A stretch of DNA of 64,000 nucleotides from Octopus vulgaris (Eukaryota): contig OX597817.1 in the NCBI GenBank assembly GCA_951406725.2, forward strand, positions 94,798,001 through 94,862,000, read 5' to 3'. The notes under the pieces are model-generated. The model was given only the letters and a program-made list of their open reading frames with translations. It searched no databases and was not told where the DNA came from. Both the position numbers and the translations under genes were made by a program. Below are positions 1 through 64,000 of the stretch, one piece after another (the stretch's first letter is position 1; every line of letters starts with the position of its first letter).

Positions 1-177
1 CCCTGTGTTGTTTAACATTCACCTGGTAGCTATAACTCTTCTTTGCACCGAAGAAGACGGTATTTGTATCAGGTACCGATATAATGGCAGCAATGTCTGC
101 TTCCATGAGAAGCAATGTGCTGAAGGCGGAGGAGGAAGAATGTCCTAGACTGATGCTGTCATCAACTTTGACGGACC

Positions 178-458
178 TGTGGTGTGTGCTAGAGATTCGA
201 ATATAAAGGCACCTACCTTCTCTTCGCTCCGATGGAGACCCTTCAGTGGTAACGGATCCTTAGACACAGCCCGACCCGAACGCTAAAGATAGCAGCTGCT
301 TCACCCAACCTTAGCAACGTGTTCACCCGTCTTAACACGCCGACGACCCTCGTTCGAAAAGGCTGAAATCCCCGCTCGCTGCGCGCACGTTCTGGCTTCC
401 CCCTTCCGGTCAGCCCCAACTTCCGGTCAGCTCACCCAGCTGCTAACGTCATCCCACA
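178..458 (-). repeat. 3' LTR (281 bp, TG...CA)
   Basis: Direct repeat of 3169-3434; minus strand begins TGTGGGATGAC and ends CACACCACA. Confidence 0.95.
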
Positions 459-471
459 CGCCACCCTGATC

Positions 472-2631
472 TTAAAGATCACAGTCTCTCCGCTCTATGT
501 CGTAGTCCACCATCCAACCGGGAGGGCGCCTTGCACGTCGAGATCTTCTCAAGCTGGGCACCTCGTTCTCCCCTTCTCCAGAATCGTCGTCCGTCGAAGC
601 GACGATCCTGCGAAGGTCCAAGACGTGTCGCGGGATTCCATCCACAGAGATGTTGTTTCTGGAATTGACCGCCGGCACCGTTCCTCTGCTCCATTGAGAC
701 GTACAGCGCGCCTTTGGTGGATTAACCCAGACTTCCTCCCCTATTTTCACGCAAACGGGTCCCTTCTCTTCCTCGTGGACCTCCGGCGCTTTGCTCGGGT
801 ACCTCCATTCATATTTAAATACAGCTCTTTGCGGCACAGATTCCTCAGCTTGTCCGGATCGGGGAGACAAGTTGTACCAAAAAACTGCTTCAAGCGGCGA
901 AATGTGCCCTCTTTCCGCTATGGCCTTGACTGTCCGATGGTGCCTCTCCCCGATCCCGTTACCGCTCGGCCTATACGCTGCTCTGTACAAGCGACGCACC
1001 TTCCACCGATCAAGCATAACCCTCAATGCTTCCGAACAAAACGCCGCCCCGTTGTCCATCAGTAGTTCTTCCACGGGACCTCTCTCTAAAAATATCCCGT
1101 TCAGGATCTGCGCGATCTCGTCAGCATTGCCCGTTCTCAACTCCCTCCAAATGGCCAGCCGGCCTGGCCCGCAGTCGATCATGGAGAGGTACATTCCCTG
1201 ACGGTAGTGTGTCACATCCACAGCTACCCTTTTCCAGTGCTGTTCCACCGAAAGGCTTCCCTGTTCATGCCCACACTGAGCAGGGTCGATGGACTGACAC
1301 CTGTCGCAGCTCCCGACCACCTTCCGGATGCTTCTCCTAGTGATGTCAGCATCAATTTTCTTCGCCAGATACAGGGTCCTGTCCACACCCAGGTGATGCA
1401 TAGCATGCAGTCTCTTCAGTTCAGAGTCATCCAACCGACACGCCGCAGCTATCCCTTTCGGGGCCTCCTCCGGTTCTTCCAACCACGCTCTTTTCACCCT
1501 GGTCAGTGCGTCTGCCCTGTTTTTCTCCGAAGGCACGAAAACCACATTCAGCTTCAGTCCGAACTCGGCGATCAATTCACCTAGAACTCCTAGACGGCGC
1601 TTCACTAACATCTCCGCGGCACCTTTCGTCCGCACTCTCCTTTCACCGGTGATCACCGATCCTACCCAGCCAAGCACAGTGGCCGAATCCGTCCGAATTT
1701 CAATTGTGCGCAGCCCCCATTTCAGGGCCAAGTTAACCCCTTTCAGCACCGCGTCTAATTCGGCGACATTGATGTGGTTTAAGTCATCTGCTTTCCGAAG
1801 CCAGGCCGCGTCCTCCACCGCAGCACCTTCGATTACCAACACAACCCCTATCGCTATACTGCTAGCATCACACCAGACGGTCCCGCATTCCGTCTTGGGC
1901 ACGTACCAGTTCCCCCTGACCGGGTCTTCCGTTCTCGTCCTCTCTAGGATTTCCTGCATCATCGCCACCGTCCCTTCTCCCACCTTGTCGCCCCAACTCT
2001 CCCTTCTGCTCGTCTCTTGGTGTAACTGCACGCCGTGCGCAGCCATTCGGCGATCGGGTAGTGACCGACCAACTTCCCACATACCGAGAACAGCTCTCTC
2101 CTGCTGACGCTGGAACTCAGCTGTGGCATTTCATTCCCTCTCCGGAACACCAATTCACCCGATCTATCTCTTCGCAGCTAGAGCCCCAGCGCGGCTCCCC
2201 CTTCCATCGACTCCGGTGGCTTCGCAATCAGTCCGAACTTCTCCAGATGTCTAACTACCTCGTTGGCTGGCACTACAGTTTCGTCCATCAAAATGTCGTC
2301 AGTGTAGGAGCTGGTGGCCTTTCTAATCTTGCCGTCTTTCGGAGCGGAATTCAGCCCGAAACCCAGCCTGGTTAAACAGTACGTCCGGCGTTTGTACCGC
2401 ACCAGCTGATATCGCCAGTTTGTCGCTCACATGGAGCTGCAAGTATGCCGATTTCAAGTCGACAATCGTCGCTGCCTCGGTCGACTGTCTCCACGCACGT
2501 AACGTCTCGCCACAAACGTCTGTCGCCTCATCTCCCGTGTGACACGATATATGCTGGTTTAGCTCCCTGAAGTCCAGCACCGGTCTGACTTTTCCCTTCG
2601 TAGGCTGCACCACCGTCATCGGGGGTAGCAC
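472..2631 (-). pseudogene. pol: Pol (RT-RNase H-integrase) split over several frames; protease absent
   Basis: RT: KVRPVLDFRELN, IVDLKSAYLQL, SYTDDIL. RNase H: WCDAS, NVAELDA, RTDS, NRADAL. Integrase: HHCC (LHAMHHLG..CDRC) and D-D35-E (VAVDV, MDNG, GIGER). Confidence 0.93.
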
Positions 2632-3133
2632 TCTGCCCAGAGTGTCGCGTCAACACGCGATCTTGAGTCACAAGTTCGCTCAGCGCCATCTTTTTAATCC
2701 CGGGCAATTGTTGCAGGTGAATCCCTACATCGTCGGGGAACCCATTTACAAATGCCAGTCGCGCTGCCTTCTCCAGACCTTCTCCCATAAACCCAGCTAG
2801 CGTCGCTAACCTTCTAACTTCTGCCGAGTACTCGTCCACCTGTCCTCCTGTCCATCTAATCGTACCTAGCTTAGCAAAAGCTGTGTATTCACACTCTGTG
2901 TAGGCATCCCGCAATCGTTGCTCTATTTTTTCCTCGATCAGGCGTTCCTCATCCTCCATTTCAAGGTATAGCGTTAACGCGCTCCCTTCTAAATACAGCG
3001 CCATAAGACTTGCCACATCGCTTATACCTTGCAGTCTTGCCACCAGCCTGATTTTACGAATCCAGGCCACTACATCGCCTTCACCATTGAAGGGTCTGAT
3101 GATGTCGCTGGCGATCCTGATTTTCGCAGACAT
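2528..3133 (-). CDS. gag: Gag N-terminal/capsid part, truncated
   Basis: MSAKIRIASDIIRPFNGEGDVVAWIRK...YLEGSAL...AFVNGFP immediately downstream of the 5' LTR; no zinc knuckle remains. Confidence 0.8.
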   Translation of the reverse strand: MSAKIRIASDIIRPFNGEGDVVAWIRKIRLVARLQGISDVASLMALYLEGSALTLYLEMEDEERLIEEKIEQRLRDAYTECEYTAFAKLGTIRWTGGQVDEYSAEVRRLATLAGFMGEGLEKAARLAFVNGFPDDVGIHLQQLPGIKKMALSELVTQDRVLTRHSGQSATPDDGGAAYEGKSQTGAGLQGAKPAYIVSHGR

Positions 3134-3168
3134 CGTGGTGACGACTTATGTGGAGTGCCGAAATAGCT

Positions 3169-3434
3169 TGTGGTGTGTGCTAGAGATTCGAATATAAAGG
3201 CACCTACCTTCTCTTCGCTCAGTAGTAACGGATCCTTCGACACAGCCCGACCCGAACGCTAAAGATAGCAGCTGCTTCACCCAACCTTAGCAACGTGTTC
3301 ACCCGTCTTAACACGCCGACGACCCTCGTTCGAAAAGGCCGAAATCCCCTCTCGCTGCGCGCGCGTCCCGGCTGCTCCCTTCCGGTCAGCCTCAACTTCC
3401 GGTCACCTCACCCTGCTGCTGACGTCATCCCATA
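3169..3434 (-). repeat. 5' LTR (266 bp; TG start mutated to TA)
   Basis: Direct repeat of 178-458 lacking a 15-nt block (CGATGGAGACCCTTC), with about 14 substitutions. Confidence 0.95.
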
Positions 3435-3455
3435 GGACCATCATAAGCAATAGGA

Positions 3456-3502
<47 letters not shown>

Positions 3503-3949
3503 ATATATATATATATATATATCGGTCAGAATCAAATGGCAGGAGACACATAACCTCTTTACAGCTGGAGGAAGGAAAGCATCATGGTCCCTCAGAAGCC
3601 CCCTTTTACAACACAGCTTTGGCGTGAAGTGAGCTTAAGGACTGCATCTACTATATACCAGGCCCTCGCACCCGCAAAAGGAAGCGCCACCGTAAAGTTG
3701 TTTTGGAAGGATATTCCTTAAATTAGTGGACAAACACTTAACACAGTCGCACAAATACGGGAGTTTGTTTACCAGACACAACTTAAGAGTTTTTTTTCAG
3801 TTCTGCGCCCAGCGTTAAAAGAATATTAGTGAGTACTCCTAAACCACGAGCAGAGGCAGTGTGTTCATGTAGAGTTTACAATGAATTTCCTGTGGGGATC
3901 GATGCAACTCAGCGGGTGTATGTATCAGGCTGAGACCTGACATGCATTG

Positions 3950-4300
3950 GCGACCACAGCAGCAGTGTTGGCAACACATCCTCCAATAACAACAACGACG
4001 ACTACAATTGCAGTGGTGACGGCAGTGGTAGTCATACCAGCAACGTGTCAAACAGCAGAGGCAACCACAACAGCAATACCAACAGCTATATAGCGGCAAC
4101 AGTACCAGCAATACGCCCGGCAGTGGCTGCGCGAGTAGCAATAGCAGCAGCAATCGCAGCGACGGCGGCAACAGTACCAGCGGCAGCAGCAACGACAACG
4201 TCAATACCAGCATCGGGCCCAGCAGTGATAGCAACATCGGCAGCATTACTGGCAGCTAAAACAACAACAATAGCGGCTGTAACACCATCAGCACAAGAGA
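3950..4300. repeat. Degenerate (CAG/CAA) trinucleotide low-complexity tract
   Basis: cagcagcaatagcagc-type repeats; explains the Ala/Leu/Cys-rich ORFs at 3839-4365. Confidence 0.7.
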
Positions 4301-4959
4301 ACGAGAGCACAGACACAGAAATATGTCGGTTTCACAGCGTCTGTATAACCACAGGTCCTCTTTAGGATACCAGAAAGGTACAATATCAGGTCCCTAGCCA
4401 GCTACGCATGGTGTTTAAAAAAAGGAGAGTATGTCACACATAATTAAATGGAAGCTCTTAGTATAAGCGGGGATATATCTCAACGGGAGAAAATGCTGTA
4501 AGCTTTGCTTCACCGAAAAAGCTAGGATCCTGAAAAACACACTTGATCCGGGCACCTTTTAAAACTCCAAACACGAGATGTTTAGTCAATGCCATCATCA
4601 AAGGAAATTCTAGTTGAAAACATGGGATACTCCATTTGCAAACTAGAAAACTTATTCCAATTTCGAAAGTAGTTGGTGCTGACACGGCTGGAACCGATAT
4701 AAAGGGAATAACTGCGCCTGGCCCTAAACTGTACCAGTGGGCTTTCTTTCCGGGGATTTTTTATTTACAAAATTAACAAACCATGATGTTTTCCGGCCAT
4801 ATGAGTCTAAGTGCTTTATTGGTGCGAAAGCAATGATCACTTTCAACATCACATACTTAATGGGTGTTGTTAAACGCTTTTAATCTTCGGTATTTCATCC
4901 AAGGAAATCCCCTTTAAAAATGTATAGTGTTGAAAAAACATAGTATACTTAAAGACCAG

Positions 4960-5165
4960 GCGAAACGAATTGTTCCGATTATAATCTCTTGGAGTACGAA
5001 GTGTGGGGCGCGGCTGAGAAAGACATCAACCCCGCAGCATGCAACACGAAGGCCGAGTTGGTGACCAAGGCCAAGGAGTTTGAAGATCTTCCCAGGGTCA
5101 AGTGAGGAATGCATACATCAGGTTCCATAGTCCTGTTGCGGTCGTGGTGAGAGCTGAGTAAGTTA
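4960..5165 (+). pseudogene. Tc1/mariner (DD37D/maT-like) transposase C-terminal fragment
   Basis: Reads NCSDYNLLEYEVWGAAEKDINPAACNTKAELVTKAKEFEDLPR, resembling the SPDxNPLDYxVW C-terminal motif. Confidence 0.7.
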
Positions 5166-5247
5166 TAATCTGCTAGGCATAATCTAGTTGCTATTTTTTG
5201 ATATTTTAAAAATACTTTATATTTTTAGATGGGATATTGTTCTCTTT

Positions 5248-5347
<100 letters not shown>

Positions 5348-6938
5348 ACATACACACACACTTACACGCGCACAATAGCTGAGTATCTCGTTGTTACCGA
5401 GTAATTTTCACAATGGAGTACCTTGACAGACTTTCGGAATAGCACACTTACATAAGTTGCATTTTCTCCGTTTTAACGGGGATTTTCAATTTTTTTTTTC
5501 ACCACACCCTTACAAATGATGGGAAGAAGCTTTATATGAATTTTTTTTATTTTAAATTTAGGAATTTTTTTCAAACCATTCTTCCCCACTCAGTACCGAT
5601 TTTGGCCATTAGGAAATCAACTATCACCATTACAGTCTCCACTTTCCTTATTTTCAAGCAGAAAATGAAACGTAATTTAAAAACATTAGTGAAACTGACT
5701 TAATTTTTTCATTTTATGGAATGATGATGCGGTGTTCCATTGCTGTGATTTAAGCAGCAACAAAAGTTTTATAATTTAAATCTTTAATTCCTAACCCCCG
5801 CACCAAGCCAGTCCATTCCATGTCTGTGTGTGTGCGTGCGTGTGTGTGTTTGTGTGTACGTGTGCGTGTGTGTGCGTGCGTGCGTGCGTGCGTGTGTGTG
5901 TGTCTGAGTGTGTGTATCTAAGAAAAAACATTTACGAACAGGAAGGTATGCTATGAAAATAAATTATTTTTTACATACCTTTTGAAAATCACTCTGTCAC
6001 CCTAATGAAATTCCTTACACACATACATACACACACTGACAAACACTGTCTCAACGTTAGCTACATATTTTTATAGAGAGTGAGAGTGGGGTAAATATAT
6101 ATAGAGAGAGTGAATTTTACCATGAGAAAAGCGAAAAGTGGAAGAGATAGACAAATTAAGAGATTATTTCTGTTGCTGTCACAAGTTTCGAAATTTTTAA
6201 ACTAGATGAACATTTTCAGATTTGATATATTAATTTACACTCTGACGTTGAATCCGGGTTTGCAATTCATTAATCCCGGAAGCTAACATTTAAAGTTTTC
6301 AACAAAATGAAAGCAATGCGTGAGAGACAATACATATATACACGGAGAAAGAGTGATAAAGAGTGTGGTAAATAATAGAGATAGATTGATGGTGACAGAT
6401 AGAGAGTAGGATAGTTGTCGATCTAAAAGTTGAATTATTTCTCGTAGGAATAATTTTTTCTTATTATTTAGAGACGCTGATTTCGAAAATCAAAATCGTT
6501 TTTCTCGCGGACTTTCGCGGCCTAACACACATGCATAATTACATGCATTCGCATTTATAAAGTAGATAGTACACAAATACAAATAAACACACACATACAC
6601 ACACACGCATACACGCACGCACACACATACACACACGCACACAGACACACACACACACATATATGTATGTATATATATACACTCGCATGTACATAGATGT
6701 ACCATATATCATATATAGATTTAAATGCTTACTTCTGATTTGTGACTGAAAAGTCGGATTGAGGAAACTTTTCGCCGAAGTTGAAGATCCTTTAGAAAAG
6801 ACATTATGAGATTTGCTATGAATAATATCAACATGGGTCCAGTATCGAGGATAGAAACTAATTCCTTCAATGTGTTGATATTCGGAACCCTGAAATGTAA
6901 AAGAAAAGATAAATATACATACACACACACACACGCAC

Positions 6939-6970
<32 letters not shown>

Positions 6971-7028
6971 GCATACATACATACATACATACATATACAC
7001 ACACCCACACATACACACACACAAACAT

Positions 7029-7081
<53 letters not shown>

Positions 7082-7206
7082 TGGATGACAGATTTTTGTA
7101 AGTCAAATTCCTTTATCATTGGAATACAGAATACATAAAAATTTCATTGAGATGTTAGATTTCAAGCGCTCTAATATTACAATCCAAAGAAAAGCAGTAT
7201 TACAAA

Positions 7207-7277
7207 ACCTTACGATCCTTTCGAGGAATGCTTTTGTATTGGATGAATTTTCCAGTCGGATTTCTCTCATCAGAAGT
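7207..7277 (-). ncRNA. Hammerhead ribozyme, inverted diverged copy
   Basis: actt-CTGATGA-gag...ctc-GAAAg-GATC-GTA-aggt. Confidence 0.6.
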
Positions 7278-7832
7278 ACAATTAAAATAGTTGAAAAATC
7301 GAGAAAGCTTAGAATATGTCCTACTTACAGAACTTGAAGTCATATCGAGTAATGATATATATATTTTTTTAAATGTTATAGTGTTTTTAAAAGATTTCGC
7401 AAGGATATAGAAAGACTTTCTGAAGTGGAAAAAGTTGTGAAGTAAAACATTTGTGCGAATGAAAATGAAATTTAAAATTTTTGTAAAAATAAAATAAAAT
7501 AAAATGAGGACTCAAGCTTCGGGTTAAACCTGGTTAACCATATAAGACAGTTGGGTTGCTGATAATTAAAGATAGTAAATAATTAAAGTAAGGTGAATCC
7601 ATATATGCAGAATGTTAGTGGGAACAGTTTAAAAATTCACATGATATTTTTGATTTACAATTTACAATGATCGTTAAATTACAACTTACATATAGAAGGT
7701 TAATAGTTTTTTTAAAATACTACAACATTTTAAAAACAAATATAAGATTACTCGATGTGACTTCAAGTTTTGTAAGTAGGAGATATTTTAAGCTTTCTCG
7801 ATTTTTTCAACTATTTTAATCGATTTATTTGT

Positions 7833-7917
7833 ACCCCTGATGAGAGAAATGCGACAATTTGTATCGGCTGGAAAACTCGCCCAATACAAACGCATTACTT
7901 GAAACGATCGTAAGGTT
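7833..7917 (+). ncRNA. Minimal type-I hammerhead ribozyme with long stem II
   Basis: CTGATGA (7837-7843), gagaaatgcg/cgcattactt stem II, GAAAC-GATC-GTA (palindromic stem III, GUA site); stem I has one mismatch. Confidence 0.75.
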
Positions 7918-8054
7918 TTGTAATACTGCTTCCCTTTTAATCGTAATATTGAAGCGCTTAAAACCTAACAACTCGATAAATTTTTATGTATTCTGTATTC
8001 CAATGATAAAGGAACTTGATCTACGAAAATCTGTCATCCACTTTGATCTTTGTT

Positions 8055-8111
<57 letters not shown>

Positions 8112-8283
8112 AATATACATTTATGTATATAAAGACAATGATATCATTAAACAAATATAATTGTTTGGGTTAGATAAACAAAAAATATACACATGTATAC
8201 ATGAAAATAGAAAGAAAGCATAGGCTGAAAATGTTCAGTTGATGAATATTCAAGTATAAATATATAGATATTTATATATCATG

Positions 8284-8341
<58 letters not shown>

Positions 8342-8358
8342 CATGCATATATATTAAA

Positions 8359-9109
8359 CTAGCAGAAAGACCGCCCTTCTGGCGGTTTTCTATTAGCCTT
8401 TTGATAATATTTTCACATTTGATTCCTAGTTCTAATAATTTATATATTTTATGTCAAGTTATTTCTTTGTATAATTGTGCTCACTTGCTTAGTAAATATT
8501 GCTTTCATTAATTTATCAGTCATAATTTTTCTTTTTTAAACAAACATCACTGTAGTCCAACAACAGAGGGGGAGGCAATTGGTCCAGTTTTACCTTCCTC
8601 TCAAAGCAATATAGAGATTTCAGTTCAGCAGCCCATCTATAAGCTTTGCAGTATATGCGGGAGAGAGAGAACACTGCAAACAATGTATGAAATAAACATG
8701 AAATGAAAAAAATCGTATAATAAAAAAAATTACTACAGATGTATATGCCCCCGAATTTGTTGCCTCATAACATCCAGAAAAATGCATACATCTTAAAAAT
8801 TTTTTTACAAATACTGCTTAGATGTTGTGGCTTCAGAGTATATAAGGATTTATGGGAAAGAATTGTTCCGAAGGGGTGAAGAGAAGAGTTTCGGAAAATT
8901 CACACTATCTGACTTTTTTCCCTCATAACTTTCAGGAAGATGGATATCTTTTAATGAAGATTAATACAAATCTCTTTCAAACGGCAGAGATTATGATTAT
9001 AAATAAATTTGTGGGGAAAAGTTTTTTCGGGGATTTTCCCCATTTCTTCGAAATGATGAGGTTAATGGTGGGGACATCTTTGTATGAAAAAAGTTTTGAA
9101 AACTCTTTT

Positions 9110-9148
<39 letters not shown>

Positions 9149-9547
9149 CCCTCCGGACCTATTTTGACCAATTTTTTTTTTTGCACTTCAAAACCTTGGC
9201 AAGAGCATTTTCGGTAAAAAAATATTTAAAAATTGTTAATATTTTTCGAGGGAAAAGCGATTTGGCTGTTGTTTCTAGCATATCCAAAAGACAACCCTCT
9301 TCGTTTCTTTATTACTCTCGCATGTATTGATATTTTTCAATATTCCCCCCATCCCCATTTATATATGCTATAAAAAAGAAAATTTGAGACATTATGAATT
9401 TTTTGCAACCCCACTCCCTGTCCCCGATTGTTTCTGTTTAGAAATTAAAATATCGGACAGCCTGAGAAGATCATTACTGGCATTTATCCACAGTCATTTT
9501 AAAAAATTACGAAGATGTACTTGCTTAGCAAATGACTTAATTTGAGA
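8359..9547 (-). mobile_element. Non-autonomous Helitron-type element
   Basis: Minus strand A|TCTCAAATTAAG ... hairpin ACCGCC-agaag-GGCGGT, 7 nt, CTAG|T: 5'-TC, 3'-hairpin+CTAG and A^T insertion site. Confidence 0.65.
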
Positions 9548-9654
9548 TCGTGTACTGAAACAAAAGCAATTGCAGCGTGAAAGGTGTTTGCAAGCCATTC
9601 AGGAACACACAAAAACCGTTAGTTTCATTTACTTCAACATTAAAATTTTATTCG

Positions 9655-9703
9655 TGTCGAAATATTTTCGTCGCTCTGAAACCACGACCTGTTCGCTAAC
9701 AAA
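9655..9703 (-). ncRNA. Variant hammerhead fold (G3-C8 core, GCGAACA)
   Basis: tttgtta-GCGAACA-g-gtcgt...gcgac-GAAAATATTT-cgaca; same family as 44398-44448; inverted partial copy ttttgtcaGTGAACAg at ~9731-9746. Confidence 0.55.
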
Positions 9704-10412
9704 ACTTCCCAAAAGTGATGCAGCACGAAATTTTGTCAGTGAACAGCACACACACACACACACACACACATACACACATTCGTTGCCTTTCATTTGTGTG
9801 TATGTGTATCTATGTGTGTGCGCGAGGGTGTATTGGTGAGTGAGTGTGTGTATGTCACTGTTGAAGTCGCTCGTGCAACTTGTTTGTGTATATATTGGCT
9901 TAGTGGTACAGTGTTTGGAAACGTGTAAGTAAGGTGAAAGTTTCGAGTACTTGTCGGTAACTTTTTCTTTCCTCGTCTTCTAATAGTAATTACCAAACTT
10001 TTTAGGCTCTTCTTACAGCTATCTCGCGTTCAAAAATGATATGGGTATTTTTTTAAAATTTCATATAATATATAATGTTTTTACATTACGTATACATTAA
10101 TAGAAAAAACGGTTGGTTTTCCAAGTAGCGAATTAAAACTTAAAAGTAAATAAAGTTTACTTTTGAAAATGAAAATGGAATACTCCGCAGTGAATGCAAT
10201 GAACATTTAAATTTGCGAGAAATTAGAGTTTAAAAAATTCAATAAACTTGAGAAATTGAAATCATAGGAAATTTTTTAGAACATAAATTTATAAAAATGC
10301 TTCCAGACGGTCAACCCTTTGATAATTGCTTTCTTTTAGAAATTGTTACTTACCTAATTAATAAATGTGTGTGTGTATGTGTGTGTGTGTATTTGTATGT
10401 CTAACGTCATAG

Positions 10413-10475
10413 TTTAGAAAATAACCATTGGTTTCATATCTAGCGTGAACTAGACATTTCTCCAGTTTTTCTAAA
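10413..10475 (-). ncRNA. Hammerhead fold in 3' pLTR (core mutated to CTGGAGA)
   Basis: tttagaaaaa-CTGGAGA-aatgtctag-ttcacg-ctagatat-GAAACCAATGGTT-attttctaaa. Confidence 0.6.
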
Positions 10476-10479
10476 TGAT

Positions 10480-12625
10480 AACTGTTCTCTGCAAAGAACG
10501 TTTCTTTAAACATAAGAACGCCGGTGATAGTTCAAGAAATATTCCTCTTAAAAAATTATGGCCAGGCGAGTTGTCTTCTTTCACGTCTTTCACCGGAACA
10601 TTAGGACGGAAATTGGAAAACCGAGCTATCGCTAGGTTTTCCAATTTTTAAAAGAAAATTTCCGAAAATGTGGACAACTCCCCACAGCTTCCGTCCTAAT
10701 GTTCAGGTAGCCTCCTGAGTAAGATCATAAGGATAATATATCTTTCTGCCATACACAATTTACACAGTCTTCTTTTAGGCGCCATACGTTTGCTGCGAGT
10801 GTTGTTGAGACGCGTCTCTCCGGGAACCTGAAAGAAGATCTGTGGTTGCTCAGACGAATTTTAAATTTGGATTCACAAGATACGACATAAATTTTAGTGT
10901 GTGTCCCTGTGTTGGCATTTATGTTATTGATATTTGCGCTGCTACACTGTAACCTCGATGTTACATCAGCCGTCCACTGGGCATCCATTTCTAATCCTGC
11001 ATGAACAATCTGCCTCTGTCCGTAGTTTAGGAGTGCTAGGTAGTTTTTTTCTTAACATTAGGTGCACAGCTGAAAGATTCTTAAATTATATCTGTTAAAG
11101 ATCTTTCTATATTTGTATGATCGCGTGAAATGTTTATGAACCAACCTAAGAAAAAGCTTACCTACGCACGTCCGGACGTTTAGGAAGAAGGGGAGAGCTA
11201 ACCAAAGGTCTTGCGGTGGCATTTCCTTTTATGGTTACTCAATCCTGGTATATATACTATATTCCCTTTGAACCCGCTGGCCGCTAGCGCCTCATTTTCA
11301 TCGAAAATAACTTTATTTGAAGAAATCTATTTACGGATACTTTTTATTATGTTTTTGAACACTATGGGTAGGTGGCAGGAGGCTGTATTAATGTACGATA
11401 GCCTATCATTCGGTTTACGGTATGGTCTGTAGGTGCCACTAACTAGATCAAGCGTGACATCCCAGAAGTTCACCACGGTAAGGTTAGTTTTTATGGTGAT
11501 TTTAAGGCCAAGGTCGTTGAGGGTGTGTATGATGTCTTTTCTAAGCCTATCTAAGGTATGGCCGTTAGCGCCTCTGGAGATGGCTAAGGCATCATCTCTA
11601 TATAAGCCGAAGTGGACAGAGGGGGATTTATTACCTAGGGTGTCCAGAATGTAAAACCCTATAAGGTCGCAAATATCAGCGCTGTAGTATGCCCCCATTG
11701 CGACGTAGAATGAGCCTTCAGGGTAAGTTCGTTTGACCCAGGTTGAATCATTGTTGAATAGTAGCGTTTTCCTAGCGTGCATAATTATATCTATTTCTCT
11801 ATCACTTACGTAGGTAATTCGTCTAGCATATACTAACTATCAAGTAACATTTTCAATATCGATGGATAAAAGTCTACTATATCGAATTGCATGAACTTAG
11901 CTCTAAAAGTGTTTCGTTTGGTCTCAAACCAATGTAACACCTCAATTGTGGTGTAAAGAGAAATTAGATACCTTCCTTATGTCTTTATTAACCCTTTTTA
12001 GGATGTGTTTACTCACAAGTCCGATTTCGGACTTGGCGGGGTTAATCAGGTGGCATTTAGGGTTGGAAGCGAATTTCGGTTTATGATCCTTGATAGTTAT
12101 AAAGGCATTATGTTTAGCTAGCATTTCTACCCTGTCGGCAATGTCCAGGTCGGTGACTATTCGTTTTGCCTCATTATTGATGTTATCATAGGTATGTGGT
12201 GCGGCCCGTCTATATTTTTGTGCGATGTTGTTCTCTAAGAGCCTGTTGTGGTCGTCGTTATCTATCTTATAAAGATTATTTGTCTTATCTGAAAATAGTA
12301 GGGTTCCATCTGAATTCTTAAGGAGGTGTATATCGGATCTAAGTCAACGTCGAAAGGTGGATGAGGACTTACGAAACTTAAGGTTTGATATAATACCCAG
12401 CAGGTCTGCTTCGAAAGTTTCGAGTTCTTTAATCTTGGGTGGGAATTTTCTAGGCCTGATGTTAAAGTGGTCTTTGTCCCAGTGTGGTGCATCTTGGTCG
12501 AAGAAAAAAGCTTTCAACCTCATGCGTCTTGTAATATCAATAATTTTTCGAAGTAGCATTCTTTTGTATAGTTCATTTAATGGTGTAGGAATATTTTTAA
12601 AGGAATATCCAATGTGCAAATCCAT
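10480..12625 (-). pseudogene. PLE reverse transcriptase + GIY-YIG endonuclease (stops and frameshifts)
   Basis: MDLHIGYSFKNIP; AFITIKDHKPKF..CHLINPAKSEIG; MGAYYSADICDLIG; LYRDDAL; FWDVTLDL..YRPYRKPND; CSCRIRNGCPVDG*C (CxCx5Cx5C); FKIRLSNHRSSF..TTLAANVW. Confidence 0.88.
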
Positions 12626-12824
12626 TAATGCGGAGAATATTACAAATAATTCGTGATTATGTAAAAGCGGTGGAGTTGTGAGGTACGGACCTGGTAGCAG
12701 TCTGTTAACATACACTTTGTGACCGGGGAGCGAAGAATCTTCATTACAGTATCATAAATCAGGAGAAGAGCATACCCTATAAAATATTGAGCAGTTGTTA
12801 ATTTTTTTACGTGTAACGTAATAG

Positions 12825-12877
12825 TTTAGAAAATAACCATTGGTTTCACATCTAGATATTTCTTCAGTTTTTCTAAA
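12825..12877 (-). ncRNA. Hammerhead fold in 5' pLTR (CTGAAGA core; stem II shortened)
   Basis: tttagaaaaa-CTGAAGA-aatatctagatgt-GAAACCAATGGTT-attttctaaa. Confidence 0.65.
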
Positions 12878-13837
12878 CGATAGCCGTTCTCTGCAAAGAA
12901 TGTTTCTTTAAACACATGAACGCCGGTAATAATTCAAGAAATATTCCTCTTAAAAAATTATGACCGGGCGAGTTGTCTTCCTTCACTTGATAGCTAGGTT
13001 TTCCAATTTTGAGTTCATGAGGATAATATATCTTTCTGCCATACAGAATTTATAGTCTTTTTCCAATGCGATAGGGTCCACAAGTTTCCAGAAATTTCGA
13101 CCTAATGTTAAAGGGCATATGATCTTCCTTTAGGCGCCATACATATGCTACGAGTGTTGTTGAGTTGCGTCTCTCCGGGACCCTGAAAGAAGATCTGTGG
13201 TCGTTCAGACGAATTTTAAATTTGGATTCACAAGATACTACATGAATTTTAGTGCGTGCTCCTGTGTTGGCATTGATGTTACTGATATTTGTGCTGCTTC
13301 TGTTTGTATGTACCGCTGAGTGAGAATGTACGTGTGTGTGTAGTCTCTCGGGACTTGCATCTTAATGGCAATAACGTAATTAAATTTTCATTTATTTTTC
13401 CCTGGCTAGAGGTTAAACCCTATTTTTAGTTGTGTTATGTTTACGTTGACGTCTGTTTATTAATTGCTTGTTTGTTCACATTTTACCCCCTCTTTGAAAC
13501 CCTACTTTTTCTATTGCTTACCCACTTCTTTCACCTACATTCATTTCACTAATTGTATCATATAACCAAGAAAATTAAACCACATCTCTTTGCTAATAAG
13601 CCCTCATTTTTTTTATTTAAAAAACCTTACACTCTGAACTCATTAATACGTCGTTGTTAATATTTAGCTTGTATATATTAGTCCTGGATACACCACAGCT
13701 GGAATAAGAATGGACGATCGCTAAATATTTAGCTTCTATATAAGTCAGAGGTGCTTCAACCGCGATCGTCCTATCATTCTTATTCCAGCCGTGGTGTATC
13801 CAGGACTAATATATTGAAGCTAAATATTAACAACGAC

Positions 13838-14021
13838 GGTATTTCGTCTGCTGTTACATTCTGAGTTCAAATTCCGCTGAGGTCGACTTTGCCTTTCATC
13901 CTTTCGGGGTTGATTAAATAAGTTTCAGTTATGCACTGGGGTCAGTGTAATAGATTTAATCGCTTTGTCTGTCCTTGTTGCTCCCTCTATGTTTAGCCCA
14001 CTGTGGGTAATAAAGAAATAA
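13838..14021 (+). mobile_element. 5'-truncated SINE (family A)
   Basis: gagttcaaattccg (B-box-like)...gtcgactttgcctttcatcctttcgggg...gtgggtaataaagaaata; matches 52020-52245. Confidence 0.8.
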
Positions 14022-15113
14022 CTATTTAGCTTCTATATAAGTCAGAGGTGTTTCAACCGCGATCGTCCTATCACTAATATATTTAATGTTTCGTTTCGTA
14101 TTCAAGTTATCAGAGTGTGGTTCCCAATTCAAGCAGGTTGATCAACCACGTAAAAAAATTAAGCGAACCTACGATTAATTGTGTTCCATACGTGACATCA
14201 CACTATTCCTCAAATATAGCGTATTTAAGACCAAATTAACCAATGTCCCCTTTCTTTGTTAAAAAAAAATAACACGTAAAACGATAAGGAAGATTTACGT
14301 AATTAATTAGTGAAAGAATAGTTACATATAATTAGTCACATTTATATCGTGGGAAAGGGGAAGAGCAGAATTGATTAGCGTTATGAATTTTTTTCTTTTA
14401 CAACTTGGGGCCTGTGCTTCTTTGTACTCACAGTCGGTTGCAAAACTACCATCACTCACTTTCTTACACTGCTTCTAATAATGACACAAGGCTACTATAG
14501 CCCTCTTATATAATTTGTATCTTGTCTTATATAAGCTGTGTCTACAAACGTATTTCTATATTATACTAGACACAGTATATCGTAAAACGATGAGATAGTC
14601 ATGGTTAGATCTTCTGGAATAAGGCTCAGCTGGGTCTTATCAGCAACTTTAACCTATTTATTACACGCCCTCTAATATCTCAACACACAATCAGAACTTT
14701 CACACACTTAACGAATGCTAGTCCTAACACATTTAGGGGTCATAAAATAACTCTAACCAACACTGTTTCCTAAATACAGGGTTTTTCTCTGTAAATTTTC
14801 TTCAATTCTGAGTAGTTTGAGGGCCTAAAGATATACATGTACTCCACTTCAGAATAAAATTCTTATATTTGACACTATATAGTTGTTACACATACAGTCG
14901 ATCATAAAAAGTCATGATCTGCAACCCATAATCTACTGATATGATGTACCTTCGCACTATCTCTTCAGTTGTTACTACAAGAAAACGTAGTGGTGGCTAA
15001 TTATGGTTTAAACAAATCTAGAATCAACTCACGCTGTTGTCCCCCGTTTGCTCTTTGTCGTCAAAATGCTCCTTCGCTCTTAACAACCTCTGAAAATGAA
15101 AAAACATGCATTA

Positions 15114-15195
<82 letters not shown>

Positions 15196-15249
15196 CATAA
15201 ATGGATGAAAACTAGAGCCGTCAACAAACTCTCGTAGAATTTAGTTACG

Positions 15250-15535
15250 TAAATATCGGAAGTTAATCGTCAAAATTTATAAAGTAGGGAAGGTATAGTC
15301 AGTGATGATTCTAAGAATGTGAAAGGATACAGAAATATTATATGGTTCCTCATGAAGATAACATGGACGCCGTTCGGACTCAAAAGATCGACAGTTAAAA
15401 ACACCTCCTCAAGGACTTTGAAGATGCAGACAGGAAAGCAGAGCATTATCCAATTGAAGTTGGATGTAGAGGATTCATTACACACAGTGTGGGGCAATGG
15501 TTGTCGTCGCTAGGCCTAACTCATCGTAAAGCAAA
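15250..15535 (+). mobile_element. Possible degraded LINE 3' fragment
   Basis: Relatively GC-richer, degraded coding-like stretch resembling RTE-type LINE ends; no intact motif. Confidence 0.3.
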
Positions 15536-15819
15536 TATCATTATGAGTGATATCTAGATTACAGTGGAGAAGGCAAACAACTAGACTTTGTTTAAAGAGA
15601 CGATGTGTAATGATTAGAAGAATATTAAGTGAAATCTAGAAAGCAGCTGATCTAGCAAGCGGGACCTCAACTCAGTAGCGGGAGACAGCACACAATAATG
15701 CCGTCGAGAGGAAGGTTCCCAAACGGCGTACATTCTCTATTGATGATCCCTTAAGCCTGCTAGAGTCCAGCATGCGACGCTTTCAATTGATAACACTTGC
15801 ATCTGCAAGTTGTTTGCAG

Positions 15820-16220
15820 ATAAACAGCGCATGACTTGCAGGTGGAACCCTGTTAGAATTTTCTCGAGGTCGAGTAACTCATCCCGCTCAAAAGGTCCCT
15901 GAATAAAGTTTGTTTAAGGATGTTGAACGATACACCCATGCTTCCAGAGGTCAATTATTGAAACCCTGACGAAGAATTCTCAACATATGGCTATGATGTT
16001 CCTCCACTACTTCTGCTCGTGATCAGAGAGGCACATATCGTCAACCACTAAGGGACATACTCACGAGGTTAAGGTCAAGCAACTGACAGGTAAATCTGTG
16101 GTATTGAGCAGAATATTTGCTGTAGCCCATCTTTTATACCAAGACAAAACATGTACATGATAACACTTTCAATTAGTTCAGATCAAAAACCCTGAGTGCC
16201 ACTGCCTGGTACTGCATCAT
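15820..16220 (-). repeat. Interspersed repeat, probably a LINE 5' UTR-derived or SINE-like element
   Basis: Begins tgatgcagtaccaggcagtgg on the minus strand next to (ACT)n; recognised as a common cephalopod repeat by recall only. Confidence 0.4.
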
Positions 16221-16242
16221 TATCACTGCTGCTGCTACTACA

Positions 16243-16285
<43 letters not shown>

Positions 16286-16799
16286 TCATCATCATAAAAT
16301 GCATACACTGTAAATCCAACAACGCAGGCATGTTATAATGGTTGCTATGACTATCACGTTGTAATTGTTATACTCCACTACCTGGAAAATAGCGCAACAC
16401 TTCCAAAGTATATCTGAAATTTGAGACTATGTTAAATAAGTTTCAGTCATTTAGAAGTCATTTCACAGTCCTGCAGCGTCTACTATATTTCTAAATTCTA
16501 TACCAATCACCATTATATCCCAATGTTAAATTTTAAAGGATATTGATAAAGCGAAATAATTTCTAAGTGCCAGTAGATGCCCAAACTCTTCTACAAGAGT
16601 GACAGATGACAGCAAATTTTAGTAATATATGTACACAACTTACAATGCTTGTAGCGCTTATACATTTACCATTCAGCCATATATTTTTTATTGTTGCTTA
16701 AAGCCCATTAATGTATGAAATGGGTTGAATGACCAATCTAAATAAACTGCGGCCCAACATGATATTTCCTGTTGATGAAGTCAACTACACAAGTGAGTT

Positions 16800-16996
16800 G
16801 CTCTATGGATATCGCGAAAGGCCTGCTTGGAGGCTTAACCTTCCAAGTTGTTTTACGGGGCTTAGAAAAACTGAAAGAACACTGCAATAAGTGTGTGAAT
16901 CTGAGAGGGGAATATGTTGTATAAGATCATAATTGAATGATCCTCCTGTGTTTTCTTTTACCCCAAACCAGGAATTTTTCAGCATTCCCTCATAAA
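16800..16996 (-). mobile_element. mariner terminal fragment
   Basis: TA-tgagggaatgctgaaaaattcctggtttggggtaaaag; related end cacgaggcggtgccgataagttcctggttttgggtaaaag at ~61350-61389 (minus). Confidence 0.5.
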
Positions 16997-17016
16997 TATA
17001 CACACACACAAACACA

Positions 17017-17112
<96 letters not shown>

Positions 17113-17503
17113 CTGTGTATATGCATTACCAATGTACAGAAAAACTGCGAAATATCGATATCTGTCGTTCTCGTTCACTTCCGATGTCGTTTCGTTTCGA
17201 CTAACTTTCAAGAATACTGTATATTTTAAGACAATACGTCTTTAAAGGCATCTCTCCCAGACGTTGCATCACAGTTACAACGTTAAACAACTTACACTTA
17301 TTCAGTATGTGATGTTGTTAACGTTTACATTATTGAGCTGCTACTAACGCCAAATTTGTATTTTATTCTACTTGTGCAGCGCTGTTTCACTTCAGCAAAT
17401 GGAATTCCTACACCATATTCAGCGATTCAGTTTCATTTCGGAAGCAGAGACACATACATTAGCTATGTGATGTTTAAGCAGACATACATACAAACAGACA
17501 GAC

Positions 17504-17636
<133 letters not shown>

Positions 17637-17730
17637 TATATACTATGGAAATAATAAGGATATAAAACTAAGAAAAATTTTCATACCGGTGGCTAGCATG
17701 CGTAATAAAGCCCATAGACAACATATTTTC

Positions 17731-18252
17731 ATATATAATAGTGTACAAGCAATTGAAGTATTTATACACGAAAGAGGTAGCATATGACAGGACACCTTAC
17801 ATGCTAGAAAGGGCAGTCAAAGCCACGAATAAAAGCAATTTGAAATGGAATGAGAAAAAAATGTTTTGTAGTTGCCTTCAGACTCGAGTTTCTGTATTAA
17901 AGAGCAAATCAATTAATTTGTCATCTGTACTTGATCAGTGAGGTCGCTAAAATTAATGCATATTTATGCAGCAAATATATACCGAAAATACACATGTTAC
18001 ATACTTATATATTATATTTTTAAATCCACCGCGAGAGTACAGTTACATTCGGCAGCAAATAATAATAAAATTAAACCTGCGTACCAGAAACCCGAGTCTG
18101 AGAATAACTAGAAAAAATTTTTTTTTCTTCTCATTCCTTTTGAAATTGCTTTTATTCGTGATTGGGGCTTTGACTGCCCCTTCTAGCATGTAAGGTGTCC
18201 GGTCAAAGATCACCTCTTTCGTGTATAAATACTTAAACTGTTTGTACACTAT

Positions 18253-18259
<7 letters not shown>
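17731..18259. repeat. Foldback element: ~170-bp inverted arms (17731-17896 / 18082-18259) with a degenerate hammerhead
   Basis: Arms are reverse complements; minus 17875-17943 reads cctca-CTGATCA-...-GAAAC-TCGA-GTC-tgaagg. Confidence 0.8.
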
Positions 18260-18787
<528 letters not shown>

Positions 18788-18795
18788 ATTATATA

Positions 18796-18990
18796 TGACA
18801 ATTATTCGGGAACCATGATAAAACTCCGAGTTTCGGATGCCGAGGTGGAAATCCACGCCGCTATCTCTTCAGTTATCCGGCCACCGAGAAAATGCTATCC
18901 GATGGCCTGATAACTGAAGATAAGGCGGCGTGGATTTCCACCTCGGCATCCGAAACTCGGAGTTTTATTATGGCTCCCGAATAATTGTCA
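18796..18990. repeat. ~195-bp hairpin element made of two inverted hammerhead-like copies
   Basis: tgacaattattcggg...cccgaataattgtca; plus copy ataa-CTGAAGA(18914-18920)...GAAAC-TCGGA-GTT-ttat; mirror copy on the minus strand at ~18817-18875. Confidence 0.85.
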
Positions 18991-20344
18991 CATATTACAT
19001 TTACAGATAAATTCCTCTATTTACATAATATCGAGGTCTTTTTCTTTCTTTGGCTGTTTTACCATTTTTATCAATATATATATATGTGTGTGTGTGTGTG
19101 TGTATAAGTATGTGTTTATCATATATATTATGTATGTAAATAAGTACATGTATGTGTACAGATAGATAGATAGATAGATGTATTTATATATGCGCATATG
19201 AATTTATCTCTATGCCCACACACACAAACACACATACACACACACACACATTGTCACATTTTCTGCACAAAAGTTTCACCAATAACATAATGCAAATACA
19301 TAAATATTCAAAAAGACATAAATCAAAACAGTAATAATAGAATGATAAGAATGTAAACTATGCTTAGGTAAGTTGGACGAGTATATCAGTTGGAAATATC
19401 TGTTTTGCTGATGTCTATATGTTCGTGTGTGTGTGTGTGCGCGTGTGTGTGCGTGTGTGTGTGCGCGTGTGCGTGTGTGCGTACATGCATACATACATAT
19501 ATGGATGCATACATATATACACTCTTACACATATATATAACACCTATATACATATGTATATATATATATATACACACATACACACACACACACCACATGC
19601 ACACATTATGTGTGTGTCCAGTGCTATTCAACATAAAGCGTATAATTTCTTTATTCAGACTACGCAAATGAAAACACGAATATAAATATAAATAAAAAGA
19701 CGAAAAAAATCGAAGCATCCTCTCGTCTCTCTTTCATTTCCTCCATTTACTTCTGTCTCCTTGTGAATATTTATTGAATGCCATCAATGTATACCTACAG
19801 TTTAGCAACCAAAGCAACTGGAGCGTGAACATCATTTTATAAATTGCGAAATTGTTTACAATAATGGCTGGGATATTGCTGTCTGTATCACAGCATAGCA
19901 CACTACACCGTCTACACCACGCTACACCACGTGTTTCACTAACAAAAAGTCCCACTAAACCAAACCACAACATGTTATATGTCACTGAATTACAGTGTAA
20001 TGTAGTAAACTACAGGCTAAACTACACAGCAATACCACCTCACGGCTCTACAACCCAAGCTAAGCAACACCAGCTGAACTAAAATGGCGATGAATTACGA
20101 ATCAAAGGGTACGTTTTATTGTAATTCCTGTTTCAGTTTGATCCATAAACATCATCTAACTTGTATAAATCATTTTCAAATTTAAAGGTTCATTTATTGA
20201 TGTTGTTGTTGGTGTTGTTGGTAATGGTGGTGGTGGTGGTGGTGGTGGTGGTGGTGCTGCTGCTGCTGCTGCTGCTATTGTTTAATCTCCAATTGACCTC
20301 GATTGATCAAAACCATTTAAGCCATGTCCCTCTCATTAATTTAT

Positions 20345-20642
20345 ATATATATATATAATATTAATTAGAGACAAAACCACTATTTTGTAAATCAAACAAG
20401 GAAAGACTTAATCAATACATAAAAAAATTTTAATATAAAGTAAATAAATAAATAAATAAATAAATATTTATTTACTTTATATTAAAATTTTTTATGTATT
20501 GATTATGTCTTTCCTTGTTTGATTTACAAAATAGTGGTTTTGTCTCTAATTAATATTATATAATATTTTACTATAAAATTGGATTCAATCCTAAATCTGA
20601 TTTTTCCCTGTAAATTTGGATTTATTCCCTAATATTTATTAT

Positions 20643-20645
<3 letters not shown>
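20345..20645. repeat. AT-rich palindromic element with shared 3' tail (same family as 31228-32910)
   Basis: aattagagacaaaaccacta / tagtggttttgtctctaatt inverted arms followed by aatcctaaatctgatttttccctgtaa...ccctaatatt(TA)n. Confidence 0.8.
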
Positions 20646-20695
<50 letters not shown>

Positions 20696-20698
<3 letters not shown>

Positions 20699-21722
20699 GT
20701 CATCCCATAAGTTCTGTCCGATTTTACCTTTATTCAAATTAAATGAAATTTAATAGTATTTTAGAATATCTAATGGAATTAAAAATTTGTGTACATTTAA
20801 ATTAATTATTATTTTATAGAATAATAGAATTAAAACTTCTTTGATTAAAACCCTTTCTAACATGAAAGTATCCAAAGAGCATTTAAGACACATAATGCTT
20901 TATGAGTACAAAAAAGGAAACTCTGCAGCCGAAGCGACTCGAAACATACACTCAGTTTATGGGAAAGAATGCTTGAATGACAGAACTTGCAGAAGATCGT
21001 TTGTAAAATTCAGAAGTGGAGATTTCAGCCTTGAAGATGAAGATCAAACAGGACGTCCAGTTGAATTTGATAAGCTCCTTGAGGCACTGCTTGAAGAAAA
21101 TACTGCATTATCAGTGGCAATAAAGCTTAGTTCAAACCATACAACTGTTCATCGTCATCTTCAACAACTTGGAAAGGTTCCTAAAATTGGAAAATGGATG
21201 CCTCATGAATTGTCCGAAAGCAACTGCAAACCCCGAGTTGACATCTGCTCTTCTCTCCACTCTCGCGAACTCATTTCATCCTTTTTGAATAGACTTGTGA
21301 CTGGTGAAGCAAAATAGATCTTCTATCGAAATGTTAAACCCGTAAACAGTGGCTTGGTAAAAGGGAAAAGCTCAACCACAACCGTGAAAGGAACTTCGTG
21401 GAAAAAATGTTCTTCTTTCTATCTGGTGGGGTTGCAAAGGAGCAATTCACTTTGAATTGTTACCACCTAATGAATGCAACGATCAATGCTCAAGTCTACT
21501 GTCAGCAATTAGAGTCGTTTGAACCAAGCTTTGAAGAAAAAAAGACCCGCTTTAGAGAATCGAAAAGGAGTGATGTTTCATCAGGACAATGCTCGACCCC
21601 ACACTGCAACGATCACATCACAGAAGATCGAAGATCTTGGTTGGGAAAAAATTCTTCATCCACCTTATTCTCCCGACTTTACTCCTTCGGACTGCCATTT
21701 GTTTCGTAGTTTACAGAATCAT
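20696..21722 (+). mobile_element. mariner (DD34D) transposon, decayed, right end missing
   Basis: Left TIR caggtcatcccataagttc after (TA)n; MKVSKEHLRHIMLYEYKKG HTH, WMPHEL, VTGEAK, HQDNARPH, PYSPDFTPSDCHLF. Confidence 0.92.
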
Positions 21723-21724
21723 TC

Positions 21725-21930
21725 TCTATTTCCCTATATACTCCTTGTTTGCTTCCTTTTCCAAAATAACTCCTCATATTGAACGCTAATATTTCCCGCT
21801 ATTTAATCATCTCATATCGTCTCTGTTGACGGGATATCCCTAATATCCCAGAAACAGCTATGAGACTAATTTTCTCTTTATAAATGCCCTGAAAATTCCA
21901 CACAGCGTTGGTTTTGTTGTCTCATTTTAT
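21725..21930 (+). repeat. pLTR-like fragment with degenerate hammerhead (family of 33511-33930)
   Basis: gtct-CTGTTGA-c-gggatat-cccta-atatccc-a-GAAAC-AGCT-ATGagac. Confidence 0.55.
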
Positions 21931-21974
21931 TTAACACACACACAAACATATACACACACATACATATATGTATC

Positions 21975-22320
21975 TTCTTTTATTTTTTATTTTTTCTCGT
22001 TTCAGTCATTGGACTGTATTCATACTGGGGCACTGCTTTGAAGGGTTCAGACGAACAAATCTATCTCAGTACTTATTCTAGCGCTCCCTTTTACTGAACC
22101 GCTAGTTTTCAGGAACATAACCAAACCAACACCAGTTGCCAAGTCATCGTGGGGACAGACACAACAAAGGCACTCACAAATGTAGACATGTGTGTGTGTG
22201 TGTGTGTGTGTGTTGGGTTTCTTTTAGTTTCCGACTACCAAATCCACTCACAAAGCTTTGGTCAGCCCGAGGTTAAAGTAGAAGACATTCCCAAGGTGCC
22301 ACGTGGTAGGACTGAACAGG
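21975..22320 (-). mobile_element. SINE family B, diverged
   Basis: Matches 42466-42876 (ccaaatccactcacaaagctttggtc...cccaaggtgccacg). Confidence 0.75.
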
Positions 22321-22478
22321 GACTCTCTTATTTGAAAGGAAATTAGTGTTTTCTTTCATGTCAAGTTACATATAAAAACAAAATATTAAACATTATGATT
22401 AGTAATTTTTAGAAAGAGCTTAACGGTGACTTCCGAATTTCGGGTTGCTTGTTATCTAGTGATGGCAACCAAGCAAGC

Positions 22479-22569
<91 letters not shown>

Positions 22570-22666
22570 CGTGCATGTGCGTGTAAATAGTGCCATATAC
22601 AGCGTTTTTAGATAATTTCAATTGTAAATTATACCTTTTTTCAAGCATGATAGATATATATATATG

Positions 22667-25246
22667 TATGTATAATTTTAATCCAAACGGGAAAACAGAA
22701 AATACAACAACACGTGGAACAATTACAGTATTATTATTAATAGGCGCTCAGGAAATATGGAAGCAGGAAGGTATGACGTTTCGAGCGGAGCTCTTCGTCG
22801 GAACCATAAAGAAGGAAGAGAGAGGAAAGAAAGATCCCAAAGTGGGCAACAAGAGATGGAGAAAAAAACGACTGGTGTTTACGAAGTACACATGGTGAAA
22901 GGCGGAAGTTTACGATAACAAGAGCAAAGTAGGTTTTTAAAGCCAAAAGAGTGGAGACAGGGTTGGTAACGCAACAGATGTGTGTGTATGTGTGAGTGTG
23001 TGCGTGTGCGTGTGTGTATATGTGTGTGAGGCGAGATAAAAAAACAAAAAATATATGTATATGTTAGTGTGTGCGTCTGTGTGTAGGCGTGTGAGGTAGG
23101 GCGAACAGTAGTAGGCAGCAGACAGTGGTCAGTAGTAAGAAAATGAAGGAAGGAGGAAGGGAGGGAGGGGAAGGGGTGGGGGCGTAAGTAACGTGCCAGC
23201 GTGTGTGTTGAGTAGTAGTGTGTGTGTGTCCAGTGTCGTGGTTGTATTAATGGCGAGTAGATTTGAAGTGTGTGTAAGAGTAATGTATATATTTAAGCAA
23301 TGTGTGTGTGTGTGGTGGGTGTATGTATGTGTGCGCGTGTGTGTAACAAAAACAGGGGGGGGTTATAAGGAAAAAGGACTCCAGCTGAGGGGAAGATGGA
23401 AGAGTGGTCCCGCGGAGACGGGCGTGGGAGAACCCAACGACAGGCGACGGCCCCAGAAACGAGCGGGAGGTCTCGTCGGGTCCAAGAGCGAGGTGCATGC
23501 ATGCGCGTATGCGTGCGCGAACCGGCGCAAGCGCGTGTGTGCGCGCGCCTGCGAGTGTGTGTGTAAGTATGTATGTGTGTGGATGTGTGAGTGTGTCTGT
23601 GTGTATGTCTGGGTGTCAGTGTGTCCGATGAATGTATGTAAGTATGTGTGTATATATGTGTGTGCATAGATGTATGTCCGTGTGTGTGTGTGTGTGTGTA
23701 TGTGTATGAGTGTGTATGTGTGTACGTGTGGGTGTGTGGAAGTGTGTGTATGTGCATGTGTGTGCGCGTACATACAGGTGTGTGAGTGAGTGTGTGTGTG
23801 TATGTATGTGTGAGTGTGTATGTATGTGTGTGTAGGATGCATGTATGTGTATGGGTGTATGTATGTGTGTGTGTGTGTATGTATGTGTACGTGCGTGTGT
23901 GTGTGTGTGTATGCATGCATGCATGTATGCGTGTAGGTGTGCGCGTGTGCATGCATGCATGCATGTGCGTATGTGTGTGTGTGTGCATGTGTGTGGGTAT
24001 ATATGTATGTGCGTATATGTGTGTGTATGTGCGTACATGTGTGTGTGTGTATGCATGTGTGTGTATGTAGGTGTGTAGGCGTGTGTGTATAGGTGTATGT
24101 ATGTAAGTATGTATGGGTGTGTCCGTGTATGTGTGTGTATGTATGTGTGTGTATGTAGGTGTGTGGGCGTGTGTGTATAGGTGTATGTATGTATGTCTGG
24201 GTGTGTCCGTGCATGTTTGTGTGTGTGTGTGTATGCATGTGTATGTAGGTGTGTGTGTACGTGTGTAATGTATGTGTGTATGCGTGTGTGTGCGTGTGTA
24301 TGCGTGCGTGTGTGAATGTAGGTGCGTATGTATGTGTGTGGGAGTGTAGGTGTGTGTGTGCGTGTGCGTGTTTATGTTGGTGTGTGCGTATGTGAGTGTG
24401 AGTGTATGGGTGTTTGTCATGCATGCGTGTGCGCGTGCAGGCGAGTGTGTGTGTAAGTATGTGTGTGTGTATGTTTGTGTGAGTGTGTATGTGTGTATGT
24501 CTGTGTGTATGTATGTGCGTATAGGAGTATGCAGGTATGTGTGTGTGTATGTGTATGGGTGTATGTATGTATGTGTGTGTGTGTGTGTGCATGTGTATAA
24601 GTATATGTGTGTGTGCGTATGTGTGTGTATGTGTATGTGTGTGTGTTATGTGTGTGTGTATGTGTGTATGTGTGTGTGTGTAGATGTATGTATGTATGGG
24701 TGTGTGTCTGTGTGTGTTTGTGTGTGTGTGTAGGTAGGTGTGTGTGTCTGAGTGAGGGTATGGCTGTGTAGGTGTGTGTGTGTATGAATGTAAGTGTGTG
24801 TGTGTACAAGTGTAATGTATGTATGTAGGTGTGTGTGTGTGTATGTGTACGTGTGCGTGTGTATGTGTGTGTGTGTATGCGTGTGAGTGTGAGTGTATGG
24901 GTGTATGTCTGTGTGTGTGTATGTCTGAAGTAGGTATGTGTGTGTATGTATGTATGTGTGTGTGTGCGGGTATGTGTGTGTGTGTGTGTGTGTGTGTGAG
25001 TAGGTGTGCGTGTATGTATGTGGGTAGGGATGCATGCGAGTGTGTGGGTATGTATGTATACATACGCACGCGCACACCCGAAGCAAGCCCACACACACGA
25101 AGCGTGCTCACGCACACAACACACAAGCAATACAACGCAAGCCCATGGGGCCGACCAAGCCCCCAGCGCGCGCCAAGGCGCGCGAGCGCAAAGGCCCTCG
25201 AACGACCCGCTACGCGGGAACCGAGCATCCTTCAGCCAAAACCGGA

Positions 25247-25250
<4 letters not shown>
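22667..25250 (-). mobile_element. Putative non-coding PLE-associated element: GC-rich structured head, ~1.5-kb degenerate CA-rich body, hammerhead in 3' end
   Basis: Bounded by (TA)-rich tracts; HHR at 22770-22805; GC-rich blocks at 23360-23560 and 25060-25250. Confidence 0.45.
22770..22805 (-). ncRNA. Ultra-minimal hammerhead (CCGACGA core)
   Basis: ggtt-CCGACGA-a-GAGC-tcc-GCTC-GAAAC-GTC-atacc; stem III is only the ACGT palindrome. Confidence 0.65.
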
Positions 25251-25299
<49 letters not shown>

Positions 25300-25775
25300 C
25301 ATATAAATATATATGTGTGTGTGTGTGTGGTGTGTGCGCTTTCATCATTTTCTTTACTTTTCACAGCGACCATAAATTGCATGTTTATTAAATAAAGTAT
25401 ATTTTACATGTCGATTTATCCCAAAACGCTGTGTAGCATATATTGAATTAATTTCTAAACCATATTGTCAGTCAGTGCACGATTGTTCAAGTTTTATATA
25501 TAGTTTGCACACAATTGTAAATAGCTATAAGCTAATTGCTCTGTAGACAAAAGATGGGTATTATTTGCTAGATGAAAGTCTATGAGATCCAAAAACTTTA
25601 AACTGATGCTGCTTTTTATACCCACAAAAAGATAAAACCATATGATTGAAAAGTTTTCCCTCGGCGAAAGTAGAATTTTCTAATTATTAAAAAATGTGTG
25701 TGTATGTGTGTGTGTGCGCGCGTGCGCCAGTGTGTGCATGTATGTATGCATACATATATATATGCATATGTATAT

Positions 25776-26090
25776 AGAGTAAAGTTTATTTGCCAACGTA
25801 AAGTGACAGTCCTGATTAGGACAAATGTTACTATTATTTAGCCCCAGGAAAACATCATCTGCAGCTGACTATCGACGCACTAACTGCGTCCTTATACTTC
25901 GGACTAGGGAACTAGTGTCAAAGCAATATCGCTTTGAGCTGAGTGGGAACAATAGCTCCTTTGTTCGAAGTATGAGCACACAGTTAGTGCGTCGATAGTC
26001 AGCAGGAGATGATTTTTTCCTGGGGCTAAATTGTAGTAACATTCGTACTAATCAGGACTGACACTTTACGTTGGCAAATAAACTTTATTC
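25776..26090. repeat. ~315-bp foldback element (~135-bp inverted arms)
   Basis: agagtaaagtttatttgccaacgtaaagtg... / ...cactttacgttggcaaataaactttattct. Confidence 0.85.
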
Positions 26091-26335
26091 TAAAGTATTG
26101 TTGCTGCATATTTCTCGTTCAGAGATTTAGAACTAATAGTTTTTCTACATACACACACACACACATACATGTGTGTGTGTATGTGTGTGTGTGTGTGTAT
26201 TGAAATGGTTTGATTTATCCTTTAAATACCCTCACCTAACCGTGACATCTAACCCACATGGTAATTGGCCAAAATACACTTCGTAAGATTCAGCCTGCTG
26301 GAGCCCATAGAAAGCTAATCAAAATAGCAAATAAT

Positions 26336-27092
26336 AGGAGTGGCAATGTGGTAAGTAACTTGCTTACCAACCACATGGTTCCGGGTTCAGTCCCACTGCG
26401 TGGCGCCTTGGGCTAATGTCTTCTACTGTAGCTTCGGGCCGACCAAAGCCTTGAGTGGATTTGGTAGACGGAAACTGAAAGAAGCCCGTCGTATATATAT
26501 ATATATGATTATAGCAGCGACTCCATCTCAGAATATCTGAAGAAGTAATATTATTCCTTAGTGGTTAGCCATATTGAGATGGCAAACATACCTCACATTG
26601 TCGTGCAGTTACTGTTTATACCTCGTTCAGAGATTTATTATTGCCTGCATACAGTTTTTCGAGATCAATGACGAAAAGTTACTGGAAAACTATATAAGTA
26701 TTTGCATTGGGACCCCTTTCATCGAAAACCGGTGATTGTCGTACGCTGATGACAGGTCAATACCTAGAAACTGCAGTACGTGCGTATCACTTAGGTTGAC
26801 GAGGGAAGGATGACCTCCCTTTGCAAATACCGATAGGACACAGAAAATGTGTCAATAGCCAGCTGGAGACGATGTTCTCCTGGAGCTACAAGCTATAGTA
26901 ACACCCACCCTTAGTGGTTAGCCATATTGAGATGGCAAACATACCTGACATAATATTATTCCGAAATATCATATCAGACTATGGATGACTACATTACATC
27001 AGGTATATAGCGTATTATCTGTATTATAGTGCATTGTTGTACCATTCAAAACTTTTTATATGTATGTATGTATGTATGTATCTGTGTCTGTG

Positions 27093-27133
<41 letters not shown>

Positions 27134-27330
27134 TTGCCCCCCCCCTCCCCATCACCATCGCTTGACAACCGATGCTGGTGTGTTTATGTCCCCGTATATT
27201 AACGGTTCGGTAAAAGAGACCGATAGAATAAGTACTAGGCTTACAAAGAATAGATCCTGGGGTTGATTTGTTCGACTAAAATATGCTGTTCCAGCATGCT
27301 CGCAGTCAAATGACTGAAAGAAATAAAAAA
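26336..27330 (+). mobile_element. SINE family B split by an insertion (26506-27058) in its internal microsatellite
   Basis: tRNA-like head aggagtggcaatgtggtaag...ggttcagtccc (26336-26505) and tail cttgacaaccgatgctgg...tgactgaaa (27060-27330). Confidence 0.85.
26732..26790 (+). ncRNA. Canonical minimal type-I hammerhead ribozyme
   Basis: cgtacg-CTGATGA-c-AGGT-caat-ACCT-a-GAAAC-TGCA-GTA-cgtgcg; stem I extended by gtgat/atcac; predicted cut after A26778. Confidence 0.85.
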
Positions 27331-27656
27331 TATATATATATCCGAGTTTGTATGATTGTTTATTGAAGAATTATATCAATCAATGAATTTTCAATTTAGT
27401 TTTTACAATATTGAAATAAACTAGTACTTTCATGCCTTAAGCAACCACTTACGTAGTGGTAGTTGTATTCCACAAATGACAACCATAGTGAAATGGTTCG
27501 ATTTATCATTTAAATACCCTCACCAAAGAGTGACATCTAAGCCACATGGTAAATTGATCAAAATACACTTCGTAAGATTCAGCCTGCTGAGCCCATCAGA
27601 AGCTATTTAAAATAGCAAATGATAAAATATGAAAGTCAGACTAAGTTGGAATTTCC

Positions 27657-27703
<47 letters not shown>

Positions 27704-27731
27704 CCTATCTATCTATCTATCTATCTTTCTA

Positions 27732-27812
<81 letters not shown>

Positions 27813-27991
27813 AAAAATTATGGGTTATATACATTTGTTATCTATTAAAGGCTTGCAGCTGTTTTGGATTTGCGTTTGGGTGCGTTCATGGTGCAATCGT
27901 ATCAATAAATAGATTGATCGACTGAAAATACAGGGAAAAACCAACCATAGCTATCTTTTTCAATGTCAAAACAGACATATATACATACATT

Positions 27992-28049
<58 letters not shown>

Positions 28050-28124
28050 AAAGGTCAAGTATAGAGAGAAAGAAGCAGGCAGACAGATGAACAGATAGGT
28101 ACAAAGATGTATTTTTATATCGTT

Positions 28125-28346
28125 TATCTTTTACTTGTTTCATTCATTAGATTGCAGCCAAACTGGGGCAGCGCCTTGAGGAATTTTTTAAAGCCGGTTA
28201 CTTATTCTATCGGTCTGTTTTGCCGAACTGCTAAGTTACGGGGACGTAAACACACTAACACCGGATGTCAAGCGGTGGTGGGAGACATATACAGACACAA
28301 AGCCTCAAAGACACACACACACATACACACACACATATATATATAC

Positions 28347-28400
<54 letters not shown>

Positions 28401-28664
28401 TCTGCCCATGAGTTATGATCTCCTACTACCATGTTTTTATTGATGAAATTCACCTCTCTGTCTATATACCTACCCGCTTTGTAATGTTGACAAATGGAAT
28501 AAGTATAAAAATGAACATTGTCAATTTAATTTTAAAAATTCCATATGTGGCTGAAGAGTGCTCTACATTTTAAAACTGATGGAATACTTACATTATTTAA
28601 TTAAATGAAGTAGCATGAAACGATTTTACTACACTACCTTTGGATATCCTTGTTGCTTATTTTG

Positions 28665-28733
<69 letters not shown>

Positions 28734-28880
28734 CGTGTTTCTTTCAGTTTCCATCTCACAAAGCTTTGGTCATCCCGAGGCAATAGAAGAAAACACATGC
28801 CCAAGGTGCCACGCAGTGGGACTGAAGCCGGAACCATGTGGTTGGGAAGCAAGATTCCTACCACAGAGCCGCGCCTGCGC
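28125..28880 (-). mobile_element. SINE family B split by insertion 28397-28665
   Basis: Tail 28125-28330, head 28730-28880; insertion lies in the internal microsatellite. Confidence 0.75.
28546..28633 (+). ncRNA. Hammerhead fold, stem III degenerate
   Basis: tgtgg-CTGAAGA-g-tgct...agca-t-GAAACgattt-TA-ctaca. Confidence 0.55.
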
Positions 28881-29759
28881 CTCTGGAAAAAGGTTATTTA
28901 TATTATTTATGTACGTATGTATTCTACGGGGTCTTTCCACAGTTTCCATCTAGTAAAAGCCAGACCAGACACGGGATAGTTGTTGCGATACGGTGGAGAG
29001 GGGAACAGGAGAAATGGGGATGGGTGCCTCAGGTGTGTTTGAATGCACCTGGGTATTGATATAGAACAGGTGCACTCGCGTTAGAATAAAGTTTTGAGAA
29101 AGTACATGCCTGTGAACAGAGGTTGTAGTGTGCTTTGACAGAAACACTTTATATTAATAAAGTCCATGTAATTATCGATATAAGTCATAAGTACAGCTAT
29201 AAACAGCTGGAACACTGTGTATTACTAAATTAAACCGACATTAAGAACCACTTACTAGAGACATTTAACCTTACATTTTCGATCGAAATAGTAAACCATC
29301 CTTTTAAAAAACATCATCATCATTATCATAAATAATACCAGCAGCCACCAACATGCACCACAACTACTACCACCACCACTACCAGCGGCTACCGAGATAA
29401 GCCTATACCCTCCACCCACTCATGACCACTATCCAAAACAATCTCTCCTAACGGAAAACTTGCCAAAGCTCATTAGTTCCCATACGAAAACCGTCTCATA
29501 CTCATTTGCTATCTGTGTGTCACAACTGTGTGATAATGAATTCAGTAAGAGATAAAAGTGAATGAAGATGTTTGTTGACAACTTTTTAGGCGCTAGTTCT
29601 CTCCCCCTTGGTGGGGTAAACACCCGTGCCGTTGACTGCTTCTAAGCGCTCACACCCAGCGTTTGGACAGCTACTCACTACATCCCCTTTCTTCTGACCT
29701 AACCCTCTATCATCTTGTCCCTATAACACACTATCATCTGCCTTTCTCTCCGCTTACAA

Positions 29760-30200
29760 GCTTCTCTCTTCCACCCAACAAATAAGCTGGCCTTTGGGTC
29801 TTATTCTCATTCCCTACACCACTTGTTAGTAAATCACCAGGAGAAACAATTAAGCGTGAGCAAAAGTTCAACTAGACAAAGGAGAGTGGAAGTACTAGGA
29901 CGGAAGAGGGCACTTAAGTCGAGGAAGTGTTTGATAGTATGGAGTCACTCATTGTGAGAGATAACGGTGTAGAGGGTTGATGCCCATAGTTAAAATGAGG
30001 CAAGAGGATCCAGGGGAAAAAGAGAAGTTATAGAGACGAGGCATAAAGTTATTGTGCATGTGAAAAGGGAGAGCAGCAACCAGTAAAGATAGGAGGATGC
30101 CAAGGTAGGTGGAGATGAGTTTAGTGCGACAATTATAAACAGAGACGATCAGACGATCAGAGTTTTCGGGTTTATGGATCATGGATCTAGGACAACGAAA
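29760..30200 (-). pseudogene. PLE reverse transcriptase fragment
   Basis: IHKPENSDRLIVSVYNCRTKLISTYL...CLILTMGI / LYTVISHNE...STSTLLCLVELLLTLNCF. Confidence 0.7.
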
Positions 30201-30218
30201 CTCTCTCATACATGTACA

Positions 30219-30268
<50 letters not shown>

Positions 30269-30326
30269 TGTGTGTGTCTGTGAGTGCGTGTGTAGTGTGT
30301 GGAGTGGGGATGAGCCTATCCAAGTT

Positions 30327-30620
30327 GAGTCGCATGGTTTAATGGTTAGTTTTGGACTTGCGATCATGAGGTCATGAGTTTAATTCGTAGACGGTGGGGT
30401 GAGTTGTGCCCTTGCGCTAGGGGCTTCACTTCACCTATTCAGCAGAGTACCATCTCACTGTCATTACAGTCATTTCTCCAACCAGCTGTCATATTTCCGA
30501 CATTCTGCTGAAATATCGAACATATGTCAGCTGGAGCAAGAAAGAACTGCAAAGGTACCTATTCGCGACCATATTGGTATCTAAAGCATTAATGAAAGTA
30601 TGGTACATGCTACCAGGTCA
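30327..30620 (+). mobile_element. Old tRNA-derived SINE
   Basis: gcatggtttaatggttag (A-box-like), gagtttaattc (B-box-like), gttgtgcccttg core. Confidence 0.45.
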
Positions 30621-31227
30621 TACTCAGTGGCGAGTGACAGCTATGGTTTATCTATGCGTGTATGTGTATGTGGGTGGGTGTGTGTGTACGTGTATGTATA
30701 TAAATATATACAAGTTCATATATAAATATATATAGATGTGTGTGTGTGAGCGCGTGTGTGTGCGCGCGCGCAAGGCGAAATAAACAGTTTCAATAAATTT
30801 TAATATAAATATACTTCCAAGTACTAAATTTTTATTCAATTTCCGTGTTGTGTTGACATATAACCGTTGAGTTAGAATCCCTAAGTTCTATTGCATTCCG
30901 AAACATATGCCTGGAAAAAAAATTCGTATTTTAGCGGAAGTTCATGCTTTGGTTTTGCATCTTTACACGTGTTACAGTGGCAATCACACAATGATCATGT
31001 AAGATTAACCTTACACTATATTCAACAAATGTCATCTCGTGAAAAGTTGGTATGAGAAATTAACAAACATGTTCAGTATCACTAAATATTCATAGTACTC
31101 GGGAAATTTGAGAGACGGGTACACATTTGCGATGTAATTCGTTATTTTCAGATGTACCTATATATGGATGTATGTACGTGTATGTGTGTATGTGACAGTA
31201 CTTATGTGTGTGTGTATATATATATAA

Positions 31228-32899
31228 CATGAATTAGAGATAAAACCACTATTAGGCAACTCAAATAGTGATAGACATAAACCAATACATAAATAACAAA
31301 TAATATAAATATAATTAATATAATATATAATAAATAATATATATATATACAGTAATTGGTAGTTATATAAATTATTTAATTTATAGAGTATTGAGTATAA
31401 TTTATTGTAGTTATTTTTAATTATAAATTTTATAGTTTATAGTGATTTTATTCTCTAATAGTGACTTTGTTCTCTTTATCTATTATAGCTAAAATACAGC
31501 CGTATTTTCCATTAAATAATTTTATTCATAATTTCCATTGATAAAATATATTCGTAGTTTTCATTGTTAAAATAATTTTCCATCTGTTTATTCTATTTCT
31601 GTTAATAACGTAATTCCACGAGTATTCTTAAAAACGCTTAAAAGACGTTTTCCGTTTTAAAATTTTATTTAATGACACGATATTTGAAAGCTAAGTAAAC
31701 CTTTTCTATTTAAGATTTTTAAAGATATTTTAATAAGTTTTATTGTATTATATTGTATACTATATAACTACTGATTGTTAATTTGATTCTATAATTATTT
31801 AGTTGTTGATATGTATTTAATTATTAGATTATAACTGTACGTTATTTGTAAGATATTACTTAGCCAAAGAGATATATAGATCGTAAAATAGTTATACGGT
31901 TCTTTTAAGATAGGTTATACATTTATAATTTGATTTTTAACCGTTAATTTTTTAATGTATTTCATAAATATATTATATTAATATTTAATATTTATGTAAG
32001 TAATAATGGACTAATTAAGTTATTTATTTTTCATTATATGTCTATATATTTATTGATAGCGTAAATTTTAGATTTTAATAACTATATTTGTTAATAATAA
32101 TTTAGTTATTATTTTTAAATATTTTATAATTATTAGATGTGAACTTAAATCTAAAAATATGAATAGTGATTATTTAGTTAAATAATTTGGTAATAAAATA
32201 TTGGACTATAACTGAGTTAAAGATATTCGTGAGTTTATTATGTTTTTTTTAAACCATATTATATCTTCATAGATAAATACATAGCTATTTTTTTACCTTA
32301 AAAATAAATATTTATCATAATAAATGGGTTGTATGGCATAATCCTAATGTTTTAAGTTTCTAATTTAGATAATGGATTTTTTTATAAGAAAAGTTATTAT
32401 TTTATTTATTTCTTAAAAAATATTGTTTAACTCTATTTGCTTATTTATTTAACTATTATCATTAACCTGAAGATTGACTATAATTTTAATTCGAATTTTC
32501 AATTGAATTTAATTGTAATTCGAATTTAATTATAGCCATGAAACGTACGTAGTGTTTTTACTTATTATATTATATTTATCATTCTTTTTATACTTTTTGG
32601 TTAAAAAATATATATATAAATTTTATATTTTATATCCTTAAATCCTTAAAAGTGTTTTAGCCCAAAGACCGCGGCCATGCTGGGGCACCACCGCTGTCAT
32701 ATATAATATATATATTATTTATAATATATTATATTAATTATATTTATATTATTTGTTATTTATGTATTGGTTTATGTCTATCACTGTTTGAGTTGCCTAA
32801 TAGTGGTTTTATCTCTAATTCATATTTATATATTTATACTGTGAAATTTGATTTAATCCTAAATCTAATTTTTCCCTGTAAGCTTGGAGCCATACTCCC

Positions 32900-32910
<11 letters not shown>
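31228..32910 (+). mobile_element. Extremely AT-rich non-coding element with ~105-bp inverted terminal duplication and a hammerhead
   Basis: 31230-31335 inverted at ~32715-32823; tail shared with 20560-20645; HHR at 32461-32558. Confidence 0.7.
32461..32558 (+). ncRNA. Hammerhead with long AU stem II
   Basis: CTGAAGA(32467)-t-tgactataatt...aattatagcca-t-GAAAC-GTAC-GTA; stem I weak. Confidence 0.65.
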
Positions 32911-32938
<28 letters not shown>

Positions 32939-32989
32939 TAATAAATAAAATATATGCATACATACATATATGCATACATACATACATAT

Positions 32990-33182
32990 AGAGGCGACAA
33001 ACAAAGACAGACAAAGGGATTAAGTCGGTTACATCGACCCCAGTACGTAACTGGTATTTATTTAATCGACACCGAAAGAATGAAAGGCAAAGTTGACTTC
33101 GGCGGAATTTGAACTCACAACGTAACGGCAGCCAAAATACCGCTAAGCATTTCGCCCGGCGTGCTAACTATTCTGCCAGCTT
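32990..33182 (-). mobile_element. SINE family A
   Basis: Reverse complement of 52020-52245. Confidence 0.85.
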
Positions 33183-33189
33183 CCCTGTG

Positions 33190-33241
<52 letters not shown>

Positions 33242-33262
33242 TGTGTGTGTTTGTGTATGTAT

Positions 33263-33429
<167 letters not shown>

Positions 33430-33467
33430 TAGATATATAGATATATAGATATATGTATATATGTGTG

Positions 33468-33510
<43 letters not shown>

Positions 33511-33930
33511 TATCTTTGACCAGACTAATACACTCCCTATTTCTAGGTTATTTTAAACACAAATATTTCACTCTGCAACACTGTATATAAATTTCTTGCT
33601 GGGAATGACCAGGTTTAAAAATCTGATGGATCTCAATCATAAGGAATGTTAAATTGTTTATTAAACTCTGTTGGACGTTTGGATTTTACTCAAAGAATAT
33701 TGGAATATTGCATATATACCATTATGCCTATAAAACGGATTTACAACTTCAATACCCATACATATCTTGCATCTATTTTCTTTCTTCCACCTCACTCTCT
33801 ATTTTATATCAAATCTAAACTATGACTTAACTTTCCTCTCACGCCGTCTCCGATGAAGGGATATTATTTATTAATATCTTAGAAACAGCTGTAAGGCCTT
33901 CTATTTATAAATGCTCTAATATCTATACAA
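33511..33930 (+). repeat. HHR-bearing pLTR-like repeat, copy 1
   Basis: Starts tctttgaccagactaatacac; direct repeat of 37469-37915. Confidence 0.9.
33846..33897 (+). ncRNA. Minimal hammerhead (CCGATGA core)
   Basis: gtct-CCGATGA-a-gggatatta...taatatctt-a-GAAAC-AGCT-GTA-aggc. Confidence 0.75.
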
Positions 33931-34036
33931 TATATATATATATATGTATATATATATGTATGTATATATATTTATATATATATATGTATTATGTATATAT
34001 ATATATATACAGATATACATATATATATACAAATAC

Positions 34037-34100
<64 letters not shown>

Positions 34101-34159
34101 TAGATACAAATACATATATATATACATATATATATACATATACATATATATATACATAT

Positions 34160-34245
<86 letters not shown>

Positions 34246-34249
34246 TAAA

Positions 34250-35090
34250 TGAAAGAATGGAGTCGGACGAAGATGTTAACAAAATTCCTTTACTCTCGAC
34301 ACATGTTTCGAAGACAGCATGTTTTCATTCCAAAGGAATAAAGGTTGCATTATGCAATCTTCTCATCAGGAAAGAAAGGGACCCTCTCTCGACAACAAGA
34401 CAAACAAAAATGTCGATGATTGCCTACATGGTAAACAAAGCGATAATGAGTGTTTTTTTTAAAATACCGTTAGAAGAATTGACGTCAAAAATAGATAGTA
34501 GGAAGAGAAGGGATAAAGTAATAATAGGTAGGGAACAAGTGGAGAGGGAAGGGTACGTTGATTGAAAGAATGTTCGAAGGCTTAGGAAAGAATTTCTCTA
34601 TAGAAGTAGGGTGGACGTAAAGCTAATTTTCAAACCACAGTGACTATCGTTATCATTTATATGAGTAGAAAGTGTGTTTCTGCCAGTGTTTACATTTGTA
34701 TGATTTTTCTATGAGTGTGTTTACTAGGGGAACCTTAGAGAAAAGAATATGGAAGAGTTCAGAGTTACAAATGTTACAAAATCTCCTGCCCTTATCAAAA
34801 GGAAAAGATACAGACAGTATGAACCAATCTAACTTGAAAATTATATTGTTGTCTTTAAGACGCCAAACTTACTTAGCCTTGTACTATGTCGTTTTTTACT
34901 ATCCCTGAATCTTGAATAGTGGTTTGAAATTCTCTTGGATAACTGGGAAGTAGACGCTCCTATATAGAAGAAGACATCGGTACCGGAAGAAATTCTACAC
35001 TGGTAAATAGAATTCTTAATCTTAGAATTACTAGACAAAAATTTAATTCTGTTGGGGTTGTCCTCCGAGATCGAAACGAAGTTTTTATTG
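34250..35090 (-). mobile_element. 3' end of a PLE (GIY-YIG fragment + 3' UTR with HHR)
   Basis: KIKNSIYQCRIS..FFYIGASTSQLSKRISNHYSRF..HSTRLSKF; ends in (TA)n. Confidence 0.8.
34293..34374 (-). ncRNA. Canonical minimal hammerhead ribozyme
   Basis: ctttc-CTGATGA-gaaga...tcttc-GAAAC-ATGT-GTC-gagag. Confidence 0.85.
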
Positions 35091-35169
35091 TTATGATTGT
35101 TGTTACTATTATTGTTAGCGCTAACAACTACACTATTTCTATTATTATTAGTATTATTAATGGTATTAC

Positions 35170-36529
35170 AACCAGTAACAAACCCTGAGAACAACAATCA
35201 GGTGAGGGAAATGATTGCATATGCAATAGGGACCAGCGTAGAAACCACCTTGAAAAACCACATAGTAAAGTTATATAAAAAAACTATACATGCAGGTTCA
35301 AGGTGCAGCCATTAGTATAAGTTTGGCTGGAGATGTGGCTGGCGTCTTCATGACATGGTGGGACAGAAAATTTAAACAAATGTTAGCAGAACAGGTCACA
35401 ACTCTTCTACTCTACAGTAGATATGTAGATGACATAAACATAATAGTTAGAACCAACTCTAGTGACGGTAATGTAGAGACTGAGAAGAACGTAATGGAGA
35501 GCATCCAGCAAATAGCTAACTCCATTCACCAAAGTATCAAGGTAGCTATAGATTACGCCCACTAAGCACCCCAACAATAGACTCCCTGTACTTGATACTG
35601 AACTTTGGTTAGAGACTGTGAACAATAGAGTGCAGCTCCTCCACTCTTATTACATGAAACCTGTAACTTCAAAATATGTTGTTCACAAGAACTCAGCTTT
35701 GTCAACAACATGAAAATTGACATACTAATAGCAAACCTAGTTAGAATAATGAACAATGTGTCCCCACTATGCGAACCTTATGAAATGAAGAAATATATAT
35801 AGAACTTCATACACCACATGCAGTTCTCTGGATATGATCAGAAAGATAGGGTTTGTGTATACAGGGGGGCTAGAAAAAAATTAGATAACATTATACGTAA
35901 TGATTACCAGTGGTACCTGCCCTAGATATAGAAACAAAGAATGGAATAGAATACAAAGAGCTTGTGACAAAGCAAACAAGGCGAACACGTGGTATAAAAC
36001 CGACAAATATCAAGGAGTGATGTTTGTAGAGGCCACAGCACATGGCGAACTAGCCCGTAGATTTAGAAAAGCTCTGAAGGAGACCAAACTCAACATTAAA
36101 ATTGTTGAAAAGCCAGGGAACTCCGTCAGATCACAACTATGAAGGACATACCCGTTTAAGAATACCATATGCACCAATGATAACTGCATGGTATGTAGAA
36201 TTAGCCCTAGTATTAACTGTAGAACTCGAAATGTAGTTTACAGTATAAGATGCATAGAAGGTGCTTGTAAGGACATGAACATGATGTACATAGGGGAGAC
36301 GTCTAGGAGCATTGCGGAACGGATAAATGAACATCTAAGACAATATGACGACAGAAGACAGTCCTCCATACTCTTCCAACATGCCAAAGACCACCATGGA
36401 GGTAACTTGGGTCAACTTGACATCCGCATCTTATCCAAGCACCAAAAAGACCCAACACTTAGACAAATACGGGAGTACGTCATTATAAATGAAACTTCCC
36501 CAATATTAAATAGGAAATATACACAATAA
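35170..36529 (+). pseudogene. PLE RT (C-terminal half) + Zn-linker + GIY-YIG, 5'-truncated
   Basis: QGAAISISLAGDVAGVFM, YSRYVDDI, LPVLDTELW, ICTNDNCMVC, NVVYSIRC..MYIGETSRSIAERINEH. Confidence 0.88.
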
Positions 36530-36809
36530 ATACCATACATCAATACCCAGTTTACACAGATAGAGTAGAATAGTTAGTGGACTGTTATGTATGTGGGTGT
36601 GAGTGTGGGTGTATGCCCTTTTTTTAATCATTATTATTTTTTGTTTGTTTTTTGGGGTTTTTTTAATATTTTTAATATTTCTTATTTTTTATATTTTATT
36701 TTATTTTTTATTTTTTTATATTTTTTTATTATTATTATATTTTTTATTTTATTTTTTATTTTCTTTATTTCTTTATTTATTTTTTAATTTATATATGTAA
36801 GCATTTGGA

Positions 36810-37450
36810 TATGTAAATAAACAGATCAATATACAGACGGATAGGTACATAGATTACAAGAACAGACACATATGGAGACACGGATCCACACATATAAAGA
36901 TGCACATCCATACATACAAACATGGTACATAGTTACATAACACACACACAGATATGCACACACAAGGAAACAGAGGTACATACATATACAAACACATGCT
37001 CACACACACATGCACACACACATGCATAGAAAATACACAAACACGGACAGGCAAGCACATAGATATGCAGGATACGTACATACAGATGCACACACATACA
37101 TACATATGCATACACACACATATATACATACATACACATGCAAACACACACACACACATACATACTACATGCATGCATGTATAGGCACACACACACACAC
37201 TGACCCACACACATGCGCACAAACAAACAAAAGGGAACGCAGTGTAAATAACGGACAGAGTCAAGACTATTGAAAAGGTTGCAAGACGCAACGAAAATTT
37301 TTGAAAATAAAAATAAGAAATAAGTGGAAACTTTACCGGTGAGAGTGTTAAATTATAACGCACTAGAAGAGAATGACTCTCCCCAGACACAACAGAATAT
37401 GCTTCAACACACGAACTCATATAAAGAATCTTGCAAACCAAATCCAAAAA
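36810..37450 (+). repeat. CA-rich non-coding repeat with variant hammerhead (family of 61461-64000)
   Basis: ggttgcaagacgcaacgaaaattt...gagaatgactctccccagacacaacagaatatgcttcaacacacg shared with ~62170-62760. Confidence 0.8.
37267..37303 (+). ncRNA. Variant hammerhead fold (U3-A8 core, TTGAAAA)
   Basis: cta-TTGAAAA-g-GTTGC-aagac-GCAAC-GAAA-ATTT-ttg; sibling copies give tgg/tag as the stem I partner. Confidence 0.5.
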
Positions 37451-37468
37451 CGAAATATATATATATAT

Positions 37469-37915
37469 ATCTTTGACCAGACTAATACACTCCCTATTTC
37501 TAGGTCATTTTAAACACAAATATTTGACTCTGCAACACTGTATATAAATTTCCTACTGGGAATGACCAAGTTTAAAAATCTGTTGGATCTCAATCATAAG
37601 GGAAATCTTAAATTGCTTATTATTGGACTTTTGCATTTTACTCAAATATACAAATATTGCAAATATACCATTACGCCGATAAAACGGATTTACAACTTCA
37701 ATACCCATACATATCTTGCATCTATTTTCTTTCCTCCACCTCACTCTCTATTTTGTATCACATGTAAACTAACTAAGACTTAACTTTCCCCTCACACCGT
37801 CTCCGATGAAGGGATATTATTAATTAATATCCGAGAAACAGCCGTAAGACCTTCTATCTATAAATGCTCTAATATCTATACAGCCTTGGTTTTTTATCTT
37901 ATTACGCAAAAAACT
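37469..37915 (+). repeat. HHR-bearing pLTR-like repeat, copy 2 (HHR 37799-37850)
   Basis: gtct-CCGATGA-a-gggatatt...aatatccg-a-GAAAC-AGCC-GTA-agac. Confidence 0.9.
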
Positions 37916-37969
<54 letters not shown>

Positions 37970-38573
37970 CAATAATTTGCTGAACCCTAATTATAATTAT
38001 GCTTATAGTTATAGTTATAGAATGTTTGTATAAGATTACCGATAATTATTCTTTTTGCATACCGAACTACTTGGTAAAATTATTGATTTATTAATGATTA
38101 ATATATTTTACCCTTTATTATCATTGATAACATAATTCACTCCCTGATAGTAAACTGCAGTTTCTGCGGAGTTACTCGTGCCACACGTGTGTGATGGAGA
38201 AAGAAAGCGATATCTCATTCGTCTGTTTCAATTCGGAAGTACTGGCTCTTGGATATATGCTGCTCGATGTCGCTTAGTCGAATACGTATATTAATTATCA
38301 ATGCTCTAACATTGAAATACAAAACTGATGACGGGAATAAGTGAGTAGAAATATGATTTTACATCTTTTACATCTCTTTAACACAGAAACGCGTATATAG
38401 TTAATCAAAGTCGGGTGGATTCGTTATTTTTTTCTCTTTACCTGCGTGAGTTGAGAGTATTACTGTTTGGGAGATATCTTATGGTAGTGGAATAGAATTT
38501 AACTGCTATTTCTAAATTTTGGTATTTAGTGATGTAGTGAAGCAATTTTTGATGAACTCTAATTATAATTATG

Positions 38574-38633
<60 letters not shown>

Positions 38634-38739
38634 GGACTCTCCCGTCGTTAGATGATGCATGAGGGTTCGACAATTTCTCGCCGAACAAACACACACGTGA
38701 TTTGTTTACAGTGATCAAATGTTTGTGTAGACACATTCT

Positions 38740-39252
38740 TTGTAAGCCTAGTACTTATTCTATCGGTCTCTTTTGCCGAACCGCTAGATTACGGGGCGTA
38801 AACATACCAACATCGGTTGTCAAGCGATGGTGGATGTACAAGCACAGACACACAAACGCACACACACACACACACTCACAGACACACACACACACGCGCA
38901 CATATATACATACGACGGGCTTCTTTCAGTTTCCGTCTACAAAGTCCGCTCACGGGGCTTCAGTTGTCCCGAGGCTACAGTAGAAGGCACTTGCCCAAGG
39001 CGCCACGAAGTGGGACTGAATCTAGAACCATATGGCTGGTAAGCAAGCTACTTACAACACAGCCACTGAAATAAAAAAATAAAAACCCAAACACATATGT
39101 GTGCGTATGTGTTGCTTCGGTTTCCATCTACTGAATTATCTCACAAGGTTTGGTTAGCCCAACACTATTGTAGAAGGCACTTGCTCAAAGTGCCACGCAG
39201 TGGGATTGGACCCGGAAGCATGTGGTTGGCGGGGGCAAGATTCTTACCACAC
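38740..39252 (-). mobile_element. SINE family B copy (38740-39068) plus a second head (39115-39252)
   Basis: Homology to 42466-42876. Confidence 0.8.
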
Positions 39253-39855
39253 AGTTATATTATATGTACACGTGACTTGTGGTTATCGTCATCTTTTATT
39301 CTCTTTCTCCTTTCCATTTCACGCCGACCGCCCAAGCGACTGCTCGTATTTTGTCTTGTCTCCCATTTTCAAACAGATAGTTTCGCTATCTGTCTATTGG
39401 TCTTCTGTTTCTAATCCTTTAGGATATTCCTCCGGGGGTTAACCATATTTTCGTCTCCTGTCTTGCCCAAAGGACGTATTCTGTTTATTTATTTCAGTTT
39501 GTTCGTATGTCCATATTTTATCTTGTTTGATTTCGTCTTTGTCCCTCGTCCGTCCACTAATGGTCTCGTCTTGAATCACATTTATTCATGTTTGTATGTC
39601 CACTTTCCGTATTGCATATCTATTTCCTATTTGTTTGTTCCCTTTTTGTCATGTTTGGTCCCTTGTTCGTTGGCTCGCCATTTACCGACGGCTCCTTGTT
39701 ACTGACACCACCAGAAAGGATCATTATTATCATTGAAGGCGCGAAATTGCATTTGACCCTCAAGCCGATAACTGATGAAGATTTGGTAACCTTCTGTGTC
39801 TGCTTTCCGTTCGTTTGTGCAATTATTATATCCTTTTTAACTTATATATATATAT

Positions 39856-40497
39856 ACAGGGGTTGGACTAACTAATCGAAACACCTAGCATCATAGCAAC
39901 ATAATTTTGAAATATCTATAAAACCGTCAAAAGCTTGTTTATTTTTATGTTTTTTATATTTATTATATGGTGTTGCTGATTCTTTTCAGATATCATTAGA
40001 AAAAGGTAATTAAAATTCAGTAAAATGACAGATCTGTCGGACTTTCAAAGAGGTCAAATTGTTGGTGTTCGTATGGTAGGCGCTAGCGTAACGAAAACAG
40101 CCGAAATGTTTGTTGTATCAAGAAGTACTGTCTCGAAAGTAATGACAGCCTTTGAAAAAGAAGGAAAAACCTCCTCGTCGAAGCAAAACTCCGAACTTTC
40201 AGATAGGGACCGTCGGACCCTGACGCGAATTGTTAGAAAAGTTCACAAAAGTACAGCTCTCAAAATTACTGAAGAGCTTAATGACCACGTTGAGAACTGT
40301 TTCCACAAAAACTTCGCCGGGAGCAGCACAAAGCCGGATTTCACGGGAGGGCTGCAATCAAAAAATAACTACTTTCAAAAACAAACGTAGCAAAGCGTTT
40401 AGAGTGGCGTAAAAACCTACAGAACTGGTCCCTAGAGCAGTAGAAGAATATTATTATTTTCTCGGACGAGTAGTCCTTTACCTTATTTCCGACCACT
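39856..40497 (+). mobile_element. Tc1-like transposon, 5' half
   Basis: TA-CAGGGG TIR start; MTDLSDFQRGQIVGVRMVGASVTKTAEMF paired-like HTH; IFSDE first catalytic motif near 40455-40470. Confidence 0.85.
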
Positions 40498-41033
40498 GTA
40501 TATGACTGTATCAGTCATATACAGCAAATAACCAGCAAAATTCTCATGTATCTTGAGTGAGTGATTTCTGTTATCTATGTATTATCTCACTGGTTTGTCT
40601 GTATCGACAGAGGTTATACGCCTTTCGTCTGACAATGTTAGTCACACTACATTGTCCTGTCACACCACTTTTGTCACTGTTGTTGTTTCCACTGTTTTTA
40701 CTTTATATTTTGCAGCTGCCGTTGACATTTTCTTGCAAGACAACAGATATTCCCTTTTCTACTTAATATTTTGATTTATAGGTGTCTCCAGCAGTGACAT
40801 TTTAATGATTAATATTTGTATGTCATAGGGAGTAGGGATGGCAACAGGAGGAGGGAAAGAGGAGTTACACTGTTTACATTTAGGTATGTGTGGAGGGAGG
40901 AAGAGGAGGAGGTAAAAGAGAAGAAAAATAAAGTAGTGAAGGGCGTGCATGTGGAATGTTTCTATCTCTCTCCTCTCCCTCCCTAACTCTCTCTCCTTCT
41001 CTCTTTTTATCTCTGTCTCTCTCACTCTCCCTT

Positions 41034-41064
<31 letters not shown>

Positions 41065-42156
41065 ATTCTGCATGTATGTGTAGGCATGTTAAAGAAAGAA
41101 GAACGTGCGAATGACAAAGAGGAGGATTGAATATTGCGCATGCGTATATATGCATGTATGTATCATTTATCTTTTATTTGTTTCAGTCATTAGACTACGG
41201 TCATGCTGGGACACCATTTGAAGTGTTTAATCGAACAAATCTACCCCATGACTTTTTTAAAGTCATGGTACTTTTTCTGTCAATCATTTTTAACTGAACT
41301 GCTAAATTACGGAAGCATAAACAAACGATAGAGTGGGGTCGAGCACAAGCACACAAAAAAAAACACCCACCCACATACACACACAAAGATATATCCATGT
41401 ATACATATATATGTGTATAGTTGGGCTGACGGAAACTGTGCGGAATCCCTTCAACTGAATTGTACCAGTAATTTAAAAGACCAGTTTGTCACACTTTCTG
41501 TGCCAGAAGATTACGTTTCTGGGGATTACTCAACCATTTATACTGGAATTCTACGAGTGGCTACCTATATGTGTATGTATATGTGTATATGTGCCTCTGT
41601 GTTTATGTTTGGTATGGTATGTGTGTGTGTGTATGTATGTATGTATGTATGTATGTATGTATGTATGTATGTATGTATGTATGTATGTATGTGTGCACTA
41701 TGTTCCAAACCTCCGTAAGGATTTCGGTAGTTATTGTATATCTTGATTAACTATTGCTGTTGGTGGAGGTGTAGTTGTTGAAGTGAGACGTGGCTGTGTA
41801 TTAAACAGACACCGTAACTACTGCGCAGTAAGTCTCACTGAGTGAGTCAATAGCTCACCAGAACTAAAGTATTTAATAGCCCTGAAACGAAAGTTCAGTA
41901 TGTTTTTATGGGGAATTTGCGATCTTTATGAGGATGTATACGAGATGTTGCCAGAAAATATCATCATAACAACCTTACCTTTGCAGCTATTCTCTCTAAA
42001 GATCTTTCTTTGGAATAACATGGGATTCCACCGTTTGTCCTCCCATCGTATTTGCTGACGAAGTGTGGTAAGTATTTTGATACCTTCTGCTCCTTTTTGG
42101 CGGCAATTGATGATACCTTAAACAGTCGAGTACGATTCAAAGATTGAATGCTATGT

Positions 42157-42165
42157 ATGGTCAGA

Positions 42166-42211
<46 letters not shown>

Positions 42212-42310
42212 TGTGTGTCTGTGTGTGTTTGTAGTTTTATGGTCAGACTCGTGTGTGTTTGTGTGTGTGTGTGCGTCTGTGTTTGTAGTTTTATGGTCAG
42301 CCTCGTGTGC
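42157..42310 (+). repeat. Three-unit minisatellite (atggtcagactcg + (GT)n + gtttgtagtttt)
   Basis: Units start at ~42157, 42239 and 42293. Confidence 0.8.
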
Positions 42311-42465
42311 ATATGTGTGTGCGCGCGCGAGCGTACGTGCGTGTGTGTGTGCGTACGTGCGTGTGTGCCTGTGTCTGTCTGTGTGTGTGTGTGATGTGTG
42401 CGTGTGTGTGTGTGTGTGCACTGAAGACATGATTATATTCGAATTTAATCTTTTTATCAAATGTT

Positions 42466-42675
42466 ACTCTTTTACTTGTTTCAGTCATTTGACTGCGGCC
42501 ATGCTGGAGCACCGCCTTTAGTCGACCAAATCGACCCCGGGACTTATTCTTTGTAAGCCCAGTACTTATTCTATCGGTCTCTTTTTGCCGAACCGCTAAG
42601 TGACGGGGACGTAAACACACCAGCATCGGTTGTCAAGCAATGCTAGGGGGACAAACAGACACAAACACACACACG

Positions 42676-42712
<37 letters not shown>

Positions 42713-42876
42713 GACGGGCTTCTTTCAGTTTCCGTCTACCAAATCCACTCACAAGGCATTGGTCGGCCTGAGGCTATAGTAGAAGACACTTGCCCAAGGT
42801 GCCACGCAGTGAGACTGAACCCGGAACCATGTGGTTGGTTAGCAAGCTACTTACCACTCAGCCACTCCTGCGCCTG
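42466..42876 (-). mobile_element. Full-length tRNA-derived SINE family B
   Basis: Head gcaggagtggctgagtggtaag...gggttcagtc, internal (TA)/(TG) tract, tail ccagcatggccgcagtcaaatgactgaaacaagtaaaaga. Confidence 0.9.
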
Positions 42877-44132
42877 TTCATATTTCTTTACTTTTTGCTT
42901 TCGCTTACTTTATAATGTTACAAAATCCATTCAAGTTTCAAGACCTTCTCGATTTTATACTCTGGATTTCATTCCTACTACGATACTTGGCAATAACGCA
43001 CTACTATCATAATTTCATTGCAAAGATGAAGCCGAGAAGGTCTCATAGCGTTAATTGATTTTGGGACATTTTTGTTCTAAATGAAACACAAAAGAATAAT
43101 AAAGAATAGAAAAACTCTTTAATAAGAAAAAAAGAGTAGTCTCGAACACGGCTGTATCTTCAATATAACATGTCTGAAAGAAAATATGTTCCCTATTTAT
43201 GGAAATACATAGATCCTTATACATAAACATTCAAATAGCAAGTGCAAGCACCACGTCCGTTTGCTCTGAAGACACGAATAGTTACAATACTTATAATTGC
43301 AGGCAGTGACTGCTCACACACATACAAAATGTAAACAGTAAAATCATTACTTGGAAGAACATTTAGCTTCTTCTAAGCGAACGATGCAATAAAGGATTCG
43401 TTGCAATATAACAAACAAGTATTCTATTTAACTAACTGATCGAAACATTGAACAATACAAACACAAATACACCGAACGAATGAATCAGACTGCTACATCA
43501 GATATCTATTAACAATACCCAAACCGTAAATAAAGCATATTATACTAATCAAGTACATATGCGATAAACATATCTGAAAACATCTATGACTTACTATTGT
43601 ATTGGTTATACAAGTAGCATGCGCTAGTTCATCATGTACTAACAAGAAATTAACGCAGCGTACCACTTCGCGCGACACAAGTCAAGACTAGAAACATATT
43701 ACTCAACGATGCATCTATTCTGTACAGTTTTCGCAAGATAAATTATTAATGATGCAATACGCATAATTCAGCACAACGCTAAAATAAACACACGAATGTC
43801 ATACATTAATCACAAACGAAAATAAACACCTGACTGATGACGTTTAAGTCTGATGGTCATGAGTTGAGATTCTGGAGGCCTTGTCTATATTAATTCCATT
43901 AGTCCTGCCTACAAGAAGCAGGCAGTAATAAACGATATCATACCTTCATCTTGAAGATGAGGCCATTAAAGTCTAGAAATATTGATGATGAATTGAAAAT
44001 CTTACTGTTGCAAAGAAACTTCAAAGAACTCGTACAAAAATATGAAATAGAAACCTTGGGTAAAAAAATGATAAAACAAGAATTTGGTTGTGTTTTCAAT
44101 AAACATGTCCAATAGAAAATCTGTTCCCCAAC

Positions 44133-44321
<189 letters not shown>

Positions 44322-44397
44322 TGCAGCGTGGACGGTGTTTATAAGCCATTTAAAAACACACAAAAACCGTTAGATTCACGTCAACATTTTAATTTAA

Positions 44398-44448
44398 TTT
44401 GCCAAAATATTTTCGTCGCTTTGAAGCCGCGACCTGATCACTGACAAA
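44398..44448 (-). ncRNA. Variant hammerhead ribozyme (G3-C8 core, GTGATCA)
   Basis: tttgtca-GTGATCA-g-GTCGC-ggcttcaaa-GCGAC-GAA-AATATT-T-tggcaaa; 7-bp stem I (one G-U), palindromic stem III. Confidence 0.65.
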
Positions 44449-44838
44449 ATTCCGTGCTGCATTTGAGAAAGTAACAGTTTTAGTTCATGATATATATGTA
44501 CGTATGTATGTATGTATGTATGTATGTATGTATGTATGTATGTATGTATGTATGTATGTATGTATGTATGTATGTATGTGCGTATGTATGTATATATGTA
44601 TGTATGTGTGTGTACATGTATGTGCGTATGCATATGTGTACATGCGTACGGATGTGTGCATGCCTATACGAATGTATGTATGTATGTTTGTATGTATGTA
44701 CTTATGTATGTACGTGAGTATGTAGGTCAGTGTGTAGACGTGTCTGTGTGTGTACGTGTGTATGTACATGTGAACGTATGTTTATGTACTGATGTGTCTG
44801 TTTAAGTTGTATACATGACTGTTACTTTTTTAAGGTTG

Positions 44839-44919
<81 letters not shown>

Positions 44920-45573
44920 AAACTTTATAGGAACGATTTATTCAAAATTTCAACCTTGTCACGTATTGTGTCCCATTGATTCCATTTGATAATTATGTTA
45001 CAGGTACAATTGATTCTGGTGTACTCAGCTACTTACTATAAATCAGTAGCTACATAGTTCAATTATGTGAACAGTATACTTATACCTATATGTCATTCCC
45101 GACGGAGAAGTCCAGCAAATATGTGTGTATAGGGGTATGCATGTATGTATGTATGTATGCGTGTAGGTAGGTAGGTAGGTAGGTAGGTAGGTAGGTAGGT
45201 AGGTAGGTAGACAGGTATAGGTCTTCTTTCCCTGCCATCCAACCTCTGCTATATTGCAATATATCTAGTTATGCTTCAACTATTAATCTTTGTCTCGTCT
45301 CATTCAGCCCTCCACCTTCATATGATTCTACTTCAGAGTCTTTGTTATGACCTATAAATCAATGTGCCAGTCAGATCGATTACACATGGTGCCTCACAGC
45401 GCAAAGGTAGTTTGTTATATTAGTAAATATAGCAATGGGATTCGGGCTATTTGAAGTGTGTAAATCAAACCAGTATGAGTATGACACATATTCATATATA
45501 CACGTATATGTCTGTGTGTGTGTGTATGTGTGTGTTTGTGCGTACAAACACATACGCATGTGTCTGGTATATA

Positions 45574-45634
<61 letters not shown>

Positions 45635-46043
45635 CACACACACACATACACACACATATATATATAATATACGTAAATATCGAACAATGAGAATGCTTAT
45701 ACTTCTATATTAGCACTTGTGTATATGTGTGTGAGTGGAGGAAACATGTCAGTATTTCTTTATGTATATTAGAATTGTTTAAGCCGGCAGAATGCAGTAT
45801 ATAGTACACAGCGTTTTTAACAACGAACAGGATGATGGCCTCTGAAACGTTTTGATCATGAATCAGTGGATTAGCGGTGGTTTTTATTTAAACAAGAATA
45901 ATTCTATCGTGTTGGATCGGAATTAAACAACTTCATTATGAGCTACCACAGAGTCAATATTACAATTCGAACAGTGAAAATTTCGACCATACATACATGT
46001 ATGTATGTATGTATGTATGTATGTATGTATGTATGTATGTATG

Positions 46044-46074
<31 letters not shown>

Positions 46075-46174
46075 GTATGTATGCATGTGTGTATGTACGT
46101 ATGTATGTATGTGGATCTATGAGCGAGTGTGTATATGTGCGTGTACGATGTACGTCTGTGTGTGTATTTATGTG

Positions 46175-46249
<75 letters not shown>

Positions 46250-47354
46250 CAATGAGTAACGAGTTTGTTTATTCCGATAACATAAAAATCTAGAGATCTG
46301 GAGCTTTTTGAACGCACTTCCAGCATCAGTTGGATTTTTGAACTCCTTCTCTCGCAGGAAACCATCAACGTGCTTGAAAAAGTGGTAGTCGGTAGGAGAA
46401 AGGTCTGGGGAATAATCTGGGTGGGGAAGAACATCATAGCCAAGTTCCCTCAACTTCTGGAACGTCATTAGTGAAACGTGTGGTCGAACATTGTCATGAA
46501 GAATGACTGACCCACTTCTGTTGACCAGTCTGGGACGGAGAAGCAGCAGTTTTTCCTCCATTTTGGCAATTTCATGGCAATATGTTTCTGCAATAATGGT
46601 TTTTCCAGGTTTTAAGAAGTTATAGTGGATGAGTCCAGCAGTACATCACCAAACGGTCACCATAACTTTCTTTTTGAAGAGCTCGGGTTTAGGGAAGATT
46701 TTCGCTACTTTATTTCTGTCCAACCACTGAGAACATTTCTTTTATTATTGTACAGAATCCACTTTTCATCGCAAGTTACAATGTGGTTGAAATATGGATC
46801 GATCTGGTTACAGAGAAGAGCAAATTTCGTATCTGCGCATTTTCTGGTTTTCATTCAAATCGTGATTTGTCGAGCTTCTTTGATTTTCTGATCGCATGTA
46901 AATGGTTGCAGGCAGTTTTCTCACTAACTTGAAGATCTTTTGTAGGTTCTCGAGTGGTTTTATGTGGATCTTTCTCAATGCCAGTTTTAAATTGACCGTC
47001 ATCGATGACAGATGGGCGTCCACTACGCTCACGATCTTCAAGGCTCAGGTCTCCACTGCGAAATCGTTTAAACTATTTTCCAGCTGATTACTCACTGGTC
47101 AGTTCCTCACCAAATGTTTCATTGATATCGCGAACAGTTTCAGCTGATTTACGTCCTTTTTGGAAGTTAAATAGCAAAATTGCTTGAATATTGCACTTTG
47201 ACAGTTCCATTTCAAATTACTGTGACAACGGTGAAAAATATATTGATGCATTTGGGTAAATCTACATCTGTATTATCAGACAATTGCAAACTCTATAAAA
47301 ATCCGGTACAAATTCGTCATAGTTCAAAACATTCCTTACTTTTTATACAACCTG
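46250..47354 (-). mobile_element. mariner (DD34D) transposon, decayed
   Basis: TIR tatcaggttgtataaaaag; MELSK...FRSGDLSLEDRERSGRP; HDNVRPH; PDYSPDLSPTDYHFF. Confidence 0.9.
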
Positions 47355-47634
47355 ATAGTTATTCTACCATCAATAGATCGGTACGTACAACGAATACGAA
47401 ACTTCACTGGTGAAATCATAAGAAATCCGAAACGTTTGGAGTTGTCTCCCCTACTTGCCGTAAAAAAATTAATAATGGTTTCAAATTTTGGCACAAAGCT
47501 AGTTATTTTAAAGGAAAGTAAGTCAATTATATCGAGCCCAGTGTAAAACTGGTACTTATTTTAACCACTCCGAAAGAATGAAAGGCAAAGTAGACCGCGG
47601 CGGAATTTGATCCCAAGGACATAAGTATAGTAAT

Positions 47635-48177
47635 TACACGCCATATCACGGTTCACCTATCGCGCCCTCTGTACATCGCGGGTTTTTCTGGCTAATATAT
47701 GTAAATTTATAACGGGGTCCCCTCAGTATATCACGTGTTTCTACGGCTGATAGGTATTTAAATTCTTTTTAGATTTTAATTATTTCTGTGGTAAAATAAT
47801 CATTTTCACGCCTAAAAATTAATAAATTAATAAATTAATAAATTAAGATACTATACAGTACTGCACTGTACAACACATTAATTAAATCGTAATAAAGAAA
47901 ATACGTAGTATACCGTAGATGTGTAAACAAAGAGTCGCACATACTGTATGAAAAACGAAACTCGGAAGGCAATAAAAGAGAAGACACGGGTACTCCTAAG
48001 AGTGTGGAGAGAGTTTATAAAAGCTGAAATATATAAAAGTAATAAAATAAATATATACAAATTATAAAAGTAATTAAAAAATATACGGTACAGTACTGTT
48101 TCTACTTCGCGGATTTTCACCCAACGTGAGGGTTAGGGTTGGAACGTAACACCTGCGATAATCGAAGGTTTACCGTA
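47635..48177. mobile_element. Tigger/pogo-like MITE nested in a family A SINE (47470-47620 + 48180-48237, minus)
   Basis: gccatatcacggttcacctatcgcg... / ...gcgataatcgaaggtttaccgta ends; SINE halves on both sides. Confidence 0.6.
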
Positions 48178-48906
48178 GTCTGAAAAAGTGCCGCTCAGCA
48201 GTTTGCCCAAGTCGTTAATGATTCTACAAACTCACAAATAGACATTGACTAATTTTATTTTACCTGTACATAATTATTTCTAGTTAGCTTTTTCAATTTT
48301 CCCAGGGTTAAATATATTAACACCGACTTGACTAACAATCTCTCTCTATAGATTCTGAAGTTAAATACCCAATCAACATGACCAGCTGTAATTCCATGAA
48401 GGAAACGAACTAATACTTATCTAAAAATTGACAAGGGAGAAGGAATATTCCTGGAATTTTAATGACACAGTGAGAATGTTTGCCGTTCTCTCTTGACCTT
48501 AAGACATTAGAAGTGCAAGTGAAATAATCTGAATCAATTTAGGTGAGTTCTTGGCTCAAAGAAACTAAGCTGACGTATGTGATGTGTATGAGTGTGTGAG
48601 AGTGTGTCTATGTGCCTCTGTGTATCTGCGTATGGGGGTCACAACATGATCGCAATTCAATGACTAAGACAAATAAAAAGTAAAACAGTAACTAAGTATA
48701 AGGCGTGCTCCAGCATTACCGCAGTCAAATGAATGAAACAAGTAAAAGAATAAAAGAATACACACACACATATAGTAACACAAAGAGAGGAATTTCGATT
48801 ATCTCCTCGTAGTGAGTTGTAATGCAAAAAGTATATATCAAATAAAGAGGGAAATGCGCACACTTTACATAGTTTTAATATATTTTTTAATATATTTTAT
48901 ACTGCT

Positions 48907-48939
48907 TGTCTACCGGTTTCGCTTTCGCTAATCATGACA
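48907..48939 (-). ncRNA. 33-nt variant hammerhead (A3-U8 core, ATGATTA)
   Basis: tgtc-ATGATTA-GC-gaaa-GC-GAAAC-CG-GTA-gaca. Confidence 0.7.
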
Positions 48940-49658
48940 TTGAAATTATTGTAATTTCGTATTCTCTGAAGATTTTAGTCCATGTTGTGAGTAGAGAAGT
49001 TTGTGAATGATTCAAGTAGAAAATCTAAGGGGAAGTAATTGGTGATTGTTATTACTGGGGACAGGGGAGGTAATTGTTCATCTTTCGGGGCCGAGGATAA
49101 ATATTCACAAAAACTCAAAAGCTAAAGTAGTGAGAAGAAATATGTACACTGATGGGAATGAAATCATGAATTAAAATATATACTGAGATTAAAGTTGGTT
49201 ATGCGTTCATATTTAGACTTGTTCTGTATTTTTCGATGACAAATTTTCCAAAATAAAATTTATAGTAAACATTTTTAGACCCAATGGAGAGAAATAAGGA
49301 CACAGGCTGGAACAAAACATACAGGAGAAACCCAACGTATTGAATTTATTAAAGAAACGTCTTTCTGCAACAAAAATCAGTATACTGGCTAAAGGATTGA
49401 AATTTATCCCAACCCCACGAAGATCTAATCAGAATGAAATTAAAGACAATATTTCTGAATTCTGCAGAAAACTACGACGCACAGAAGCACTAACTGACTA
49501 CAACGAGGATGAATCACTGGTTAAGACTTCTGCGATCATATCCAAAATTTCCCAAATACTTTCCATAAGCGAAAAACTAATTTAGAATGGAAAAATCTAA
49601 TTAAACTACAAAACGACAAAGAACTGACAATTAAAGAAGCAGACAAAGGAAATGCTGT

Positions 49659-50189
49659 CTTCTTCTTCTTCTTCTTCTTCTTCTTCTTCTTCTTCTTCTT
49701 CTTCTTCTTCTTCTTTTCTTCTTCTTCTTCTTCTTCTTCTTCTTCTTCTTCTTCTTCTTCTTCTTCTTCTTCTTCTTCTTCTTCTTCTTCTTCTTTTTCT
49801 TCCAATCAGGACTCACGCCATTAGCCACAAAGAATAATCTCTAAATCGAGCCTACTCTAAGCTACTAAGAATACGTGTGACAACTTGAAGATCAACCCAC
49901 CAAACGCGATAGACTGGCGGTTGGACGGGCACGAAAGCTGCGTTTGTTGTCCTCATTTCGTGAGCTAAACCATCCTGAGGTACAAAGGATTCACAATCTA
50001 GGAAGAAAGAGTGAGAGAAAGTTGTGGTGAAAGATTACAGCGGGGCTCACCCCCACCCCCATCCCGCCTGAGCCTCGTGGAGCTTAGGTGTTTTTGCTCA
50101 ATAAACACTCACAATTCCCGGTCTGGGAATCGAAACCGCCTTCTTACGACCGCGAATCCGCTGCCCTAACCACTGGGCCATTGCGCCTT
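49659..50189 (-). mobile_element. tRNA-derived SINE (family C) with (GAA)n tail and 15-bp TSD
   Basis: Head ggcgcaatggcccagtggttagg...ggtttcgattccc; TSD caaaggaaatgctgt (49644-49658) / caaagggagtgctgt (50190-50204). Confidence 0.85.
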
Positions 50190-51854
50190 CAAAGGGAGTG
50201 CTGTAGTATTATCCATGCTCGAAAACGATACCATCTACGAAAAGGTTGTAAACTATAAACAACAAAAAACAATGAAAAATCCTGCATCCCTAATGGAAAA
50301 GGTCTGCATCTACATGGAAATCTTGCATCTAAATGGAGAAGGCCTAACAGAAAAAGAAATAGATTACATCACGAACTTTAAACGTAAACCTAGTCTTTTT
50401 TACGGCCTACCAAAAATACATAAGAGCAAGATAGTTAATGAAGTCTGCAAACAATCACACATAAATACCAAGCGCCAGAAGACTTAAAGTTAAGACCCAT
50501 TATAGCTGGCCCAGCCTGTGAAACCCACCGCCGAAGCAATTTTATAGACATCCTACTGCAACCCTTGCTGAAATACATCAAAAGTTTCACTAGAGATGAT
50601 CTAGACATGTTAGAGCACCTACAAAAACCAACTAATAAAGAGGCATTACTGGCTTCCTTCGATGTTATTAATCTTTACACCAGCATCCCACAAGACTATG
50701 GAATAGAAGCAATAAAATTCGGGTTGGAAAAGTACCCCGAAGTACTTCCGGAACGCAAAATCAGGTCTTTATTGTTCAATCTTTAAAATTTATACTTCAG
50801 ATCAATTATTTCCTATTTGATGACACTTACTATCGCCAAAAATGCGGAATTGCGATGGGAACGACAGCAGCCCCTGTTCTTGCGAACCTAATAATGGATT
50901 ATTTTGAACTCACCATATATGAAGTGTCACTGCAAAAATATGGATATCCATTTCACTATTATTTCATAAGAGAGAACTGGAAAAGATACCTGGATGACTG
51001 CTTTATCATTTGGATGGAGACCATTGATAAACTTTTGAAATTCAAATCAATACTAAATAATATAAACCCTAACATTCAATTCACAATGGAATATAGCAAA
51101 GAACAGCTCCACTTTTTTTTTTAATATTATGATAAAAAAGTCAACAAGTAAATTATAACTGATATCTATCATAAACAAATGGACTCGAAGCAATATCTCC
51201 TGTTTAGCTCATGCCACCCGAAATACATTAAAAGAAATATCCCCTTTAATTTAGCAAAAGGTGTTTGCATAATAGTGTCTGATGCAAATACTGGGAATCT
51301 TCGTCTTCAAGACTTCAGAACAACACTAACTGAAAGGCAATTCCCACCCTCACTTATAGACGATGAAATTAAGCGTGCTAAAAAATTAAACATTAAAACA
51401 ATGAGGGCAACATAACGTAACACCACACCTTATCTCAAAACACTACTGTATATATCAACTCACAACCCTAGAAACAATGCGGCATACAACACTATTGTAC
51501 AAAATCTATCTATGCTCACTAGAGATCCAAAAATTAACAACATTCTGAAAACACATAAATTCATTAAATGCAAAGCAACAAGAACCGCTAAAAAGACTTC
51601 TAACAAATGCGAAGCTTTACACAATAACCACGAAACCAACGGTGAAAAAATGTGGACCTACTGGAAGGCTCGGAATTCCTATTCAAATAAGGAGAGAGGT
51701 TCCAATTAAAACCAGCTTCACTTGTGCTTCCGAGCATCTAATTCATGTTATAACTTGCTCATGTTGTGGACATAACTATATAGGACAGCCATGTGTGAAA
51801 CTTGGGGTCTATTTCTAGCAGACTGGTGTTGTAATCATTCAACATCCTTATTAC

Positions 51855-52245
51855 GACGGGCTACTATCAGTTTCCGTCTACCAAATCTACTCACAAGGCT
51901 TTCGTCAGCCCGTGGCTTCAGTGGAAGACACTTGCCCAAGATATCACGCAGTGACACTGAACCTGGAACTTTGGGTTGAGAAGCAAGCTTTTTCCTACAT
52001 AGCCACGCCTGCGCCTATAGCTGGTAGAACCGTTAGCACGCCGGGCGAAATGTGGAGCCGTATTTCGTCTGCTGTTACGTTCTGAGTTCAAATTCCGTCG
52101 AGGTCGACTTTGCCTTTCATCCTTTCGGGGGTCGACAAATTAAGTACCAGTTATGCACTGGGGTCGATGTAATCGACTTAATTCGTTTGTCTGCCCTTGT
52201 TTGTCCCCCCCCCTATGTTTAGCCCCTTGTGGGTAATAAAGAAAC
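51855..52245. mobile_element. Head-to-head SINEs: family B head (minus, 51855-52018) and family A (plus, 52020-52245)
   Basis: Homology to other copies in the window. Confidence 0.85.
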
Positions 52246-52479
52246 ATATGTGTGTGCGTGCGTGCGTGTGTGTGCGTGCGCATGTGTGTGTGCGTACGTG
52301 CGTGTGTGTGTGTGCGTGCGTGTGTGTGTGTGTGTGTGTCTGCGTGTGGTGATTTAGAGACACTTAATTACCAGCATATTACTCTCTTCAAGCTAATTAA
52401 AAGGTTATCTCTTTCAGATACCCCGAAGAAGATAAAACGTTAACACAAATAATAAAAAGACGCACAGTAATTGTTGTCA

Positions 52480-53260
52480 CATGTGCAGAACACAACGATT
52501 TAAAAATTACCATTTTCAAAGTGCTACAAAGGCGTTCAGATGGAATTGGAAACCTCTGGCAGGAATGTTTCAACTACATCAAACATTCTAAGCACCCAGA
52601 CGCTATAAGTACACAAAATTTCATCCATCGAGTTCTGAACATTATTGTTGATAGTCCCGGAAAAATCAAATAGGGTCATCTCTAAAGAATTTCAGGCGTC
52701 GGGGTGGGCTATCAGAACTGTGGGGCACGAGAACATTTGATAAAAGTCGTGTGTATTGAGGAAAGGCCACCGTTTGATCCGTGCCAAGCGGTTGCTTAAC
52801 AAGGTAAAAAAATTCTCAAAACATGGCATGGTTTGGTGCTCCTGTGATTACAAACACCGCGACAATGACCAAAAGTCTAAAAGAAGAAATGACAAATGGT
52901 TATGTGTAGATCCTTCTGGTGTCCCCAGACGAAGTTTCCAGCAACTGTAATGGTTTTAGGAGCGATGAGTAACGAAGGTCATGTCATACCACCACACATC
53001 TTGATACATTGAGGTACTTGAGACAGTTGTTAAGCCCTGGATGGATGAAGTACGCAGCAGAAGGCTTGTTCAAACAAAACTCAGCATTCTCACAAAACCT
53101 ACGAAATCCAAGAATGGATGTCATGCAATCACCTACGATAATGTAAAATTAATGTTGTGACCTACAAACTCGACAGATATAAATCCCATGTTGAATGGGA
53201 GATCAATCAATATTATCACAATGCCATAGCTTCACCGAAGGCCGTCATTGGAAAAACTGA
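52480..53260 (+). pseudogene. Tc1/mariner (DD37D-like) transposase relic
   Basis: KRLLNKVK..MVW..DQKSKRRNDKWLC, KFPATVMVLGAMSNEGHVIPP, YIEVLETVVKPWM, PTNSTDINPM. Confidence 0.75.
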
Positions 53261-53648
53261 CGGAAAGTAAAGATTTAGGAGGAAGAAATAAAAATTTCAT
53301 GGTGTCATTGAAAAGGAAGACAAGTAAACCAGCAAATGAATATATAAGTACGGTATATAACTATGTAGTTTAATAAGTGAATTACTATTGATAAAGGTAT
53401 ATATGGATTGGTATGAAATTTCTGGGTAAGTTTCAGTTTCTAATAATCTAATAAAGCGTCAGTTATACAAGGTAATATTCGGAGTTAAGCTAGTAGATAG
53501 TAAAGTTAAATCAATTGGTAGTTGGAGCTATACTTTATTCTCCTTCGCTAAAATTTTAATTTTTAATGCTTTACAGTTTAAAAAGTAGGAATATTTAGGA
53601 TGAAATAATGAGAAAGACTAAATAACAGGATACACACACACGCGCATA

Positions 53649-53682
<34 letters not shown>

Positions 53683-53710
53683 CATACATGCATACATACA
53701 TATATACAAG

Positions 53711-53862
<152 letters not shown>

Positions 53863-53869
53863 TAGTAAA

Positions 53870-55720
53870 AAGTGAAAAAACCACAGAAGGATTGTTTTAA
53901 AAGGTTAAAAAATATATTTGAGTCATTATGTCAGAAGAATGTTATAAAAATTTTCATACAGTGACATAGTTTTTGAAGAAATTACCGGTTTCGTGTTAAC
54001 TTTTCAAATTTCTCAAAACATCGTGTTATGACTTCGTTATGAAGTGTAAAGAAGAGTTCCAGGTAAGGGGAGGTAATAAGTGATTTCTTCCGGTGTAAGG
54101 GAGATAATCGCTTTATATTTCATGCCTCTTTTACTTAATGGGGTGAGTTTCTCTATATAAGAATGTTAGAGTGGTTAAGTTTGGGCTTATATTTTTCAAT
54201 GAAGAATGTTTCCTTGTTTAGTCTAATTTGTGTTGGTGTTCCAATAGCACATTGATAAAAAGGAAAGATTAAAAATTGTGGTAGTAGTTGCTTTGCGCAT
54301 TTCTCAATATGCTCACTAAAGGGTATAATTCTGTATTCTGGGAATGCAATCTGTTGTCGATGCAGTGTGCATCTACGTCTGAATGATAGTCCCGTGGACC
54401 CCACGTAGTTTTGGTGGCAGCCCGAGCATCTTATGACATAAATTGTGTTTTCAGAAGCACAAGTAAAATTAGATTTGATATTGAATTTTTGTCCCTCTTT
54501 GAAAAGGAATTCCGATCCTTCTAGAAAGTTTGGGCATGTTTGGTCTACCACATTTTTTTACTTTTGCATCCGCAATTTCAGAAAACAATTTTGCCTTTGT
54601 GAGAATCATTTTTAGTGATTTAGATTGTTTGTAGCTTTTAATGATTTTATGTATGTTTAGAATTTCCTTTAATGTGGGGTCCTTATGAAGTATTGGTAAA
54701 TTCTGGGTGATGATGGTGAAGGCTTCTTTGTTTCTAGGGTTGTATGTGGATATGTAAGGTAGTATTTTCGGGGAACGTGTGTTGTTGTGTTGAACTTTTC
54801 TCAAAGTTTCTATGTCGATTTCTGTTGCACGTCTGATCCCATCCTCTATGAGTTGAGCTGGGTAGTGTCTGTCAATTAGGGTGTTTTTTAGTTCTTGTAG
54901 TCTAAAGTTCCTGGTATTTTGTTCTGACACTATTGTGCATATCCTTCTTGCAAGGTTGAAAGGGATGTTTGTTTTAGTGTGTCTTGGGTGGCATGAATAA
55001 AAAAGTAGGTATTGTTTGGCGTCTGTGGCTTTGTAAAAAATGCCTGTTTCTCTTTTAAGGTTAATTTTTTTAATTAGTATATCTAAGAATGGAAGCTCCT
55101 TTTGGTTGTATTCCATTGTGAACTGTATATTTGGGTTGATGCTGTTCAATAGGTTTTTGAATTTTAGGAGTTTATCTGTGTTTTCATTCCAGAGTATAAA
55201 ACAATCGTCCAGGAATCGTTTCCAATTCACTTTTATGTATTGAGAGAGGGGGTTTCCAAAGGTTGATAAAGATTCCTGGTAAACAATTATTACCAGGTAG
55301 CCCATTGTTAGGTTCGCAATGACTGGTGCTGCCCTTGTACCCATAGCAATTCCGGATTTTTGATGGTAAAATGTATTGTCAAACATGAAGTGGTTATTAT
55401 GTAGGATGAATTCAACCGATTTAGTAATGAATTCTTTACTGATCCTTTTTGGTATTTCTGCTGGAAATTGGTCCAGCCAGAACTGTATTGCCTCTAGTCC
55501 ATAATTATGAGGTATACTGGTATATAAATTAACTGCACCAAATGAAACCATGATTGTTTCTTCCTTGACTTCTTTTGGAAGGTGGTTTAACATATCCAAG
55601 TCATCTCTGATATGGCTATCGATATGTTTAAGGAAGGGTTTCAGGAGGATGTCCCTAAATAGACTTAATCTGTGTGTTTCACAGGTTGGGCCAGCTACAA
55701 TGGGTCGTAGTTTTAGGTCC

Positions 55721-55722
<2 letters not shown>
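53870..55722 (-). mobile_element. PLE, 5'-truncated at (TA)n; RT ORF 54469-55599 and GIY-YIG ORF 54153-54551
   Basis: VNLYTSIP, MGTRAAP, KRFLDDCF, LPFLDI, SCHP; TIYVIRCSGCHQNYVGSTG..RCTLHRQQ; same family as 48760-51790. Confidence 0.93.
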
Positions 55723-55789
<67 letters not shown>

Positions 55790-56038
55790 AGAGTTTGTAT
55801 GTGTATGTAGGTGTGCGCATGTTCCTTATGCATTCCAAAACCGAGTTACCGAATGGGTGTGTTGTCATGTATACGTACAAAAATCAAAACATATGCATAG
55901 ATCTTTTTCGTATGCACATGTGCGTGTGTGAGAGAGAGAGAGAGAATGTGTGCGTTCTCATGTATGTGTAAGTGGCACTCAACCCGAAACATTGCATTAA
56001 AAGACATCCATTGTTCTATATATTATGAGAAAATACGA

Positions 56039-56078
<40 letters not shown>

Positions 56079-56570
56079 ACAAAAAAGACGTATGCATATG
56101 TATTTATGGCCGAATGTAAAGAATACGCACATCCGGTGTTTAGGATTAGGGTCACGCCGAAAACGGGTGGTGCACATATTCTTTACCTCTGCCTATTTAT
56201 GTATGTGTATATGAAAGTTGTGTGTGTGAGAGAGAGGGGGGAATGAATGATGCTTACACATACATGCAAAAAATTCATACATCACCACACCTTCATTCAA
56301 TCTCTCTTTTTTTCTCTGTCTCTCAAACACACGTCCATTTCATATACACGTACATCTTTCACATTCTCCTCTCTTTTACTTTCTCCTTTCACTTCAAAGC
56401 AAATGTCGCCTCTTTTCTTTATTCTCTCTTTCAATTTCTCCTCTCTTCAAAGCATAAATAAATTAAAAGAATTTTACGGAAATTAACGAACAATCATATG
56501 ATCCCATATATGTCGAGTTTAGGACTTTGTTTCTTCAAACAAAAGAATGCCATAAAATAACTTCCTTTGG

Positions 56571-56599
<29 letters not shown>

Positions 56600-56610
<11 letters not shown>

Positions 56611-57667
56611 AGGTAAAACTTCTGTGCGAATTATGTTTTCTTGCAGTGTGCACGCGCAAATTTAAAGCTCAAATCTAATTGAAATTATCTTTTGCTATTG
56701 TGTAATTTGTGTTTGTGATGAACATCTTTAAAAACCTGATCTCCAATGTAAACTTAAAAGAAAGTTTTCCCAGAAATCCTGTCCTTTACTTCTTCTTTCT
56801 AGCATGTCCAAGGTGATATTTTCGCTCCCCGCCTTATCTTTTTCTTAAATTTTTTCCGATTCCTATGTCTGCGATACTGAAGATTAGGATTTCACCCACA
56901 AAACACGTTCTCAATATTTTAATTTTCTCCCTTTCCACACCAAATTCATTTTTTACATTTTTCAAATATTTTTTCTTGGTAATCCATGGAGAAAAAACAG
57001 AGAGTACGAATCTTTAACAATTTTACCCATCACCTCACTACTTTCAAAAAGCTACAGACTCCCAATGTTCACTTTTAGCTTTATGGAAAGCGGGGAATTT
57101 TCTTCAGAAATAAAGTCGTTTACTTGTTGTTTCTAGCAAGTTGGGTTTTCAGGCGGTGGTCTGGTATTTTTAAGTTTGCTATTTCAGTAGAATTCTACGC
57201 ATGCGGGAAACATCAGGCAAAAGTGAAAGCTAGCACGTGATGGGTGAGCGAGGTGGGGAAGGGGCATTGAGTGTTTCTTTAAGAAAAATTAAACTATGTA
57301 AAATATATGTATTTTCCAGATTAGTAATCTCTATATATTTCTACGTATATAACAAAAACAAAAAAAAATTCGAAAAAGTTACAAATTAAGAAATTGCAGT
57401 GAGGATGGGAGAAAATTAAAATTTTGAAAACGTGATTTCTATATAAAATCTTATTAACGCCCTTTTATGATCCTTCTTAAGAACATAAAGCACTTTCATG
57501 CAAACCCATGCAAATTATACTCTCCCCTTCCCTTTTAAATAAACGATAACTTCCATTATGCCATCAATTAGATATCAGCTGTGCCGATTCTGCTCATAAG
57601 AAAGGAGCAAATAGTATAATGTGCCTGTAGGTCATAACACCCGGGCAACGCCGAGCTGCATTGCTAG
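56600..57667 (+). mobile_element. Non-autonomous Helitron-type element (3' end clear, 5' end uncertain)
   Basis: GC hairpin cccgggcaacgccgag (57640-57655), 8 nt, CTAG|T at 57664-57668. Confidence 0.55.
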
Positions 57668-57755
57668 TGTGTGCGTGTGTGTGTGTGTGTGTGTGTAAAT
57701 ATATATATTACAGCTAGAGAGAGGAGGAAAGGAGAGAACGCGCGTATGTGTGTAT

Positions 57756-57786
<31 letters not shown>

Positions 57787-59013
57787 TCGACACTTTTATG
57801 CGTTTGGTTGAAATGTAGGACCAATGAAGCGCTGGTGTATGCTCAACTTGCTAAAAATAACTAGTAAATTTCCCTTGAATCCCATCCTAATGTTTGTAAA
57901 AGATGGGAACCATCATGACTAGGATATCTTTATAATAGGTCCGCTTGATCATAGCTGAGAAAGGCTAACATTAACTTGAACAACAACTTCATAAACAATA
58001 CTGTTTTGGATATTTGATAATTTACTGTACATTCTAACTTCCCATTCAGGTCATTAGATTAACTTCAACTCCAATAAGTATCACACTTAAACTACCTTTG
58101 TGCTATTGGTTACACTATATTTCACAAAAATACTGGACGGCCACTGTTGGAACATCGTTGATAACCACGTCAATTTGGTTAGAACTGACCTGGAGCAAAG
58201 CGTCGACATTAAAGACGACGACGGCAATGACAAGAACAAATCAACATCATCCTTCTTTATGAACCATAGTTATGCTTTTAAATCTGTTTGATAGATCTCT
58301 GCTCATCTTCTATCATGTCTCAAAGAATATTTCTCACGTTGTTAAATATAGGTAAAGAAACATGTTTACATATTTTCAATTTCGAGTGAAAAAGACTTTT
58401 ACAATAATTTCAAAGCAAAGAACCAAAGCAAGCATATGTAAACCCATTTGATTTTCGTCAAAAAGATATCTAGTAACCGTATCACAAATTCGCTTCATCA
58501 CTGTGCCCTTTACTACATTTGTACAAATAACATCGAACGACTTAAATCGGTGCTTATCAACTCACCAACGCGGTTTGTGGTCTCAAGGAACAGTAGAAGT
58601 TTCTCAAATTATCAGTTCTAAGGAGCATTAATAGAAACAAGGAACATTGACAGAAACAAAGAAAACTTCTACCATATATATATTTGTATTTTTAACAATT
58701 TGTTACATTCCTCGTTTGCTTTGTATATTGACTCAACAATCTGTTTTTGTTGCAATATAAATATATTATAAGAATTCTTAATGAAATTCAATCAAATTTC
58801 TAAAGGTTGTAAAGGGAAATTATCTACGGTTTTTATTACATTAAGATTTATGATTAAGATATGTTATCGCATATCAGCATATATTTACACAGCTTATTAT
58901 ATATGATAAATATATATAATATATTAAGATGTGATATTGCCACTGATTAGGATCTGTTGGTCAGAAAAAGAGCATTACCGAAATAGTTTAATATTTCACC
59001 TCATTTATGACTG

Positions 59014-59166
59014 TAAGTTCGCAAATATAAAGTCAATTATTAGGGGTATCTATAAGGAGTCATTAAACTTAGCAATATCGCTTGCAAAGGCGAGCAGAAA
59101 CAGAAATTACTCAAATATAGTAGACAGCAGGCGTCCTCTCTCTTACACATAGATGCACACACATAC

Positions 59167-59256
<90 letters not shown>

Positions 59257-59584
59257 TAAAATAGAAAATAGATAAATTCCGGAAATACTCACGTTCGTCT
59301 TTTTCTTTGAAGAGTCTTTCGTCCAGGCAGTTTTTAGAGAAGACGTTTTAACACTCGGTGGCAAACATCTTGATCTTTTCTTGCGAGATTCTCGTCGACG
59401 TTGAGGCGGCTTCTGGACTTCAGGTTTGATCTCGGAATCTGTATCACTGTCGCTGTCACTGGAACTACTGTTATTATATCGGGATTGATTTTATAGTTGG
59501 TTGATTTGTTGGTTTCGATAAGATAAATAAACGAATGATTATTATAAAAGTAACCTTAAACGCATATGTATATATGTATATATG

Positions 59585-59629
<45 letters not shown>

Positions 59630-59976
59630 ATATATATATATACATATATATCATATATATATATATTATATTCAATATATATGTATATGTGTGTGCATGT
59701 ATGTATATATGTCTGTATGTTACACCCAGGCGAACATCGACGTCACCAGAAAGGCTCGACACCGTCACGGTGCCCTTAACCTGCAAAGGTTGTAATTCCC
59801 CGATGAAGCGGATAACCACACACGGATCCATGGTTTACAACCAGTATAAATTACCTATGTTAACCCTGAGCATACGTATGCATGCATATTATGTTCATAA
59901 GGTACATGCAATAACAAAAATAGTTTAGTCATTTACACTGCTAAATGATATGATGCAACTATATTAAGCCTCCATT

Positions 59977-60036
<60 letters not shown>

Positions 60037-60274
60037 TCTTTTCTTTTCTTTTATTTTATGTATCTTTCTTCTCTCTGACGAAACTCCATGTTCGAGATCG
60101 TACGTGCTATAGAATATGACGAATATTATTCTCAGAATTTTCCTTAGCAGCGCTGTCGGACATTGGAAGCAGAAGCAGCTGCTAGAGGGGATAAAGTTTT
60201 GTATTTAAAAGAAAAATAATAATCGATGGTAGTCAATTTGTTGTTGATCAAGAATTTATCTATTTTCTATTTTA

Positions 60275-60328
<54 letters not shown>

Positions 60329-60481
60329 GTATGTGTGTGCATCTATGTGTAAGAGAGAGGACGCCTGCTGTCTACTATATTTGAGTAATTTCTGTTTCTG
60401 CTCGCCTTTGCAAGCGATATTGCTAAGTTTAATGGCTCCTTATAGATACCCCTAATAATTGACTTTATATTTGCGAACTTA
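59014..60481. repeat. Near-identical inverted duplication (59014-59279 / 60252-60481) spanning a (TA)n tract
   Basis: ~155 nt of unique arm with one mismatch seen, then (TA)n, then gaataaaatagaaaatagataaattc mirrored. Confidence 0.9.
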
Positions 60482-60774
60482 TTCTACTATCGTTTCTTGA
60501 TTGACTGCTCGCAGACGACCTTAAATTTCTTAAATGTTGGTATTCTGCTTAGAAATTTCACATATTGATAATTTGTTGCTTTATCAAGTCGTTACTCACC
60601 TGTTTACCTGATTGCTTGATTGGGAGTTTTGTAACGTATTATACGATCTAACTAATTGTATTTTCCTAATGAAAGAATTGTAGCAATGCTAGATAACTGA
60701 TCTGTCTACTTTTATTGTATACACATACATATATACAAACATACGTAAATACATACATACATTTACACACACAT

Positions 60775-60814
<40 letters not shown>

Positions 60815-60819
60815 ATGAT

Positions 60820-61180
60820 AAGGGTGGTTGTAACAAATGTGTACATCATTCGCGAATGTATATCGACGAAAGATGTACCCATTGTTGAGAAAACCGAAAA
60901 ATCGGTGATTTGGGCTTAACCTATTGGGTTAAGTCGCGCTTAAGTCGTGCAGGCCTGGTCAGCCATAAAAGAAGCCATGGTAATCGACCCCTTGTAAATT
61001 ATGATACACTATTGTTGACAACAGGACATGTGCAACCAATGGAAAGGTGTGCCGTTCAGTTGGAGGATTTAAAGAACATTCTGTGGCACCGGTTCCTTCT
61101 GCCAGCCGGCACAACTGTTTATTATACAATAAAATGTGCAAATCTTTAGCGGGCCTCAAGAGTCATTTAAGAACATCATA
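60820..61180 (+). pseudogene. LINE (RTE-like) C-terminal C2H2 zinc-finger tail, decayed
   Basis: LSRAGLVSHKRSH ... CRSVGGFKEH ... CLLYNKMCKSLAGLKSHLR. Confidence 0.6.
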
Positions 61181-61390
61181 TTTCATTATCAATGATTCAT
61201 TTCAATGATTCTTTCTAGCGATGAGTATGTATGGGTGAGTGAACAAACGGAAGAAAAAGGCACCCAACACATTTAGTAGTAGTTATATGTATTATTATTT
61301 TAAAAGTTTGATTTATCGCCATGCGTGTTTAACTGATCCTCCTGGATTTTCTTTTACCCAAAACCAGGAACTTATCGGCACCGCCTCGTG

Positions 61391-61460
<70 letters not shown>

Positions 61461-61466
<6 letters not shown>

Positions 61467-62428
61467 CGTCTGGGGAGAGTCATTCTCTTTTAGTGCCTTA
61501 TTACTTAACACACACACACACCGGTAAAGTATCCACTCATTTACTTATTTATTTTCCCCAAAATTTTCGTTGCGTCTTGCAACCTTTACAATAGTCGTTG
61601 ACCCTACCCGTTATCCGAGCTGCTTCTTTTTGTTTGTTTGTGCGCATGTGTATGGGTCACTGTATGTTTTTATGTGTGTTTGCATGTGTGTGTGTGTGTA
61701 TACCTCTATCTCCTTTTGTGTGCTTGTCTGAGTGTGTCTGTGCGTGTGTACGGGTTTTTGTGACTAAGTACTGTGTCTGTATATATGGATGTGTATCTCC
61801 ATATGAGTGGATGTGTGTCTCCATATGTGTCCTTTTGTGAAGTGAAGTGTGTGTGTATATGGTCATGTGTTTCAGTCTTTATTTGCGTATGTGTGTGTAT
61901 GTGTACTTGTCTGTTCATTTTACCTATATACCTATCCGTCTATATGTCTATATATTTACATTCATCTCTATTTGCCTACATACATGTGCATATATGTATA
62001 CATACACACAAACACATACACACCCACCTACACACAACAGCCCACTAACTATTCTACCTGTATATAAATATAAACTGTGGGTATGGGGGTATAATTACCT
62101 ACTACGTATATTATCTATTTAGTACATGGGAATGTTCCATTTATGAAGACTTACTCCTGTATTTGTCTGGGGTTGGGTCCACACATTTGGAAATACACAT
62201 CCATACATACAGACACTGTACACAGTCACAGAAATCTATATACACACAGACACACTCAGACATGCACACACAAGGAGACAGATGTACACACACACATAAA
62301 AACACACAAACACAAACAAACAAACAAAAATACTTGAATATGCAGAATACGTACATACAAACGTACACACGTACATATATGCATACGCAAACACACACAC
62401 ATACATACATGCATACACACATGCATAC

Positions 62429-62459
<31 letters not shown>

Positions 62460-62758
62460 CATACATACATACATACATACATACATACATACATACATAC
62501 ATACATACATACATTTATACATACATATATGCATACATACAAACATACATAAATACATGTGTATGTGTATACGCACACACAGTGACCCCCACACATGCAC
62601 ACAAACAAATAAAAAGGTTGCAAGACGCAACGAAAATTTTAGGAAAAATAAATAAGTAAATGAATGGAAACTTTACGGATGAGTGTGTTAAATAATAAGG
62701 CACGAAAAGAGAATAACTCTCCCCAGACGCAACAAAATATGCTTCAACACACGATACT

Positions 62759-62828
<70 letters not shown>

Positions 62829-63781
62829 CGTCTGGGGAGAGTCATTCTCTTTTAGTGCCTTATTACTTAACACACACACACACCGGTAAAAATCCACTCA
62901 TTTACTTATTTATTTTCCCCAAAATTTTCGTTGCGTCTTAACCTTTACAATAGTCGTTGACCCTACCCGTTATCCGAGCTGCTTCTTTTTGTTTGTTTGT
63001 GCGCATGTGTATGGGTCACTGTATGTTTTTATGTGTGTTTGCATGTGTGTGTGTGTGTATACCTCTATCTCCTTTTGTGTGCTTGTCTGAGTGTGTCTGT
63101 GCGTGTGTACGGGTTTTTGTGACTAAGTATGTGTCTATATATATGGATGTGTATCTCCATATGAGTGGATGTGTGTCTCCATATTGTGTCCTTTTGTGAA
63201 GTGAAGTGTGTGTGTATATGGTCATGTGTTTCAGTCTTTATTTGCGTATGTGTGTGTATGTGTACTTGTCTGTTCATTTTACCTATATACATATCCGTCT
63301 ATATGTCTATATATTTACATTCATCTCTATTTGCCTACATACATGTGCATATATGTATACATACACACAAACACATACACACCCACCTACACACAACAGC
63401 CCACTAACTATTCTACCTGTATATAAATATAAACTGTGGGTATGGGGGTATAATTACCTACTACGTATATTATCTATTTAGTACATGGGAATGTTCCATT
63501 TATGAAGACTTACTCCTGTATTTGTCTGGGGTTGGGTCCACACATTTGGAAATACACATCCATACATACAGACACTGTACACAGTCACAGAAATCTATAT
63601 ACACACAGACACACTCAGACATGCACACACAAGGAGACAGATGTACACACACACATAAAAACACACAAACAAACAAACAAAAATACTTGAATATGCAGAA
63701 TACGTACATACAAACGTACACACGTACATATATGCATACGCAAACACACACACATACATACATGCATACACACATGCATAC

Positions 63782-63812
<31 letters not shown>

Positions 63813-64000
63813 CATACATACATACATACATTTATACATACATATATGCATACATACAAACATACATAAATACATGTGTATGTGTATACGCACACACAGT
63901 GACCCCCACACATGCACACAAACAAATAAAAAGGTTGCAAGACGCAACGAAAATTTTAGGAAAAATAAATAAGTAAATGAATGGAAACTTTACGGATGAG
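61461..64000. repeat. Tandem duplication (period 1362 bp) of a foldback unit of the CA-rich HHR-variant repeat
   Basis: ttgttgcgtctggggagagtc at 61461 and 62823; each unit has diverged inverted arms (61461-~61830 vs ~62170-62735). Confidence 0.92.

What the first reader, a model, noticed from the sequence alone, without database searches (positions are those of the whole stretch)
48907..48939. 33-nt A3-U8 hammerhead in the inverted pLTR of a PLE
tgtc-AUGAUUA-GC(GAAA)GC-GAAAC-CG-GUA-gaca is about as small as a hammerhead can be: a 2-bp stem II with a GAAA tetraloop and an ACCGGU palindrome. It sits where PLE 3' UTR ribozymes are expected, downstream of the antisense ORF end KFVIEKYRTSLN*. The related PLE at 53870-55722 retains GAAACCGGTA at ~53982-53991 (minus) without a recognisable 5' core.
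Basis: partly seen in the sequence, partly recalled or inferred. Interest (0 to 1): 0.75.

Follow-up and report, generated by a model that had tools for sequence, protein, structure and literature searches.

The report
Tiny hammerhead with flipped core pair
A 33-letter motif shaped like a self-cutting hammerhead RNA sits in the tail of a Penelope-type jumping gene with over a thousand copies in this animal genome; its usual C-G core pair is replaced by an A-U pair that I found in no paper searched, and it likely cuts only weakly and only when two copies pair, which has not been tested.

Summary
The motif is real (minus strand, 48907-48939): a minimal type I hammerhead 260 nt behind the stop codon of a Neptune-like Penelope element. 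A3-U8 is the lineage state, not decay: 28 of 29 copies picked by DNA similarity have A3 and 29 have U8; the genome holds 1015 exact A3-U8 matches against 0 in the control. The double hammerhead is the predicted dimer fold. Against strong activity: a published double-mutant scan rescued this pair only with G3-C8; published PLE mini-hammerheads cut poorly; no copy ends mark the cut site. This copy is a broken relic with a private GUA triplet (family GUC). Verdict: new core variant of a known kind; cleavage untested. This scan noted an A3-U8 Penelope hammerhead before in another genome and many U3-A8 ones in this genome.

The parts
48907..48939 (-). Minimal type I hammerhead motif, 33 nt: stem I 48936-48939 / 48907-48910; core A3(48935)-U4-G5-A6-U7-U8(48930)-A9; stem II 48921-48928; G12-A13-A14 48918-48920; palindrome ACCGGU 48912-48917; N17 at 48911; predicted cut between 48911 and 48910
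48773..49243 (-). 3' piece of the Penelope-like element (lineage A): last codons of the GIY-YIG domain, stop codon 49199-49201, 3' UTR with the hammerhead, about 55-nt tail (about 48773-48830), ending at a TA/TG microsatellite
   Evidence: the tail matches the stretch that runs into ORF1 in L220 and L224
49257..51802 (+). Broken RT-endonuclease piece of the same lineage, opposite orientation, starting near the ORF1/ORF2 overlap, interrupted at about 49659-50203 and cut off inside GIY-YIG
   Evidence: 77-88% identity to ORF DNA upstream of family hammerheads in L002-L030
53978..54012 (-). Sister hammerhead with U3-A8 core, stem I GAAAU/AUUUC (extendable), stem II GU/AC, same ACCGGU palindrome
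53870..55722 (-). 5'-truncated copy of the young sister PLE lineage B (copies 95-98% alike), 65% DNA identity to lineage A over the ORF and no blastn match over the 3' UTR

Best explanation
The 33 bases are the minimal hammerhead motif in the 3' UTR of a Neptune-like Penelope retrotransposon lineage whose core pair is fixed as A3-U8; in active parent elements it likely cut weakly, predicted to do so only as a dimer joined through the ACCGGU palindrome, and likely served to trim the transcript to a unit that was probably closed into a circular template. Shown: the motif, its place, its copy number, the covariation across lineages, head-to-tail permuted full-length copies in the sister lineage. 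Inferred: dimer folding, cleavage, ligation, circular template. The copy in the window is a decayed, rearranged relic with no sign of a role of its own.
For: A3 in 28 and U8 in 29 of 29 similarity-picked copies. Genome counts for the same frame: A3-U8 1015, U3-A8 516, C3-G8 0, A3 with non-U8 48 (15 of them A-A, counted by eye), non-A3 with U8 40 (9 U-U), controls 0-1. Subfamily majorities keep U4, G5, A6, A9, G10.1-C11.1 (A-U in one 2-copy group), GAAA, ACCGGU and vary at N7 (A/U/C), N17 (C/A/U; G in 0 of 214 contexts, some of them picked with a pattern that excluded G) and in stem I by paired changes UGUC/GACA, AUAUC/GAUAU, GAAAU/AUUUC, CAG/CUG, while the 3' UTRs of lineages A and B no longer align. 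Non-CpG mismatch to the family majority 34 of 719 in the motif, 670 of 8546 in flanks. The double hammerhead is the minimum-energy dimer fold, -15.5 kcal/mol against -3.4 per monomer, and stays so with 30 nt flanks; a monomer with stem III costs +2.4. In 30 full-length 5' ends of sister lineage B, 28 have an upstream sense pLTR and 22 of these reach past the hammerhead, so one transcript carries two; pLTR lengths vary from about 80 to over 1400 nt and the 3' tail is the 5' UTR of ORF1, as a circular or multimeric template would give. Cervera and De la Pena 2014 (PMC4209133) saw low cleavage of PLE min-HHR dimers and none of monomers.
Against: Roberts et al. 2023 (PMC9901934, passages): in a full double-mutant scan of a type III hammerhead only the G3-C8 swap rescued this pair; all other mutants there had low activity. 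The change between A3-U8 and U3-A8 is a single event on the tree, so the large counts are not independent evidence. Dimerisation gain is no better than shuffles (52 of 200 as good) and the fold is lost with 60-nt flanks. None of 28 upstream pLTRs starts within 10 nt of the cut site; six start 38-67 nt behind it. Sister subfamilies tolerate flaws: one-pair stem II (GAAAAUAC), U3-G8, an extra U or U-U at the base of stem I. Two same-strand hammerheads in one insertion were not seen for lineage A in 14 long loci, and the 7 close pairs among the first 100 listed A3-U8 matches are all inverted. Only 5 of 29 family copies keep core and stems intact.
Confidence: 0.55

Rival explanations
1. The motif keeps the hammerhead fold but hardly cuts; it is kept as an RNA pairing or protein-binding element (the palindrome joins two RNAs, or two ends of one), which could also help explain the frequent tails-out insertions.
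For: Low activity expected of A3-U8 (PMC9901934 passages); shrunken stem II; strict conservation of ACCGGU across lineages; tails-out pairs; arms of L173 differ in subfamily markers, as two templates would give; intact motifs with about 150 nt behind them in all copies.
Against: Pairing alone does not need G5, A6, G12, A13, A14, a Watson-Crick 3-8 pair or the avoidance of G17; most inverted pairs share subfamily markers; Naiads make inverted insertions without a canonical hammerhead (PMC8557442 passages).
Confidence: 0.27
2. A3-U8 is a dead core that hitchhiked: two mutations in one master copy, by luck complementary, spread with an element that does not need a ribozyme.
For: One change on the tree; given a change at both positions, complementarity by luck is about one in three; lineage A has no intact RT frame among the matches seen (longest 486 aa); Naiads thrive without canonical hammerheads (PMC8557442).
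Against: After the change the core stayed fixed through subfamilies A1 and A2, whose proteins are 61-65% alike in decayed copies and whose 3' UTRs are 65-70% alike, while N7, loop 2 and stem I changed, stem I by paired changes.
Confidence: 0.13
3. This particular copy has been taken over by the host as a cutting signal in a transcript.
For: It is one of the copies with core and stems intact.
Against: It has no partner hammerhead of its kind nearby on the same strand; the element is broken; other runs show the family, not this copy.
Confidence: 0.03

Closest known systems
Minimal type I hammerheads (min-HHR) of metazoan Penelope-like elements, incl. the U3-A8 variant of Schistosoma mansoni Cercyon (Cervera and De la Pena 2014, PMC4209133; read: main text parts 1-2 of 4, supplement file 2 parts 1-2 of 3; file 1 not searchable)
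   Same: Place in the pLTR/3' UTR, type I order, short stem I, G10.1-C11.1, palindromic helix III needing a dimer, thousands of dispersed truncated copies, a covarying 3-8 pair.
   Different: Core pair A3-U8 (none of the 56 listed representatives has it); helix II of 2 bp (shortest listed 3 bp, typical 4-8); no extra base between positions 9 and 10.1; no cephalopod listed.
Natural hammerhead core variants (Perreault et al. 2011, PMC3088659; passages)
   Same: Reports natural U3-A8 covariation and stem II of only two pairs, so small stem II as such is known.
   Different: A3-U8 is not named in the passages seen; those ribozymes mostly have a full stem III and tertiary contacts.
Small PLE-associated hammerhead variants that cleave as dimers (Lunse, Weinberg, Breaker 2016, RNA Biol 14:1499; not held, seen only as a citation in PMC6765202)
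   Same: Diminished stem III, PLE association, dimer cleavage, as the review states.
   Different: Could not be read; its large collection may already hold A3-U8 examples, which would lower the novelty.
Neptune-clade EN+ Penelope-like elements (Craig et al. 2021, PMC8557442; introduction, passages, supplement search)
   Same: RT followed by Cys linker and GIY-YIG, (TA)n targets, partial tandems, inverted truncated partners, optional 30-40 bp tail.
   Different: These lineages have an upstream ORF1 overlapping the RT frame at a conserved U UUU UUA heptamer, whereas the paper describes canonical EN+ PLEs as single-ORF.

Membership tests
Hammerhead ribozyme, minimal type I of PLEs | Core U4 G5 A6 N7 A9, G12 A13 A14, A15.1-U16.1, H17 | tested here: met
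Hammerhead ribozyme, minimal type I of PLEs | Consensus C3 and G8 | tested here: not met
   A3 and U8 instead
Hammerhead ribozyme, minimal type I of PLEs | Watson-Crick pair between positions 3 and 8 | tested here: met
   A-U 1015, U-A 516, mismatched 48 and 40; one change on the tree
Hammerhead ribozyme, minimal type I of PLEs | Stem I and stem II with G10.1-C11.1, supported by paired changes | tested here: met
   stem II only 2 bp, second pair broken in one sister subfamily
Hammerhead ribozyme, minimal type I of PLEs | Palindromic helix III that allows a dimer | tested here: met
   ACCGGU; double hammerhead is the dimer minimum-energy fold, gain not above shuffles
Hammerhead ribozyme, minimal type I of PLEs | Long helix II and an extra base between 9 and 10.1, as in most metazoan PLE motifs | tested here: not met
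Hammerhead ribozyme, minimal type I of PLEs | Position in the pLTR / 3' UTR of a PLE | tested here: met
   260 nt behind the stop; ORF upstream on the same strand in relatives
Hammerhead ribozyme, minimal type I of PLEs | Match to an Rfam hammerhead model | tested here: not met
   no hammerhead family among 50 matches up to E 10 in 47500-57000
Hammerhead ribozyme, minimal type I of PLEs | Site-specific self-cleavage | not testable with these tools
   only contigs available; no footprint in copy ends
Neptune-clade Penelope-like element | RT followed by C-terminal GIY-YIG endonuclease | tested here: met
   RVT_1 E 2.8e-07 in L183; GIY-YIG E 0.0017, below Pfam's cut-off, in window 54153-54557; lineage A 50-60% identical to L183
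Neptune-clade Penelope-like element | CX2-5CxxC linker between RT and EN; (TA)n targets; pLTR and tail | tested here: met
   linker C-x4-C-x2-C in L183 (read in the sister lineage, frame broken in the window copy)
Neptune-clade Penelope-like element | Single ORF | tested here: not met
   ORF1 of about 450-495 aa overlaps the RT frame
Neptune-clade Penelope-like element | Placement among reference Neptune RTs in a tree | not tested
   no reference sequences were fetched

The most novel reading that the evidence does not exclude
A 33-nt RNA with the least expected core pair (A3-U8) and a two-pair stem II is a working natural ribozyme as a palindrome-linked dimer, close to the smallest natural hammerhead, and its cleavage makes the circular template of a two-ORF Penelope lineage; together with the U3-A8, G3-C8 and C3-G8 motifs in the same genome it would be a natural test series of the 3-8 pair.
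Probability: 0.35. Interest if true: 0.62.

Novelty: new variant of a known kind. Interest (0 to 1): 0.4.

Why it matters
What PLE hammerheads do is still open (PMC8557442 calls their function unclear). A lineage that fixed a core pair expected to cut poorly, kept it through two waves of copying and over a thousand insertions, and has sister lineages with U3-A8 in the same scaffold, gives a clean comparison: if A3-U8 dimers cut, the rules drawn from laboratory hammerheads are context-bound and search descriptors built on CUGANGA miss whole families; if they do not, the motif is kept for something other than cutting.

Tried and rejected
Rfam scan: no hammerhead hit. Monomer folding z-score: not above shuffles. 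Idea that no cis dimer is possible because close pairs are all inverted: rejected for full-length sister copies, 22 of 28 of which carry two same-strand motifs; not settled for lineage A. Idea that copies begin at the cut site: not seen, 0 of 28 within 10 nt; three deletions with an end at the cut site (L030, L085/L162, L171), two explained by short microhomology, were not taken as evidence. Idea that inverted arms come from different templates: most arms share subfamily markers, L173 and L178 do not; inconclusive. Sequencing runs: no RNA holder listed on record, contigs only; laying them shows the family in runs labelled organisms A-D, with C17 as the main letter, but nothing on ends or expression. 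One search was swamped by TA repeats and redone. Literature: searches for A3-U8 wording and for hammerhead with octopus and Penelope found no report of natural A3-U8; Lunse 2016, Przybilski and Hammann 2007 and Nelson and Uhlenbeck 2008 are not held. The tree has no outgroup; direction U3-A8 to A3-U8 rests on midpoint rooting and one copy of lineage D.

Full report
Observation. The reverse complement of window 48907-48939 is UGUC AUGAUUA GC GAAA GC GAAA CCGG UA GACA. In hammerhead numbering (recalled convention, as drawn in PMC4209133) this is stem I (4 bp), A3 U4 G5 A6 U7 U8 A9, stem II of two pairs closed by a GAAA loop, G12 A13 A14, the palindrome A15.1-CCGG-U16.1 and A17, with the predicted cut between 48911 and 48910. 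The monomer folds no better than shuffles and Rfam lists no hammerhead among 50 matches up to E 10, so the case rests on comparison.

Family. The window is G000:C4:94798001-94862000 of a 2.8-Gb animal genome, which earlier notes of this scan call octopus-like (not checked here). A search with the 501 bases around the motif gave 2053 candidates, 40 scored, 41 matches at 80-86% identity. In the 29 other copies fetched, picked by overall similarity and not by the motif, A3 stands in 28 and U8 in 29; position 17 is C in 25, A in 2, U in 1, deleted in 1, so the window's GUA is a private change; 15 of 29 keep the whole core and 5 of 29 core and stems, with most losses at CpG sites. Non-CpG mismatch to the majority is 34 of 719 in the motif and 670 of 8546 in the flanks, a modest difference that alignment noise in AT-rich flanks may inflate.

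Covariation. Exact genome counts for one frame (N3 UGA N N8 AG N6 C GAAACCGGU): A3-U8 1015, U3-A8 516, C3-G8 0, A3 with another base at 8 48, U8 with another base at 3 40; backwards controls 0, 0, 0, 0 and 1. G3-C8 in this frame was not searched. A looser pattern with longer stem II gave 3512 matches against 2. Among 214 distinct contexts in the loci held, subfamily majorities keep the catalytic positions and the palindrome and vary at N7, N17, loop 2 and in stem I by paired changes; G17 occurs in none, though about 18 loci were picked with a pattern that excluded it. Protein trees (45 of 72 rows; 19 chosen rows) give four lineages: A (A3-U8; older A1 with GAAA loop, to which the window copy belongs, and younger A2 with GAUA/GAUU loops) and B, C, D (U3-A8). 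One change separates the states; midpoint rooting groups A with D and so favours U3-A8 as the older state, but there is no outgroup and D is one copy. Sister subfamilies also show slack: a one-pair stem II, U3-G8, an extra U at the base of stem I.

Element. The motif lies 260 nt behind the stop codon (49199-49201; the frame ends SLNMNA*). The 3' piece (about 48773-49243, minus) abuts a broken RT-EN piece of the same lineage on the plus strand (49257-51802). The two do not overlap and no second 3' end is present, so the arrangement fits either an inverted truncated partner whose mate lost its end, or a 5' inversion of one insertion. Intact relatives have RT (Pfam RVT_1, E 2.8e-07), a Cys linker and GIY-YIG (E 0.0017, under the cut-off) and insert in TA repeats with an optional tail, as PMC8557442 describes for Neptune-type elements; no reference tree was made.

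Mechanism. A monomer cannot form a stable stem III (+2.4 kcal/mol); two copies fold with the double hammerhead as the minimum-energy structure (-15.5 kcal/mol; pair probabilities mostly about 0.9), also with 30-nt flanks but not with 60-nt flanks; the gain on pairing is matched by 52 of 200 shuffles. For A2 GAUU and the U3-A8 motifs the double hammerhead is not the minimum. In the young lineage B, 28 of 30 full-length 5' ends carry an upstream sense pLTR; starts range from 1346 nt before to 67 nt behind the cut, 22 include the hammerhead, none lies within 10 nt of the cut; the 3' tail is the 5' UTR of ORF1. Lineage A shows the same head-to-tail join in L220 and L224. This fits the published proposal (PMC4209133) that two motifs in a partial tandem cut out a unit that is closed and copied for more than one turn, but a long multimeric transcript would leave the same pattern, and nothing here shows a cut. 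Sequencing runs offered only contigs.

Against activity. PMC4209133 reports no monomer cleavage and low dimer cleavage for a C3-G8 min-HHR. PMC9901934 (passages) found that only the G-C swap rescued this pair in a double-mutant scan. PMC3088659 (passages) states that covarying bases at 3 and 8 had been shown active in vitro and names U3-A8 as the natural case. The papers that measured A3-U8 directly are not held; my recollection that it is the slowest Watson-Crick swap comes from no call.

Novelty. Mini-hammerheads in PLE ends, dimer dependence, U3-A8 and two-pair stem II are published. A3-U8 is absent from the 56 representatives of PMC4209133 Fig. S3 and from full-text searches, but Lunse 2016 and its supplements, and supplement file 1 of PMC4209133, could not be seen and may hold it. 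This scan noted an A3-U8 Penelope hammerhead in another genome and many U3-A8 cases here; I did not test those notes. Verdict: a real, family-wide new core variant of a known kind of element, in a decayed copy; interest 0.4.

Noticed in passing
window 44398-44448 (minus); L004 about 1065-1115: Hammerhead-like motif with a G3-C8 core, 7-bp stem I, 5-bp stem II and an AAUAUU palindrome. With C3-G8 motifs in L102, L147 and L166, all four Watson-Crick pairs at 3-8 occur in repeats of this genome.
   Followed up: no
L185 2125-3612 and 3438-5873; L223 3400, L225 3432, L221 3399, L224, L226, L200 1185; decayed at window about 49270: These endonuclease-bearing PLEs have an upstream ORF1 (about 450-495 aa, no Pfam hit) overlapping the RT frame in -1, with a U UUU UUA heptamer conserved in lineages A, B and C and a predicted stem behind it: likely programmed -1 frameshifting. 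PMC8557442 calls canonical EN+ PLEs single-ORF and shows an ORF1 frameshift in a figure whose clade I could not see.
   Followed up: partly
L179-L197, L229-L258: Lineage B is very young (copies up to 99% alike) with several open 807-859-aa RT-EN frames and long inverted arms 98-99.9% alike; the best candidate for RNA tests.
   Followed up: partly
L177 (G000:C1:7828097 and 7828216): An inverted pair of lineage B ends, one U3-A8 and one A3-U8 in the same scaffold; may be double decay in one copy or a second origin.
   Followed up: no
L207, L216, L215: Tandem units of about 358-363 nt with U3-A8 hammerheads and no RT similarity, retrozyme-like.
   Followed up: no
L173, L178: Inverted pairs whose arms carry markers of different subfamilies or lineages: two templates in one event, or insertion next to an older copy.
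   Followed up: no
window 45923-46891 (minus): Fragment of a mariner-like transposase frame (label recalled from the motifs, not tested).
   Followed up: no
window 61389-63999: Near-identical duplication with a period of about 1360 nt; may be a recent tandem copy or an assembly artefact.
   Followed up: no
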